A DNA stretch of 64,000 nt from Parcubacteria group bacterium Gr01-1014_8 (GTDB lineage: Bacteria; Patescibacteriota; Minisyncoccia; Phycocordibacterales; UBA2100). The position numbers and the translations under genes were made by a program. The notes beneath the pieces were generated by a model. It made no database searches. It was not told where the DNA came from and saw nothing but the letters and a program-made list of their open reading frames with translations. How positions within the stretch are numbered: the first letter of the stretch is position 1; every line of letters begins with the position of its first letter. Of the stretch, positions 1 to 64,000 are shown in pieces. The stretch is from NCBI GenBank assembly GCA_007376385.1, contig VMGC01000003.1, forward strand, positions 64,001-128,000. The letters are read 5' to 3'.

Positions 1-1154
1 CGACCGAGATCTTGGCAACGCAGCATTTCCAATCGTTCATCGAATATTTCCGACATCTGCCGATTAATATTGCCCTCATCACTGGTAGTGGATGTAAAAA
101 ATTCCCGTCAAGATCCCACCCCGAAAAAGCAACAGATATCTCACGCTCGCAATTGTTGAAATGGGTAGCGAGCGGCGAAATAGCGATGCTCGTCGGGACT
201 CATACGCTCATCCAAAAGGCGGTTCAATTCAAACACCTCGCATATGCCATCGTAGACGAACAGCATCGGTTTGGCACAAAGCAAAGGCGTGAGCTCGCAC
301 GAAAGGGCGACAAAACGCCACATTTCCTCAGTATGACCGCAACCCCCATACCGCGCACGCTGGCCCTCACGATGTACGGCGACCTGGATCTATCCATTCT
401 GGATGAGCTACCGCCTGGACGCGCAAAAATAACTACCCGTATCATCAAACCGAACGAACGCAGCCTTGCATACGAGGCGGTAAGAACAGAACTTGCAAAG
501 GGAAGGCAGGCGTTCATCATTTGTCCTCGCATCGAAGAGCCTGACCCGACAAAACTGAACGCACTGCAGGCAAAGTCCGCAAAAGCAGAGGCAAAACGAT
601 TGAAAGCAGAGATATTCCCCGAGTACCGCATAGGCCTGCTTCATGGCAGCGTGAAAACAAAAGAAAAAGACGAGGTCATGCGAAAATTCGCCGCACACGA
701 AATAGATATCTTGGTTGCAACATCCGTCGTAGAAGTCGGCATTAACGTCCCGAACGCAACCGTCATGCTCATTGAAGGAGCTGAGCGGTTCGGACTTGCT
801 CAGTTGCACCAATTACGCGGACGCATCATGCGTTCCTCGCATCCGCCGCTGTGTTTTCTCTTGCCTGAGAAAAAGGGCGAAATGGCAATGAAGAGGTTAA
901 AGGCGTTAGAAAAAAGCGATAACGGATTTGAGCTCGCAGAATCAGATCTCGAGACGCGGGGCGCAGGCGATCTCATAGGACGAAAACAATGGGGCATGAC
1001 AGACCTCGGTATGGAAGCGCTGAAGAACATCAAACTCATCCGCGCTGCGCGCATCGAGGCTGCTGCGCTCATCAAAGAGGACCCCGGCCTTTCAAAGCAT
1101 TCTGCACTCAAAAACCGTGTAGCGTCCACGTCTGCGACATCACATCAAGAATAA
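1..1154 (+). CDS. recG: ATP-dependent DNA helicase RecG, C-terminal part (5' end lies outside the window)
   Basis: ORF 12..1154 continues from the window edge. Helicase C-terminal motifs are present (MTATPIPRTLALTMYGDLDLS, QLHQLRGR, HGxxK). Confidence 0.8.
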   Translation, partial: TEILATQHFQSFIEYFRHLPINIALITGSGCKKFPSRSHPEKATDISRSQLLKWVASGEIAMLVGTHTLIQKAVQFKHLAYAIVDEQHRFGTKQRRELARKGDKTPHFLSMTATPIPRTLALTMYGDLDLSILDELPPGRAKITTRIIKPNERSLAYEAVRTELAKGRQAFIICPRIEEPDPTKLNALQAKSAKAEAKRLKAEIFPEYRIGLLHGSVKTKEKDEVMRKFAAHEIDILVATSVVEVGINVPNATVMLIEGAERFGLAQLHQLRGRIMRSSHPPLCFLLPEKKGEMAMKRLKALEKSDNGFELAESDLETRGAGDLIGRKQWGMTDLGMEALKNIKLIRAARIEAAALIKEDPGLSKHSALKNRVASTSATSHQE

Positions 1155-1239
1155 AGGGAGGTCCCCTTTGTTGTCTCCTCGGCTCGGAAATACGAGAAGT
1201 TCTGCTCTCACATTCCTCTCGCAACGCTCGCCAATGGTC

Positions 1240-2541
1240 TTAGTAGACAATGCTCACGCCGACTGTGTCTGTTGACGAAAGATTAGAACCGCGCTTAAGA
1301 GTTATCGTATAGTTGCCAGCATCGGTATACGTATGCGAGAGCTGCTTGGTGACGGAACCGCTGCTACAGCTGCCTTGAGATTGACTCGCGTGCGTTGAAC
1401 CATCTCCCCAGTCCAGATCATACCTGGTACAACTGCTCGAGAGTTCAAAATCCGCCCGAACGCTGAACTCATCGCCACTACCTGACGGACTTACTGAGAA
1501 ATATCCTCCTCCCTGGCCAGTGCCTCCCCCAACAGCAATCGAGACATTCCGCAGCTCCGACGAACCAAGTTTCAACCGAGCAAGATAATTACTCGAGGAA
1601 TTATAGACATGATTTATTGAGAACGAGTTTGAACTGCAGTTATTTATGTTGATGTTCGTCGATTGTCCGTCGCCAAAATCGACGGAATACACACCGGGAT
1701 TGCAGGCACCCGCAGAATTGACGAGCCCAGAGAACATTACCGAAAGAGGTGCGTCCCCTGACGTTGGCGAAGCAGACAGTGAATCGCCAGACGGATTCGG
1801 GTTCGAGGAACCTGTTACGGCCACCGTGGCATTTATCTGCTGCGTCCCGGAGCGAAGCGTAACTACGAACGTCCCGCCGCTGCTGTATGTATGATTTATC
1901 AGCTGCCGGATCTCTGCGCACGCGTTCGCAGGCACGTTGATAGGCACGCGAGGAGCGCTATCGCCAAAGTCGAGCTCGTACGACACCGCGGCACATGATT
2001 TCGTCGTGTTGACAGTCACATCAACCGAAACAGGAAGCGGCGCTGGTCCTGATATCGGAGAAACGCGCATAAAGCCGCCTGCATTTGCGGTCGCATCAGG
2101 GCACTGCAGTGCAAGGAGCGCAGCGGTACGTGGTCCAGTAACACCGAATCCCGTCTCCCCCGGGGAGCCATCGCACACGATCTTATTTTTGCATTGGAAT
2201 CGTTTGATGGCCGCCTCTGTGAGAGGACCATAGTAGCCGCTCACCTGCGCTTCTGGGTATACGGAAGGATCAAGCGCAAGGAATCTCTGTAGGCGCGCCA
2301 CATCATCGCCGGAGCTGCCAAGTTTGAGCGAACGCGAAATATAAGGACACTGAACATTACCCGATTGGATCGGGGCGCCGCCCGTTGGCTGTGCCTGCGG
2401 ATTGACGCCAAGCTGAGTTTGGAGTGCTTCTATCTGTCTAAGAAGCGCTTCGATCTGGACGCGAAGTTCATCTGCCGTGAGCGCATACGAAACTAGAGGC
2501 AAAGACACGAGGAACAGGAACGCGAGCGCCATCTTCTTCAT
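1240..2541 (-). CDS. secreted protein with a peptidoglycan-binding domain and PKD-like repeats
   Basis: N-terminal signal peptide (MKKMALAFLFLVSLPLVSYA). PG_binding_1-like segment (VARLQRFLALDP...GYYGPLTEAAIKRFQ). Repeated DFGDG/GDGS beta-sandwich motifs. Confidence 0.6.
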   Translation of the reverse strand: MKKMALAFLFLVSLPLVSYALTADELRVQIEALLRQIEALQTQLGVNPQAQPTGGAPIQSGNVQCPYISRSLKLGSSGDDVARLQRFLALDPSVYPEAQVSGYYGPLTEAAIKRFQCKNKIVCDGSPGETGFGVTGPRTAALLALQCPDATANAGGFMRVSPISGPAPLPVSVDVTVNTTKSCAAVSYELDFGDSAPRVPINVPANACAEIRQLINHTYSSGGTFVVTLRSGTQQINATVAVTGSSNPNPSGDSLSASPTSGDAPLSVMFSGLVNSAGACNPGVYSVDFGDGQSTNININNCSSNSFSINHVYNSSSNYLARLKLGSSELRNVSIAVGGGTGQGGGYFSVSPSGSGDEFSVRADFELSSSCTRYDLDWGDGSTHASQSQGSCSSGSVTKQLSHTYTDAGNYTITLKRGSNLSSTDTVGVSIVY

Positions 2542-2597
2542 CCCCCTCATTGTCGCATGCCACAACCGACGCGCAATAAGAAATACACACTATAACC

Positions 2598-2936
2598 TTA
2601 AAGCTTAAAATACTTTTTAACCGCCGCAACATCCCCCGCTATCGCGGCTTTCAGGCTTTCTTCTGTATCAAATTGCGTTGTCTCCCGAATTTTTTCGCGT
2701 AGTTCGACGGAAATCTCTTTACCGTATAGATCACCGCTGAAATCAGGCAAATATGCTTCGAGCACTTTCCTTTCCTTATTCGCAAAGACGGCCGCAACAT
2801 ACGTCCTTCCATCTACGCGTACCTGAGCAGCGTAAACGCCGGAGAAATCGCCCTCAAGCGGAATATTGGCCGTAGGGAATCCAAGGGTGGCACCATACCC
2901 CTTTCCTTTTTGTACGATGCCGGAGAATTTTTTCAT
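2598..2936 (-). CDS. ribF: riboflavin kinase (flavokinase domain only)
   Basis: MKKFSGIVQKGKGYGATLGFPTANI...E..L.F is a typical flavokinase domain. About 112 aa, so no FAD-synthetase half. Confidence 0.7.
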   Translation of the reverse strand: MKKFSGIVQKGKGYGATLGFPTANIPLEGDFSGVYAAQVRVDGRTYVAAVFANKERKVLEAYLPDFSGDLYGKEISVELREKIRETTQFDTEESLKAAIAGDVAAVKKYFKL

Positions 2937-3182
2937 AACAATCCGCCCACAAGGACACTTTGGAAACACCACAAGAGTACTTCAGAAAATATACTCGTGC
3001 CACTCGTTATTTTCTTGGTCACACCTCAAGGGTACTTCCATTTTTCTAAGCCGGAGTACCGGCAAGAAAAATTGGTCGCCCACGGTTTTCCAACGGGCTT
3101 CGCCCTGCCTTCCTCCACGGGAAACAAAGTGTTTCCCCGACCCCCTTCCTGTCCAAGCGGGCGTCCATTCATTTCATTCATG

Positions 3183-3256
3183 TCCGCCCGCTTGGACTCG
3201 AACCAAGGACCCTCGAGGTATAAGCTCGATGCTCTAACCAACTGAGCTACGGGCGG
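3183..3256 (-). tRNA. tRNA, anticodon UAU (Ile-like, reads AUA)
   Basis: Hand-folded cloverleaf on the minus strand. Acceptor CCGCCCG/CGGGCGG, D-arm GCTCAGTTGGTTAGAGC, anticodon stem TCGAG/CTCGA with loop CTTATAC, T-arm CTTGG-TTCGAGT-CCAAG, discriminator A. CCA is not encoded. Confidence 0.7.
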
Positions 3257-3374
3257 AAGTGAGGAGCAATGTGCCAGCTCTTGAGCTCGCATATTGTCCG
3301 AACGCCCCGTCCGTATGGATTTCGTATACGGGCGGAGTGAACTCACGGATTATAGTCAGCCTGCGCCACTCGCG

Positions 3375-4343
3375 CTAGCGTATCAACTCCGAAAGCGACT
3401 TGCCTTCGTGCAACCGTTCGATCCCCTGCGCAACGAGTTCCGCAAGAGGAAGCACCGTAATTTTCACGCGTTTTGATTTTAGAAGTTCCGGGTCATGAGG
3501 AATCGAATCGGTAACGATAACTTCATCGACGGCAGAATCGTCAAAAGCTTCAATGACCTTCCTTGGATTCGACGCGAACACGGCATGCGTTGCGTAGCAG
3601 AAGATCTTTTTTGCGCCCGCTTCTTTTGCCGCCTCTGCATCGGCAATCATCGTGCCGCCCGAATCGATTATGTCATCTACAAATAGCACGTCTTTCCCCT
3701 CAACAGAGCCGATTATTTTTATAGACTCACGCTTTACCTGTCCGGGAGCAGAACGGCTTTTAGAAAAGACCACGAAATCTTCATGCCCGAGCCTTCTGGC
3801 GTACGCTTCTGCGCGCACCGCGTTTTTATCAGGAGACGCCACGATTGAAGACTCCGAGAGAATATTTTTCAAATATGGAACCGTCACTGACGACGAATAG
3901 AGATGATCAACCATCAGAGGATGAAAAAAACCAGCGGTCGGTTCCGAATGAACGTCAAAAAGAAGTGCTCTATCGGCGCCTGAATGCGCGAGGAAATCGA
4001 TGATGACCCTTGCGCTCGTCGCGACACGCGGCCTGTCTTTGCGGTCTTGCCGATTATAGCCAAGGTAGGTGGGAACAAGCGTGATCCTTCCGGCTGACGA
4101 ATCGTGCGCGGCTTCCGCAAGAAGCACCATCTCAAGGATGTTTTCTGCAGGCGGGTTAGTCGGGTTAATGATGAATACATCCGTGTCTCGCACGTTCTCC
4201 AGTATCTGCACGCGCACCTCGCCGTCATTGAACCTCGCGACCTGTGCTTCGCCGAGCTTAATACCAAGGCGCTTACACACTGCCTCTCCCATCGCTTGCC
4301 CGGCAACTCCGGTAAATATTTTGATGGGCCTGTCGTGGTTCAT
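3375..4343 (-). CDS. prs: ribose-phosphate pyrophosphokinase
   Basis: PRPP synthetase motifs (NGYNRQDRK, DxHS, DDIIDSGGT). Confidence 0.9.
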   Translation of the reverse strand: MNHDRPIKIFTGVAGQAMGEAVCKRLGIKLGEAQVARFNDGEVRVQILENVRDTDVFIINPTNPPAENILEMVLLAEAAHDSSAGRITLVPTYLGYNRQDRKDRPRVATSARVIIDFLAHSGADRALLFDVHSEPTAGFFHPLMVDHLYSSSVTVPYLKNILSESSIVASPDKNAVRAEAYARRLGHEDFVVFSKSRSAPGQVKRESIKIIGSVEGKDVLFVDDIIDSGGTMIADAEAAKEAGAKKIFCYATHAVFASNPRKVIEAFDDSAVDEVIVTDSIPHDPELLKSKRVKITVLPLAELVAQGIERLHEGKSLSELIR

Positions 4344-4350
4344 GTACCCC

Positions 4351-5499
4351 TTAGCGTACCGCCTTTGCCACCTGCTTTGCAACCCGTTTATCGAACATAT
4401 CGGGGAGAATTTTTTGCGTTCCTGGTTTTTTTATGAGACCTGCAATGGCCTTCGCCGCTTTTATTTTCATCTCGTCGGTGATCCGTCTCACACGGTTGTC
4501 GAGAGCCCCGCGAAAGACTCCTGGAAACGCGAGTGAATTATTGACCTGGTTCGGGAAATCAGAGCGACCTGTTGCGATCACCTTTGCTCCTCCCTTTTTC
4601 GCTTCATCAGGCATTATCTCAGGCAACGGGTTTGCCATCGCAAAGATGATCGGGTCTCGCGCCATTTTCTTTATCATTGCTGCGTTGATAACGCCCGGTC
4701 TCGAAAGTCCCAGAAACACATCCGAATTTATGAGAGCTTTAGAAAGATCTCCTCCGCTCTCCGCAAAAATAGTCTTGTTTCTTATGAGCTCTTTCTTCGT
4801 GGAATTGAGGTCATCTCGCCCGCTCCAAACGATACCCGTACTGTCGACAGCGAGTATCTTCACTTTTGGCGCATATCGCTTCAACAGCCGCATCGTCGCA
4901 ACTCCTGCCGCACCAACGCCGCTTACCGTCAACGTGCATTTGTTCATATCTTTTTTCACGACTTTCATCGAATTGATGAGCCCTGCTAGTACGACTATTG
5001 CCGTTCCATGCTGGTCGTCATGCATGACCGGTATGTCAAGCGCGTCGATGACCCTCTGTTCGATCTCAAAACATTTCGGCGCCGCAATGTCTTCCAAGTT
5101 GATACCGCCGAATGCCGGAGCGATGCGGATCACCGTATCCACGATGGCATCCGCGTCTTGGGTATCGAGAACTATAGGTACAGCGTCGACATCTGCGAAC
5201 GTCTTAAAAAGCGCGCATTTCCCCTCCATCACAGGGAGCGCGCCCAGCGCGCCAATATTTCCCAGCCCTAGTACCGCCGATCCGTCTGATATAACGGCGA
5301 CCATGCGGCCTTTCATTGTATAGATGCGGGCATCCTGCTTATGCTTTGCTACGTGGCTGGATACCGCAGCAACACCCGGCGTATACACAAGGGATAGGTC
5401 GGCTCGATTCCTCACGGGAGCGGCCGGCAGTATTCGTATCTTTCCGCCAAGTTTCTTGTGAAGTGCGAGAGCCTTTTTGGCGTTGTCATTTTTTTTCAT
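4351..5499 (-). CDS. NAD(P)-dependent malic enzyme (small MaeB-type)
   Basis: LSLVYTPGVA, GLGNIGALGALPVMEGK, INLEDI and GTAIVVLAGL signatures of the malic-enzyme family. Confidence 0.8.
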   Translation of the reverse strand: MKKNDNAKKALALHKKLGGKIRILPAAPVRNRADLSLVYTPGVAAVSSHVAKHKQDARIYTMKGRMVAVISDGSAVLGLGNIGALGALPVMEGKCALFKTFADVDAVPIVLDTQDADAIVDTVIRIAPAFGGINLEDIAAPKCFEIEQRVIDALDIPVMHDDQHGTAIVVLAGLINSMKVVKKDMNKCTLTVSGVGAAGVATMRLLKRYAPKVKILAVDSTGIVWSGRDDLNSTKKELIRNKTIFAESGGDLSKALINSDVFLGLSRPGVINAAMIKKMARDPIIFAMANPLPEIMPDEAKKGGAKVIATGRSDFPNQVNNSLAFPGVFRGALDNRVRRITDEMKIKAAKAIAGLIKKPGTQKILPDMFDKRVAKQVAKAVR

Positions 5500-5506
5500 A
5501 CCGAGA

Positions 5507-6901
5507 CTATATACGTTTTCCGCGAAAAAATACAGCCTCCACGCTTCCTGGCATTTCTCTGCCTTCAAGCGCTGACCATTTCACTTTTGTTTTGAGGTCC
5601 TCGCGCCGCACCTTTGTTTTTCTCTTTAGGTTCAACACAGTAAGGGAGCCGACAAAACCTTTTTTAACTTCACCGAACCCCTTCCCAAAATTTTGCTTTG
5701 GAAATTGTCTTTTTAGGAAAGGACTGACAAATTTCCCCGGATAGTATGCGGCTACCCGTGCGATATCTTGTGAAGTGAATCCACATTCGTTCATAAGCCA
5801 CGCGCAAACCAGTCCATACGTATCAAGCCACGGCGCTCCGCTGTGATTATTCTCGCAGCACGTGGCGAAAAACAATTCTTTGTCTTTCTTTTTTATGTTT
5901 TCTGCTATTTCTTTGTTGTTTTTTCCCGGATACTCATTTGTGAATTTAGTGAATGCAGAAAATTTCTCCTCTTCGGTGTGGGGCGCATGGTCTGTGGCAA
6001 GAAATTGGATAAACCCATCTTTCAGCCCTTTGATCAAGGCCTTCCGGTGCCCCGGCGCCTGTATAGCAGGGTTCATCTGAATTTTCGTCCATAACGACGG
6101 ATCAGCGTCGGTCATTGATGTATCGAACAGAAGGTGCAGCGGAGAAACTTCAAGCACAATGTCTGCTCCGCGCTTTCTTGCGGCTGTTATCATTTTGAAA
6201 CTTATCCCCCCGATGGACCAATGACACAGTTTCGCTCGAATGTTGTATTTTTCGATGAGCGGAAGCAGTATTTTTAACCCTTCGTTCACGCACTCAAGCG
6301 GACGCCGTTCAGTATGTGTCTTCCCTGCTACATGCGCCTGAACTATCGGTTCATACTCGACATGGAACGACACATAATGGTGTTTATACTTGGCAAGAAT
6401 TGCATCAAGCTCATCTCCATACGTTACCGTGAGGTCGCCTACTGATTTTCCAAAATATAATTTGTAGAAATTCTCCCCGGGCTTGCCGAGCGGCTTCGTT
6501 TTCGGATCGATGCCAAGATAATTCAGGATAGAAACGGGGTGCGCGAGCTGCTTAACCCTGGCTCTGTGCCATGTCCATTGTTCTTTGCCTACAACGGGAT
6601 TTGGGGTATTAGGCATCGCACTCACATGCACGACTCCTCCACTCAGCGCAGCATCCGCCGCTGTTTTGTAGTCTTCTTTATAGACCTGCTTTCCCGTGTC
6701 GTCCTCGCGGGCGTGTATGTGCACGTCTCCGAAACCAGCAAATAGTAAACAATCATCGTTGAAAATATAGGTCGCCTTTAAACCCTTTCCTCGCTTAGAG
6801 ACATTTAGTATGAGACCCGTCTTGCTATCAATTTCTACAACTCCCCGGTAAGGCTTTTTATCATGCCCTGCGATCATCCCCTCGATGGTGACCGTCTTCA
6901 T
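5507..6901 (-). CDS. cyclic amidohydrolase, dihydroorotase-like
   Basis: Metal-binding DVHIH and ATDHAPH motifs, as in PyrC/allantoinase-type amidohydrolases. Start taken at MKTVTIEG. Confidence 0.6.
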   Translation of the reverse strand: MKTVTIEGMIAGHDKKPYRGVVEIDSKTGLILNVSKRGKGLKATYIFNDDCLLFAGFGDVHIHAREDDTGKQVYKEDYKTAADAALSGGVVHVSAMPNTPNPVVGKEQWTWHRARVKQLAHPVSILNYLGIDPKTKPLGKPGENFYKLYFGKSVGDLTVTYGDELDAILAKYKHHYVSFHVEYEPIVQAHVAGKTHTERRPLECVNEGLKILLPLIEKYNIRAKLCHWSIGGISFKMITAARKRGADIVLEVSPLHLLFDTSMTDADPSLWTKIQMNPAIQAPGHRKALIKGLKDGFIQFLATDHAPHTEEEKFSAFTKFTNEYPGKNNKEIAENIKKKDKELFFATCCENNHSGAPWLDTYGLVCAWLMNECGFTSQDIARVAAYYPGKFVSPFLKRQFPKQNFGKGFGEVKKGFVGSLTVLNLKRKTKVRREDLKTKVKWSALEGREMPGSVEAVFFRGKRI

Positions 6902-6950
6902 TAGTCGCCATTTAAGCACAGCGCCGCAGCAAGTGCCACACGTGAAATTA

Positions 6951-7226
6951 TTACCCCCACCACGCTTCCCCTTTTTTAGGCTTGAACCCAACTTCAAGGG
7001 CGCGGTTATTTGCGATAGCACGCAACTCTTCTTTCGCCTGAAAATTAGTCATCAAATCTGATCTTAAAATGTCTCTCTTCAGAGCATCAAGCGCATGCAG
7101 CGTATGCGCCAGTTTCAATTTACCCGTGAAATCCTTTATATGACTCTGCACAGACTTTGAGTAGTTGTTATGGACAGCGCTGGCGAGAAACTCATCGGAA
7201 GGTTCGGGCATCGAACGATCAACCAT
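6951..7226 (-). CDS. hypothetical small protein
   Basis: ORF only, no recognisable motif. It fills the gap between ftsH and the amidohydrolase on the same strand. Confidence 0.3.
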   Translation of the reverse strand: MVDRSMPEPSDEFLASAVHNNYSKSVQSHIKDFTGKLKLAHTLHALDALKRDILRSDLMTNFQAKEELRAIANNRALEVGFKPKKGEAWWG

Positions 7227-7376
7227 GCTCAGAGTATACCCCGTGAGATAGAGATATAGCGATTGCAATGAGCAGACGAGCTATTTCTGAAATAATTACT
7301 GGTGAAATATGACGAGCCGTTATCTCATGGGGTATACGCCCTATCGGAACCGGCTCACGCAGGGAAGTGGACAGTT

Positions 7377-9317
7377 TTAAACAAGCGGCTGATGCTCGAT
7401 GTCTTCCTTCTTTTTTGGAACAATTCCGTGCGCGATGAGGATCTTTTCGAATTCTTCTCGTTCGATGGTCTCGACTTCAATGAGTTGCTTTGCGATAGCG
7501 TCCAAAACCTTGCGATATTTCTTCATGACGTCTTCTGCCCGCTTGTATGCGCCCTCGACTATCTTTTTCACTTCCGAATCTATCGCGGCTGATACTTCCT
7601 CCGATAACTCTCCGGGTTCGATACCAGCACCAAAAAGTGTCCGGCCAGGCGCAGCTTCGAGCGCGACGGGCCCCATCTTGTCCGACATACCATACTTGGT
7701 GACCATGTCGCGCGCCAGCGCTGAGAGAACCTGCAGGTCATTTGATGCTCCTGTCGTGATGTCGTTGAAGATCATCTTTTCTGCGATGTACCCGCCAAGA
7801 GAAACAGCGATATCATCCAAAAATTCCAGTTTCGATTGCATGCGTCGGTCTTCAAGCGGAAGTTTGAGCGTGTATCCTGCAGCGCGCCCGCGCGAAATGA
7901 TAGAAACTTTGTGTACGGGGTCCGCATACGTCAAGACCGACGCAATGAGCGCATGTCCCGCCTCGTGATACGCCGTTATCTCCTTCTCTTTCTTGTTAAG
8001 CACGTGGCTCCGCCTCTCTGGTCCAAGCATCACCTTCTCTATCGAACGAATGAGGTCGTATTGTGTCACTTCCTTTCTGTCCTCGCGCGCAGCAAGGATT
8101 GCAGCCTCATTCATAAGATTCGCCAAGTCCGCGCCTGAAAACCCCGGGGTTCTCTCTGCAATGACCATAAGATTCGTATCCGGCCCCATCGGTTTCTGCC
8201 TCGCGTGTATCTTGAGGATCGCTTCGCGATCCGACCTGTCCGGCAGATCGATAGTTACCCGCCTGTCGAATCGCCCGGGACGAAGCAGAGCGGGATCAAG
8301 CACGTCCGGACGGTTCGATGCCGCCATGACGATAACTTTTTCATTCGGTTCAAATCCATCCATCTCGACGAGTATTTGGTTCAACGTCTGTTCGCGCTCA
8401 TCATTTCCCCCTCCCACTCCAGAACCACGAACTCGCCCGACAGCGTCTATCTCATCCATGAACACAATGGCCGGTGCGGCTTTTTTCGCGGTTTGAAATA
8501 AGTCACGTACGCGCGAAGCGCCGACACCCACGAACATCTCCACAAATTCAGAACCGGATATTGAAAAGAAAGGAACACCTGCTTCACCCGCAACCGCTCG
8601 TGCTAAGAGCGTCTTTCCTGTTCCAGGCGCGCCCATCAAGAGAACACCCTTGGGGATACGCGCGCCTATCTGAATGAACTTTTTTGGATTCTTCAAAAAG
8701 TCGACTATCTCTGCAAGTTCCGCTTTTGCTTCTTTTGCACCGGCAACATCTGCGAACGTAACTTTTTGAACCGTATCTTCCGGAGAAATAAGACGAGCCA
8801 TCGAGCGACCAAAAGTGAATGCTTGCATGCCGGCACCCCTCACCTGCCTTGAAAGGAACCACATGATGCCAAGAAGAAGCAAAACCGGGATTAAAAGCGG
8901 CGCGAGCGTGAGAAACCAAAAGCGCGCGCCGCCCTGGTCCTGTATCTCTATCTTTATTGCCGCAATCTCCTCCGGTGAAAGTCCGTAACGCGCTAAGGTC
9001 TCGGTAAGCGGCGCCTCTCCTTCCTTCTGCGAAGTTTTTTCACTTTCATCTTTGTATGTTGCCTTGATAGTGTCACCTTCAACGGTGAGAGACACTACTT
9101 TGTCATCGCGAATGTCATTGGCAAGCTGCGATATTGCTATCTCATCCGCCCCGCTCTCAATATATTTGCGAACTGCCGAATAGCCCGCTGAAAGTACGAG
9201 AAAAACTGCGAACGCAACTGCTAGCTGCATCCAAATACCCGGTCCTTCCGACGGAGGAACGGCGGGTTTTTTCCCTTTTTTTCCGTGCAGATCGCCCGGA
9301 GTCATTTCTTCGGACAT
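7377..9317 (-). CDS. ftsH: ATP-dependent zinc metalloprotease FtsH
   Basis: N-terminal transmembrane segment. AAA Walker A (GAPGTGKT) and SRH region. HEAGHA zinc motif. Confidence 0.95.
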
Positions 9318-9424
9318 AGACAGCGCATTATACATAAATAGCTTGTCGCAGCTAGTTTGCGGCGACAAGAAAAGATAAAGAAAATGGTAAAGAAATTACC
9401 TGTAGTTCAGGTTATAGTGTCGTC

Positions 9425-9868
9425 ATGTCGCTGATAGATAACAAGCGCGGGCTCTTCGATTACTCGGTTCTTGAAGAACTCGAGGCTGGTATCGAGTTGT
9501 TTGGCTGCGAAGTGAAATCTCTTAGAAACAAACAAGGCTCCTTGAAAGGCGCTCGCGTCGTTGCGCGCGGCGGCGAAGCATATCTTGTTGGCGCTACCAT
9601 ACCTGCATGGCAAATGGCGAACGCCCCCAAGAGCTATGATCCGGAGCGACCGCGCCGATTGCTCTTAAATCAGAAGGAAATCGCCCATATTGCCTCCGCA
9701 GAGGGGGAAAAGGGATTGACAGCAGTGCCGATTTCAGTGTATAATAGAGGGCAACGATTGAAGCTCGGCATTGCTATCGCGCGCGGGAGGAAAAAAGAAG
9801 ATAAACGTCATACAATACGTGCGCGCGAGGAGGAAAGAAGGATCGAGAGAACGAAAAAGCGGAAATAG
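9425..9868 (+). CDS. smpB: SsrA-binding protein SmpB
   Basis: Full-length SmpB similarity with a basic C-terminal tail. Sits next to the tmRNA. Confidence 0.9.
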   Translation: MSLIDNKRGLFDYSVLEELEAGIELFGCEVKSLRNKQGSLKGARVVARGGEAYLVGATIPAWQMANAPKSYDPERPRRLLLNQKEIAHIASAEGEKGLTAVPISVYNRGQRLKLGIAIARGRKKEDKRHTIRAREEERRIERTKKRK

Positions 9869-10159
9869 TTTGCGGATTTGGATGGACACTGAGGGAGACT
9901 GAAGATGGACGACGAACTGCTGTTTATACTCATCGTTATCGTAGGAATCCTACTCTGTGTGGCATCTCCTTGGTGTATAGAGATATACACCTGGGTTAAG
10001 GGGAAGAGCGAATCTCTTTTCCGGGTCTTGCGACTAAAAGAGTAGCCCGTGCGGACGATCGAGGGCCACCCGGTCGTCTGCCTGTCCAAATTCGGAAACA
10101 GTTCTTTGAAAATTAAACAGCCAGTCCCCACCTCTGAACCTGAATCAGGTTCAGAGGTG

Positions 10160-10547
10160 GGGGGTGACTGGTTTCGACAGGAAATTCAATGTGCTTGTGT
10201 GCAAGACGGAAGTGAGAACCTTCCTAAAAAATCTCAAACTCTAAGTGCAAACAAAACTGCACGGGGGGTTCTTTCGCCGATTCAGGCGAAAGACCTCGGC
10301 CTCGTTTTCGCTTAATCGCCCAAACGACCGTTCGTTCAGCGGGTACTCGATACCGTTGACGCGAGCGTCATAACCATCGAGTCCGGTTTCTATTTCACTC
10401 CGAGTAGAGACTTAAAGAAAGAGAGTTAGCCGACGTATGCTTTCGTTCATCTTCTACATACATCGGCGAATCTTCAAGATGAACTACGTCTTGTAGACGC
10501 GCCTGTGCATCATTTCTTGGACTCGAGTTCAATTCTCGACACCTCCA
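10160..10547 (+). ncRNA. ssrA: tmRNA (SsrA), standard one-piece form
   Basis: 5' end GGGGGTGACTGGTTTCGACAGG matches the tmRNA consensus. 3' tRNA-like end reads GGACTCGAGTTCAATTCTCGACACCTCCA (T-arm plus acceptor). A G3:U wobble is present in the acceptor stem. Inferred tag ORF resumes at GCA (10247) and encodes ANKTARGVLSPIQAKDLGLVFA before a stop. Confidence 0.8.
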
Positions 10548-10601
10548 CTCGATTCGCCTCTCGCTAACGCTTGAGGCTCGCTCGTGGCAAGCCACCAGTC
10601 A

Positions 10602-10634
10602 ATACAAAAACCGCCAAAGATGGCGGTTTTTGTA
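10602..10634 (+). terminator. rho-independent terminator after ssrA
   Basis: aaaaaccgccaaagatggcggttttt: GC stem flanked by A and T runs. Confidence 0.6.
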
Positions 10635-10830
10635 TGTGAACACGTTAATTTCACTCCTCGATCTTCGAGCGATTTGTGGGGCACGACTTACCGCATCCAG
10701 AACACGAGCCATCTCCCGGCTTGCACGTGCTGTGTTCTCCGCAATCACATTCGTCTGGATTCATACTAGTTAACGACTGTTATGAATAAACTACTGCAAT
10801 CGTATACCCGTATATTTCTCTGTAAAGATG

Positions 10831-11385
10831 CTACAACTCTATTCCCACGGTCACGCTCACCGTTCCATCTCCCGCATCCTGAATGTATGCAGCAAACGTC
10901 CGAGTATCTTTCTTAGCGGCAATAACGTTCGTGCCTGCCATGTTCGCAGAGGCGTCGATTGTCCAACCCTCTGCTTTCAAGCGCGAATTGTAATAGTCGA
11001 GGATGCTCTGCGCCGATGCTTTCGTCGTGTAAACAACCGCAGAGCCAGCCGCACCGGTCGCTGGATTCGTCGAACCGGAATACATAATCGTTGCTCCCGA
11101 ATATACAGGAGGTGCATCTGATGGCCAATTGCTAGGCATGCCTGCACCGCTTCCGACTGTCACGCTTCCTTCACCCGTATTATACGTAACTGTGCCATCA
11201 GAGTTTCTGTCAACATCGGCACCATTCACTCCAGGAAGATAAGCCGAACCAATAGAACCGCCTCGACCTCCCACACCTCCGAAGATGGCTACGAGCAATA
11301 AGACAACTGCTACCCCGCCGACTATCCAGAGTATTTTCTTGTTTTTGCCAGCCGGGGCCGGCGTTGCGCTTGTTCCTTCATCCAT
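10831..11385 (-). CDS. membrane-anchored Gly/Thr/Ser-rich hypothetical protein
   Basis: N-terminal TM (ILWIVGGVAVVLLLVAIFGG) followed by a low-complexity extracellular region. Confidence 0.4.
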   Translation of the reverse strand: MDEGTSATPAPAGKNKKILWIVGGVAVVLLLVAIFGGVGGRGGSIGSAYLPGVNGADVDRNSDGTVTYNTGEGSVTVGSGAGMPSNWPSDAPPVYSGATIMYSGSTNPATGAAGSAVVYTTKASAQSILDYYNSRLKAEGWTIDASANMAGTNVIAAKKDTRTFAAYIQDAGDGTVSVTVGIEL

Positions 11386-11490
11386 AATATATATGTGTCT
11401 ATAAATAAGTACCCGCAGTCTCTCATCGGTCGCATTCCTGTGCAAGGCTGCATGGGGTAATGTTCCCCACTGCTTGCCGTCCTCAATGAT

Positions 11491-12795
11491 ATGAGACAAT
11501 TGCCGGACAATACAAACCCGCATATGCAACGAGCGAATTGGTGGAAACACGCGAAAATTTACGAACTCTATATCGATAAATTCGCAGGCACTATCAGCGG
11601 TCTTACGTCAAAGTTGGACTACTTTACGCATTTGGGAATAAACACTCTGCACGTTCTTCCGCACTATCCTTCCCCGATGGTCGACGATGGGTATGACGTG
11701 ACAGATTATCAGAATGTACGTCCGGAATTAGGCACGCTCGATGATTTCAAGAAATTCCTCAACGAGGCACATAGCCGGGATATATATGTCATCGTCGATT
11801 TTGTTCTAAACCACGTCTCGAGTGAACACCCCTGGTTTGTCGAAGCGCGCGCGACCAGAGAAAACCCCAAACGCAATTTCTTTCTGTGGAGTAACACCGG
11901 TCAAGAATTCAAGAACGCGCGGAATGCGTTCGTGGATATTAAGCCATCGAATTGGATAAAGAACGAGTTAACGGAAGATTATTACTACGCAACATTCTAT
12001 CCGGAACAACCTGATCTGAATTGGGACAACCCGCTCGTTTTTGAAGAGATGCTCCAATATGCGAAATTTTGGGTGGATCTGGGTGTCGACGGCTTTCGTT
12101 TGGACGCCGTGCCGTTCCTCATTAAACGTGAAAACTCACCTTCTCTTGGTCTACCAGAGACGCATGCGATCTTGAAAAAGATACGCGCGCAGCTCGATGA
12201 AAAATATAGCGGCCGGATCGCGCTCCTTGGAGAGGCACATCAGGAACTGAGAGACATGATGCAGTACTTTGGCGATGGCGACGAATGCCACATGCTGTAT
12301 CATTTCCCCATGATGGAACAAATGCTTCTTGCACTGATGCGAAATGATGATTCTGCGGTTCGCACAATGGTTCAAGCATCGTCCGACATTCCCCCTTCAT
12401 GTGAGTGGGCAGTGTTTGTGAGAAATCACGACGACATCTCTCTCACAACGCTTCCAGATGCCGACCGTATGGAACTCGTTGATTTTCTTGACCCTCAACA
12501 TCGCTATCCATTCAGCAATCACACGACGACTTCGATGCGCTTGGGAAGCATTTTTGAGAATCATTCTTCTCGCGTTCTTGAGGCGCTTGAATTGCTGTAT
12601 TCAGTGCCGGGAGTCAAAGTTCTTTACTACGGCGACGAGATCGGGATGAAGAATCTCCCTCTTCAGGAAGGCGTGCGCGATTCGCGCGTGTATGTTCGCG
12701 GGGAATTCGATTGGAACAGCGCAAATACGATGCTTGCAGACCCCGATTCGCTTTTAAACAAGGTCGCGAGATGTATCAAGCGCAGTGCTGCCTGA
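11491..12795 (+). CDS. GH13 alpha-amylase-family glycoside hydrolase (trehalose synthase/amylosucrase-like)
   Basis: DGYDVTDY, VIVDFVLNHVSSEHPWF, GVDGFRLDAV and GEAH catalytic motifs of GH13. Confidence 0.75.
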   Translation: MRQLPDNTNPHMQRANWWKHAKIYELYIDKFAGTISGLTSKLDYFTHLGINTLHVLPHYPSPMVDDGYDVTDYQNVRPELGTLDDFKKFLNEAHSRDIYVIVDFVLNHVSSEHPWFVEARATRENPKRNFFLWSNTGQEFKNARNAFVDIKPSNWIKNELTEDYYYATFYPEQPDLNWDNPLVFEEMLQYAKFWVDLGVDGFRLDAVPFLIKRENSPSLGLPETHAILKKIRAQLDEKYSGRIALLGEAHQELRDMMQYFGDGDECHMLYHFPMMEQMLLALMRNDDSAVRTMVQASSDIPPSCEWAVFVRNHDDISLTTLPDADRMELVDFLDPQHRYPFSNHTTTSMRLGSIFENHSSRVLEALELLYSVPGVKVLYYGDEIGMKNLPLQEGVRDSRVYVRGEFDWNSANTMLADPDSLLNKVARCIKRSAA

Positions 12796-12865
12796 TCTGC
12801 GATCCTCTCTTTCCTGCCGGCGAACTGTTTCGTGTACACAAGCCCTTCTTGATATACTTGCCGCA

Positions 12866-14033
12866 CATGAAGTTGGCAGTAGTAGCAAGCATCGATAAGA
12901 CAACGACGCCAAGCAGCAAAGGCGGGATGGAAGTTTGGACCTCCAATTTTGTCTTGGAAAGTTCGAAGCGAGGCCACCACATAGATCTGTACGCGACGGA
13001 GGGTTCGATACACGGTGAACGCGTCCGTCTCATCCCATCCCTGGATCGCCCGCTAAACGATTACTTTTCCGACGAATATTTCACTGAAAATCCAGGAGAT
13101 TTCGACAAGCGCAAGGAGAAATTCATGTCGACCGTCTACGCATCATTGCTCAAAAAAGTCCGCGATCAGGAAGATGGCTACGACATAATAGTCGATAGCG
13201 TCGCGTATCCTTCATTCTCTTTCAATACAAATACATTTCATAAGCCGGTTCTGACGATCGGACATTTTCCTGTTGAGTTCATGCTGAAATTTTATGTCAA
13301 AACACTTGGCTGGCCGGAAAATAATACCGTAGTCTTTCCTTCTCGGTTCCAGAATGACCACGCCACCTTCTTACCTGAATCAAAAAGGCACGTCATTCCT
13401 CACGGCATCGATGAGGCATCGCTGACCTTCAGTCCGGAAGGGGGGAGTGGCATGCTCTGGATGGCGCGAGTACACCATAAATTCATGAACAAGGGTCTCG
13501 ACGACGCGTTGACGGTCGCGAACACTCTTAAAAGACCGATATATGCCACGGGGTTCATTGAACGCTCTTCTCGAGCGTATTTTGATGAGATCATACGCCC
13601 GCTCCTCTCAGAGTATGCAACATTCGATGAACAAGGTATGGCAACTCCAATCGATAAAAGCCACGTGTTCGGAAACGCAAAACTTTTTCTTTTCCCTCTC
13701 AAATGGGAAGAAGCATTCGGTTTGGTCATGTTGGAATCGCTTGCCTGCGGGACACCCGTCGTGGCGTACGCGCGCGGCGCTGTTCCCGAGATAATCGAAG
13801 ATGGCACCACGGGATTCATCGTAAATTCCAGCGCGGATGATATTCGAGGCGCATTCACCATACAAAAAACTGGCCAGGAAGGTCTTTGCGAAGCAGTTGA
13901 GCGTATATATGCCATGAGCAAAGCAGACTACGCCGAAATGAGACGAGCTTGCCGTGCCCGCATCGAGAAATCGTTCACACGTAGAAGAATGTTCGATGGC
14001 TACGAACAGCTTTTCACGACGATCACAACTTAA
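12866..14033 (+). CDS. glycosyltransferase family 4 (GT-B)
   Basis: C-terminal EEAFGLVMLESLACGTPVVA..PEII.DG.TGF motif of group-1 glycosyltransferases. Confidence 0.75.
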
Positions 14034-15337
14034 CGTACTTCACCAAGACTGGGGATCGCAAGACGGCGGCGGGCAGTCCCTCCTTTGAAGAGTTGCGTTG
14101 CGCGTTCTGGCAGGTCACCTCGTTCACCAAGATGAGCGCCAAATTTCATTGCCTCGAAACTTGAGCCCAAAAACACGACATGCTTCCCGTATTTCTCTGA
14201 AAGTTCATCTACGCTTTCGAACACCTGCTTCAAACCCTCCTTTGCATGAACAGCCCCAAAAAGATCGAGCTGAACCGGAGCGTGTTTCTTTAATTTCATG
14301 AGCGTGATGCCGGTTGCACGATAGAACTCTCCTTTTTTGAACACGTTCGGAAAGTATTCTGCGACTGTTCGCACAATATCCTGCGGCAGATTTGTGTGGT
14401 GTGAGAGCTTAATTTCGCATCCATGATATTTGAAATCCTGTGTTTTAAGAAAAAAGAAGATCTCAAGCGTGGAGAGATCCCATTTGCGCACCTTTATACA
14501 TGCATTTTCTATATTTTTTGAGAGTTGAGAAAACACGAATTTTTGGTCGCGGGAAGGAGGCGTAAAAGTTTTCGTCTTGCTGATGGATCGGTATGATTCC
14601 TTGCGTTCGGTTGTTATCTCATATGTCATTTCACCTCGCAGCTCGTGCCAGATCTCAACATATGGTTTAGAAAGCATCGCTGTTACCCACGTCTCTTCTT
14701 TGTTCACGAGATCTTGTATGCTTCTGACCCCGTATTTATTGAGATACTGGGCAGTGTTCGGTCCAATGCCCCATACAGAGCAAATGGGAAGCTTCTCTAA
14801 AAATTTATGTGCATCTCTAAGCGGGATCGCGGTGCATCCGTCCGGCTTCTTCCATTTCGAGCCGATCTTTGCGAGCACTTTCGTCGCCGAAAGTCCGATC
14901 GAGAATGTCATGCCGAGTTCTGTATCAAGTTCGCGTTTTATCTGCAATGCCGTTTCAGGATAATTCATCTTATTCACGCGGCGCATGCCGGTAATATCAG
15001 CAAAGCACTCATCGATTGAATACTCTTCAACTGCCGGCGTATAACGGCGCACGATCTCATACATGCGCTCTGAGAAAAGCGAGTACGTTTCGTAATCGGA
15101 TGGCAAAATGACTGCCTCGGGGCACAATTTTCTTGCTTCTCCTAATTTCATCCCGCGCTTTACGCCCCGCGCCTTCACGTCGTACGTGCATGCTGAGACG
15201 ATGCCGCGTTCTTTTCCCGTAATGACTGGTTTCCCTCTCAGACGCGGATCTTTTGCCACCTCACATGCTGCGAAAAAAGAATCTCCGTCAATATGAAGAA
15301 TGGCATGAGGAAAAGAAGCTGAGATCCCCCATGTCAT
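14030..15337 (-). CDS. dinB: Y-family DNA polymerase IV
   Basis: HIDGDSFFAACE, SIDECFADIT and little-finger region. Lies immediately downstream of lexA. Confidence 0.85.
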   Translation of the reverse strand: MTWGISASFPHAILHIDGDSFFAACEVAKDPRLRGKPVITGKERGIVSACTYDVKARGVKRGMKLGEARKLCPEAVILPSDYETYSLFSERMYEIVRRYTPAVEEYSIDECFADITGMRRVNKMNYPETALQIKRELDTELGMTFSIGLSATKVLAKIGSKWKKPDGCTAIPLRDAHKFLEKLPICSVWGIGPNTAQYLNKYGVRSIQDLVNKEETWVTAMLSKPYVEIWHELRGEMTYEITTERKESYRSISKTKTFTPPSRDQKFVFSQLSKNIENACIKVRKWDLSTLEIFFFLKTQDFKYHGCEIKLSHHTNLPQDIVRTVAEYFPNVFKKGEFYRATGITLMKLKKHAPVQLDLFGAVHAKEGLKQVFESVDELSEKYGKHVVFLGSSFEAMKFGAHLGERGDLPERATQLFKGGTARRRLAIPSLGEVR

Positions 15338-15344
15338 ACGCGTA

Positions 15345-15947
15345 TTAATATTTGCGCACTACTGCAGTGACCACGGCTTCGATGCGAAACGATTCTTTTG
15401 GATAAAGCGCTCGGTAACGCTTATTCGCCGGCTCAAGATAGTATTGTTCTCCTGCCTGCGCCGCGAAGCCTCGCGTCGCGGCAGGCAGGCCCCGCTTCCG
15501 AAGATATTTCATCGTGTACTCGCTATCTATGCACGCAATAACTATTTGCCCCGGCTTGTAAGCACTCCTGCGCTCGACAATGACCATGTCGCCCGGTTGT
15601 ATCCCCGCTTCTATCATGGAATCTCCTTTTACTTTCAGAATGTAGCTCATCTCTTTATTCGGCGTGAGATATTCATCGAAATTCATCACGTCGAGAAGCT
15701 CTTCCTCTGCAGCTGAAGGAAAGCCAGCCTCTACCAACCCGAGCATCTTTACGCCTTCTTCTAGGTTCTGTGGCAGAAGTTTCCCCGAGCCGTCCTTTGA
15801 GATAACACCCTCTTCTATGAGCGCTTCGATGCGGTAGTTGACCGCGCTCTTTGTTTTGTACCCCCACAACTTCATCAATTCAGAGAATGTGGGCATCCTT
15901 TGCCGCGAACGATAAAACCCTGCCAGCTTTTCCTTGAATTTTTCCAT
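15345..15947 (-). CDS. lexA: LexA repressor
   Basis: N-terminal winged HTH. S24 peptidase with catalytic Ser/Lys (GDSM...K). Confidence 0.9.
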   Translation of the reverse strand: MEKFKEKLAGFYRSRQRMPTFSELMKLWGYKTKSAVNYRIEALIEEGVISKDGSGKLLPQNLEEGVKMLGLVEAGFPSAAEEELLDVMNFDEYLTPNKEMSYILKVKGDSMIEAGIQPGDMVIVERRSAYKPGQIVIACIDSEYTMKYLRKRGLPAATRGFAAQAGEQYYLEPANKRYRALYPKESFRIEAVVTAVVRKY

Positions 15948-15960
15948 TCCCCCAGTCTAT

Positions 15961-15976
15961 AGAACGTTCGTTCTGT
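15961..15976 (-). promoter_or_regulatory. Cheo-type LexA box (GAAC-N4-GTTC) within the lexA-dinB promoter
   Basis: AGAACGAACGTTCT (sense) lies between a TTGACT -35 and TATAGA -10, directly upstream of the lexA ATG. Confidence 0.6.
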
Positions 15977-16002
15977 AGTCAAGCGGGGCTAGCGGAAAAA
16001 AT

Positions 16003-17190
16003 CTAGTTGATCACACCAAATTGTTTGCCTACTTTTGCGAATTTTTCGACTGCGGTCTTGATGTCTTTCGTCGTATGTGCAGCTGAGACCTGTACGCGGA
16101 TACGCGCTTTACCTTTAGGAACAACGGGAAACGCGAATCCAATAACATAAATCCCCTCCTTGAAAAGCGCGGCAGCCATCTCAACTGCCTTCTTTTCGTC
16201 GCCGAGCATGATAGGCGTGATGGGGTGCTGCGCATCTGGTACTCGAAAGCCCTTTTCTTTCATGAGCTTTCTAAAGAGGTTGGTGTTTTCCCAGAGTTTT
16301 TCGCGATGTTCCGGATGTTTTTTAAGATATTTAATGACATCGAGTGACGTACCGGTAACGGCGGTATCGAGGGCATTGGAGAAGAGGTATGTTCGCGAGC
16401 GATTGCGTAGATATTCGACGATCTCTTTTTTTCCAGCCGTGAACGCACCGCCAGCGCCTCCGAGCGCCTTTCCGAACGTGCCGGTCAAAAAGTCGACGCG
16501 GTTCTCGACGCCGAAATGTTGCGGAGTTCCTCCGCCCTTTTTACCCATGACACCGTTCGCGTGCGCATCATCCACCATCACAAGCGCGTCGTATTTGTCG
16601 GCAAGATCGCAGATCTTGTCCAGGGGCGCAATGTCCCCGTCCATACTGTATACGCCGTCTGTCGCAATAACGCGAAGCCTTTTTTCTTTAGTCGCTTTCA
16701 ATTTTTCTTCGAGGTCCGCCATGTCCATGTGCTTGAATACGTGCCGCTCGGATTTCGCGAGGCGCACCGCATCAATAATGGAGGCGTGATTCAATTCGTC
16801 ACTTATTATTGCATCTTGGTCAGTAAAAAATGTCTGGAACAACCCCACATTCGCCATGAAGCACGACGAATATGTTATCGCATCCTCCATGCCAACGTAA
16901 TCTGCCACCGCTTTTTCCAGTTCTTTGTGGATAGTCTGCGTGCCGCAAATAAAACGGACTGACGCGAGGCCGTATCCCCATTTTTTTACGGCTTTTTCGG
17001 ATGATTTTTCTACAAACTTCGTCCCCGCAAGACCGAGGTAATTGTTCGAGCAGAAATTCAGATACTTTTTTCCTCCGACCTTGATCTCCCTATCCTGTTT
17101 CGATCGTATAACGCGCTCCGTTTTATACGTTCCATTCTCCCGCATTTGAGCAAGTTCTTCCGCCAACATTTCCTTGAATTTTCCGTACAT
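16003..17190 (-). CDS. kbl: glycine C-acetyltransferase (2-amino-3-ketobutyrate CoA ligase)
   Basis: PLP-dependent AONS-family motifs. Paired with tdh. Confidence 0.85.
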   Translation of the reverse strand: MYGKFKEMLAEELAQMRENGTYKTERVIRSKQDREIKVGGKKYLNFCSNNYLGLAGTKFVEKSSEKAVKKWGYGLASVRFICGTQTIHKELEKAVADYVGMEDAITYSSCFMANVGLFQTFFTDQDAIISDELNHASIIDAVRLAKSERHVFKHMDMADLEEKLKATKEKRLRVIATDGVYSMDGDIAPLDKICDLADKYDALVMVDDAHANGVMGKKGGGTPQHFGVENRVDFLTGTFGKALGGAGGAFTAGKKEIVEYLRNRSRTYLFSNALDTAVTGTSLDVIKYLKKHPEHREKLWENTNLFRKLMKEKGFRVPDAQHPITPIMLGDEKKAVEMAAALFKEGIYVIGFAFPVVPKGKARIRVQVSAAHTTKDIKTAVEKFAKVGKQFGVIN

Positions 17191-17192
17191 AT

Positions 17193-18404
17193 CTATCCGC
17201 TTATCTTGAAAATGATCTTTGGGTGCTCGTTCATAGCTTTCTCAAAACTTTCGGGGGTAAATTTATGGAAATCCAGTAGTGTTCCCTTGCCGCTTTTCAA
17301 AATGACGTTCCACATATCATCTTGTATACCGTTCGACTTATCCGAAAGCATTCTCTGTGCTATCTGCCACGTCGCAAATATGCGCCTGCCAATAATGCCA
17401 TGTAGTGTGAGGCCGCGTACCACTACTTTCGGGGAGAAATTCGGGATGGTCATCGCGCCGTCTTTAATGCCGAATGCGATGACGTGACCGCCCCGGCGGG
17501 TCGAGAGAATGCAGTTATTCAATGAAGCCGCGGGGCCCGCCATTTCCATTGAAACATCGACGCCTTTGCCATAGGTTAACTCCATTATCCTGTCGATGAC
17601 TTCTGCATCGTGCTCCCATTCGTGTTCTTTCTTCTTCTTTCTGACGAGAATCGTCTCGTGAGCGCCCAAGCTCTTCGCCATTTTTAAATTCGCGGGATTC
17701 ACGTCCACTGCAATTATCTTCACCGCACCGAAACTACGCAAAAGCAATATCGCGAACATGCCGATGGGGCCGGCACCCATGACCGCAACTCTCTGACCGC
17801 GAAAATCAACAACCGTCGTCGAATGTACGGCATTGCCTATCGGATCAAGGATAGAGGCTATTTCCGGCCGAATGCGGCTTTGATCGATTGCCCATAGATT
17901 CTTGGCGGGGATCTTCACGTACTCCGCGAAAATACCATCGATTGAAATACCAAGGATGGCCTCATTCATACACACATGATCCTCGCCAATACGACACTGA
18001 AAGCAACGACCGCAGGTTACATGCGAGTCTCCCGACACAAGCGCGCCGACCTCGATCTTTACAGGGTTATTCGGGTCTAGGTCGTTGTACAAACGCTCGA
18101 CCATTGAACCCATCTCAACAACCTCGCCGACAAATTCATGGCCCATGATGCGCATCGTCTTTTTTTCCCGTTTCAGTGAGTCGTGCACAAGGTCGCGGAA
18201 GGCAGCGCGATTCCACATCCCTCTATCGGTACCACACACACCCGCGTATTTTATTTTCAAGATCACGGAGAGTGCGTCCTCAGGGTTTTTCCTTTCGTCC
18301 AGAACCGGCATCGGCACTTCCCGCATCACAAAGCCCCTGCTTTTCTGCCATCCGTCCTTGTTCGTATCGAACGTTAGAGCGCGAATAGTGTTCTTTTTAG
18401 CCAT
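17193..18404 (-). CDS. tdh: L-threonine 3-dehydrogenase (Zn-dependent MDR family)
   Basis: GVCGTD, GHEFVGEV, catalytic and structural zinc cysteines, GAGPIG Rossmann motif. Confidence 0.8.
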   Translation of the reverse strand: MAKKNTIRALTFDTNKDGWQKSRGFVMREVPMPVLDERKNPEDALSVILKIKYAGVCGTDRGMWNRAAFRDLVHDSLKREKKTMRIMGHEFVGEVVEMGSMVERLYNDLDPNNPVKIEVGALVSGDSHVTCGRCFQCRIGEDHVCMNEAILGISIDGIFAEYVKIPAKNLWAIDQSRIRPEIASILDPIGNAVHSTTVVDFRGQRVAVMGAGPIGMFAILLLRSFGAVKIIAVDVNPANLKMAKSLGAHETILVRKKKKEHEWEHDAEVIDRIMELTYGKGVDVSMEMAGPAASLNNCILSTRRGGHVIAFGIKDGAMTIPNFSPKVVVRGLTLHGIIGRRIFATWQIAQRMLSDKSNGIQDDMWNVILKSGKGTLLDFHKFTPESFEKAMNEHPKIIFKISG

Positions 18405-18475
18405 GGTACTGAACACTGTAGCTCAAACACCGAGGCAATGGAAGCGCTCAACATCTAAAATATTCCTGAGAAAAC

Positions 18476-21127
18476 CTACCGAGGCCGCGTTCCGGACTCC
18501 TTGGCTATGTACGAGGCAAGGCCGCCAGGTCTCGAGTAAGCGTACACGTCTTTTATTCCCATATCGTGGGCGAGCATCAAAACCATCTCTATCAATTGAC
18601 TCGAAACCGGTGCATCCGGCGTTATCACGATATCGTCCGAAGGAGTCGGATATTTGAGAAGCATGTTGTATCCAAGAGAGCTTTCGTCTTCCGGTCTGCT
18701 ATTAGGAATAACATCAACAAGTGACGCGCCCTCCCTCTGTCCGCCTTTTGGTTTCTTGTGGAATCGCATGACCGGATCATGCCCGGCATGAAGGTACTTT
18801 CGAACCTCCTCGGCATTTAGGGTACGCGTTACTTTTGGGATCGGCTTTTGCTGATAATCGGACGAGCAGATAGATATGCAGACGAGAGCATTGCCATGAG
18901 GATCGAGAACGGCAGGCGTCAATAATGCATCATAGGTCGTATGCAAGAGTGCGTTGGCTGAAAGGCTTGTGCGTGCGATCGCTATCTGCCCAAGAAGGTT
19001 ATCCTTTTCATCAGCGGCAAGAATGACAAGATGCTTCTGTATGTTCTTTTCATACTCGCTCTTCTCCGGCGAAAGATTGTCCCAGCACTGTCGGTACAAC
19101 TCATACGAGGGAGCCATCCATCGTGAATATCGGTGAAGAATGGTAAACCGGATTATCGGTTTCTGGACTCCTCGGCTCGGAGATGTGGAAACTGTGTTTT
19201 CCCACCTCCCTCGCTCTACGTCGCCGGTAAAACGACGTGCCGGCATTTTGAGAAGTCCGAATATTGATTCAAAACGCTCGTAGGGCAATGTCTTCTTCAA
19301 AACGCTCCGCTGCACTTTGCCCGTCGACGTCATCGGCAATTCGTCAGCGGAAAAAGAGGTGAGATACTTCGGCGTCTCATATGCGCTTAAGTACGCCGTG
19401 CCGAATAGAAGCGACAACTTGAGCCGACGTTTGGCCTTCTTCTCATCTGTACCCGCTTTCCAGCAAATGACCGCGCCCGCCTCTTCTCCGTAGCGCTCAT
19501 CGGGAACAGCAACAACGTACACCTGGTCGATCTCAGGAGATATCTTTTTCAAGGCATTCTCAAGAGCAACGGGCGAGATGTTAACCCCGCCCTTGATGAT
19601 GATCTCCCGCTTGCGGCCCTTCAGATAGAAGAATTTCTGCTCGCCAACGACCTTAAAATATCCGATGTCGCCCGAGAGAAAATATCCGCCTGCCTGCCGC
19701 GTCCGACCAGCGCTATATTCACGTCTTAACCATTTTCGACCAAACCCTGTTTTTAAGTTTTTCTCCCGCTGTACCGCTTCTTTCAACGATGGAAATTCTT
19801 CGTGGTGAATAATTCCTATCGGTTTATGCTTTTTGGTGTGCTCGGCGGCTATACCGTTATAATGTTGTCGCCATCGTTCATGTATATCTTGAGTTTGACC
19901 GATATAAAATGAACCATCATCACACTTGATGACATAAACATAGAACATTTCTGGTCGCGGCGCAGGCAGGTCACGGATGGCCGGCTCATTCGTAACATAC
20001 CCCTCCATAACGGCAGGCCCGCGTATCACCAGTTCACCTTCTTCTCCTTCACCGAGAAAGTTTCCTTTCTCATCCGATATCTGCACGTCGGCCCATGACA
20101 TTGCCGAGCCAATAGAATTTTCCTCTATCAGTTTCTCGTATAGACCAGGGGGCAGTCCCATAGGTACCCCGGTAACGCGAAGCGCTGTTTCAGTCTGCCC
20201 ATATCCTTGGTAGAGCGGAATATCGAATTTCGTCATGAACTCTTGCATCGTATGCACGACCACAGGAGCCGAGCCTATTTGGATGCGATTGAGCCGCAAT
20301 CCTTTTTTAACGAGCGCGTAACTCTCGGAGCGTCCTACTTGATCGAACAGGATGGATTGCACTATTGATGTGCAGGTTGCCTGACTTTTCGCAGCCTGCT
20401 GCCAGAAATGTGAGTTTGAGTAATTCGGCGTGATCGCAATGCTGCCGCCTGCGAGAAGCGCCGACAGGCAAAATGTGGTGGAATTTATGTGGTGCAACGG
20501 GAGGTTTACCAGAAACCTGTCTTCTTCTGTCATGTGAAGCCATTCCTTGATGCCTTCTGCGTTCACAACAAGGTTATTGAGAGTCAGTTTTGCTCCTTTT
20601 GGATACCCTGTAGTCCCTGATGTAAATAAAATAAGGGCACAATGTGAAAGACCGGATTCCCAGGCTACCGGTCTATCTGTAATATCGGCAAATCCCGCAA
20701 ATTCCTGGACTTTGACTTCTTTCAAAAAAATACTCTCAATATTTTTAAGCGCCTCCTTTTCTGCTATCAATAATGTTGCGTTGTTTATTTTTAATTTGTA
20801 TTGATACAACTCGCCGGTATCTCGCTTAGTATCGAGTGGAACAGTTACGACTCCGATACTCCACGCAGCCCAGCTTATTATGAGGAGTTCGGGCGAATTC
20901 TTAAATGCGAGAGCTACTCTATCGCCTCGTTTGATATCAAGCGCGTATAAATAGAGCGCAGCCTGTTTGATTTTCTGCAGCAATTCTTTGTACGTGATCT
21001 CCCCCGAGATCGTTCCTTCGTGATCACACGAGAGGAGCGCGACTTTTCCCGGATTCTTTTGCGAGAGAGCAGAAATGTGCGAGTAGAGGCTTTGTATGGA
21101 AGCATGCTGCATAACAATCATCCTCAA
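18476..21127 (-). CDS. AMP-dependent acyl-CoA synthetase carrying an in-frame GIY-YIG nuclease domain insertion and a ~280-aa C-terminal extension
   Basis: ANL motifs present (TSGTTGYPKG, GYGQTE, GWFRTGD-like GYFLSGDIGY, terminal lysine). A GIY-YIG module (FYVYVIKCDDGSFYIGQTQDIHERWRQH...EKNLK) interrupts the A-domain at about aa 388-478. Confidence 0.8.
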   Translation of the reverse strand: MRMIVMQHASIQSLYSHISALSQKNPGKVALLSCDHEGTISGEITYKELLQKIKQAALYLYALDIKRGDRVALAFKNSPELLIISWAAWSIGVVTVPLDTKRDTGELYQYKLKINNATLLIAEKEALKNIESIFLKEVKVQEFAGFADITDRPVAWESGLSHCALILFTSGTTGYPKGAKLTLNNLVVNAEGIKEWLHMTEEDRFLVNLPLHHINSTTFCLSALLAGGSIAITPNYSNSHFWQQAAKSQATCTSIVQSILFDQVGRSESYALVKKGLRLNRIQIGSAPVVVHTMQEFMTKFDIPLYQGYGQTETALRVTGVPMGLPPGLYEKLIEENSIGSAMSWADVQISDEKGNFLGEGEEGELVIRGPAVMEGYVTNEPAIRDLPAPRPEMFYVYVIKCDDGSFYIGQTQDIHERWRQHYNGIAAEHTKKHKPIGIIHHEEFPSLKEAVQREKNLKTGFGRKWLRREYSAGRTRQAGGYFLSGDIGYFKVVGEQKFFYLKGRKREIIIKGGVNISPVALENALKKISPEIDQVYVVAVPDERYGEEAGAVICWKAGTDEKKAKRRLKLSLLFGTAYLSAYETPKYLTSFSADELPMTSTGKVQRSVLKKTLPYERFESIFGLLKMPARRFTGDVERGRWENTVSTSPSRGVQKPIIRFTILHRYSRWMAPSYELYRQCWDNLSPEKSEYEKNIQKHLVILAADEKDNLLGQIAIARTSLSANALLHTTYDALLTPAVLDPHGNALVCISICSSDYQQKPIPKVTRTLNAEEVRKYLHAGHDPVMRFHKKPKGGQREGASLVDVIPNSRPEDESSLGYNMLLKYPTPSDDIVITPDAPVSSQLIEMVLMLAHDMGIKDVYAYSRPGGLASYIAKESGTRPR

Positions 21128-21130
21128 GCA

Positions 21131-21817
21131 CTATTTCCTCCGCTGGAACGAGACTTCCTGTGGCCCAACAGCGTATGGACCAACCTGATACTCTTGGAAA
21201 ATAAATATCACAGAATCTGCGTTCACGATAAAGGTCGCATAATTTTCCCTTTTTTCCTCAGTGCCCTCCGGAAAAAACGACCCTTCAAGCATTTTACTCA
21301 ACTCGCTTCGTGCCTTTTTCGCTACATCATTCAGCGAGAGATCAATGAGCTTCAGCGCGTCGTCCAGTGTGAGCTCCCGACCGCTTTCGCGTTCAAAATT
21401 TAATCCTCTGATATCCGTGAGCGGATGCATGCCGCCCATATATGTGGAGATTGCAAGCCGAGCACTTACGATGTCAGGGCCAATGTACGTTGAATCGTAG
21501 ACAGACGAAAGATCATACGGAACATCTGTATCAGTATTATCCAAACCGTATGGCCTGAATCCCAGTATGACCTCATCTATTTTTGCCGTAATGGCAGTAT
21601 CGATGGCTGCGAGCCCAAAATTCGGATATTTCATGGTTATCGTAAATCCTTTTGCATCTTCCTTGACGAGTTTTGCTATCAGATGGGCTGTTTCCCGATT
21701 GCTATCATTCTCTTCTGCGGGCGTATCTATAGAAGTTCTCTGGTACCGTGAGATCCCATAGCCGCCGAGAGCGGCTACAAGTAGTACAACCACTATGAGA
21801 ATTGCGCGTGAGTTCAT
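21131..21817 (-). CDS. membrane-anchored hypothetical protein
   Basis: Single N-terminal TM followed by a soluble domain. No confident family assignment. Confidence 0.4.
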   Translation of the reverse strand: MNSRAILIVVVLLVAALGGYGISRYQRTSIDTPAEENDSNRETAHLIAKLVKEDAKGFTITMKYPNFGLAAIDTAITAKIDEVILGFRPYGLDNTDTDVPYDLSSVYDSTYIGPDIVSARLAISTYMGGMHPLTDIRGLNFERESGRELTLDDALKLIDLSLNDVAKKARSELSKMLEGSFFPEGTEEKRENYATFIVNADSVIFIFQEYQVGPYAVGPQEVSFQRRK

Positions 21818-21830
21818 ACGGTAAATAGTA

Positions 21831-23237
21831 CTACACGTGCGCCTGTATATATTTCTTAATTTCCTCCGCATCCGGTTCAAGAACGTCGAAACGCTCCATC
21901 AAGCCCTCCAGCTTTGCAAAGGAAGCAGGCCTATCTGGCTCTATACCTATTGCTTCTCGTATAGTCTCCGAGAATTTAGCAGGCTTGGCGGTTTCAAGAC
22001 AAATAAGAGGAATTCCTTTCTCCCACATTTGCATGCCAACCTGTACTCCATCCGCAGTATGCGGATCAATAATGACATTGTATGCCTTATGTATAGCTCT
22101 GATCGTCTGCAATCTATTTTGATGAGTGCTTGAGCCAGCGACAATACCTGTCTCCTGTATCTGTTCGAAATCGCGCGTACCGCTTATGTCGAAAGCACCA
22201 TTCTGCTCCAAATTTTCCCATAGTTCCTGCATGCGGACCGCATCGCGATGCACTAGATCGAATATGTATCGCTCGAAATTAGATGCCTTCGAGATATCCA
22301 TGGATGGACTCGAGGTGACAGAAACTTCCTTGCTCTTGCGAGGTCTATAGACACCTGTCTGAAAGAATTCTTGGAGTACGTTATTCTCATTCGTCGCCAG
22401 AATAAGTCGTTTGATAGGAACACCCATTTGACGCGCGACGAATCCTGCAAGAATGTCGCCGAAATTGCCCGTTGGTACTGCGTAGCTTACAAATTCGCTG
22501 TTTGTTGACGTAGCTTTAAAATATCCATACGCATAATAGACAACTTGGGCGGCAATACGCGCCCAATTTATTGAATTAACGGCACCGAGCGAGAATCTGC
22601 TTTTAAAGACGCCATCTTCGTTCACTTTCTTAACGACATCTTGGCAGTCATCGAACACGCCTTTTATCGCGATGTTGAAAATGTTTGTATCCTGCAGAGT
22701 ATACATTTGTTTCCTTTGGAATTCGCTCATGCGACCCAGAGGAGAAAGCATGAATACACGAATGCCCTTTAGTCCACGCAGGGCATATTCTGCTGCGGAA
22801 CCGGTATCTCCTGAGGTTGCCCCAAGAATATTGAGGGTGCCCCCGCTTTGAGAGAGTGCATACTCAAATAACCGCCCGAGAAGCTGAAGCGCAAGGTCTT
22901 TGAAAGCAAGCGTCGGACCTTCTGATAGCCCGAGAAGGTAGAGCCCGTCGTCGAGTCTTTTAAGAGGAGTGATGTGCTCGCTTCCAAATAATTCCGCAGT
23001 GTATGTTGCAACAATCAATTGTCTCAATTCCTCCGACGGAATGTCATCGATGAACTTCTCAAGAATGAAATGAGCAAGTTGCGCATAACTCATCGAACGC
23101 ATCGCATCCAGGTTTGCATCGGTGAACTTCGGGTATCCGACTGGCACATATAGCCCACCGTCAGGCGCAAGACCTTCAAGAAGGATGTTCATGAACGACC
23201 GAGGTTCCGAGAGGCCGCGAGTCGAGATATAGTGCAT
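21831..23237 (-). CDS. thrC: threonine synthase (long form)
   Basis: PLP lysine region (PTLAFKD), GATSGDTGSAA and a C-terminal domain typical of long ThrC. Confidence 0.85.
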   Translation of the reverse strand: MHYISTRGLSEPRSFMNILLEGLAPDGGLYVPVGYPKFTDANLDAMRSMSYAQLAHFILEKFIDDIPSEELRQLIVATYTAELFGSEHITPLKRLDDGLYLLGLSEGPTLAFKDLALQLLGRLFEYALSQSGGTLNILGATSGDTGSAAEYALRGLKGIRVFMLSPLGRMSEFQRKQMYTLQDTNIFNIAIKGVFDDCQDVVKKVNEDGVFKSRFSLGAVNSINWARIAAQVVYYAYGYFKATSTNSEFVSYAVPTGNFGDILAGFVARQMGVPIKRLILATNENNVLQEFFQTGVYRPRKSKEVSVTSSPSMDISKASNFERYIFDLVHRDAVRMQELWENLEQNGAFDISGTRDFEQIQETGIVAGSSTHQNRLQTIRAIHKAYNVIIDPHTADGVQVGMQMWEKGIPLICLETAKPAKFSETIREAIGIEPDRPASFAKLEGLMERFDVLEPDAEEIKKYIQAHV

Positions 23238-23240
23238 ACG

Positions 23241-23666
23241 CTACAGTTCGATGCTATATACGTTCGTCTCTTTCCTTTGGAAACCTAATTTTTGATAGAG
23301 CTTATTTGCCGCGATGCGGGCCGGCCTTGTCGTGAGATACACTTTTTTTATATGTTTCTTTCGCGCAACATCCAAAAGAAATTGCATGAGCTTTTCGCCT
23401 AAACCTTGTCCCCTATATGCATCGTCGACGACAACATCTTCCACATGTCCGGATCGTTTGCTTATTTTCTGTATCGTGTACAGAGTCCCGATGCCAACGA
23501 TGCGCTCTCCATCCTTCGCAACGATGAGTGCGGTGTTGTCATTGTTCACAACGGCTTCCAGCTCTGAAAGCACCCCGTTGCCTCCCTCATCCCTCAGCTG
23601 CTTCAGCAATTTGTTTATATCAGAAAGCGCTTCACCCGTTGCACTCCTCAACTGTTCAATGATCAT
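23241..23666 (-). CDS. GNAT family N-acetyltransferase
   Basis: Acetyl-CoA binding motif RGQGLGEKLM. Confidence 0.8.
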   Translation of the reverse strand: MIIEQLRSATGEALSDINKLLKQLRDEGGNGVLSELEAVVNNDNTALIVAKDGERIVGIGTLYTIQKISKRSGHVEDVVVDDAYRGQGLGEKLMQFLLDVARKKHIKKVYLTTRPARIAANKLYQKLGFQRKETNVYSIEL

Positions 23667-23725
23667 AGAGATGGACGCATCATACGCGCATCTTCTGTTT
23701 CGCTCAACACGCTACAATATCTAGC

Positions 23726-24544
23726 ATGCATGCGTTCTATATTGCGCTTCTCGCTCTCGTCATTCTCGCCCTGACCGTGGCGACAACATGGTACCCGCCC
23801 TCATCGTCGAATAGCCAGCTCGCATCGCCATCTCTAGAAACTGTCGCGCCGGAGACAGAAATGTCGGAAGCGACGGAAGGAGAGAAAAAAGAGACATATC
23901 GGGTGGTAAAGGTTGTCGACGGCGATACGCTCGCTCTCGAAATGGGCGGAAACAGCGTCACGGTGAGACTTATTGGTCTTGATACGCCTGAAACACTCGA
24001 CCCCCGTAAACCCGTGCAATGCTTTGGAAAAGAGGCGACGGAACATGCGAAAAAATTACTAGAAGGAAGGCGTGTGTCTATCGAAAAGGACCCGACACAA
24101 GGAGAATTGGACAAATACGGCCGCCTGCTGGTCTATGTGTATTTACCCGACCTGCCTGCCGAAGCCTCGGCGCAGGCAGGTGGCTTGATGTTCAACGAAC
24201 AAATGATATCGGAAGGTTACGGGCATGAGTACACATATAATATTCCTTACAAATATCAAACGGAATTTAAAGCCGCGGAAAATAAAGCGCGAGAGAGGAA
24301 ACGAGGTCTCTGGGCTGATAATGCGTGCGCCGAGGAATCAATGCGTGCACCAACCACTGCTGAAAAACCTATCGTGGTTGTGCCGTCGGGAAATTATGAC
24401 TGCACTCGCAATACATATAATTGCTCAAGTTTTAGAACGCAGACCGATGCGCAAGCCGCCTTTGGATCGTGCGGCGGGTCGGAGAACGATATACACAAAC
24501 TTGATAGTGATAAAGACGGGACTGTGTGCGAGAGCCTTCCGTAA
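23726..24544 (+). CDS. secreted thermonuclease (SNase-like) with C-terminal Excalibur Ca-binding domain
   Basis: Signal/TM N-terminus. SNase motif (VRLIGLDTPE, GRLL.YVY). C-terminal DCTRNTYNCSSF...DSDKDG (Excalibur). Confidence 0.8.
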   Translation: MHAFYIALLALVILALTVATTWYPPSSSNSQLASPSLETVAPETEMSEATEGEKKETYRVVKVVDGDTLALEMGGNSVTVRLIGLDTPETLDPRKPVQCFGKEATEHAKKLLEGRRVSIEKDPTQGELDKYGRLLVYVYLPDLPAEASAQAGGLMFNEQMISEGYGHEYTYNIPYKYQTEFKAAENKARERKRGLWADNACAEESMRAPTTAEKPIVVVPSGNYDCTRNTYNCSSFRTQTDAQAAFGSCGGSENDIHKLDSDKDGTVCESLP

Positions 24545-24603
24545 CTTCCACAAAGTGCGAAACCTTGGCACGATACCGACATTTGACTGCTATACTTTTG
24601 ACA

Positions 24604-25821
24604 ATGTACAAGGCGTTCAGCCGTGTCCTTGGGATCTTGATCGTTGTCATTCTCACGTCGGGAACATGGGCGTTTGCCACTCTGCCAAAGACAGTGGAGT
24701 TCGGCGGAGTAAAAATAAGCGAGGATACTGCAAAACATTTGAAAGGGGGGTGCGAGTACGACCCGTATGCAAAATTATATGAGCTGAAAGCCGTCTCGAG
24801 TGGGGCGAAAGTCACGCCCACGCTCATCGATGGAGCGTTGAAAGACGGCCTCGATCCAGCGCTCGTCTGCCGGCTCACAAAACTAATTGAATGGGCACAG
24901 GGTCGTGGCTGTGTCCCTATGATAATCTCCGGTTTTCGTACATACGCTCAACAGGCTTCGATAGTGGCAAGAGGCAGATCAAAGGCGGGGCCAGGAGGTT
25001 CCTGCCATAATTTCGGACTGGCAGTAGACATGTCGAACCGTTGCCAAGGGGCGATGCAGGAGGCGGCACCGCAATTTGGACTGAAAAGCGGATTCCCCGG
25101 ATATCCAAATCCGATCCACTTTCAATGCATCGAGCACAGCGCAGGTGCCGGACGATCTTCAGGGTGCAGAGGGTCGTGCAACGGAGGTATGGAAATCGCG
25201 CCAGACCCTACGATACTTTCCAATATCCCAAATAGCTCAGCTCCATTGGGCCTCGGAGATGCGTTTAGACAGAACACGGGATTGGGTCAGCAGGATCCGC
25301 CGTCACCTGCTATTCCCCCGCAGTATGCAACCGCACAACCTCAGCAATTTTTTCAGCCAACCCAGACGGGACAGCCCGGTCAGACCGGACAGCCGACGAC
25401 CATAGGAACACCGACGGGAGGAAGTACTATACCGACCACTGGAGAGCCTCCGCCGTCAGTAGGAGATAAATTGTTGAATCTAGCCTACGGAACTTCAACG
25501 ATAGGCGGCCCAGTCAACATTGCAACGACAGTTCCTATTATCGTTACAAGCAAAGATGCAACAGGTCTGCCCGCAAAATCCACGAGCACACGATCAAAAG
25601 GATTCTACGGCACAACAACATCGCCGCTACACTTTGAGGAGACGTTCGGGACGAGTGAATATGAAGACAACGGAACGTCCTCCGAGGTCGCAAGCAGAAA
25701 TTGGATGGTACGGATACTCGCAGAATTGCGGGCCACACTTCTTATGATACTTGAGATACTCCGACCCTTTGGCATTCGTACGATCATTGACGCCGAGACA
25801 TACGAGATCCACGATGAATGA
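24604..25821 (+). CDS. peptidase M15 (VanY-like D,D-carboxypeptidase) with Gln/Pro/Thr-rich C-terminal tail
   Basis: N-terminal TM. SGFRTYAQQ...SCHNFGLAVD zinc-binding motif. Low-complexity C-terminus. Confidence 0.7.
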   Translation: MYKAFSRVLGILIVVILTSGTWAFATLPKTVEFGGVKISEDTAKHLKGGCEYDPYAKLYELKAVSSGAKVTPTLIDGALKDGLDPALVCRLTKLIEWAQGRGCVPMIISGFRTYAQQASIVARGRSKAGPGGSCHNFGLAVDMSNRCQGAMQEAAPQFGLKSGFPGYPNPIHFQCIEHSAGAGRSSGCRGSCNGGMEIAPDPTILSNIPNSSAPLGLGDAFRQNTGLGQQDPPSPAIPPQYATAQPQQFFQPTQTGQPGQTGQPTTIGTPTGGSTIPTTGEPPPSVGDKLLNLAYGTSTIGGPVNIATTVPIIVTSKDATGLPAKSTSTRSKGFYGTTTSPLHFEETFGTSEYEDNGTSSEVASRNWMVRILAELRATLLMILEILRPFGIRTIIDAETYEIHDE

Positions 25822-25872
25822 TGATTAGCAGGCTGATTCAGCGCATGCTATACTCGCGAAACTAAATAGGAT

Positions 25873-26496
25873 TTGTCCAAAATGGGATTCACTAAATACA
25901 CCTCTCAAAAGGAACAAGTGCGCGTGCGCATGAATGAAAGCATACGCGCGCCACAGGTACGAACTCTTGGCCCAAATGGCGAAAACTATGGTGTTCTCTC
26001 TCTCAAGGAAGCGCTCGGTAAGGCACAGGAAGCGGGACTCGACCTTATAGAGATCTCTCCAAATGCGACCCCGCCCGTCGCTAAAATTACTGACTACGGG
26101 AAATTCAAGTACGAGCAGAAGAAGAAGGATAAAGAGGTAAAGTCCAAGGCTCGCGTCACCGAAACCAAAGAAGCACAGGTAAAAATAGGCACTAGCTCGA
26201 ATGATATGAACATCAAGGCCTCTAAGATAGCGGGGTGGCTCAAGGAGGGTCACCGGGTCAAAATAGACCTCTTTTTATGGGGTCGGTACAAGTATATGGA
26301 GTTCAACTTCCTTAAGGAGAGGCTTGAGCGTTTCCTTGCAATCATCCCAGAATCGTATAAAATCGCCGACGAGATCAAGAAGAGCCCGAAAGGCCTCTCG
26401 GTCGCCATAGAGGGGACGACCTCGAAGAAGCCTGCATCCAAGCCAAAAATGGCCACTCCGGCTTCCGAATCTCAAACTCCCGAAGGATCCATATGA
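25873..26496 (+). CDS. infC: translation initiation factor IF-3
   Basis: IF-3 N- and C-terminal domain similarity. Followed by rpmI and rplT. Confidence 0.85.
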   Translation: MSKMGFTKYTSQKEQVRVRMNESIRAPQVRTLGPNGENYGVLSLKEALGKAQEAGLDLIEISPNATPPVAKITDYGKFKYEQKKKDKEVKSKARVTETKEAQVKIGTSSNDMNIKASKIAGWLKEGHRVKIDLFLWGRYKYMEFNFLKERLERFLAIIPESYKIADEIKKSPKGLSVAIEGTTSKKPASKPKMATPASESQTPEGSI

Positions 26497-26672
26497 AATC
26501 AAACAAATCATATTCAAAGCGTCTTCGCGTCACGAAGAAGGGCAAGGTTGTCGCGCGTACGCCAGGGCATAACCATTTCAATGCAAAAAGAAGCGGTGGC
26601 GAGAGACAGCGCCGCAAGCGTGCAGACTCTTTGAACATGACCTCGCAGGACAGAAGCCGCTTTCTAAATTAG
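26493..26672 (+). CDS. rpmI: 50S ribosomal protein L35
   Basis: 59-aa basic ORF (MKSNKSYSKRLRVTKKGKVVARTPGHNHFNAK...). Its ATG overlaps the infC stop (ATGA). It was not in the supplied ORF list because it is shorter than 60 aa. Confidence 0.8.
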   Translation: MKSNKSYSKRLRVTKKGKVVARTPGHNHFNAKRSGGERQRRKRADSLNMTSQDRSRFLN

Positions 26673-26673
26673 T

Positions 26674-27021
26674 ATGGCAAGGGTAAAGAGAGGAACACTG
26701 AAAAATAAGCGACGCAAGAATATCCTTGCGCAGACCAAGGGCTACCGATTCGATCGTTCGTCAAAGGAACGCGTCGCAAAAGAAGCCATTCTTCATGCCG
26801 GCTCTCACGCATTCCGCCACCGTCGCACGAAAAAGCGTGAATTCAGACAACTGTGGACCATTCGGCTGAACGCAGCTCTTCGACAGGGTGGGTTTGCTTC
26901 GTATAGCAAATTCATCGGCTCTCTAAAGAAAAAAAATATTTCGCTCGACCGCAAATCTCTCGCAACGCTCGCGAAAGATCATCCAGAAACATTCGCGCGA
27001 CTCGCGAAACAGCTCGCTTAA
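26674..27021 (+). CDS. rplT: 50S ribosomal protein L20
   Basis: MARVKRG...RRTKKREFRQLWI signature. Confidence 0.9.
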   Translation: MARVKRGTLKNKRRKNILAQTKGYRFDRSSKERVAKEAILHAGSHAFRHRRTKKREFRQLWTIRLNAALRQGGFASYSKFIGSLKKKNISLDRKSLATLAKDHPETFARLAKQLA

Positions 27022-27023
27022 GT

Positions 27024-27060
27024 TGCGAACCGCGATATATCGGCGGTTCTCCTTTTTCAC
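27024..27060 (+). terminator. rho-independent terminator after rplT
   Basis: gaaccgcgatatatcggcggttc stem followed by a T-rich tract. Confidence 0.6.
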
Positions 27061-27113
27061 CTCCTCCTTTCAATATCCTGTTTCTAGATCTTGGGGGCGA
27101 GCATATACGTGCC

Positions 27114-27806
27114 TTACAAGATTATTTCCGCCTTCTTCCCTGTTGCGCTCCACCCATCATGATTGTTGAAGACCGGGCTGTGTTCCGCTCTATCTTTCAT
27201 AACGCGCTCTATCAATTTTTCGACAAGCGCTTTCGGATCAGAGTCAAAATAGATGGCATCATTCGGCCTGTGGGCTAGATTGATGATGTAACGAAGCTCC
27301 TCATCGGTTTTCCACGTGCCTTCCAGAATGCCTATCGGACGTCTATCTTCAAACGAGACGGCAAATTCATTGATGGTCCCGATGCGCCCGCAGCCTATGA
27401 TCATCGCATCGCACGAGCGCACCAACAGAAGGTCTCGCCCTGCGTATCCAAATCCGGTATACACAATGACGTCAAGATATTCGAGGGGAAGCTTATATAC
27501 ATCAACATGCTCTCGCTCTGTGGACGCTGGAGAAAAACCTATTGAAAAACCGCATTCATCCTTCGCGCCCATCGCTGCATACATCGGAAAGCCTGTGGTC
27601 GCTCCGGTGACGATAATACCGCCTTGAACGGCGATCTCGCGGCCAACTTCTTTTGCTTTCTCGAACGCGTCCAGACCGCAGTGCCCAGTTTCCGCTGCAC
27701 CCGACACGCCGATCTTTACGACACCGTATCCGCTCGGGAGACGACAGAAATTTTTCGGCACCGCTGTGTGGTTTGGATGTATCGTTCGCATCCTTTTATC
27801 GGTCAT
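27114..27806 (-). CDS. LOG/TIGR00725-like Rossmann-fold protein
   Basis: GVSGAAETG...IIVTGATTGFPMYAAMGA...IVYTGFGYAG...GRIGTINE pattern typical of the LOG/SLOG superfamily. Confidence 0.5.
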   Translation of the reverse strand: MTDKRMRTIHPNHTAVPKNFCRLPSGYGVVKIGVSGAAETGHCGLDAFEKAKEVGREIAVQGGIIVTGATTGFPMYAAMGAKDECGFSIGFSPASTEREHVDVYKLPLEYLDVIVYTGFGYAGRDLLLVRSCDAMIIGCGRIGTINEFAVSFEDRRPIGILEGTWKTDEELRYIINLAHRPNDAIYFDSDPKALVEKLIERVMKDRAEHSPVFNNHDGWSATGKKAEIIL

Positions 27807-27826
27807 ACCTCGCTGATTTTACCATG

Positions 27827-28225
27827 CTATTCGTGTACATCCACATTGGCGGCTGAAAACAGAGCAGTTTTTCGACGTACAAAATACATCGCAGCGAAAC
27901 TGCCCGCAACATCCATCAACAGATCAAGCGATGTATCAGGCCGATAATTTGATTCACGGGGCGCGCCAATAACAAATTCAAATATCTCCCACAAAACGCC
28001 GATAATGATCACCAAAGAGATCACGTGAGCCCATCGCGGCGGTATTTTGTACATCGCAAAAGACCACATCACCGCGAGCGCTGCCCATGCACCTCCTAAA
28101 AAATGCAGCACGATGTCATACCACCAGAACACCCAGTGAAGATAGAGAAAGAAACCGAGAAAATAAAGAAAGGCTGTTATGAGAAGAATGATGCTTTGGG
28201 CAAACAATAACTGCCGAACACTCAT
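27827..28225 (-). CDS. small polytopic membrane protein (hypothetical)
   Basis: Three to four predicted TM helices and no recognisable motif. Confidence 0.4.
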   Translation of the reverse strand: MSVRQLLFAQSIILLITAFLYFLGFFLYLHWVFWWYDIVLHFLGGAWAALAVMWSFAMYKIPPRWAHVISLVIIIGVLWEIFEFVIGAPRESNYRPDTSLDLLMDVAGSFAAMYFVRRKTALFSAANVDVHE

Positions 28226-28472
28226 ATGAAAATTTTAACATCGCCAGCAGCTCCAACGCTGGCGCGAAACAGCCCCGTCAGAGAGCGCATTGGCGCAATC
28301 TCGCGGGGCAACTTCGGCGCGGCAAGTACGGCAAGCCTGGGGTTGATGCCAGGTGGGTCTCCGCATCGTCGCGCCAAGGCGCGAAGAAATGTAGGAATCC
28401 CTTTCTTGTACCAAGCAGGTTTAAGTACCAGCCGCTGCCCGCAAGTATAGCACTACAGTCTTTGGCACACTA

Positions 28473-29084
28473 CTATTCAAGAATCCCGTCCAGGTTCACA
28501 TCGTACAAAATTTCTTCATGAATGATGCGATAGTTCGTCAATTCCTCCGGTTTGAACCAATGAGCTATCTCCACGTTCGCCTCCTCAACCGAGCCAGAAG
28601 CGTGGGCAAGGTTTCGGACGGCACGCCCGTCTTCATCCGCCATCTGGTATGAATCCAGGACGAAATCGCCTCGAATCGAGCCAACGTCTGATGTCAGCGG
28701 CTCTGTGCCTCCCGTCAGCTTCCGTACTATCTTAACGGCGTGAGCTCCTTGCAAGACCATCGCAACAACAGGTCCCGAGGAAAGATACTTCTTTAAGTTT
28801 GTAAGAATTTTCGCGGTAATTTCAAGTGGGTCCTGTGAAGGAGGTGTCATCCCCTTGTCCAAATACCCCTTGATGGTCTTTTCTCCCGTGACCTTTCTCC
28901 AGTTTGGATCGAGCGTGTAGTGCGTTTCGACATGCTCTGGTGTTGGCACCATCATTTTCATGCCGACGAGCTTTAAGCCCGAAGACTCGTAGCGATTGAT
29001 TATCTCTCCTATCAAAGAGCGTTGAACCGCATCTGGCTTAATAACAACGAGCGTGCGTTCTTTGCTGTGATGGTCTTGCGGCAT
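28473..29084 (-). CDS. ndk: nucleoside diphosphate kinase (long form)
   Basis: ERTLVVIKPDAVQR and a histidine active-site region. About 200 aa. Confidence 0.8.
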   Translation of the reverse strand: MPQDHHSKERTLVVIKPDAVQRSLIGEIINRYESSGLKLVGMKMMVPTPEHVETHYTLDPNWRKVTGEKTIKGYLDKGMTPPSQDPLEITAKILTNLKKYLSSGPVVAMVLQGAHAVKIVRKLTGGTEPLTSDVGSIRGDFVLDSYQMADEDGRAVRNLAHASGSVEEANVEIAHWFKPEELTNYRIIHEEILYDVNLDGILE

Positions 29085-29103
29085 GTATGTACGAAATTAA
29101 TTA

Positions 29104-31929
29104 TTAGTAGGACGGCATCAAAGGATCTGCATACGGACTGCTCTGCGCTGCTTGATCACCTGCATATTTCTTTTTTATCTCGTCTTCAACTTCCTTGCGA
29201 TCCCTGCCGTACGTACGATACGAAAGTTCTTTCAGCGCGTCAACTGGAGTGTAATCTAAAGATGGCATCTTCACTGTCTTGATAGTAAATGGTCTCGCGG
29301 GCACCCCGTTCACAAGAAGTGCGACGCTTGCGTGGTAGTTCTGTTGATTCTCGAGGTCATGCCGCGTAAACACAGGATGGAATTGTTTTTCAAGGAATTC
29401 CGCGTCGGTCGTACCGATGCGAAAGACCATTTTTGTACCGACGTTACCGATAACAGCATCTCGTATTTTCTCTTCGAGCTGTGCAATGAATTGGTGCGCA
29501 ATTGTCAGCGAGAGTTTGTATTTACGAGCTTCGGAAAGGATGGTCCCTATGGACGGCGTCGCGAAGTTTTGGAATTCGTCGATATAAAGATAGAAAACCG
29601 GAAGGTCTGCAGATTTCGCATCAACGCGTGAAAATGCCGCTTGCAGGAACTTTGATACGAGAACAAGACCAAGAAGCGACGTATTCCTATCGCCAAGCCT
29701 GCCTTTCGAGAGGTTCGCGAGAAATATTTTCTTTCCATCAAGGATCTCCCGGAAATCGAACGCAGATTTTTCTTGCGCTACGATCGGACGCATGATGTCG
29801 TTGGCGAGGAAAACGTCGAATTTGCTGGTAATGTACGGTGCGACGTTCTCAAGCGATGGATCTCCTCCCGCTTTTTCCGCGATGCCTCTCCAGAATTGGA
29901 CGATAACGGGGTTGGGACACCGTGAAAGTTTCAAATTCCGGAATCCTGGATCTGCAAAGATGCGTGGGATCTCGAGGAATGTTGAGCCGGAATCCGGGTC
30001 TTCGACAACGAGCTGCACCGCATTTCGGTAGTACTGCTCGAACATTGGACCGAATGCTTCAGGCACATCGGCGTACAGCTTTCGGAAGATTCCGTACACC
30101 TCGTCCACGACAAATGTTTTCATTTCCGGCTTGTTGCGGTCATATTCAAGCATATTTAGTCCCATCGGCCGTGCCGTATGCGCAGGATCGAAATAGATGA
30201 CATCTTTCGCCCGCTCTGGCGGAACCGATGCAAGAATATCCTCAATATCGGTGCCATGCGGGTCTATGTAGGCAACGCCGTCGCCATTTTTCATGTCCTG
30301 CATGATCATATTCTTCAGAAGCGACGTTTTGCCCGTACCTGTTTGCCCTATGACGTAACAATGACGCAGCCGATCCGCAGTGCCGTATTTCACCTCCCTC
30401 TCTTCTGCGCCGTAATGGTTGATACCAACGACTATGCCATCTTCCGGCATCTCAACAGGGGAAGGCGCTTGTTTTGCGTATGATTTCTTCAACTCGCGCG
30501 ACGTCGTGACACGTTGTGCTGTGAAGTGGAACATTGATGTAATTTCCGATAACGAGAGAGGTATCGCGTACGAATCGTTATGAACACGATATGTAAAATC
30601 GCGCAGGAACCCGGACAAGTTCCAGCGCGATATGCGATTGAATATCAAGTGATTGCCCCGCGGGTCATCAAGTTGATTGAAAGGCGCTTCGAGATTCTTG
30701 AGAAGATCCGTCGCTCTCTCTTCCGTAGGGGCAGACGCAACAATACGAACGACTGTAGGAGCGATGCGGCTTTTTATCTTGCGCCCGAATTCTTCATTCG
30801 CAACTTGGTCTGGATTTCGTCTGAATGTGCGGTCTTTTTCTTCTTTTATGTAGTTCTCCGATTTAAAAGAAACCTCTGCTATTTCTTTAATGGTATCTAG
30901 AAAGTAACTCTCCGGGGTCTTCAGAGCTTTGTGCAAGATCTTCCCTCTCTCCAGCTTCCGGATTATCCGCTTATAGTGCTCGTTGTAGCGGTCGCCGTCA
31001 TTTCCAACGACTATTTGAACCGCAGCACCTTCACCGTGCTTCGCAATCTTCGCGAATGCCGCAAGCATGACGTTCATTGGGTCATGTTCGAACATTTCGG
31101 GCGTTTTAAGCGGATACGCCGGGTGCTGCATCTGCGTGGCATATGCCGCAGCATGATAGCCTTCATAATTAAAAATGTTGTAATCTCCGCGGCATTCGCT
31201 GATGAGCGCATTGGGAAAGACAGAAGAAAGAAGACGCTCGGCAAGGGCCTGCCGCGCACGCGGTACGGCAAGGTAGAGTGTCGCTTCTTCCGTACCCTCA
31301 CCGACGGCTATCTCAAGAGAAAATCCTTCATTTTTGCCAAGCAAGGGAAGAAGCCCCGCATACAACTGTTCCGACGATGAAAGCACTTGTTCCAATTTTT
31401 GCTGCTGCTCACTTTCCTTCGTGCCCTCGCTATGCGCCTGAGGATGTATCTCAAAGAGTACGAGGTGCAACGCTTTGATTATCTTCTCTGGCGGTTTTGC
31501 GCCCTTTTGCGGAAGTCCCTGCGCAATGTACCGTATCAGTGCGCGATGAAGGTCATCCTCCAGATGCACATTTTTCATTTTAGCGACGATGGTGAGTGCA
31601 TTTCTGACGCCGTGCTGCTCAACTATCTTCAGGAGTTCATCTATCTGGGTGTCGTGGGTTTCCGGTTCGAGTTGGAGTGCCTTTCGCATTGCTTCGTACT
31701 CGGGCATGACAACTGCCTCGTGTAGCACTGATGCGGCGGGAGTTGCCGCATACTCCGCGACTTCACGTTTTGCGATGCGTTCTTGTTCTGCAATGTTACC
31801 GGCTGTTTCGAGTTCTTGCTCTTTTTCTTTCACTTTACCCCGCAAATAAGCAAGCTCCTCTTCTGGAGTATGGAATTTTTTTGGAGCGGCCACACGCAAC
31901 CGCTCTCCTACCGCAGAGTGAGGAGACAT
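29104..31929 (-). CDS. large soluble P-loop ATPase related to type-IV coupling proteins (TraD/VirD4/DUF87-like)
   Basis: Walker A GQTGTGKT, Walker B LYIDEFQNF, and a T4CP-like C-terminal motif SLTIAHQFIAQLEE...GNVGTKMVFR. About 500-aa N-terminal region without TM helices. Confidence 0.5.
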   Translation of the reverse strand: MSPHSAVGERLRVAAPKKFHTPEEELAYLRGKVKEKEQELETAGNIAEQERIAKREVAEYAATPAASVLHEAVVMPEYEAMRKALQLEPETHDTQIDELLKIVEQHGVRNALTIVAKMKNVHLEDDLHRALIRYIAQGLPQKGAKPPEKIIKALHLVLFEIHPQAHSEGTKESEQQQKLEQVLSSSEQLYAGLLPLLGKNEGFSLEIAVGEGTEEATLYLAVPRARQALAERLLSSVFPNALISECRGDYNIFNYEGYHAAAYATQMQHPAYPLKTPEMFEHDPMNVMLAAFAKIAKHGEGAAVQIVVGNDGDRYNEHYKRIIRKLERGKILHKALKTPESYFLDTIKEIAEVSFKSENYIKEEKDRTFRRNPDQVANEEFGRKIKSRIAPTVVRIVASAPTEERATDLLKNLEAPFNQLDDPRGNHLIFNRISRWNLSGFLRDFTYRVHNDSYAIPLSLSEITSMFHFTAQRVTTSRELKKSYAKQAPSPVEMPEDGIVVGINHYGAEEREVKYGTADRLRHCYVIGQTGTGKTSLLKNMIMQDMKNGDGVAYIDPHGTDIEDILASVPPERAKDVIYFDPAHTARPMGLNMLEYDRNKPEMKTFVVDEVYGIFRKLYADVPEAFGPMFEQYYRNAVQLVVEDPDSGSTFLEIPRIFADPGFRNLKLSRCPNPVIVQFWRGIAEKAGGDPSLENVAPYITSKFDVFLANDIMRPIVAQEKSAFDFREILDGKKIFLANLSKGRLGDRNTSLLGLVLVSKFLQAAFSRVDAKSADLPVFYLYIDEFQNFATPSIGTILSEARKYKLSLTIAHQFIAQLEEKIRDAVIGNVGTKMVFRIGTTDAEFLEKQFHPVFTRHDLENQQNYHASVALLVNGVPARPFTIKTVKMPSLDYTPVDALKELSYRTYGRDRKEVEDEIKKKYAGDQAAQSSPYADPLMPSY

Positions 31930-32017
31930 AGGCTAATTATAGCCTAACGAAGCGAGTGAAGTGGGAACCTGTTCACACTTCCGAGCGAGTGACGGCTAGA
32001 CGAGCGAAGTGAGTATA

Positions 32018-33301
32018 TCATCCAGTTCTTAGTGCTTTCGCCCCTATGTCGCGCCGGAAATATTTCCCTTCGAATTGAATACGCTCGCACGCTTGATACG
32101 CCGCATTAAGTGCTTCCTTCAGAGTTCCGCCCACTGCCGAAACGCTTAAGACACGTCCTCCACTTGTGAGAGTCTGTCCATTCTCGTACCTGGTCCCCGC
32201 GTGAAATACGACCACTCCCTCAATTTTTTCTGCTTCTTCTATGCCGGCGATGGGAAGATCTCTCTTATACGCGTCCGGATACCCGCCCGAAGCCATGATG
32301 ACCGTAACGGCAAATCCAGGTTGCCACTCGATATTCTTTTTTGAAATTGTTCCGTCAACACTCGCTTCAAGCAGGTCTAGAAGATCCGTTTTGAGAAGAC
32401 GCATATACACTTCTGCTTCGGGACATCCGAACCTTGAATTGAATTCAATGACTTTCGGCCCCTGTTTCGTCATCATCAAGCCCGGATAGAGGAGCCCCTG
32501 GAACGGCGTGTCCCGTTTTGCCATGGTTGCAATGGCTGGAGCAACTATATGTTTCCTGATATCCAATAACTGTTCATCGGTAACCCACGGCACGGGTGCG
32601 ATGGCGCCCATTCCTCCAGTATTCTTGCCCGTATCGTTTTCTCCGATAGTTTTGTGGTCTTGCGACGTAGGAAACATAATAAAATCTTTTCCATCAGAAA
32701 GTGCGTGAATTGAAATTTCTGGTCCCTCAAGAAATTCTTCGATAACAACCTCGTTTCCGGAATCTTTGAAGATCTTTTTAACCATGACTTCGTTCAAGAA
32801 ATTCTCCGCTTCCGCAACCGTCCTGCACACCATAACTCCTTTTCCGAGTGCAAGACCGCTTGCTTTTACAACGATTGGCGCACCTTTTTCGTGCACGTAT
32901 CGGAGGGCGTCAACATGAGCCGTGAATACTCTGAATTCTGCTGTTGGAATATTCGCTTGACGCATTAATTCCTTCGCGAACGCTTTCGAACCTTCGAGCT
33001 TTGCAGCAACTTTTGAGGGACTCCAAATTCTAAGTCCGTGAGCCCTAAAAGCATCACCAATGCCCCCCACGATCGGGTCATCTGAGCCAGCAACGGTTAA
33101 GCCCACCTTCTTTTCTTCCGCAAACGCAACGAGTTTATCGAATTCCATCACGCCGATAGAAATCGGCTCGCCAACTGCATGTGTTCCTCCGTTTCCTGGT
33201 GCAATGTAAATCTTCCCAACGCGAGATAATTGTTTCAACTTCCATGCGATAGCGTGTTCCCTCGAATATGCCCCGACGACGAGAATATCGATGCTCATCA
33301 A
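32018..33301 (-). CDS. purD: phosphoribosylamine-glycine ligase
   Basis: Full-length ATP-grasp PurD similarity. Confidence 0.9.
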   Translation of the reverse strand: MMSIDILVVGAYSREHAIAWKLKQLSRVGKIYIAPGNGGTHAVGEPISIGVMEFDKLVAFAEEKKVGLTVAGSDDPIVGGIGDAFRAHGLRIWSPSKVAAKLEGSKAFAKELMRQANIPTAEFRVFTAHVDALRYVHEKGAPIVVKASGLALGKGVMVCRTVAEAENFLNEVMVKKIFKDSGNEVVIEEFLEGPEISIHALSDGKDFIMFPTSQDHKTIGENDTGKNTGGMGAIAPVPWVTDEQLLDIRKHIVAPAIATMAKRDTPFQGLLYPGLMMTKQGPKVIEFNSRFGCPEAEVYMRLLKTDLLDLLEASVDGTISKKNIEWQPGFAVTVIMASGGYPDAYKRDLPIAGIEEAEKIEGVVVFHAGTRYENGQTLTSGGRVLSVSAVGGTLKEALNAAYQACERIQFEGKYFRRDIGAKALRTG

Positions 33302-33332
33302 TCCAGTGTATTACACTTTCGTTTACCGAGCA

Positions 33333-33590
33333 CTAAGTTTGGTCTTGGCGACTTTCGGAAAGACGTTGCCTAAGCTTCGATTTAGCATATCCGCGATATT
33401 TTAACTGATGTTCGCGCCGACGTGCATCACCTTCAGCACGATAGGCTTCGTAATATATCAAGGTCCACTTATGTTTTCGCGTAAATTTTGACTTTCCCTT
33501 AATATGCTCAGAAAGTCGCCGCCTCAGATCGTTTGTCGAACCTACGTACAGCAAACCGTCCTGATTTTCCAGAACATATACGTAATGCAT
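33333..33590 (-). CDS. stand-alone GIY-YIG nuclease-domain protein
   Basis: HYVYVLENQDGLLYVGSTNDLRRRLSEH...REHQLK. Paralogous to the module inserted in the acyl-CoA synthetase. Confidence 0.75.
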   Translation of the reverse strand: MHYVYVLENQDGLLYVGSTNDLRRRLSEHIKGKSKFTRKHKWTLIYYEAYRAEGDARRREHQLKYRGYAKSKLRQRLSESRQDQT

Positions 33591-33605
33591 AAGAACAGAC
33601 CAAAC

Positions 33606-34382
33606 TTATAGCTCGGTTAAAATTTCTGCTCCGCTTTTTGTGACAAGCACTGTGTGTTCGGCATGCACTGTCCGGGAACCGTCTTTCGTGCGATAGGCGT
33701 GGCCGTCTTTGCCCGAATCGACACGCAAATCGCCAGAACCTCTTGCGAACATCGGCTCAATTGCGATGACATGACCCTCAACAAGTTTGTCTCCTTCCCC
33801 GGGAATTCCGTAGTTCGGCACATGCGGCTCTTCATGCACCGTCCGTCCTACTCCGTGCCCGCTTAGATTGCGCGGAAACCCAAGGTTGTATTTTTTCGCT
33901 ATGCGCTCCACAGCATGTCCGATGTCGCCGGTCGTGTTCCCCACTTTCGCTTGTGCTATTCCTGCGTCGAGCGCCTCATAGGCGGCATGAACTAATTTTT
34001 CATCCTCCGGGTCTCGCGCCTCTCCTGCAATACGTGTGATGGCATGGTCGGTAAAGAATCCTCCGTGGATGATGCCAAAATCCAACGACACAATGTCGCC
34101 ATCGTGAATGACATCATCGCTCTGTCCGGCTGGATTATGAACGATGGCACTGTTTATGGAAACACTGAGAGCTGACGGCATCGGATTTTTATCGCTCGCG
34201 TACTTATAGTTAAGGAACGCAGGCTCGTCGCCATCCTCTTCAACCATTCTGCGGGCCTCCATTTCGAGCTGCCGCGCTGTAATTCCTGGTCGTATCATGC
34301 CTGCAAGCGCTTGCAGATGGCGCGCAAGACGCCTGCCGCCCTCTCTCAGGACGGCAATTTCTTCAGGGGTTCTTGCTATCAT
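33606..34382 (-). CDS. map: methionine aminopeptidase type I
   Basis: Metal ligands D, D, H, E, E in the conserved pita-bread fold (HGVG, IAIEPM). Confidence 0.9.
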   Translation of the reverse strand: MIARTPEEIAVLREGGRRLARHLQALAGMIRPGITARQLEMEARRMVEEDGDEPAFLNYKYASDKNPMPSALSVSINSAIVHNPAGQSDDVIHDGDIVSLDFGIIHGGFFTDHAITRIAGEARDPEDEKLVHAAYEALDAGIAQAKVGNTTGDIGHAVERIAKKYNLGFPRNLSGHGVGRTVHEEPHVPNYGIPGEGDKLVEGHVIAIEPMFARGSGDLRVDSGKDGHAYRTKDGSRTVHAEHTVLVTKSGAEILTEL

Positions 34383-35002
34383 AACGTTAATCCTAAACGC
34401 GTGAGTATGTCCTTGTGAATTGTTTGAATATCAGGTTCACCGTTAACACGATGAATTTTCCAGCCAAGTTCTTCAAGACGCTTTATAGCAGGCACGACAT
34501 GCTGTTCATACCACGCAAACCTGCTCGTCATAGCCGCTTCGCTCGCGTCATCGACACGGCCTCGTGCCGAGAGTCGTGCACGCGCCGCGGCGGGAGAGAG
34601 TTCCAGCACAATGGCCTGCAGATTGTCTCCTTCATAAAATCGGACGATCTCATCTACCAATTCCGACTGTGCAGGCCTGCGGCATACTCCGTCGAGGATC
34701 AAATGTTCAGTCCCATGAAATATAGGATTTAAGTGTTCTGCGAGCATGAAAATCGGCATAAACGAGGGCAGAAGTCCGCCTGCTTCCACTATTTTTCGCG
34801 CCCTTTTTGCAAGTGGCGTGTCTGTCTTGAAGAATTCCCTGAGAAGTCCGCCCATTTCTGCTCGGTTCACTCCTCTCCCGGAATCTTTACCAGTCAGAAA
34901 TCGTTCCAATAGATCCGCTTGCGTTCCTTTGCCGGAACCGGAAATACCGAAAAAGACCACCGTGACTGGCTTTTCTATTGTTTCTTGTGATTGTGCATTC
35001 AT
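34379..35002 (-). CDS. adk: adenylate kinase (short form)
   Basis: P-loop GISGSGKGTQ, NMP-binding and LID regions. Confidence 0.75.
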   Translation of the reverse strand: MNAQSQETIEKPVTVVFFGISGSGKGTQADLLERFLTGKDSGRGVNRAEMGGLLREFFKTDTPLAKRARKIVEAGGLLPSFMPIFMLAEHLNPIFHGTEHLILDGVCRRPAQSELVDEIVRFYEGDNLQAIVLELSPAAARARLSARGRVDDASEAAMTSRFAWYEQHVVPAIKRLEELGWKIHRVNGEPDIQTIHKDILTRLGLTL

Positions 35003-35586
35003 ACGACGCCGAGATTGTACCCTTCTTTTTTAAGAATTGCCATTGTTTCATTCACCGAATCGAGCAATTTTCCGGTCGCATTTATCACACGATAGTCATA
35101 CAGCGGCGCATGATCCGTTATTTCCTCCCCTGCTATCCTCATTCTCTCTCCGAGTTCTTCAGGAGTCATTGAGGGATTGCGGCTGCGAATGCGTTCGAAC
35201 AATTCTTCGTGTGATAGCGGAAGAATAAATATTGTCGTTGCGTTGTATTTTTCTTTCAAGAATTTCGCACCAATGATATCGAGATGCGCGAGAACTATGT
35301 GCCCCTTTTGCAACCGAGCCTCGAGGTCTGGCTTGTATACGCCATAGTGAGTACCCAGTTTCTCGATGTATCTATGCTCAAGAATATTTCCTTTCGCAAG
35401 TTCAAGTTGGAATTTTCGCTCTGAAAAAAAGTAGTAATCAACGCCATCAACTTCACCTGGCCGCGGCAAACGCGTGGTCGCAGTTACTAGCAGCGTGCAA
35501 TTGGGACATTGCCGCATGATCTCCTGAATTATTGTGTTCTTTCCGCCACCGGAGGGCCCGGCTATGACGACGATCTGCTTTTCCAT
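34999..35586 (-). CDS. gmk: guanylate kinase
   Basis: GPSGGGKNT, TTR.PR.GE.DG.DYYF. Confidence 0.85.
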   Translation of the reverse strand: MEKQIVVIAGPSGGGKNTIIQEIMRQCPNCTLLVTATTRLPRPGEVDGVDYYFFSERKFQLELAKGNILEHRYIEKLGTHYGVYKPDLEARLQKGHIVLAHLDIIGAKFLKEKYNATTIFILPLSHEELFERIRSRNPSMTPEELGERMRIAGEEITDHAPLYDYRVINATGKLLDSVNETMAILKKEGYNLGVV

Positions 35587-35621
35587 GCGACATCATAGCA
35601 CATGGCATAGGGTAAACACGC

Positions 35622-36896
35622 TTAGTATTCTCGTATTGATGTCTGCGCGTCTATTTTTTTTACGAGATCGAGAACAACAGAAACAACGATGAGAAGCGCA
35701 GTTCCACCAATAGTGACCGCCGTAAGCCCCGTTGCTCCTTGAAGCGCGATGGGAAGAACAGCTATGGCGCCCAGGAACAGCGCGCCCACAAGCGTAATTC
35801 GCGTGATGATGTTGCCGAGATAGTCGGCCGTCATCAAGCCCGGCCGAACGCCGGGAATGAATGCCCCATTCTTTTGCAAGTTCTTTGCGATTTGATGCGG
35901 CTCAAACGTAATAGCAGTGTAGAAGTACGTAAAGAGAAAGACGAGAAGGAAGTACAAAATGCCATACACCCATTGATTATTAAGGAACGTGACTGTCGCG
36001 GTAGCGCCATTCGCCAGCCATGGTAATGGAGAACGAGTGAGGAATGTAGCGATCATTTGCGGAAAAAGGATCAATGAGAGGGCAAAAATTATCGGAATAA
36101 CGCCGGCTTGATTCACGCGAAGCGGGAGATACGTTGAGATGCCACCGAGAACTTTCGTCCCTCGTACCCGTCTGGCGTAGGTAACAGGAACTGGCCGCTC
36201 CGCTTCCGTAATGAACACAACGCCTGCCGTGATAGCGACCGCAGCCGCAGCGAATGCAATGTATGCAGGAAGTTGAGAGATGTCGAATGAAAATATAGCT
36301 TGCGCAAGTGCCGCTGGAATTCCTGAAACGATGCCGGCAAAGATGAGCAAAGAAACTCCGTTCCCGACACCATATTCGGTGATAAGTTCGCCAAGCCACA
36401 TTAAAAGCAGCGAACCTGCCGCAACAACGAACACATTCGTCACCGTTCCCAACATATCGAGCTTCGGCACTATGCCGTTTTGCTCAAGAAGCAGAAGAAA
36501 GGCAAACGCCTGAAAAAATGCCATCGGCACGCAGAGATACCGAGAATATTGCATGAATCGCTGACGCCCTGCATCGCCTTCCTCTTGATAGAGCGCTTTC
36601 AATTTTGGCGAGAGGATGGTCATCAGCTGCATGATGATGGACGCAGTAATATACGGACCTACCCCGAGCATCACGATTGAGAGGTTTGAAAATCCTCCTC
36701 CAGAAAAGATATTCAAGAGGCCGAAAAACTGGTTATTGCTTAAGAAGGCTTCGAGTGCGCTCACATTGATGCCGGGGGTCGGGATAGCAGCGAGAAGTCG
36801 GAATACCATAAGTGCACCAAGAACAAATAAAACTCTCTTCCGCAGCGTCTCGTCTTCTATGACGAGCCAAACTTTCCTCATGAATGTATCGAACAT
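35622..36896 (-). CDS. secY: preprotein translocase subunit SecY
   Basis: Ten TM segments. Follows rplO as in the spc operon. Confidence 0.9.
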   Translation of the reverse strand: MFDTFMRKVWLVIEDETLRKRVLFVLGALMVFRLLAAIPTPGINVSALEAFLSNNQFFGLLNIFSGGGFSNLSIVMLGVGPYITASIIMQLMTILSPKLKALYQEEGDAGRQRFMQYSRYLCVPMAFFQAFAFLLLLEQNGIVPKLDMLGTVTNVFVVAAGSLLLMWLGELITEYGVGNGVSLLIFAGIVSGIPAALAQAIFSFDISQLPAYIAFAAAAVAITAGVVFITEAERPVPVTYARRVRGTKVLGGISTYLPLRVNQAGVIPIIFALSLILFPQMIATFLTRSPLPWLANGATATVTFLNNQWVYGILYFLLVFLFTYFYTAITFEPHQIAKNLQKNGAFIPGVRPGLMTADYLGNIITRITLVGALFLGAIAVLPIALQGATGLTAVTIGGTALLIVVSVVLDLVKKIDAQTSIREY

Positions 36897-36903
36897 ACGT
36901 ATC

Positions 36904-37359
36904 TTAGGCGACTGTACCGCCGGCTTTTTCTATCGCAACCTTCGCGCTAGCGGTGACCGCGCAATCTTTGAAACTTAGTTTTTTTGAGAGCGTGCCGCCC
37001 CCAACGATCTTCACAAATGGAAATTTCACACTCCTTTCGCTCAAAAGGTCATGTGTTTTCAGCGTCTTTGGAGTTACCTCGGCGCCCGCATCAAAAGCGC
37101 GCTCAAGCTGTTCAAGGGATATTATCACCGCGCGTTGCCTATCGCTTACAACTGTGCGCCCGCGGTTCTTGCCGTACCCTCGGCGCTTAGGGAGTTTCTT
37201 TATGATATCGCGCCATTCTGGCCTCTTCTTGCGGCCTGAGCGTGCATTTTGGCCTTTGGTGCCGCGCCCAGATGTCTTGCCGCGGCCGCTTGATTGCCCG
37301 CGACCAACGCGCTGCTTTGGCCTATCTGATGTTCTTTTCAATGAATGAAGTCCGGTCAT
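36904..37359 (-). CDS. rplO: 50S ribosomal protein L15
   Basis: GRGxxSGxGKTxGRGxKGQ motif. Confidence 0.9.
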   Translation of the reverse strand: MTGLHSLKRTSDRPKQRVGRGQSSGRGKTSGRGTKGQNARSGRKKRPEWRDIIKKLPKRRGYGKNRGRTVVSDRQRAVIISLEQLERAFDAGAEVTPKTLKTHDLLSERSVKFPFVKIVGGGTLSKKLSFKDCAVTASAKVAIEKAGGTVA

Positions 37360-37360
37360 A

Positions 37361-38008
37361 TTATTTTTCTCCTACATCTTTTTGTACGCCGCTTTTTGCG
37401 ATTTTCTCGAGCGCTTTCATGGCCGCTCGCGCATTGTTTATTGGATTGTGGCTTCTGGAGAGAATTTTTGCCGTCACATCTGATACGCCGCCGAGATCAA
37501 GTACAGTTCTGACGGATGAACCAGCAACAAGTCCGCGACCGGGACTTGGCCGTATCTCAATGACGGACGCACAATACTTTGCTTCGATGTTGTGCGGAAT
37601 ACTGCGATTCTTGGTCAATCCCAAAGATATCATGCGTCTTTTCGCCGCACGCGTCGCTTTTTCTATCGCAAGCGCCGTGTCTGCTGCTTTTCCTAATCCT
37701 ACGCCGACACGTCCTTTTTTGTCCCCAATAACGATACAGACACTGAAATTGAACCGGCGTCCCCCAGCCATGACTCGTGCCACGCGCCGAATACCGATCA
37801 ACTTTTGTGCAAATTCGCTTCTGCGCTCACCACCTCGTTGACCTTTGTCACCTCCGCGGCGCCTATCACCTCCACGACGTCTGTCGCGTCCGCCACGATG
37901 ACCCCCATCTTTCTGTCCTACCGGCGCACCAACTACGGCCGCTGTGCTTTCGACTACAACTTCCGGAGCCGGTACTTCTTTTTCATCTGATTTATGTTCT
38001 GTATTCAT
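37361..38008 (-). CDS. rpsE: 30S ribosomal protein S5 with Arg/Gly-rich N-terminal extension
   Basis: S5 dsRBD and C-terminal domain. It abuts rplO with no L30 gene between them. Confidence 0.9.
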   Translation of the reverse strand: MNTEHKSDEKEVPAPEVVVESTAAVVGAPVGQKDGGHRGGRDRRRGGDRRRGGDKGQRGGERRSEFAQKLIGIRRVARVMAGGRRFNFSVCIVIGDKKGRVGVGLGKAADTALAIEKATRAAKRRMISLGLTKNRSIPHNIEAKYCASVIEIRPSPGRGLVAGSSVRTVLDLGGVSDVTAKILSRSHNPINNARAAMKALEKIAKSGVQKDVGEK

Positions 38009-38016
38009 ACAAGTAA

Positions 38017-38364
38017 TTAAAATTGCAGACCAGCGGAACGCGCAGCATCTGCGAACGCCTTGATAGTACCTACAAATTGGAAGCCGCCTCGATCGAACAC
38101 AACCGCCACAACGCCTTTTTTGGTTGCCTCTTTCGCCAATGTCACCGCAGCAGCTTCTGCTCTCTCCCGCGGCGTCTTGCCCTTCTCCGAGGCAGAACTT
38201 ACAGCAGCGAGTGTTACACCCTTCTCATCATCAATTATCTGCGCGATAACGCGCGTATTCGATTTGTATATCGACAGACGTGGTCGCGCACTTGAGCCCT
38301 GCACTTTAGCGCGCACTCTGCGATGTCGTCTTTCTCGTCGTTGTGGTTTTGTAAGTGTTTTCAT
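38017..38364 (-). CDS. rplR: 50S ribosomal protein L18
   Basis: Family similarity and operon position. Confidence 0.9.
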   Translation of the reverse strand: MKTLTKPQRRERRHRRVRAKVQGSSARPRLSIYKSNTRVIAQIIDDEKGVTLAAVSSASEKGKTPRERAEAAAVTLAKEATKKGVVAVVFDRGGFQFVGTIKAFADAARSAGLQF

Positions 38365-38369
38365 ACAGT

Positions 38370-38918
38370 TTACGCTGCCGTTGCGCCAGCAGCTTTCTTA
38401 CCCTGCTTAATGCGGACAACCTCGCCTTCATAACGGATACCCTTTCCTTTATACGGCTCCGGCTTCTTCAGCGCTCGAACCGATGCTGCGAATTGCCCTA
38501 CCTGCTCTTTATCTGCTCCCGAAACGGTGATGATGTTCTTCTCGATAGTGACCGCTATTCCCTCAGGGATGGAAACGATGACGGGATGCGAATAACCAAG
38601 TGCGAGCTTCAACGTCTTGCCTGCAAGTTCTGCTTTGAATCCGATTCCCTCGACTTGCAATTTTTTAGCAAACGGCGTGTTGACGCCAGCGATCATGTTG
38701 CGAATGTGTGCGGCATACGTACCCCAGAGAGCGCGAGCGAGACGCGTGTTCGCAGACGGCACGACAGATACCTCTCCGTTCGCGACGGTAACCGCAATAG
38801 TAGGATGGAGCGCACGCTTTAGCGTGCCCCCCTTCCCTTTTACAATAACCTCGGCATCCGCAACAGCAACATCAGTGCCTGAAGGAATTGCAATGGCTTT
38901 TTTTCCTGTGCGTGACAT
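38370..38918 (-). CDS. rplF: 50S ribosomal protein L6
   Basis: MSRTGKKAIAIP start. Two-domain L6. Confidence 0.9.
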   Translation of the reverse strand: MSRTGKKAIAIPSGTDVAVADAEVIVKGKGGTLKRALHPTIAVTVANGEVSVVPSANTRLARALWGTYAAHIRNMIAGVNTPFAKKLQVEGIGFKAELAGKTLKLALGYSHPVIVSIPEGIAVTIEKNIITVSGADKEQVGQFAASVRALKKPEPYKGKGIRYEGEVVRIKQGKKAAGATAA

Positions 38919-38925
38919 ATAGATA

Positions 38926-39321
38926 TTACCAAATTTCAAACAACGCTTCGCCGCCGATCTTTTCTTTTCTTGCCTCTTTGTCGGTCATGACGCCGCGCGG
39001 AGTCGAAAGTACTAATGAACCGTGGCCATAGCGGACCGAGACTATTTCACGTGCTCCGCGGTAAAGCCTGCGCCCCGGTTTGGACACGCGCTTCACTCCA
39101 TGAATGACGTGTTCCCCCGCAGCGTCATATTTCAAAAGAACATCAATGGTCTTTTTTATCTTCTTTCCCTTCTTCTCAACCGATGTCACATAGCCCGCAT
39201 CCTTCAACTTCTCTGCAATAGCCAATTTGAATGTTGAGAACGGAACAGATACAGACGCTTTTTTTACAGCACCCGCATTCTTAAGCCGCACTATGAGATC
39301 ACCGATGGGATCATTAACCAT
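38926..39321 (-). CDS. rpsH: 30S ribosomal protein S8
   Basis: DPIGDLIVRLKNA signature. Confidence 0.9.
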   Translation of the reverse strand: MVNDPIGDLIVRLKNAGAVKKASVSVPFSTFKLAIAEKLKDAGYVTSVEKKGKKIKKTIDVLLKYDAAGEHVIHGVKRVSKPGRRLYRGAREIVSVRYGHGSLVLSTPRGVMTDKEARKEKIGGEALFEIW

Positions 39322-39473
39322 GTTAGTTTTCGTTAGCGAATGTGAGCTTTTGCGAGCATGAGTTTACAAACAACTTACACCCTGTTAGATCCCGCTGTAG
39401 GCGGGACGACTCGGAACGAGTCGTATTTAACAGGGTAAGGAACTTGTAATTCGCTTTGCTCATAACAATTTCC
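39322..39473 (-). repeat. structured leader element, copy A (upstream of rpsH)
   Basis: 11-bp outer stem CCCTGTTA(G)AT/ATTTAACAGGG encloses two short GC hairpins. It is flanked by sequence shared with copy B and contains a 43-codon frame MSKANYKFLTLLN.... Confidence 0.6.
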
Positions 39474-39659
39474 TTACCAGGACGACTTCTTAATGCCCGG
39501 AATATTTCCTTGAAGCGCTTCCTCTCGGAAACAAATACGGCACATGTTGAAATCACGCATGAATCCGCGCGGGCGGCCGCATTTAAAACATCGGCGCACG
39601 GTTCGCGACGAGAATTTAGGCTTTCGTTGTGCCTTTACTACCATTGATCGTTTAGCCAT
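39474..39659 (-). CDS. rpsN: 30S ribosomal protein S14 type Z (zinc-binding)
   Basis: 61 aa with CxxC...CxxC. Confidence 0.9.
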
Positions 39660-39821
39660 AGAAAATGAAACGCGTACGCAAGGAGTATGATTTGAAGTTC
39701 CTGCATCCGAGGCTTACGCACAAGGATTATGGAAACTCCCACATAAGGCCTGTTTCTCGCAGTCTGCTGCCCTACCAGGGCCGCACTTGCTAAAAAACAA
39801 AGCCCCTTACGAGGCCCGGAA

Positions 39822-39850
39822 AATATACGCGAAATGGCCACCAATGTCAA
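39822..39850 (-). promoter_or_regulatory. sigma70-like promoter inside the ribosomal cluster, upstream of rpsN
   Basis: Sense-strand TTGACA - 17 nt - TATATT, followed by a ~150-nt GC-rich leader ahead of the rpsN ATG. Confidence 0.5.
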
Positions 39851-39865
39851 TTCAACCAAAAACTT

Positions 39866-40402
39866 TTAGTCTCGGAGGGGAAGCCCTAGGTGACGTAGAA
39901 AACTTTCAGCCTCTTTTTTGCTTTTTGCCGTCGTTACAATGGTAACGGCAAGACCAAAAATATCCTTCATGTCCTCGTCAGCAGTTTCAGGAAATACTGT
40001 GTGCTCCTTGAGGCCAATGGAGATATTCCCCATCTCATCAATAGCAGCCGGTTTGATTCCCCTGAAGTCGCGGACACGCGGCAAGACGATATTAACAAGC
40101 TTGTCCATGAATGCGTCCCTGCGGCTTCCCCGAAGCGTTACTTGGTACCCCACTGTGTCGCCTTGGCGCAATTTGAATGTTGCAATCGATTTCTTCGCAG
40201 CTCGCGGCGCCGGAGCTTGGCCGGTGAGTCTCGTGAGCCTGTCTACAATGAGCTCTTTTTTCTTTTTATCGATAGATGCATTGACGCCCGTTGAAACAAC
40301 GATTTTTACCAGCCGCGGCGCTTGCATCGAAGATGTGTATTTGAAATCTCCTTTCAAGGCGGCGAACGCTCCCTTTACTTTGTCTACTGTTGTGTGTGTC
40401 AT
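39866..40402 (-). CDS. rplE: 50S ribosomal protein L5
   Basis: Family similarity and operon position. Confidence 0.9.
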   Translation of the reverse strand: MTHTTVDKVKGAFAALKGDFKYTSSMQAPRLVKIVVSTGVNASIDKKKKELIVDRLTRLTGQAPAPRAAKKSIATFKLRQGDTVGYQVTLRGSRRDAFMDKLVNIVLPRVRDFRGIKPAAIDEMGNISIGLKEHTVFPETADEDMKDIFGLAVTIVTTAKSKKEAESFLRHLGLPLRD

Positions 40403-40405
40403 ATG

Positions 40406-40711
40406 TTAAAGGGCCGAGCCGCTTTTTACAGTAACGCGTTGTCTTGCGCCGTCTTTGCGCACTATCTTTATTCGAGTCGGTTTGCCGCTCTTTGGATCAA
40501 TGAGCATCACATTCGATGCGTGTATGGGGAGAGTCTTGTCGATGATCTGCCCGGAGCGATTGTTAGCCGTTGCTCGTCGGTGCTTTTTGACTATATTAAC
40601 CCCGTCAACTACCACAAGATTCTCGCGAGGAAGTGCACGCACAATAACACCCGAAACTCCGCGGTTCTTTCCCGCTATAACTATCACCTTATCGCCTTTT
40701 TTGAGTTTCAT
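40406..40711 (-). CDS. rplX: 50S ribosomal protein L24
   Basis: KOW motif (GDKVIVIAGKNRG). Confidence 0.9.
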   Translation of the reverse strand: MKLKKGDKVIVIAGKNRGVSGVIVRALPRENLVVVDGVNIVKKHRRATANNRSGQIIDKTLPIHASNVMLIDPKSGKPTRIKIVRKDGARQRVTVKSGSAL

Positions 40712-40849
40712 GTTAGTTTTTCTTAGCGAGTGATAGCGAGCTTAGAAACAACTTACACCCTGTTAAATACGACCTTTTCAAGGTCGTCCCGCCTCCGGCG
40801 GGATTTAACAGGGTTAAGAACTTGTAATTCGCTTTGCTCATAACAATTT
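40712..40849 (-). repeat. structured leader element, copy B (rplN-rplX spacer)
   Basis: Same outer stem CCCTGTTAAAT/ATTTAACAGGG with two inner hairpins. The flanks are about 90% identical to copy A. Confidence 0.6.
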
Positions 40850-41230
40850 CTAAACAACTTCAGGTGCGAGTGAGCCTATCTTTTGGTATCCGCGCTCGAC
40901 AACCTCTCGAGGAATCGGCCCGAAGACTCGGTTCGCTTTCGGTTCCTTCTTATCTTTTCCGGATTTCTCCAGAAGGACAACAGCATTCTCGTCAAAGCGG
41001 ATGTACGAACCGTCTTTGCGGCGGAACGGCTTGGTCTGTCGAACAACGACGGCACGATGAACTTCTTTTTTCTTCACCGCCTTGCGCGGTTGTGCGGTCT
41101 GTATGGAAAGAATGACCTCATCGCCGATAGACGCGTAACGTCGTTTACTTCCGCCGGGAACTTTGAAAATGCGCCCGGTTTGTCCGCCCGAATTATCAGC
41201 TATCTTAACTATGGTCTTGTCTTGGATCAT
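40850..41230 (-). CDS. rplN: 50S ribosomal protein L14
   Basis: MIQDKTIVKIADNSGG start. Confidence 0.9.
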   Translation of the reverse strand: MIQDKTIVKIADNSGGQTGRIFKVPGGSKRRYASIGDEVILSIQTAQPRKAVKKKEVHRAVVVRQTKPFRRKDGSYIRFDENAVVLLEKSGKDKKEPKANRVFGPIPREVVERGYQKIGSLAPEVV

Positions 41231-41235
41231 ATTGC

Positions 41236-41520
41236 TTATTCCTCGTCTTTGAGGGCGGCGTGAAGCCGCTCATTAAGTACAAAGTGCTTATGCTTTGAGA
41301 TGGGCTTCGTCTCTCGTATGGAGACCTTGTCGCCGACCTGGACTGTGTTTCCTGGATTGTGCACGAGATACTTCTTGCTTCGAAGAATGTATTTTTTGTA
41401 CGTCGGGTGCTTCACGTATCTCTCGACAGAGACAGTAACCGTGTCTTTCATTGCCGATTTAACGACAATTCCGACGAGAACTTTTCCTTTTTGTGTTTGT
41501 GGTTCCATAGCGATTTGCAA
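41236..41520 (-). CDS. rpsQ: 30S ribosomal protein S17
   Basis: OB-fold S17 signature (GIVVKSAMKDTVTV). Confidence 0.9.
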   Translation of the reverse strand: MQIAMEPQTQKGKVLVGIVVKSAMKDTVTVSVERYVKHPTYKKYILRSKKYLVHNPGNTVQVGDKVSIRETKPISKHKHFVLNERLHAALKDEE

Positions 41521-41522
41521 TA

Positions 41523-41726
41523 CTACGCAGATTTCTTATTCGCCACAAGCTCTCGTGCACGTATCTCGGTGAGGAGCCTCGCTATATCCTTGCGCACAGT
41601 TCGTCCTTCTTTAACGTTTCGCGAACGGCTCCCGGCCTCACTAAATCTAAAATCGCGAAGCGCAGCGCGCTTTTCGGCAATCTCCTTTTTCAGGTCATCC
41701 ATCGAATATTTTTTTAGGTCAGCCAT
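41523..41726 (-). CDS. rpmC: 50S ribosomal protein L29
   Basis: MADLKK...LRFQ-like helical L29. Confidence 0.8.
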   Translation of the reverse strand: MADLKKYSMDDLKKEIAEKRAALRDFRFSEAGSRSRNVKEGRTVRKDIARLLTEIRARELVANKKSA

Positions 41727-41733
41727 AGAATTA

Positions 41734-42156
41734 TTATCCGCGCGTAACAACTTTCGCTTTTACCGGCAGTTTCGTTCCTGCCTTTCGCAAGGCTTCACGT
41801 GCCTGTTGCTCCGGCGCACCATCGACTTCAAAAATAACTCGGCCAGGGCGAACTTCGACGACATATCCTTGCACGTCCCCTTTTCCTGAACCCATGCCGA
41901 CTTCCGCCGCCTTCTGTGTGAACGGCCTGTCAGGAAAAACGCGTGTCCAAACCTTGGCAGTCTTGCCTGCGGCGCGAGTAAGCGCCCGGCGAGCGGCTTC
42001 TAACTGGTTTGACGTGATACGAGCCTGCGTAATTGCTTTCAATCCAAATGAACCGAACGCAACAGTAACGCCGCGTGTTTCTGGAGCAAGGAGTCGGTTA
42101 GGATTTCTCCTCCCGGTCTGCCATTTTCGAAATTTTGCTTTTTTAGGACTCAACAT
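41734..42156 (-). CDS. rplP: 50S ribosomal protein L16
   Basis: Family similarity and operon position. Confidence 0.9.
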   Translation of the reverse strand: MLSPKKAKFRKWQTGRRNPNRLLAPETRGVTVAFGSFGLKAITQARITSNQLEAARRALTRAAGKTAKVWTRVFPDRPFTQKAAEVGMGSGKGDVQGYVVEVRPGRVIFEVDGAPEQQAREALRKAGTKLPVKAKVVTRG

Positions 42157-42161
42157 ATGGA

Positions 42162-42869
42162 TTATTTACCCGCTGCAGCACGCTGCGACTTGTCATCAGC
42201 AAATATTTCTCCGCGGTATATCCATACTTTAACGCCGATGACACCGTACGGAAGATATGCCTCCTCGCGTGCAAAATCGATGTCTGCGCGAAGCGTCTGA
42301 AGCGGCACGCGTCCTTTCTTTATCTCCTCGGTACGGGACATTTCGGCACCGCCAAGCCTGCCGGCTATACCGATACGAACCCCCTGTACATCCCGATTCG
42401 CCATTACTTTTTCCACTGTCTGCTTCAGCACACGTCGAAACGTCTGACGCTTCTCAAGGCCTTCCGCAACCATATAGGCAACAACCGGCGCTTGAGATTC
42501 AGGGGAACGGACTTCTTCAATGTCGAGTCTCACCGGTCGGGGGGTAGGCTTCTTTGCTCCGGCAGGCGGAATAACCTTTCGTACCACTGTTTCGATTTCT
42601 TTGGTCAATTTCGCGCTCCCCTCGCCACCCCTGCCTATGATGAAACCAGGACGAGATGTCTTTATGAGAACGCGTATCATCTTTTGATTGCGTTCTATTT
42701 CAACCGACGTCACGTAGTGACCTCGAAGTCGTTTCTTCAGGAATCGGCGAATGGCGGAATCCACCATGACATGCTCGCGGTACTGTGCAGGAGTTGCAGC
42801 AAACCAACGCGACTTCCAATCGCGGATGATGCCAAGTCTATGTGCATATGGATGTACTGTGTGTGTCAT
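42162..42869 (-). CDS. rpsC: 30S ribosomal protein S3
   Basis: KH domain and S3 C-terminal domain. Confidence 0.9.
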   Translation of the reverse strand: MTHTVHPYAHRLGIIRDWKSRWFAATPAQYREHVMVDSAIRRFLKKRLRGHYVTSVEIERNQKMIRVLIKTSRPGFIIGRGGEGSAKLTKEIETVVRKVIPPAGAKKPTPRPVRLDIEEVRSPESQAPVVAYMVAEGLEKRQTFRRVLKQTVEKVMANRDVQGVRIGIAGRLGGAEMSRTEEIKKGRVPLQTLRADIDFAREEAYLPYGVIGVKVWIYRGEIFADDKSQRAAAGK

Positions 42870-42872
42870 ATA

Positions 42873-43253
42873 TTATTTGCTCACGGCGACCGCGACTTCT
42901 TTTTTCTTCATTTGTTTCGCTGGTTTTGCAACAATTGTCCCAAGCTCGAGAGATATGATGCTGCGTGTTCGACGAATCCCTGCCGCGCGTCCTCGCGCCA
43001 TCGGTTTAAAGCGACGAATCACAAGGCCTTTGTCCACCGATATGGTCTTCACGAAGAGTGCGCCTGCTGATACGCCCATCCCCCTCGCGTTCGAAACCGC
43101 TGAATCAAGTAGCTTCTTGAACGCCGGCGAAGACTTTTTCGGAAGGAACGAGAGCGCTGTCATAGCGTCGTGCACTGATTTGCCGCGAATAAGGTTCGCA
43201 ACGAGCCGCGTCTTCTGCGGCGATTGTCGATAATTTGTAAGCGTAGCCTTCAT
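42873..43253 (-). CDS. rplV: 50S ribosomal protein L22
   Basis: Family similarity and operon position. Confidence 0.9.
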   Translation of the reverse strand: MKATLTNYRQSPQKTRLVANLIRGKSVHDAMTALSFLPKKSSPAFKKLLDSAVSNARGMGVSAGALFVKTISVDKGLVIRRFKPMARGRAAGIRRTRSIISLELGTIVAKPAKQMKKKEVAVAVSK

Positions 43254-43256
43254 ATG

Positions 43257-43607
43257 TTATTTCTTTGCGGCTTTCGTCGCATCGCCTGACGCTTTTGCAG
43301 ACGTTGCTGCAGCTATCTCGGCCTCCTTTGCCTTCATTTCTATCTCTTTTTGCATCTTTCCACCATGGCGGATGAATTTTGTGGTCGGCGCGAATTCGCC
43401 CAGTCGGTGTCCAACCATATCTTCCGTTATCAAAACCTCGTCAAAATTCTTACCCGTGTGAACCAAAAAAGTGTACCCGACGAATTCCGGCGGGATTTGG
43501 GAAGCACGTGCCCACGTCTTGATACCGCCAGCTGTCGGCTTACGGTTTGAGACTTTCTTCATCAATTTTACGTCCACGTAGGGACCTTTTTTAAGTGAGC
43601 GAGCCAT
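43257..43607 (-). CDS. rpsS: 30S ribosomal protein S19 with Ala/Lys-rich C-terminal extension
   Basis: [12 protein letters not shown] signature. Confidence 0.9.
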
Positions 43608-43696
43608 AATATGCAATTTAAAACCCGCGTCCGCGGGTAGGTCGTAAATGTATAGGAATTACTACCTAGAGTCAAGAAAATTAGCTAATATTATGA

Positions 43697-44545
43697 TTAT
43701 TTTCGCTTTCCGACCTTGCGGCGAGAAACGATAAATACGTTGGAATACTTCTTCGGCCGGCGCGATTTCTGACCCTTGCCAGTCGGTTTCCCCCACATGG
43801 ATTTGGCACGACGCAGGCCTCTGCCCTGTTTGCCTTCACCGCCGCCATGCGGGTGATCAACAGGGTTCATGGCGCTGCCTCGAACTGTAGGGCGAATGCC
43901 GAGCCAGCGCGAACGGCCAGCTTTTCCCAGTACCTGCAAACGATGCTCATCATTCGATGATTCCCCCACTGTCGCCCACGCTGTACCGATGATGCGTCGG
44001 ATTTCGGAAGACGGCATTTTAAGGTGCGTGTAGCCAGCGTCCTGTGCGATGACTTCCGCAAAATTTCCCGCAGAGCGCGCTACCTTGCCGCCCGCACCCG
44101 GCATGAGTTCAATATTGAACACGAATGTTCCTACCGGAATATTAGAGAGCGGAAGTCTGTTTCCACGCTGTATAGGCGCTTGCTCGGAGACAACAAAGGT
44201 CTCGCCGACCTTCATTAATTTCGGGACAATGACATACCTGCGTTCTCCGTCAGCATAGATAGCGAGCCCGATGAATGCGGAGCGATTTGGGTCGTATTCA
44301 ATTGTCGCGATGCGCGCAGGAACATTCTTCTTATTCAATCGAAAATCAACATCTCTCATGAGACGCTTGTGTCCCCCGCCTTTGTGACGAGTTGTGATGC
44401 GGCCGAATGCGTTGCGGCCCGCGGCGCGCTTTTTCCCAGATCGGAGGAATTTCGCAGGCTTGTGCCCTGAGAGCATCGCGCGGAAGTTGACCCGGCTCAT
44501 ACCGCGCTGCCCATCCGTCGTCGGTTTGTAGAATTTCATGCTCAT
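43697..44545 (-). CDS. rplB: 50S ribosomal protein L2
   Basis: Family similarity and operon position. Confidence 0.95.
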   Translation of the reverse strand: MSMKFYKPTTDGQRGMSRVNFRAMLSGHKPAKFLRSGKKRAAGRNAFGRITTRHKGGGHKRLMRDVDFRLNKKNVPARIATIEYDPNRSAFIGLAIYADGERRYVIVPKLMKVGETFVVSEQAPIQRGNRLPLSNIPVGTFVFNIELMPGAGGKVARSAGNFAEVIAQDAGYTHLKMPSSEIRRIIGTAWATVGESSNDEHRLQVLGKAGRSRWLGIRPTVRGSAMNPVDHPHGGGEGKQGRGLRRAKSMWGKPTGKGQKSRRPKKYSNVFIVSRRKVGKRK

Positions 44546-44548
44546 AAA

Positions 44549-44938
44549 TTATGCAATGGTTATTGTTTCGCCTTTTGTAAGGTATACGTATGCTTTCTTT
44601 CCTCCTTGTTTTGTGCCGCGAGCGCCTGTCCTTGAGTTTCGAACCTTCTTCTCAGGAACCGATACTACGCGAACCATGCGAGGTTGTACTTTGTAGTACT
44701 TCAGAACGGCCTCTGATATTTCCCTCTTGGTAGCACGGGATGCCACGTCAAACACATACACGCTCATCAACGCCGCTGCAGTTGCTTTCTCTGTTATCCG
44801 AGGACGCATGAGGATGTGCGAGAGATCAGTGTTACTTTTGCTCTCACTTCGGCGAGTTATTTGGCTCGCAGGTGCGGCAACAGAAAGCACGTCCGCCTTC
44901 GGTTCCGTCTTTGGTTTTCTGCTGAAAAGTGCATTCAT
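44549..44938 (-). CDS. rplW: 50S ribosomal protein L23 (with N-terminal extension, or start at an internal Met)
   Basis: RPRITEKA...L23 core. The true start codon is uncertain. Confidence 0.85.
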   Translation of the reverse strand: MNALFSRKPKTEPKADVLSVAAPASQITRRSESKSNTDLSHILMRPRITEKATAAALMSVYVFDVASRATKREISEAVLKYYKVQPRMVRVVSVPEKKVRNSRTGARGTKQGGKKAYVYLTKGETITIA

Positions 44939-44946
44939 AAATATTT

Positions 44947-45702
44947 TTATTGGTCACCTTTTTCCACCTCGCGCACTGACGTTACACTCGCTTTTGCTCG
45001 CTTCGTTTTTGCAGGCGCCTTCTTCTCGTCTTTCTTTTGTTCCCCAAAACGATGCGCAAGAATTGCAACAGCTGCCTCTGGATTCTCTATCACGAGGTAT
45101 GAGTTTCTCATAACAGACACCGGATTCAGTTCGCGCACTGCCCTGCATTCGATGTTTGCGATGTTGCGAAAACTTTTCACCGATGCTTCGCGCGGGTCAG
45201 CAAGGGCAACGAGCGCCGCGTTCCGTGTCTTTTCGTGCATGGCATTAAAACCAAGCGCCTTTCCGAGCGAGGCGATCGCTTTCTTTGCGAGGGCGGTCTT
45301 CGGCGCATCGATCCCGAATGAATCAACGAACACAACTTCGCCACTCTTCAATTTTCGAGAAAGCGCCATTGCGAGCGCTTTGATGCGCATCTTTCTCGGG
45401 ATCTCGCGGGCATATGACTTTTCATTGCGAGGGCCGTGCGTCACTCCACCGCCGCGCCATATCGGCGAGCGTATAGAACCGTGACGAGCGCGGCCAGTTC
45501 CCTTTTGCTGCCATGGTTTTTTGCCGCCGCCCCGTACCTCGCCGCGCTCCTTTACGTGCGCGACCGGTGTGCGAGCATTTGAAAGCATAGATGTCACGAC
45601 CTGATGCATCAGCGAATCATTCCACGCAACATCAAAGACACGCTCTGGCAATTCCACCGAGCCTGACTTTTTTCCTTGTGTGTTGTATACGTCGTATTTC
45701 AT
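44947..45702 (-). CDS. rplD: 50S ribosomal protein L4
   Basis: Family similarity and operon position. Confidence 0.9.
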   Translation of the reverse strand: MKYDVYNTQGKKSGSVELPERVFDVAWNDSLMHQVVTSMLSNARTPVAHVKERGEVRGGGKKPWQQKGTGRARHGSIRSPIWRGGGVTHGPRNEKSYAREIPRKMRIKALAMALSRKLKSGEVVFVDSFGIDAPKTALAKKAIASLGKALGFNAMHEKTRNAALVALADPREASVKSFRNIANIECRAVRELNPVSVMRNSYLVIENPEAAVAILAHRFGEQKKDEKKAPAKTKRAKASVTSVREVEKGDQ

Positions 45703-45707
45703 ATAAT

Positions 45708-46316
45708 TTAGCCTCGGATCTCAACCAGCGTGCCGGGCCTTCCTGGCACGGCACCTGAGATAACAAGAGTATTGGATCCAGCATCAACCTGCAAAACACG
45801 CAGATTCCTCACGGTTATTCGATCGCCTCCCATGCGGCCGGCCATTCGCATCCCTTTCACCACGCGTCCGCCGGCACGACCGCCGCCTCCGATTGAACCC
45901 GGAGAACGCTCTTTGTTTTTTTGACCGTGCGAGCGAGGGCCTCCCTTAAAACCGTGCCTCTTCACGACACCTTGAAAACCCTTTCCTTTTGATATCGCGG
46001 ACACTTCAACAATATCGCCCGGTGCAAACACTGAGACATTTATTGTCGCGCCCCTTTCCATTGTTTCCGCTCCTTTAAATTCTCGGGCGTATCGGAAATT
46101 TCCGAGATCTTTGAAGTGCCCTTGTACCGCCTTGCTCAGATTCTTCTGTTTCCGGTCGCCGAAGCCAAATTGCACGGCCGCGTAGCCATCCTTTTCAACA
46201 CTTTTAGCCTGAGTCACTGTGAGTGGCCCAGCAGTAATGATGGTCGCAGCAGCAACTGCGCCATCTTCATTGAAGATCTGGGTCATTCGACCCTTAGTTC
46301 CGAGCATGAATTTCAT
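45708..46316 (-). CDS. rplC: 50S ribosomal protein L3
   Basis: Family similarity. First gene of the cluster. Confidence 0.9.
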   Translation of the reverse strand: MKFMLGTKGRMTQIFNEDGAVAAATIITAGPLTVTQAKSVEKDGYAAVQFGFGDRKQKNLSKAVQGHFKDLGNFRYAREFKGAETMERGATINVSVFAPGDIVEVSAISKGKGFQGVVKRHGFKGGPRSHGQKNKERSPGSIGGGGRAGGRVVKGMRMAGRMGGDRITVRNLRVLQVDAGSNTLVISGAVPGRPGTLVEIRG

Positions 46317-46420
46317 GTTAGAGATTCTTAGCGAGTTACTACGAGCTTAGAAGCTCTTACACCCTGTTAAATGCAACTCTTCCGAGGTTGCCCCGCCTCT
46401 GGCGGGATTTAACAGGGTTG
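46317..46420 (-). repeat. structured leader element, copy C (5' leader of rplC)
   Basis: Outer stem CCCTGTTAAAT/ATTTAACAGGG. Its inner hairpin 2 uses a different but still complementary sequence (GCAAC/GTTGC) from copy B (ACGACC/GGTCGT). Confidence 0.6.
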
Positions 46421-46466
46421 TGAAAACTATAGTCGTCCTCGCTTCGCTTCGACCCCTTAGTTTTCA

Positions 46467-46497
46467 ACAAAAAACCGCGCCACTGGCGCGGATGGTT
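46467..46497 (-). terminator. rho-independent terminator upstream of the rplC leader
   Basis: Sense strand ccgcgccagtggcgcgg followed by TTTTTTG. It ends transcription from the accessory genes upstream. Confidence 0.6.
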
Positions 46498-46672
46498 CAT
46501 CCGAGTCCAGTGGTCCCGTATTGGGACATGGGTGACCCGTGAGATGGCGGCCTTGCGGCCTATCTCATGGGTTCGCGGCACTATACACCCCATGAGATAA
46601 CAAGTCAAAAACTTCTCGTACAGAACAGATTTTCTATCTCACGGGGTACACGAGGAGTGTACGGGATGCAAA

Positions 46673-47107
46673 CTAACTTGTTGCAGGGGGATTGTCGGCA
46701 GCGGACGCCAGCGAAGCGTTTTCCTTTCTGTGATGAATATCGTAGAGATGTTTCAAGAGCACCATGGTAAGCGCCAACGAGACCAAAATGACGCCATATA
46801 ACGCAGGCATGGACAGCTGTCCTATCGGTCCTGCGGATGACTGGAAGCTGGAAGGAACAAACGTTTGTTCCGGAAGGAAATCTTCCGCGACTCCCTGTTT
46901 CTCTGCTTCGCCTGCAAGCGACTCAACTAAAACGGCAAGTTCGCTCTCAGATAGTTCGCTTGAACGCGGATCACTCAATAAAGATGCGCGTATTTCATCG
47001 CGAAGCAGTACTGAATCATCCGCTTGCGCAAAAACACTTATCGGGAGAACGAGCGCTCCTGCAAACAAAATCACTAGTGCAGTTTTTTTAATTGAATGCA
47101 CGTTCAT
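46673..47107 (-). CDS. hypothetical exported/membrane-anchored protein
   Basis: Signal peptide and C-terminal TM helix. No recognisable domain. Confidence 0.4.
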   Translation of the reverse strand: MNVHSIKKTALVILFAGALVLPISVFAQADDSVLLRDEIRASLLSDPRSSELSESELAVLVESLAGEAEKQGVAEDFLPEQTFVPSSFQSSAGPIGQLSMPALYGVILVSLALTMVLLKHLYDIHHRKENASLASAADNPPATS

Positions 47108-47111
47108 ACGT

Positions 47112-48134
47112 CTAGAGTTCTTGGAAAATCGGGATAATGTTCACCGTCGCGGTCGGCTTTGGCAGAAATACCCCGCCGCTCGACTTCGTGCAGGAGAGTG
47201 TGTAGGTGGTCTGCGTAGAAATAGCGCTTGAAGTCTGCGTCCCAGACGTGCCTGACCACGCATCGGTTATGTCGGGGTTATCCTCGGTGACTGTGCACGA
47301 TGTTATGCCGGAGCTAATCCAGCTAACCTCTGTGGTCTCGCCTGCTCTGATGAGTGATGGAGATACAGCGATGTCGGCCGCAGATGCGTCTCCTCCGCCA
47401 GAGAGACATGCGCCATTTGCACATCCATATGCGCACGCTTGTTCAAACTGATTCGAGCACGTAGGAGGGTTTACTCTTCTGTAGAGGTCATTGCCTACGC
47501 ACGTGAACTGCGGGCTGCATGCGGCATTAACAGTTACGGTTACATTACATGACCATGACTCCGTTTGTACCAAGGCATCCCCGCTCTGTACCGACGAACG
47601 CGTACCTGTAAGCGTGTAGGTCGTACTTTGTGTCGGTGTGACCGACCACGAACCTGCCCACGCAACACCGCCAGGCGTTGGCGAGAGCGTTCGGGTCCAT
47701 GGGTTAATGGGATCCGTTTCTGAACTCCACGAAAGATTGGATACTTGGCCGGATGCTACTGTTAACGGCGACGCATATATGACACATCCGGAGCTTGGCT
47801 GTATCGGCGTATCGCAATCGCCGCTCTGATGGGGATTTGACGGACATGAGGCGGGAACGATGCGTAACCCCGATCCGCTGTATTCCGTAAAACGAGTTTC
47901 TGAAGAAACTATGCCATCCTGCATTTGCAAAGCCCCGCTGAATTGAAAGACAGCTATCGAGAGCATACCGAACAATATTGCCCAATATGTGCGCGTAGAT
48001 ATGCCGCGCAAAATCTTCTCTGCAGAAAGCAACCGCATAACCCGTTCTGTACATTGTCCTATAGACACACGAGAGAAACAATGCGGTGCCTGTGCATAAT
48101 TGTCCGCATACCTTTTTACAATCTCCTTCCGCAC
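47112..48134 (-). CDS. cell-surface protein with repeated Ig-like (beta-sandwich) modules
   Basis: TM/signal near the N-terminus. Repeated Thr/Ser-rich modules (TYTLTG..., TYTLSC...). Start codon uncertain. Confidence 0.4.
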   Translation of the reverse strand: MRKEIVKRYADNYAQAPHCFSRVSIGQCTERVMRLLSAEKILRGISTRTYWAILFGMLSIAVFQFSGALQMQDGIVSSETRFTEYSGSGLRIVPASCPSNPHQSGDCDTPIQPSSGCVIYASPLTVASGQVSNLSWSSETDPINPWTRTLSPTPGGVAWAGSWSVTPTQSTTYTLTGTRSSVQSGDALVQTESWSCNVTVTVNAACSPQFTCVGNDLYRRVNPPTCSNQFEQACAYGCANGACLSGGGDASAADIAVSPSLIRAGETTEVSWISSGITSCTVTEDNPDITDAWSGTSGTQTSSAISTQTTYTLSCTKSSGGVFLPKPTATVNIIPIFQEL

Positions 48135-48982
48135 ATGGCCCGGGAAACAACGTCTGTTTTGGAGACATCCATAATGGAACCAGTCTGTATACTGCGCATA
48201 TTCTCCCGCAGAGAATCCTGCAATGCGTATACGCCCTCCGGTGCAATACGGGGATCATTTCCAGGATAGGCTGTCAGCCAATCTTTTTCTGTGATGGCCA
48301 TCGCCGCTTTCACTGCATCCCGCGCTTTCTTCAGGGCAGCTTCCTTTTCGCCAAGTTCAAACAGCGCGATCGAATGCGAACTAAGAAGCCAGGGATTTTC
48401 CGGAAAAAGCTGGAGGCCATGTTCCGTCGCCGCACGTGCGTCGCGAGGGCAATTGCTTTTAAGCAGGACCCACGCGTAATCATTTAATCCAGCCCAATTT
48501 GACGGCTCCCGAGACAAGTAGAGTTCGTAATCTCTCGCGGCAGCCTCATAATCAGTCATGAAACCCTCGATAAGGCCTCGCACGTAATAGGAATTCGCCT
48601 GTGCATCGCCGTGCTCGGAGATCTCGATAGTTATGTGAGCCAGCGCGGTTGCAAAATCACTTCTCAAAAAATAGATCCGTGCAAGTTCGTGATGCACGTA
48701 TGGAAAATGGGGCATGATAAAGGCGGCTTTTTTCAGATACGTCTCGGCTTTTTTAATGCTGTATGCATCGTCGCGTGTATTGAGAAAATACGAACCCATT
48801 TCATACAGAAGTTTCGGGTCATTAGGTGCGAGCATTCGTGCAGACTCAAGATGGATGCCCTCCCACAGCGCGTGCGCGAGAGCCGTGCGATAAAAGAAGA
48901 TGAGCCCCGCAACAAACAACACCGACAAGGACGCGGCGACGATCAGCTTTGCCGATCTTGCCTTCCACATGCCGTGCATCAC
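48116..48982 (-). CDS. membrane-anchored TPR-repeat protein
   Basis: N-terminal TM and several TPR-like helical repeats. Confidence 0.5.
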   Translation of the reverse strand: MMHGMWKARSAKLIVAASLSVLFVAGLIFFYRTALAHALWEGIHLESARMLAPNDPKLLYEMGSYFLNTRDDAYSIKKAETYLKKAAFIMPHFPYVHHELARIYFLRSDFATALAHITIEISEHGDAQANSYYVRGLIEGFMTDYEAAARDYELYLSREPSNWAGLNDYAWVLLKSNCPRDARAATEHGLQLFPENPWLLSSHSIALFELGEKEAALKKARDAVKAAMAITEKDWLTAYPGNDPRIAPEGVYALQDSLRENMRSIQTGSIMDVSKTDVVSRAMCGRRL

Positions 48983-50121
48983 TTGCTTATCTCACCGTAT
49001 TTTATGAGAAACTCCTTGAAGTTCGGATTGAGTTCTGAGAGGTCAATGTAGCCTTTGTAGTAGCGCTCCCAATCAGCCTTTGAGCGCGCTCCCCCCTCGC
49101 GCAAAAAAGCAAGATAGTAGCCCTGGTGGACTGCTGGATCCTTCTCGACGAGCGTCATGAGCGCATTCAGATACTTGTTGATCTCGGCTTTTGCGTCCGT
49201 ACCCTGCACATCGTACAGCGCAAGTGCATAGTTGAAATATGTATACGGAAGACGCGACGCGATAAGCGGAATGGGGGCTCCTTTCTCATCCCGCGTGGTC
49301 TCATTCAATTTCACCAATGCATCCAAGGCTATTTTAGCGTCCTCAAGATACTCCGGCTGTACCCTCGCCATCACTCCATAGAGATATGATTTCCAAAAGA
49401 GGAACCGGGGCTCAACCATATACTCGAACGGCCTTCCCTCGACGGTCTTCAATTCTTGGGGAAGCAAGGCATCCGCAGATGCTATGACCTTCGCTATTTC
49501 CCCCGCGTATTCCTTTTTTTGAGCTGGCGTCGCGTTCCAGTCTCCATATAAATTCCGGATCCTGTCCGTATACCACTGACCTATGCGAAATTGAGCCTCC
49601 GTTGTCGGATACAAGGATATGGAATATTCCGCAAGATTGCGTATCGAGGTAGCCGCGTCATCTTGGACAAGGAAACTTTGGAACGGTTCGCCGACAAATA
49701 CTTCATCAAATACGAATGGTTCAAATGCCGCGTTGATATAACCGAGTAATTTGTTCACCTGGAGAGCTTTCTCATAGTTTGTTTTGCTGAGCGTATAGGT
49801 CTCCTTTGTCAGCTGTACCGCTTCAATGCGCTTGCGAGCATCGCCGCTCATGAATTTACCGGTATCAACTACAGAACGCGCAACAAAATTTGGCTCCGAT
49901 GAACCCCGCATGACCAGCTCCGCCTGTGCGACCGCCTCATCAGATCTCCCCTGCGCTGCAAGATGCAAAGCAGTGTCCGTCATTTTCTTTTGTTCTTCTT
50001 CGCTTAAGCCGCCTCGCAATAAAAAAAGGTCCGGGCGAAAGACATACAAAGCCGCCGTCGAAAGAACTGCCGCAACAAGAAGTATAAGAACGATGATCCC
50101 CCGTATGTTTGTTCCAGTCAT
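48979..50121 (-). CDS. membrane-anchored hypothetical protein
   Basis: N-terminal TM followed by an alpha-rich soluble domain. Confidence 0.4.
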   Translation of the reverse strand: MTGTNIRGIIVLILLVAAVLSTAALYVFRPDLFLLRGGLSEEEQKKMTDTALHLAAQGRSDEAVAQAELVMRGSSEPNFVARSVVDTGKFMSGDARKRIEAVQLTKETYTLSKTNYEKALQVNKLLGYINAAFEPFVFDEVFVGEPFQSFLVQDDAATSIRNLAEYSISLYPTTEAQFRIGQWYTDRIRNLYGDWNATPAQKKEYAGEIAKVIASADALLPQELKTVEGRPFEYMVEPRFLFWKSYLYGVMARVQPEYLEDAKIALDALVKLNETTRDEKGAPIPLIASRLPYTYFNYALALYDVQGTDAKAEINKYLNALMTLVEKDPAVHQGYYLAFLREGGARSKADWERYYKGYIDLSELNPNFKEFLIKYGEISK

Positions 50122-50126
50122 AGAGA

Positions 50127-50453
50127 TTATTTTCCCCCGCTGCCTCCGCTTCCTCCGGCACAGCCATCACAACAATCACCTGCGCCAGCGTCACCTGCAT
50201 CACCTGCATCACCTGCGCAGCCTCCACACCCACCGTCGCTGCAACCATCCGACGTGCAACTCGAACAACTCGAACAACTGCCCGGGGCATCGGCGCGCGC
50301 CACATCAGAATTTCCTAAAACTCGCTCGCCGCCTCCCCCTCCAAATACGCGCGGCGCAATGACAGTAAGAAGCACGATGACAGCACCGAGGAACAGTAAC
50401 CCCGCATTCCGGATCGCCTTATATCCTCGCTGGGAGATGCGTACAATAGCCAT
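50127..50453 (-). CDS. candidate RiPP precursor: TM/leader region plus Gly/Ser/Cys-rich core (microcin-B17-like composition)
   Basis: C-terminus GSCSSCSSCTSDGCSDGGCGGCAGDAGDAGDAGAGDCCDGCAGGSGGSGGK. A TGaTATACT extended -10 sits 6 nt upstream of the ATG (leaderless-like). 9-nt tandem repeats occur in the core coding region. Confidence 0.45.
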   Translation of the reverse strand: MAIVRISQRGYKAIRNAGLLFLGAVIVLLTVIAPRVFGGGGGERVLGNSDVARADAPGSCSSCSSCTSDGCSDGGCGGCAGDAGDAGDAGAGDCCDGCAGGSGGSGGK

Positions 50454-50527
50454 AGCGAAAGTATATCAGTACACAGCACAATATCCGCGCCTTATGTGGA
50501 TATGTACTTCCACCCTATCTCGCCCTG

Positions 50528-51721
50528 CTATTTTTGTATCCAATCATTGGTTTGAAAGATCGAAAAATCCAAAGCGCATACATTCGCTGTCTCGATAACC
50601 CGATGCAGAGGCTCGTGCGCAAACGATAGATCGAGCGACCAGAAGATTTCCCGTATGGGCGGCTCGCCCCGGCACAGCGCTTTGAGTTCGAACCAGCGTG
50701 TATACGGGCTACAGCGACAAGGACGATTTTGCCATGCACCTTTTATAACCTTCTCGGTCCCGTCCTCGTACCGTACCGTCGCAAGCGATACGCCGCTCGT
50801 GGCCGGAAAGTAAGTCGCAATGCCGAGATGAGGCCTCGCAAATGTAAAACTTCGGCTATGGAGCGCAAAGATGATCCATGCGTGCATCATCAATAGACCT
50901 AGACAGATGATGGCCATGCGCCATATGTAGGTGCCACTGGGTTTTTTTGCAGGCACGTCGAACCAAAAAAGCGCGGGCAAGATCGGCACGATAAGCAACA
51001 TGTAGTATTGTTCAAAGACAACGCCTGCATACACATGGAACGCTACAAAGACGCTCAGTACGCCTCTGCGATACCGCGCGTCTTTAGAAAGGAGGTACCA
51101 CACGCCGATCCACTGCAGAGCAAACGCTCCATGTACGAACCATAATTCGACGCCTGCAGGAATGAGCGGCATATCCTTCGGCAGGCCATCCAAGATATAC
51201 GCGCGATAAAATTCTGTGACACCGCCAAGTACATACAGAAAGACAACAAGAGCACGCGCTGTCCATTCCTTGCATGCGGCAAATAACAGCACCGCTGACA
51301 GCAGGAGGTGCAGGTATGAGTACGCTTCGCCGGCTTCATATGAGAGAACGAGGAGAAAAAAAGCTTCCCACAACCAAGTCAGAAGAAAGATGCCGTGTGC
51401 CGCGAGCCATCGACCCCTGATCGCCGCAAATAAAGCAACCGTTTGCAGAATGAACAGGAAGCCATACAGCGCCGTCTGCGAATAACCGTATTGTTTTAAA
51501 TTTAGGAAATACCATTCACCGCATTGCTGAAAAAACGGCCAGCATGTATACACGTTGCTTTGGTATGCCTGAACGGTGCCCGCATCATCGCCGACAAACG
51601 TTGCGAAGAGGAACATCTGATACGCGAGCGCAATGAAAAATAAGATGCGCGCGTTTTCGGAAGGCAAAAATTCGCTCAAAGAGAAAAACTTCTGGTAGGA
51701 ATCACGGAGGCGCTCCAACAT
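50528..51721 (-). CDS. polytopic membrane protein (possibly HTTM/SdpB-like)
   Basis: About 8 TM helices with no soluble domain. The family assignment is tentative. Confidence 0.35.
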   Translation of the reverse strand: MLERLRDSYQKFFSLSEFLPSENARILFFIALAYQMFLFATFVGDDAGTVQAYQSNVYTCWPFFQQCGEWYFLNLKQYGYSQTALYGFLFILQTVALFAAIRGRWLAAHGIFLLTWLWEAFFLLVLSYEAGEAYSYLHLLLSAVLLFAACKEWTARALVVFLYVLGGVTEFYRAYILDGLPKDMPLIPAGVELWFVHGAFALQWIGVWYLLSKDARYRRGVLSVFVAFHVYAGVVFEQYYMLLIVPILPALFWFDVPAKKPSGTYIWRMAIICLGLLMMHAWIIFALHSRSFTFARPHLGIATYFPATSGVSLATVRYEDGTEKVIKGAWQNRPCRCSPYTRWFELKALCRGEPPIREIFWSLDLSFAHEPLHRVIETANVCALDFSIFQTNDWIQK

Positions 51722-51788
51722 GCATGAACTATATCATGCAGTATCTTTTGCAGATGAAAAAAAGGATGTACCATTCTGTTGTACATTC

Positions 51789-53429
51789 ATGTCATCACCC
51801 TATGCAGACATATTGCGGAATGCGATAGAAAAACGAGTCTTCGTGAAAGCCAAGAACCCCGGTGATATCGTTTCATTGGATGGCACACATTCGCTGCCCT
51901 GGATATTCGATTTTCGTGCGGCAATGTGTGATTCGGAGCATTTGAATGCATTTGCAGAGCTTTTTTGGGAGCGATCCGAAAATGAATATCCATTTCAGGT
52001 CTGCGGAATGGAAACCGCAGGCATCGCACTCGTTGCCGCTATCTGCATGAAGGGCCACGAACGAAATAAGCCGGTGAATGGCCTCTATGTCAGAAAATCA
52101 AGGAAAAAATACGGGTTGATGAAGGCATTTGAAGGAACCCCGACAAAAGATCCTGTGATATTTGTCGACGACCTTATTAACACGGGCCAGTCGGTGCAAA
52201 AAGTCCTCGCGGTATTGCATGATGAGGGATTGACCCTTCGTTCCGTATTCACCATCCTCGGCGTACGGTCTCTTGATGAGTATGCTTTTCTCGATAAAGC
52301 AGGCATCACGTATAGCATGCTCTTTCTATCCGAAGAATTCGGCGTACCTTTGGTAAAAAGTCAAACGCCGATACGGTACGATGAATTCGATGTGCTGTGG
52401 ACATTCAAAAGCGGGTCGCCAAGCTACCAGCATGTGGTCCCTAAATCCGCCCCGGCTCTTGATGCCTCCCACGTATACTTCGGCTCCGATGACGGAATAC
52501 TGCACGCACTTGACCAGAAAACCGGGGCAGAGCTCTGGAAATATCGTATCGGGATGTTCCCTTTCGGCAAAGGGATATTTTCAACTCCCGCAGTCGCGAA
52601 CAAAACCGTATATTTCGGAGCGTATGATGGAAATATGTACGCACTTGCTTCGGATACCGGAAAACGCCGCTGGGTGTACCGAGACGCGGATTGGATAGGC
52701 TCGTCGCCCGCAGTTGCGCCGGACCTAGGATTGCTCTACATCGGCCTTGAATTTGGGCTCTTCAACAAGAGAGGCGGCATTGCGGCACTTTCCCTGGATA
52801 CAGGAGAAGAAAAATGGGCTATGCGCTCAATGAATGGACTCACGCACTGCTCTCCCCTGTATATGAAGGAGGAGCGGGCAGTCGTTATCGGCAGCAATGA
52901 CGGATCAGTGTATTGTTTTGATGCACATTCCGGAAATGAGCAGTGGACGTACAAGACGAACGGAAGCGTCAAATCATCGTTCGCATATGACGCGAAGCGC
53001 CGGCTCGTCATATTTGGTTCTTTCGACGGCAATGTGTACGCGCTCCGTGCAAAGGACGGCAAGCCTGTCTGGCACTTCGATATCGGCGAAGCCATCTTTT
53101 CGACTCCGTGTCTTCTCGGTGATTATGCATACATGCCGTCTCTGAATAAATACCTGTTTGCGCTCTCGCTGGATTCCGGCGAAGAGAAGTGGCGTTTTCA
53201 AATGAGAGGCAGGATATTTTCCTCGCCCGTGATCGCAGATAATTCTCTTTGGATAGGCTCCAACGACGGCCGGCTTTGCGAACTTGATCCAGCGACTGGG
53301 ACAGTGCGCTCTTTCTTCCAGACAAGCGAACGTATTGTAAACGCAGTCGCCTATAATGCGGCATCGAAAACTTTTTTCGTGCCTACACAGGCAAATGAAC
53401 TCTACAGTATCAAGAGAAAAAACTCATAA
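51789..53429 (+). CDS. fusion of a type-I phosphoribosyltransferase-like domain with a PQQ-type beta-propeller
   Basis: PRPP-binding motif VIFVDDLINTGQSV (OPRTase-like) at the N-terminus. Six to eight PQQ/BamB-like repeats (G.DG.lyAld..tG...W) follow. Confidence 0.6.
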   Translation: MSSPYADILRNAIEKRVFVKAKNPGDIVSLDGTHSLPWIFDFRAAMCDSEHLNAFAELFWERSENEYPFQVCGMETAGIALVAAICMKGHERNKPVNGLYVRKSRKKYGLMKAFEGTPTKDPVIFVDDLINTGQSVQKVLAVLHDEGLTLRSVFTILGVRSLDEYAFLDKAGITYSMLFLSEEFGVPLVKSQTPIRYDEFDVLWTFKSGSPSYQHVVPKSAPALDASHVYFGSDDGILHALDQKTGAELWKYRIGMFPFGKGIFSTPAVANKTVYFGAYDGNMYALASDTGKRRWVYRDADWIGSSPAVAPDLGLLYIGLEFGLFNKRGGIAALSLDTGEEKWAMRSMNGLTHCSPLYMKEERAVVIGSNDGSVYCFDAHSGNEQWTYKTNGSVKSSFAYDAKRRLVIFGSFDGNVYALRAKDGKPVWHFDIGEAIFSTPCLLGDYAYMPSLNKYLFALSLDSGEEKWRFQMRGRIFSSPVIADNSLWIGSNDGRLCELDPATGTVRSFFQTSERIVNAVAYNAASKTFFVPTQANELYSIKRKNS

Positions 53430-53474
53430 AAAAACGGCGTCGCCCTCTATGACACACAGTGTTATCCTACGACC

Positions 53475-54902
53475 ATGCTGCAAGATGTGGTGCCGTTCAA
53501 GGAATTTGCATCCAAAAAATTCCCCGGTATTGTAGGCCGCGCGATACTGCAATTCATAGGTGTTTTGGAAAAAGCACTCGGCATCAGAACAGTGATAGAC
53601 GCTGATGAAGTTCCGTACGGAAAAACAGAGCTCTCCGACCTCTTTTTTATTGCTTCATCTTTGAAGAAAGTCGGGACGCTGACCTCATATTCTCAAAGCA
53701 TTGCGCCGCCGGATGAGCCACGTATCTTCAAATGGCAGGCACGTTACGGAACGGAAAATGCGGGCGGCATGTCTGCGCACTCCGACAGGAATGCCCTCAC
53801 AGCGGCACTCGCAGAATGCGTTGAGCGAAAAATATGGGCCGATAAAACAGATTTTTTTAAGAAACCTTTTACCGCCTCAACCTCGGAAATGAAAGATACT
53901 GCGCATATTTCCCCCGAACGATTCGCCGGCCTTACGGAAAAGCAGCGCACAGAAAAAGATTTTTTGAAGATGCAACCTATCAATACATATCTTTGGATAC
54001 GCGGATACTCTCTCGTTCAAAACAAGCCCATATACATCCCTGCACAGATCGTAAGTAGAGTTCACGGCATTGCGATAAAAAAGAACAAATCCGAGCCGCT
54101 GCTCCGACCGATAATTACAACAGGACTCGCAACGGGACAGACGCGCAAAAATGCGCTCCTGTCCGGGGCACTGGAAGTCATCGAACGCGATGCTTTCATG
54201 GTAACGTGGCTTAACCAGATAACACCCTCCCATATTTCAACGGATGAATTGCTCAAGAGTGAGACGTTAGATGCTCTCCTTTCAAAGTGTAAACGATACC
54301 GGCTTGATGTGGATTTCGTGCGGCTCATGACTGACGCACCAACGTATGTCATCGGTGCAGTCGTTTCTGACGGCGCGAATATGCCACCTATTGCAATCGG
54401 CATGTCCGCGCACCAAGACGCATCGCGTGCCGCCGAAAAAGCACTTTTAGAGGCGCTGCGTGCGCGCGTCAACACGCGAAATCGCTTAGAAAAATTCCGC
54501 GAACGAGCATATAAACCTGTCGAAACTATTTCTCAAGGGGAGCGCTCAATGTATTGGGCTGTTGACGACCGTTCAAAACAACTGTCATTTTTAACTGCTG
54601 GTCCTCTGCAAGCACTGGATGACGAAGCGTGGGACGATGACACCACTGAAGAACATCTGGAGAGGATAATCGAGTGGTGCAGAAAAAAGAAATACGAACT
54701 CGCGGAAATAGACATGACAAACTCTGCTGCAAATACGACTCCGTGGTGCGTAACATTCGTCGTGATACCGGAAATGCAGCCGTTGCATCAGAACGAAGAT
54801 CTGCCTTGTATCGGCGGCGCACGCTTGAAAGACATACCTAAACAATTCAGACACGAACCTCGCGCGGAACCATTCGTCGCAGCACCGCATCCATTCGTAT
54901 AA
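53475..54902 (+). CDS. YcaO-domain protein (RiPP cyclodehydratase/amide-activating enzyme)
   Basis: YcaO signature GMSAH...AECVERK and TTGLATGQTRKNALLSGALEVIERDAF. C-terminal ELAEIDMTN...PWCVTFVVIPEM. Confidence 0.8.
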   Translation: MLQDVVPFKEFASKKFPGIVGRAILQFIGVLEKALGIRTVIDADEVPYGKTELSDLFFIASSLKKVGTLTSYSQSIAPPDEPRIFKWQARYGTENAGGMSAHSDRNALTAALAECVERKIWADKTDFFKKPFTASTSEMKDTAHISPERFAGLTEKQRTEKDFLKMQPINTYLWIRGYSLVQNKPIYIPAQIVSRVHGIAIKKNKSEPLLRPIITTGLATGQTRKNALLSGALEVIERDAFMVTWLNQITPSHISTDELLKSETLDALLSKCKRYRLDVDFVRLMTDAPTYVIGAVVSDGANMPPIAIGMSAHQDASRAAEKALLEALRARVNTRNRLEKFRERAYKPVETISQGERSMYWAVDDRSKQLSFLTAGPLQALDDEAWDDDTTEEHLERIIEWCRKKKYELAEIDMTNSAANTTPWCVTFVVIPEMQPLHQNEDLPCIGGARLKDIPKQFRHEPRAEPFVAAPHPFV

Positions 54903-54904
54903 CT

Positions 54905-55633
54905 ATGTCTCTACTTTCACTTACACGACTGCACACATATTTGCGCAGCAGTCGTATCAGAAATAAGCCGGAAAATCCATCGCCGATAACTGCAACAGCA
55001 GTATCTTCAAAAAAATACCCTCGAATGCCGCAAATCGAGCTACCGAATGCGGATACTTCGACGATAACACTCGCCGAAGCAATGCATTCACGAATATCTC
55101 AACACGCGTTCGAAGAACAGCCGCTATCGATCGCATCATTATCACAGATACTCAAGAACTCGGCGTTCTCAGAAAACGCATCCCATCGTCCCTACCCTTC
55201 TGGCGGCGCCCTATTTCCAATCGAGATATATCTGCTCGTTCGTGATGTTGAGTCGCTTTCTCCTGGTATATATCACTATAGACCCGATGTTCACCGTCTC
55301 GAATTCTTGTGGGTACTTTCCGAAAATCTTGAACTGGACGTTACTTTCGACGCATGGGTAACGAGTGCTCCTGTTCTTATTGTGCTTACTGCACAATGGT
55401 CTCGGTCATGGAATAAATATAATGATTTCGGTCTCGAACTCTCTTTGCTTGAAGCAGGACACATCGGACAAAATATGCTCCTTTCAGCCGTCGCAACAAA
55501 TGCATGCGGATGTCCTTGGGGCGGATTTAATGAAAAAAATCTTGCAGATATTCTGGACCTCGATAATGAACGCGAACAAGTTGTTTACACGATCGCTCTT
55601 GGTCCGAGTATTTCAAAAGCTTCGCCGAATTAA
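54905..55633 (+). CDS. SagB-type (nitroreductase-fold) FMN dehydrogenase
   Basis: RPYPSGGALFPIEIY signature of TOMM B-type dehydrogenases. Its start sits 3 nt after the YcaO stop. Confidence 0.75.
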   Translation: MSLLSLTRLHTYLRSSRIRNKPENPSPITATAVSSKKYPRMPQIELPNADTSTITLAEAMHSRISQHAFEEQPLSIASLSQILKNSAFSENASHRPYPSGGALFPIEIYLLVRDVESLSPGIYHYRPDVHRLEFLWVLSENLELDVTFDAWVTSAPVLIVLTAQWSRSWNKYNDFGLELSLLEAGHIGQNMLLSAVATNACGCPWGGFNEKNLADILDLDNEREQVVYTIALGPSISKASPN

Positions 55634-55730
55634 CGCATGAATCGATCGGGACAGAGACGCTTTTCTCAAATCGAAAGGGCCCAGCGTTAGCCAAGCCCCT
55701 CCGCACTGCGTCTCCAGAGTAGTCCGAGGG

Positions 55731-55931
55731 CTAACGCTTCCAGCCCGCACAATACGACCCGCATCTCTTGCCCTTGTAGCAATTTCTGCAGATCGACATG
55801 CATGAGTTGTAATCGTGCGCCGTGGCACACGCCTGCGTGGTGCATGCAGGCATGACCGGGGTTGACCCCGTTACTCCAAGCAGCAGGGTTAAGGCCCCTG
55901 CCAAGCCCAAGAGAGTTTTCCTCGTAGTCAT
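55731..55931 (-). CDS. small secreted Cys-rich peptide (candidate bacteriocin or second precursor)
   Basis: 66 aa. Signal-peptide-like N-terminus, then PACTTQACATAHDYNSCMSICRNCYKGKRCGSYCAGWKR with 8 Cys. Strong RBS GGAAAGGAG 9 nt before the ATG. Confidence 0.55.
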   Translation of the reverse strand: MTTRKTLLGLAGALTLLLGVTGSTPVMPACTTQACATAHDYNSCMSICRNCYKGKRCGSYCAGWKR

Positions 55932-56180
55932 TTGCTTTCGCTCCTTTCCACTACATTGCCCCCTCGAAATATCCGTAGAAAAATGCGGACAATTCGAGAG
56001 AGCAATTTCAACTCCCCCGAAAGAACCGCGGCAAATTTCTTTGCCAGCCAGCGAGGATTATACCTCAAATAATATGATAAGTCAATCAAGCAATCCGACT
56101 TATCCACAGGGTGAAAAGCAAGAAATGAAGCCATTTTTGTGGTATGCATGCGCCTACGCTTCCCTATAGTTCGCATCAAC

Positions 56181-57458
56181 TCAAACGAGTGTCTCATCAA
56201 CAACGATCTGGCATTTTCCACGCGCTGTCGGCGGAATGTTCGCGACGAGTATTATTTTGACCGCAATAGAATTCCCAACTAACTCGCGAACGTTTGATTC
56301 GATTCTCTGTGTTGCATTGCCATCGAACAGAGCGCCCGGAACTATTCTCAATTCAAGTGCACCCTCGGCCGTTTTTGCGAACTGGTATTGGAACACGAGG
56401 TCCATGAACATATCCAGCGCTGCATCGAACTCCAGATGATGTATATCCCGCCCGCCGAAATTCAAGAACGCTGAATATCTTCCCTCGAACCATATTCTCG
56501 GAGTTTCAAGGCCGCATGTGCACCCCTCTAACGATATGACTCCGTGATCGCCTGTGTCATACCGAATGAACGGCATGTTGTAGTTCGTCAGGTCTGTCAG
56601 AATTACCCTTCCCCACTGCCCCGGGGGAAGTACTCTTCCTTCTTCGTCCACTATTTCCGCAATGATCGATTCGCTGTGCAGGTGCTGTCCATCGTGATAT
56701 GTGCATTCGCATGCCACAGCGGACATCTCTTCGATGCCGTACCGGTCATACACTTCGCTTTGCATTGCGGTTTCCAAAAATCCGCGCAGCGCGGGGGGAA
56801 GCATTTCGCCGAACGACACAATATATTTCGGCCGTATGCGGGGCAGAGAGAGGTCAGAGGACAATTTTTGCGCCAAAATAAACAGGATCGAAGTGTAACT
56901 CTCCAATACTTCCGGCTTGAATGACGCAAGCTTTCGTATCGCGTCTTCAGGATCGGACAAGAACTGTTTGACCGGCATAAAAAAACGGTAGCGCGAGGAG
57001 TTCGAACGTATCTTGATGCGGGCGACGCGAAGTTTTGAGAAGTCGAACATAAAAGCATGTTGCCAGGAAATGAATCTGAAACAGACCGATTCCAGATATC
57101 GCATATCAGTTGAATTGCGCCCGAATAAGAACGTGAACGGCTTCCCGCTCGTGCCCGACGTGTTATACCACCGTGAAAATATCTGCTGGCTGTTGTCGAT
57201 GAGCTCCTCACGCGGACGATCCAAAAAAGTTTCTTTTCGGGTTATCGGAAGCGAGGAGAGACCTTCCAAAGTGCGTATCTTTTCCGGCTCAATACCAGAA
57301 AGAGCATACAACTTTTTATACAAAGGTACGTTCGCCGCCGCATGCATGATGATCATCCGCAATCTTTTCTCCTGCCATCTTTGTATGGCCGAACGGGACC
57401 GACGATGCAAGAGATGAAAACGGAGATATTCGATGCTCTCGCGTATCTCATTGATCAT
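56181..57458 (-). CDS. PaaK/CapK/F390-synthetase-like adenylate-forming enzyme 1
   Basis: YNTSGTSGKPFTF (P-loop-like) and RYDTGD motifs of the phenylacetate-CoA ligase family. Confidence 0.7.
   Translation of the reverse strand: MINEIRESIEYLRFHLLHRRSRSAIQRWQEKRLRMIIMHAAANVPLYKKLYALSGIEPEKIRTLEGLSSLPITRKETFLDRPREELIDNSQQIFSRWYNTSGTSGKPFTFLFGRNSTDMRYLESVCFRFISWQHAFMFDFSKLRVARIKIRSNSSRYRFFMPVKQFLSDPEDAIRKLASFKPEVLESYTSILFILAQKLSSDLSLPRIRPKYIVSFGEMLPPALRGFLETAMQSEVYDRYGIEEMSAVACECTYHDGQHLHSESIIAEIVDEEGRVLPPGQWGRVILTDLTNYNMPFIRYDTGDHGVISLEGCTCGLETPRIWFEGRYSAFLNFGGRDIHHLEFDAALDMFMDLVFQYQFAKTAEGALELRIVPGALFDGNATQRIESNVRELVGNSIAVKIILVANIPPTARGKCQIVVDETLV

Positions 57459-64000: not shown

What the first reader, a model, noticed from the sequence alone, without database searches (positions are those of the whole stretch)
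55731..55931. Secreted 8-Cys peptide with a strong RBS directly downstream of the YcaO/SagB pair
A 66-aa ORF has a Sec-type signal sequence (MTTRKTLLGLAGALTLLLGVTG) and a mature region with 8 Cys plus Thr/Ser (PACTTQACATAHDYNSCMSICRNCYKGKRCGSYCAGWKR). It has one of the best RBS in the window (GGAAAGGAG, 9-nt spacing). It sits on the opposite strand 98 bp after the SagB-type gene and downstream of the two PaaK-like genes. It could be a disulfide-rich bacteriocin, or a second substrate for Cys-to-thiazole chemistry.
Basis: seen in the sequence. Interest (0 to 1): 0.65.

Follow-up and report, generated by a model that had tools for sequence, protein, structure and literature searches.

The report
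Secreted six-cysteine peptide beside azole cluster
This is a real but unannotated small gene for an exported, positively charged, cysteine-braced mini-protein; it and unrelated look-alikes repeatedly sit at the tail end of an azole-peptide gene cluster in ultra-small groundwater bacteria, but it is probably not a substrate of that cluster's enzymes and its function is unknown.

Summary
The 66-aa ORF at 55731..55931 (-) exists as described, except that it has 7 Cys, not 8. Six of them are invariant in relatives. It is a real gene. It has its own near-consensus promoter, the best Shine-Dalgarno among the 40 long ORFs surveyed, and a 3' hairpin. Three syntenic orthologues lie in other Parcubacteria/CPR clusters, between the SagB gene and the CapK/PaaK-like pair. 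A fifth member lies on a mobile-element-like contig with no YcaO gene in the 12.5 kb read. All five carry a Sec-type signal, are cationic (+5 to +9) and share C-x8-C-x3-C-x2-C-x4/5-C-x3-C. dN/dS between two orthologues is 0.125. AlphaFold predicts three short helices.

The conserved substrate of the YcaO/SagB pair is a different gene, at 50127..50453 (-). It has a strongly conserved leader that pep66 lacks. The "second thiazole substrate" reading is therefore not supported, while the "secreted disulfide-rich peptide" reading is. Antimicrobial activity is untested, and no immunity gene is adjacent.

One result is new. In at least 22-25 of 61 related CPR operons, a small secreted Cys-rich ORF from one of several unrelated families occupies the same slot. 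That slot lies at the 3' end of the YcaO-SagB(-PRT/PQQ) operon, usually on the opposite strand (binomial p about 1e-9).

The parts
56057..56085 (-). Promoter of pep66: -35 TTGACT (56085..56080), 17-nt spacer, -10 TATAAT (56062..56057)
   Evidence: scores it 11 of 12. One search finds only 4 sites scoring at least 10/12 on both strands of the whole window. The orthologues in L162, L164 and L169 have TTGACT-16-TATAGT at the same place, directly after the CapK1 stop.
55932..56052 (-). Structured 5' leader, about 120 nt. It contains a 5'-terminal hairpin (56046..56029) and a long hairpin (56005..55956). An upstream CGGUUCUUUCG (56028..56018) is predicted to pair with the Shine-Dalgarno.
   Evidence: MFE -48.1 kcal/mol, z = -4.6, and 0 of 200 shuffles fold as well. 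One search finds no Rfam family. This rests on a single-sequence prediction; the orthologues have a shorter, different leader.
55941..55949 (-). Shine-Dalgarno GGAAAGGAG, 9 nt upstream of the ATG
   Evidence: The 6-nt core AAGGAG is longer than in any of 40 long ORFs of the window, using the first start codon of each as a guess.
55731..55931 (-). pep66 coding sequence (66 codons plus TAG)
   Evidence: The gene is not called in the public records of this contig.
55866..55931 (-). Sec-type signal peptide, residues 1-22 (MTTRKTLLGLAGALTLLLGVTG). The cleavage site is uncertain: VTG/S, TGS/T, MPA/C or PAC/T, i.e. residues 22-30.
   Evidence: The sequence shows it directly, and heuristic hydrophobicity scans agree. 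All four relatives start with a signal peptide ending in ANA/S, ASA/S or AEA/Q. No dedicated predictor was available.
55734..55865 (-). Mature region (residues 23-66). It has 7 Cys, six of them invariant (35, 44, 48, 51, 57, 61), in the pattern C-x8-C-x3-C-x2-C-x5-C-x3-C. Net charge is +5 and pI about 9.
   Evidence: AlphaFold predicts helices at residues 27-37, 41-52 and 57-63, with pLDDT 80-89 in the core.
55672..55703 (-). 3' hairpin: a 14-bp stem (with G-U pairs) and a UAAC loop, followed by AUUUG. It starts 28 nt after the stop codon, in the 97-nt gap shared with the convergent SagB gene.
   Evidence: One search gives the fold and the coordinates. The U-tail is weak. The orthologues have a much clearer intrinsic terminator, CCCCCGTCC...GGGCGGGGGTTTT.
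54905..55633 (+). Context: SagB-type dehydrogenase, last gene of the convergent PRT/PQQ-YcaO-SagB operon (51720..55633)
   Evidence: PF00881; TIGR03605, 123.7 bits against a cut-off of 78.4.
56181..58822 (-). Context: two paralogous CapK/PaaK-like adenylate-forming genes (57455..58822 and 56181..57458), immediately upstream of pep66 on the same strand
   Evidence: The orthologous pairs (46-60% identity) precede the pep66 orthologues in L162 and L164, and the same gene order holds in L169.
50127..50453 (-). Context: the conserved azole-peptide precursor of the cluster (108 aa). It has a hydrophobic N-terminal helix, PRVF and ARADAP motifs, and a Cys/Gly/Ser/Asp-rich core ending in GGK. This is the likely true YcaO/SagB substrate.

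Best explanation
pep66 is a real small gene that forms its own transcription unit, with a strong sigma-70-type promoter, a structured leader, a strong Shine-Dalgarno and a 3' hairpin.

Mechanism, step by step:
- Export. The pre-peptide is exported by the Sec pathway and its signal peptide is removed somewhere between residues 22 and 30.
- Folding. The cationic mature peptide of about 36-44 residues folds into three short helices. These are cross-braced by up to three disulfides formed by the six invariant Cys. The core is a twin C-x3-C helical hairpin (C44-x3-C48 ... C57-x3-C61).
- Site of action. It acts outside the cell as a stable peptide. YcaO/SagB do not modify it.
- Genomic setting. It belongs to a small, previously undescribed family with five distinct members. 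It is one occupant of a recurrent slot at the 3' end of CPR azole-peptide (LAP) operons. That slot holds diverse small secreted Cys-rich peptides.
- Role. My best guess is an antagonistic or host-interaction effector, i.e. an unmodified Sec-dependent bacteriocin-like peptide deployed alongside the LAP island.

What is shown and what is inferred:
- Shown: the gene is real, conserved and under purifying selection, and its position is conserved.
- Strongly inferred: export.
- Inferred: the disulfide-braced helical fold.
- Speculative: the antimicrobial or effector role (about 0.35 on its own).
For: Gene reality:
- An exhaustive HMMER search with the mature 44 aa alone finds P0122, with E = 1.1e-4 against 1.84e9 proteins. 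The pairwise E-value is 3e-13.
- Syntenic orthologues exist in L162, L164 (= L165, L166) and L169. Pairwise E-values are 4e-8 and 7e-10.
- A family HMM hits only these members among 35,706 six-frame segments, all with E <= 4e-18; the next best hit has E = 0.009.
- 10 of 17 identical residues use different codons.
- dN/dS is 0.125 for L162 vs L164.

Transcription unit:
- Promoter and Shine-Dalgarno.
- The orthologues keep their own promoter and a strong terminator.

Export:
- All five members begin with a signal peptide, although the signal sequence was not in the search query.
- None has a twin-arginine motif.

Fold:
- Six Cys are invariant, together with Y/F41, G54 and Y60.
- AlphaFold gives three helices with core pLDDT 80-89.
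- All members are cationic, +5 to +9.

Not a YcaO substrate:
- The conserved precursor g108 and its orthologues share a leader (PRVF ... ADAP) and a CC..GGK tail that are absent from pep66.
- P0122 lies in a mobile-element-like context with no YcaO, SagB or CapK in the 12.5 kb held.

The slot:
- 11 of 19 candidate secreted Cys-rich ORFs lie within 200 bp of the module genes, a zone that holds 6% of the non-module sequence. The binomial p is 1.6e-9. Fisher's test against Cys-poor small secreted ORFs gives p = 1e-5.
- At least 22 of 61 operons are occupied, 20 of them on the opposite strand. Three more occupied operons were missed by the script.
- The closest YcaO relative, L160, has the same gene order but a different 4-Cys secreted peptide in the slot.
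Against: - No immunity, transporter or processing gene lies next to pep66: the 249 nt up to CapK1 are promoter and leader. This is atypical for Sec-dependent bacteriocins.
- The codon-usage score is intermediate. It is below 99.5% of in-frame chunks of long genes, though above 93% of off-frame chunks.
- The structure models rest on a 2-sequence alignment (mean pLDDT 67-74). Fold searches gave only generic three-helix matches.
- A disulfide-forming system in this organism was not looked for.
- pep66 has a seventh, non-conserved Cys (C30), which would stay unpaired if it is retained after cleavage.
- The tight and recurrent linkage to the LAP operon and the CapK pair suggests a functional coupling that a free-standing effector model does not explain.
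- No expression data were available.
Confidence: 0.55

Rival explanations
1. pep66 is a second precursor peptide of the azole (LAP/TOMM) pathway. Its Cys, Ser and Thr residues are cyclodehydrated by YcaO and oxidised by SagB before export.
For: - It lies 97 nt from the SagB gene, and orthologues keep that position.
- The slot peptides are statistically tied to the YcaO-SagB operon.
- The accepted precursor of this family also starts with a hydrophobic, signal-anchor-like helix, so an N-terminal hydrophobic segment does not by itself exclude modification.
- The mature part has 7 Cys and 8 Ser/Thr.
Against: - It has no trace of the leader motifs (PRVF, A(N/R/H)ADAP) or of the Gly/Ser/Asp-rich core and CC..GGK tail that are conserved in the real precursors.
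- P0122 keeps all six Cys with no YcaO or SagB in the 12.5 kb read around it.
- Conservation falls on the Cys plus aromatic and hydrophobic helix positions, not on Ser, Thr or Gly.
- A confident helical fold is predicted.
- It has its own promoter and terminator on the opposite strand.
- The slot peptides of other loci belong to unrelated families with no shared leader.
Confidence: 0.08
2. The exported peptide keeps its thiols reduced and binds metal, such as Cu(I) or Zn, on Cys-lined helices. It would be part of a metal-handling function of the whole island, whose Cys/Asp/Gly-rich azole peptide could be a metallophore.
For: - C-x3-C pairs sit on predicted helices.
- P0122 gives a weak, sub-threshold match to a 4Fe-4S dicluster model (E = 0.0057, 17.3 bits against a cut-off of 27).
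- The neighbouring genes g480 and g929 and the precursor are also Cys-rich, and g480 and g929 are His-rich as well.
- From my own knowledge: Csp copper-storage proteins line helices with Cys.
Against: - No significant match to any metal-binding family.
- The family is strongly cationic.
- Sec export, with no twin-arginine motif, delivers unfolded chains into an oxidising exterior where disulfides are the default.
- No metal transporter was recognised among the cluster genes scanned.
Confidence: 0.1
3. pep66 is a membrane-anchored lipoprotein. Cys30 is lipidated after cleavage at MPA/C, and the nearby gene with an Lnt-like domain (g929) N-acylates it.
For: - Removing or lipidating C30 would leave exactly six Cys.
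- g929 (60031..62820) has an apolipoprotein N-acyltransferase-like domain, with E = 1.5e-25 but below the family cut-off. An LNT_N/CN_hydrolase gene is also near the cluster in L167.
Against: - The sequence before C30 (V-M-P-A-C) has Pro at -2, which the usual lipobox pattern [LVI][ASTVI][GAS]C does not allow (my knowledge of the PROSITE PS51257 rule).
- C30 lies 10 residues after the end of the hydrophobic region.
- None of the four relatives has a Cys at this position.
Confidence: 0.04
4. The ORF is not translated. The region is only a promoter plus a structured RNA, or a chance ORF.
For: - The codon-usage score is atypical.
- Gene callers did not call it.
- The leader is unusually structured.
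Against: - Conservation is at the protein level, across 30-40% identity, with all six Cys aligned.
- Many identical residues use synonymous codons.
- dN/dS is 0.125.
- The Shine-Dalgarno is strong.
- No RNA family matches.
Confidence: 0.03

Closest known systems
Sec-dependent, unmodified (class II) bacteriocins, e.g. enterocin P, lactococcin 972 and enterocin Gr17 (PMC6700250; the other examples are from my own knowledge)
   Same: A small gene with its own promoter. A classical Sec signal peptide instead of a double-glycine leader. A short cationic mature peptide that contains disulfide(s), is unmodified and acts outside the cell.
   Different: No sequence similarity to any of them (no Pfam or NCBIfam hit). 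No adjacent immunity gene. It has six or seven Cys rather than two to four, and is all-helical. The producer is a CPR bacterium. Activity is untested.
Plant alpha-hairpinins (motif C1-X3-C2-X4-20-C3-X3-C4, helix-loop-helix with two disulfides; a 6C variant also exists) (PMC11591084)
   Same: A twin C-x3-C arrangement (C44-x3-C48 ... C57-x3-C61) on two predicted antiparallel helices. Small, cationic and secreted. The Cys are almost the only conserved residues. The B4 slot family (L013, L118, L026, L027) comes close to the 6C motif.
   Different: No homology; the resemblance is at most convergent. The loop of pep66 contains a Cys (C51), which the strict motif excludes. There is an extra N-terminal helix carrying C35. 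The family is bacterial and processed from a Sec pre-peptide, not from a modular plant precursor.
Linear azole-containing peptide (LAP/TOMM) precursors of CPR bacteria (Sharrar et al. 2020, PMC7298704)
   Same: Encoded next to a YcaO + nitroreductase/SagB pair in a Parcubacteria genome. Cys/Ser/Thr-containing C-terminal part.
   Different: It lacks the conserved leader and the Gly/Ser/Asp-rich core of the family's real precursor (g108 and its orthologues). It is on the opposite strand with its own promoter. One homologue has no YcaO gene within the 12.5 kb read around it.
Other small secreted Cys-rich peptides in the same slot of related CPR clusters (families seen here: B1 C-x8-C-x2-CC...C-x3-C; B4 C-x3-C-x3-C-x8-C-x3-C-x5-C; B5 AEARC-x3-C-x3-C-x13-15-C..W)
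   Same: Same position (3' end of the YcaO-SagB(-PRT/PQQ) operon, mostly convergent). Signal peptide, 4-12 Cys and frequent C-x3-C pairs. A marginal profile-profile match to B4 over the twin C-x3-C core (hhalign probability 58%).
   Different: No significant pairwise similarity, and different Cys numbers and spacings. These families are undescribed, so they give no functional information.

Membership tests
LAP/TOMM precursor peptide of this YcaO/SagB family | Shares the leader recognised by the modifying enzymes. Here the leader is conserved across loci: M.IVR..RG(F/Y)K..RN ... PRVF ... A(N/R/H)ADAP. | tested here: not met
   the motifs are present in g108 and its orthologues in L160, L162, L164 and L167, and absent from pep66 and its orthologues.
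LAP/TOMM precursor peptide of this YcaO/SagB family | A core rich in Cys/Ser/Thr embedded in small residues (Gly/Ser/Asp), without a conserved folded-domain signature. | tested here: not met
   pep66 has 3 Gly in 44 residues. The conserved positions are six Cys plus Y/F41, G54 and Y60. A helical fold is predicted with core pLDDT 80-89.
LAP/TOMM precursor peptide of this YcaO/SagB family | Co-occurs obligatorily with the YcaO cyclodehydratase. | tested here: not met
   Four of five members sit beside YcaO/SagB. P0122 lies on a contig with relaxase- and coupling-protein-like genes and no YcaO, SagB or CapK within 10 kb upstream and 2.3 kb downstream.
LAP/TOMM precursor peptide of this YcaO/SagB family | Azol(in)e rings present in the mature product. 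| not testable with these tools
   Requires mass spectrometry of the native or co-expressed peptide.
Sec-dependent class II bacteriocins | N-terminal Sec signal peptide with a signal-peptidase I site. | tested here: met
   Heuristic only. n-, h- and c-regions are present in all five members, and the relatives have AXA sites (ANA/S, ASA/S, AEA/Q). No SignalP-type predictor was available.
Sec-dependent class II bacteriocins | Cognate immunity gene next to the structural gene. | tested here: not met
   No ORF with support lies between SagB, pep66 and CapK1. The orthologous slots (about 380 bp in L162-type loci) hold only the peptide gene. P0122 is flanked by two Imm_superinfect-family genes, which have no counterpart in the window.
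Sec-dependent class II bacteriocins | Sequence membership in a described bacteriocin family. | tested here: not met
   No Pfam or NCBIfam family, no significant PDB sequence match, and no hit in the plasmid or phage collections.
Sec-dependent class II bacteriocins | Antimicrobial activity of the mature peptide. | not testable with these tools
   Needs a synthetic or recombinant peptide and indicator strains.
Alpha-hairpinin-like twin C-x3-C helical hairpins (a structural class, not homology) | C1-X3-C2-X4-20-C3-X3-C4, where X is non-Cys. | tested here: inconclusive
   C44-x3-C48-x8-C57-x3-C61 fits the spacing in all members (x7 or x8). However, the loop contains the invariant C51, which the strict motif excludes (motif from PMC11591084).
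Alpha-hairpinin-like twin C-x3-C helical hairpins (a structural class, not homology) | Helix-loop-helix fold with ladder disulfides C1-C4 and C2-C3. | tested here: inconclusive
   AlphaFold places C44/C48 and C57/C61 on consecutive helices. Fold searches were non-specific.
Bacterial lipoprotein | Lipobox [LVI][ASTVI][GAS]C directly after the h-region. | tested here: not met
   The sequence before C30 is V-M-P-A-C, with Pro at -2 and 10 residues after the h-region. The Cys is absent from all relatives.
pep66 family itself (new; C-x8-C-x3-C-x2-C-x4/5-C-x3-C after a signal peptide) | Six aligned Cys, Y/F at -3 of the second Cys, a Gly after the fourth Cys, S/R-Y-C at the last Cys, a signal peptide, 66-80 aa, cationic. 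| tested here: met
   There are five distinct sequences: the window, L162, L164/L165/L166, L169 and P0122.

The most novel reading that the evidence does not exclude
The small secreted Cys-rich peptides are not bystanders. They would be a previously unrecognised, rapidly swapping component of the CPR azole-peptide island. That island is itself wedged between rpsJ and rplC of the ribosomal S10 operon in many of these genomes. The slot at the operon's 3' end would then hold interchangeable extracellular partners of the azole peptide or of the CapK-like enzymes, for example a second toxin, a delivery or receptor-binding subunit, or a self-protection factor. pep66 would be one such cassette, and one that has also travelled on a mobile element.
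Probability: 0.3. Interest if true: 0.65.

Novelty: new variant of a known kind. Interest (0 to 1): 0.45.

Why it matters
CPR/Patescibacteria are thought to live attached to other microbes, and very little is known about what they secrete. This analysis yields three things:
- a small, conserved, unannotated secreted peptide family with a defined Cys framework that could be synthesised and tested;
- a clear separation between the real azole-peptide precursor of the cluster and this neighbour, which matters to anyone mining these LAP clusters;
- a statistically supported, previously unreported positional link between LAP operons and diverse secreted Cys-rich peptides.

If that link is functional, the CPR azole-peptide system works with an exchangeable extracellular partner. 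The case also shows that standard gene callers often miss or mis-frame these genes. pep66 was not called at all, and the orthologues were called in the wrong frame in three of five contigs. Surveys based on predicted proteins will therefore under-count them.

Tried and rejected
Searches that found nothing or little:
- The word-index protein search with pep66, and later with pep66 + P0122, found nothing new.
- The exact-sequence look-up showed pep66 is not on record.
- Degenerate-pattern scans of metagenome and viral contigs with the two-sequence alignment gave no relative.
- tblastn against plasmids and phages gave nothing.
- tblastn of pep66 against the first 79 loci gave nothing. The orthologues appeared only after I fetched the contigs of YcaO homologues with the window's gene order.
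- Pfam and NCBIfam on pep66 and on eight other Cys-rich peptides (seven slot peptides plus P0122) gave only sub-threshold noise, such as Fer4_18 and Vanabin-2.
- Rfam found no family on the leader.

Ideas rejected:
- Codon usage as evidence for coding. The score is intermediate and uninformative for a Cys-rich signal-peptide protein.
- A peptide always following CapK1. This holds in the window-type loci, L160 and L015, but not in L083, L088, L035 or L096.
- A lipoprotein reading. The lipobox is not met and C30 is not conserved.
- A type I toxin reading, prompted by the structured leader with a sequestered Shine-Dalgarno. The conserved hydrophilic six-Cys domain and the cleavable signals of the relatives do not fit.
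- Identifying the organism of the P0122 contig. This was not possible (62.5% GC; only distant hits to conjugative coupling proteins).
Full report
WHAT IS THERE

The window is a contig of "Parcubacteria group bacterium Gr01-1014_8". Its YcaO protein is identical to the NCBI entry, and an identical ENA contig was recovered. It contains 7 cysteines (residues 30, 35, 44, 48, 51, 57, 61), not 8.

The position is as described:
- Its stop codon lies 97 nt from the stop of the SagB-type dehydrogenase gene (54905..55633 +), on the opposite strand.
- It lies 249 nt downstream of two paralogous CapK/PaaK-like adenylate-forming genes (57455..58822 and 56181..57458, -).

No public record calls this gene.

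IS IT A GENE?

An ORF of this size is not remarkable in itself. Its codon-usage score is only intermediate: below 99.5% of in-frame 66-codon chunks of long genes, and above 93% of off-frame chunks. Other evidence is decisive.

1. Own promoter. TTGACT-17-TATAAT lies at 56085..56057 (-) and scores 11/12. It is one of four sites scoring at least 10/12 on both strands of the 64-kb window.
2. Ribosome-binding site. The 6-nt Shine-Dalgarno core AAGGAG sits 9 nt before the ATG. This is longer than in any of 40 long ORFs surveyed, using the first start codon of each as a guess.
3. A distant homologue. An exhaustive HMMER search of 1.84 billion representative proteins, using only the mature 44 residues, returned one credible relative. 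P0122 is 76 aa, with E = 1.1e-4 for the whole library and a pairwise E of 3e-13. It also starts with a signal peptide and aligns all six Cys from C35 to C61.
4. Syntenic orthologues. I fetched contigs of YcaO homologues that share the window's gene order. They carry orthologues in exactly the same place, between SagB (+) and CapK1 (-), on the CapK strand:
   - L162 10152..10391, 79 aa;
   - L164 = L165 = L166 8150..8389, 79 aa;
   - L169 3459..3701, 80 aa.
   Pairwise E-values to pep66 and to P0122 are 4e-8 and 7e-10.
5. Family specificity. A family HMM finds only these five distinct sequences among 35,706 six-frame segments of all loci held, all with E <= 4e-18. The next best hit has E = 0.009.
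6. Selection acts on the protein. In the core aligned with P0122, 10 of 17 identical residues use different codons. dN/dS between L162 and L164 is 0.125. Against L169 it is 0.5-0.64.
7. The orthologues are also independent units. Each has its own TTGACT-16-TATAGT promoter directly after the CapK1 stop, an AAAGGGAG Shine-Dalgarno and a strong intrinsic terminator.

Gene callers called the 79-aa gene in L165 and L166. In L162, L164 and L169 they called a wrong-frame ORF instead.

ANATOMY

- Pattern. The family pattern is signal peptide, then a linker, then C-x8-C-x3-C-x2-C-x4/5-C-x3-C. Invariant positions are the six Cys, Y/F41, G54 and Y60. C30 of pep66 is unique to it.
- Signal peptide. The relatives have textbook AXA cleavage sites (ANA/S, ASA/S, AEA/Q). 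In pep66 the site is ambiguous, falling somewhere between residues 22 and 30.
- Charge. All mature parts are cationic, +5 to +9, with pI 9.0-9.75.
- Predicted fold. AlphaFold predicts three short helices (27-37, 41-52, 57-63) with pLDDT 80-89 in the core. It used only a two-sequence alignment.
- Helical hairpin. C44-x3-C48 and C57-x3-C61 form a twin C-x3-C pair on consecutive helices. The arrangement resembles plant alpha-hairpinins (motif in PMC11591084), but the loop contains the invariant C51 and there is no homology.
- 5' leader. The 121-nt leader (55932..56052) is predicted to be unusually stable: -48.1 kcal/mol, z = -4.6, with 0 of 200 shuffles folding as well. In the prediction the Shine-Dalgarno pairs with an upstream CGGUUCUUUCG. 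No Rfam family matches. The orthologues have a shorter, different leader. This remains a single-sequence prediction.
- 3' end. A 14-bp hairpin follows the stop codon (55703..55672).

RELATION TO THE YcaO/SagB PAIR

YcaO + nitroreductase (LAP) clusters are already known to be widespread in CPR genomes (Sharrar et al. 2020, PMC7298704). I collected 83 non-redundant loci of this YcaO family. They share a conserved module.

- A short precursor gene is transcribed divergently from YcaO. It is followed by three conserved genes of unknown function (g380, the TPR protein g288, and g340).
- On the other strand lie YcaO, SagB, a phosphoribosyltransferase-PQQ-propeller fusion (PRT/PQQ), and sometimes a polytopic membrane protein (g397).
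- In the window the precursor is the 108-aa gene at 50127..50453 (-).
- These precursors share a strongly conserved N-terminal part (M.IVR..RG(F/Y)K..RN, a hydrophobic helix, PRVF, A(N/R/H)ADAP), a Cys/Gly/Ser/Asp-rich core and a CC..GGK tail.

pep66 and its orthologues have none of these motifs. What they conserve looks like a folded mini-domain. One family member (P0122) lies on a 62.5% GC contig with relaxase- and coupling-protein-like genes, two Imm_superinfect-family genes, and no YcaO, SagB or CapK in the 12.5 kb held. I therefore consider the "second substrate for thiazole chemistry" reading unlikely (about 0.08). Only mass spectrometry can exclude it.

A RECURRENT SLOT

pep66 is not an isolated neighbour. 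I scanned the related loci for ORFs of 40-135 aa with a signal-peptide-like N-terminus and at least 4 Cys, excluding the precursors.

- 11 of 19 such ORFs lie within 200 bp of the YcaO/SagB/PRT-PQQ genes. That zone holds 6% of the non-module sequence. The binomial p is 1.6e-9. In comparison with Cys-poor small secreted ORFs, the Fisher odds ratio is 15 and p = 1e-5.
- At least 22 of 61 operons with enough downstream sequence carry one in or at the 3' end of the operon, 20 of them on the opposite strand. The script missed three more occupied operons: L160, L162 and L164.
- The occupants belong to several unrelated families.
- L160 has the closest YcaO (53% identity) and the same gene order as the window. 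It holds a different 4-Cys secreted peptide in the slot.
- A profile-profile comparison of the pep66 family with one of the other families (B4) gives a marginal match over the twin C-x3-C core (probability 58%).

The position is conserved while the occupant is exchangeable. This pattern is suggestive of accessory or conflict-related cargo, but it does not say what the peptides do.

MOST LIKELY MECHANISM

The sequence of events I propose is:
1. transcription from its own strong promoter;
2. Sec export and signal-peptide cleavage;
3. oxidative folding into a three-helix, disulfide-braced cationic mini-protein;
4. action outside the cell, without modification by YcaO/SagB.

I rate the gene as real and translated at about 0.95, exported at about 0.85, and a disulfide-braced helical fold at about 0.6. 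An antagonistic, bacteriocin-like or host-directed role is a guess, at about 0.35. The cationic charge, the stability-conferring Cys framework and the mobile-element copy speak for it. The lack of an adjacent immunity gene speaks against it.

RIVALS

- Azole substrate: 0.08.
- Reduced-thiol metal binder: 0.10.
- Lipoprotein through C30: 0.04. The lipobox is not met, and the Cys is not conserved.
- Not translated: 0.03.

NOVELTY AND VERDICT

- The LAP cluster itself is a known kind (PMC7298704).
- The pep66 family has no model in Pfam or NCBIfam and carries no name in the protein collections.
- As far as I could find, the link between LAP operon ends and secreted Cys-rich peptides has not been reported. 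I ran five literature searches. Only the first three bore on CPR clusters or their secreted peptides. None mentions such a link.

I score it as a new variant of a known kind with moderate interest. Its refutation test ("no conservation of the Cys pattern") comes out in favour of the gene. Its more exciting interpretation (thiazole substrate) is not supported.

Noticed in passing
window 46316..62868; also L019, L013, L003, L004, L089, L083, L161, L163: The whole island of about 16.5 kb is inserted between rplC (L3, 45708..46316 -) and rpsJ (S10, 62868..63239 -), which are normally adjacent in the S10 operon. The island comprises the precursor, g380/g288/g340, PRT-PQQ, YcaO, SagB, pep66, the CapK pair, g480 and g929. 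L3 or S10 genes also flank the cluster in many related CPR loci (gene tables). The placement is therefore conserved, and in several loci the slot peptide lies shortly downstream of rpsJ on the same strand.
   Followed up: partly
window 50127..50453 (-): This 108-aa gene is the conserved precursor of the YcaO/SagB family. It has a hydrophobic, signal-anchor-like N-terminal helix, PRVF and A(N/R/H)ADAP motifs, a Cys/Gly/Ser/Asp-rich core and a CC..GGK tail. A membrane-helix-like leader is unusual for an azole-peptide precursor.
   Followed up: partly
window 55932..56052 (-): The 5' leader of pep66 is predicted to fold far better than shuffled controls (-48.1 kcal/mol, z = -4.6), with the Shine-Dalgarno paired to an upstream complementary stretch. 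No Rfam family matches. It could be a translational control element, but it is not conserved in the orthologues' shorter leaders.
   Followed up: partly
window 58679..60121 (+) and 60031..62820 (+): Two neighbouring genes (g480, g929) share a Cys/His-rich domain with no Pfam match. g929 has an N-terminal apolipoprotein N-acyltransferase (Lnt)-like region (TIGR00546, E = 1.5e-25, below the cut-off). Relatives of both recur near the cluster in other loci.
   Followed up: no
window 51720..53429 (+): This gene fuses an orotate-phosphoribosyltransferase-like domain to a BamB/PQQ-type beta-propeller. It is conserved next to YcaO-SagB in most related loci, usually after SagB but before YcaO here. Its role in an azole-peptide pathway is unknown.
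   Followed up: no
window 56181..58822 (-); L011, L013, L015, L035, L083, L088, L096, L160-L164, L169: A pair of paralogous CapK/PaaK-like adenylate-forming enzymes, about 30% identical to each other and overlapping by 4 nt here, is a recurrent accessory of the cluster. The window's pair is 46-60% identical to the pairs in L162 and L164, which is more than the YcaO genes are (45%).
   Followed up: partly
L080 8798..10651: The only family member not seen next to a YcaO gene (P0122) sits between two near-identical copies of an Imm_superinfect-family (PF14373) small membrane-protein gene. The contig is 62.5% GC and also carries relaxase-like and type-IV coupling-protein-like genes.
   Followed up: partly
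L162 10294..10443; L164 8145..8441; L169 3399..3707: In these three contigs the public gene calls in the slot are wrong-frame ORFs (49, 98 and 102 aa). They overlap the conserved 79-80-aa peptide gene. pep66 itself is not called at all, and most other slot peptides are not in the 15-billion-protein collection with the sequence used here.
   Followed up: yes
L160 6924..7982 (+): The closest relative of the window's cluster has an extra 352-aa gene with no Pfam hit between YcaO and SagB. The window has no counterpart.
   Followed up: no
window 9716 (+) and 39850 (-): Two other near-consensus sigma-70-type promoter matches in the window: TTGACA-18-TATAAT (12/12) and TTGACA-17-TATATT (11/12).
   Followed up: no
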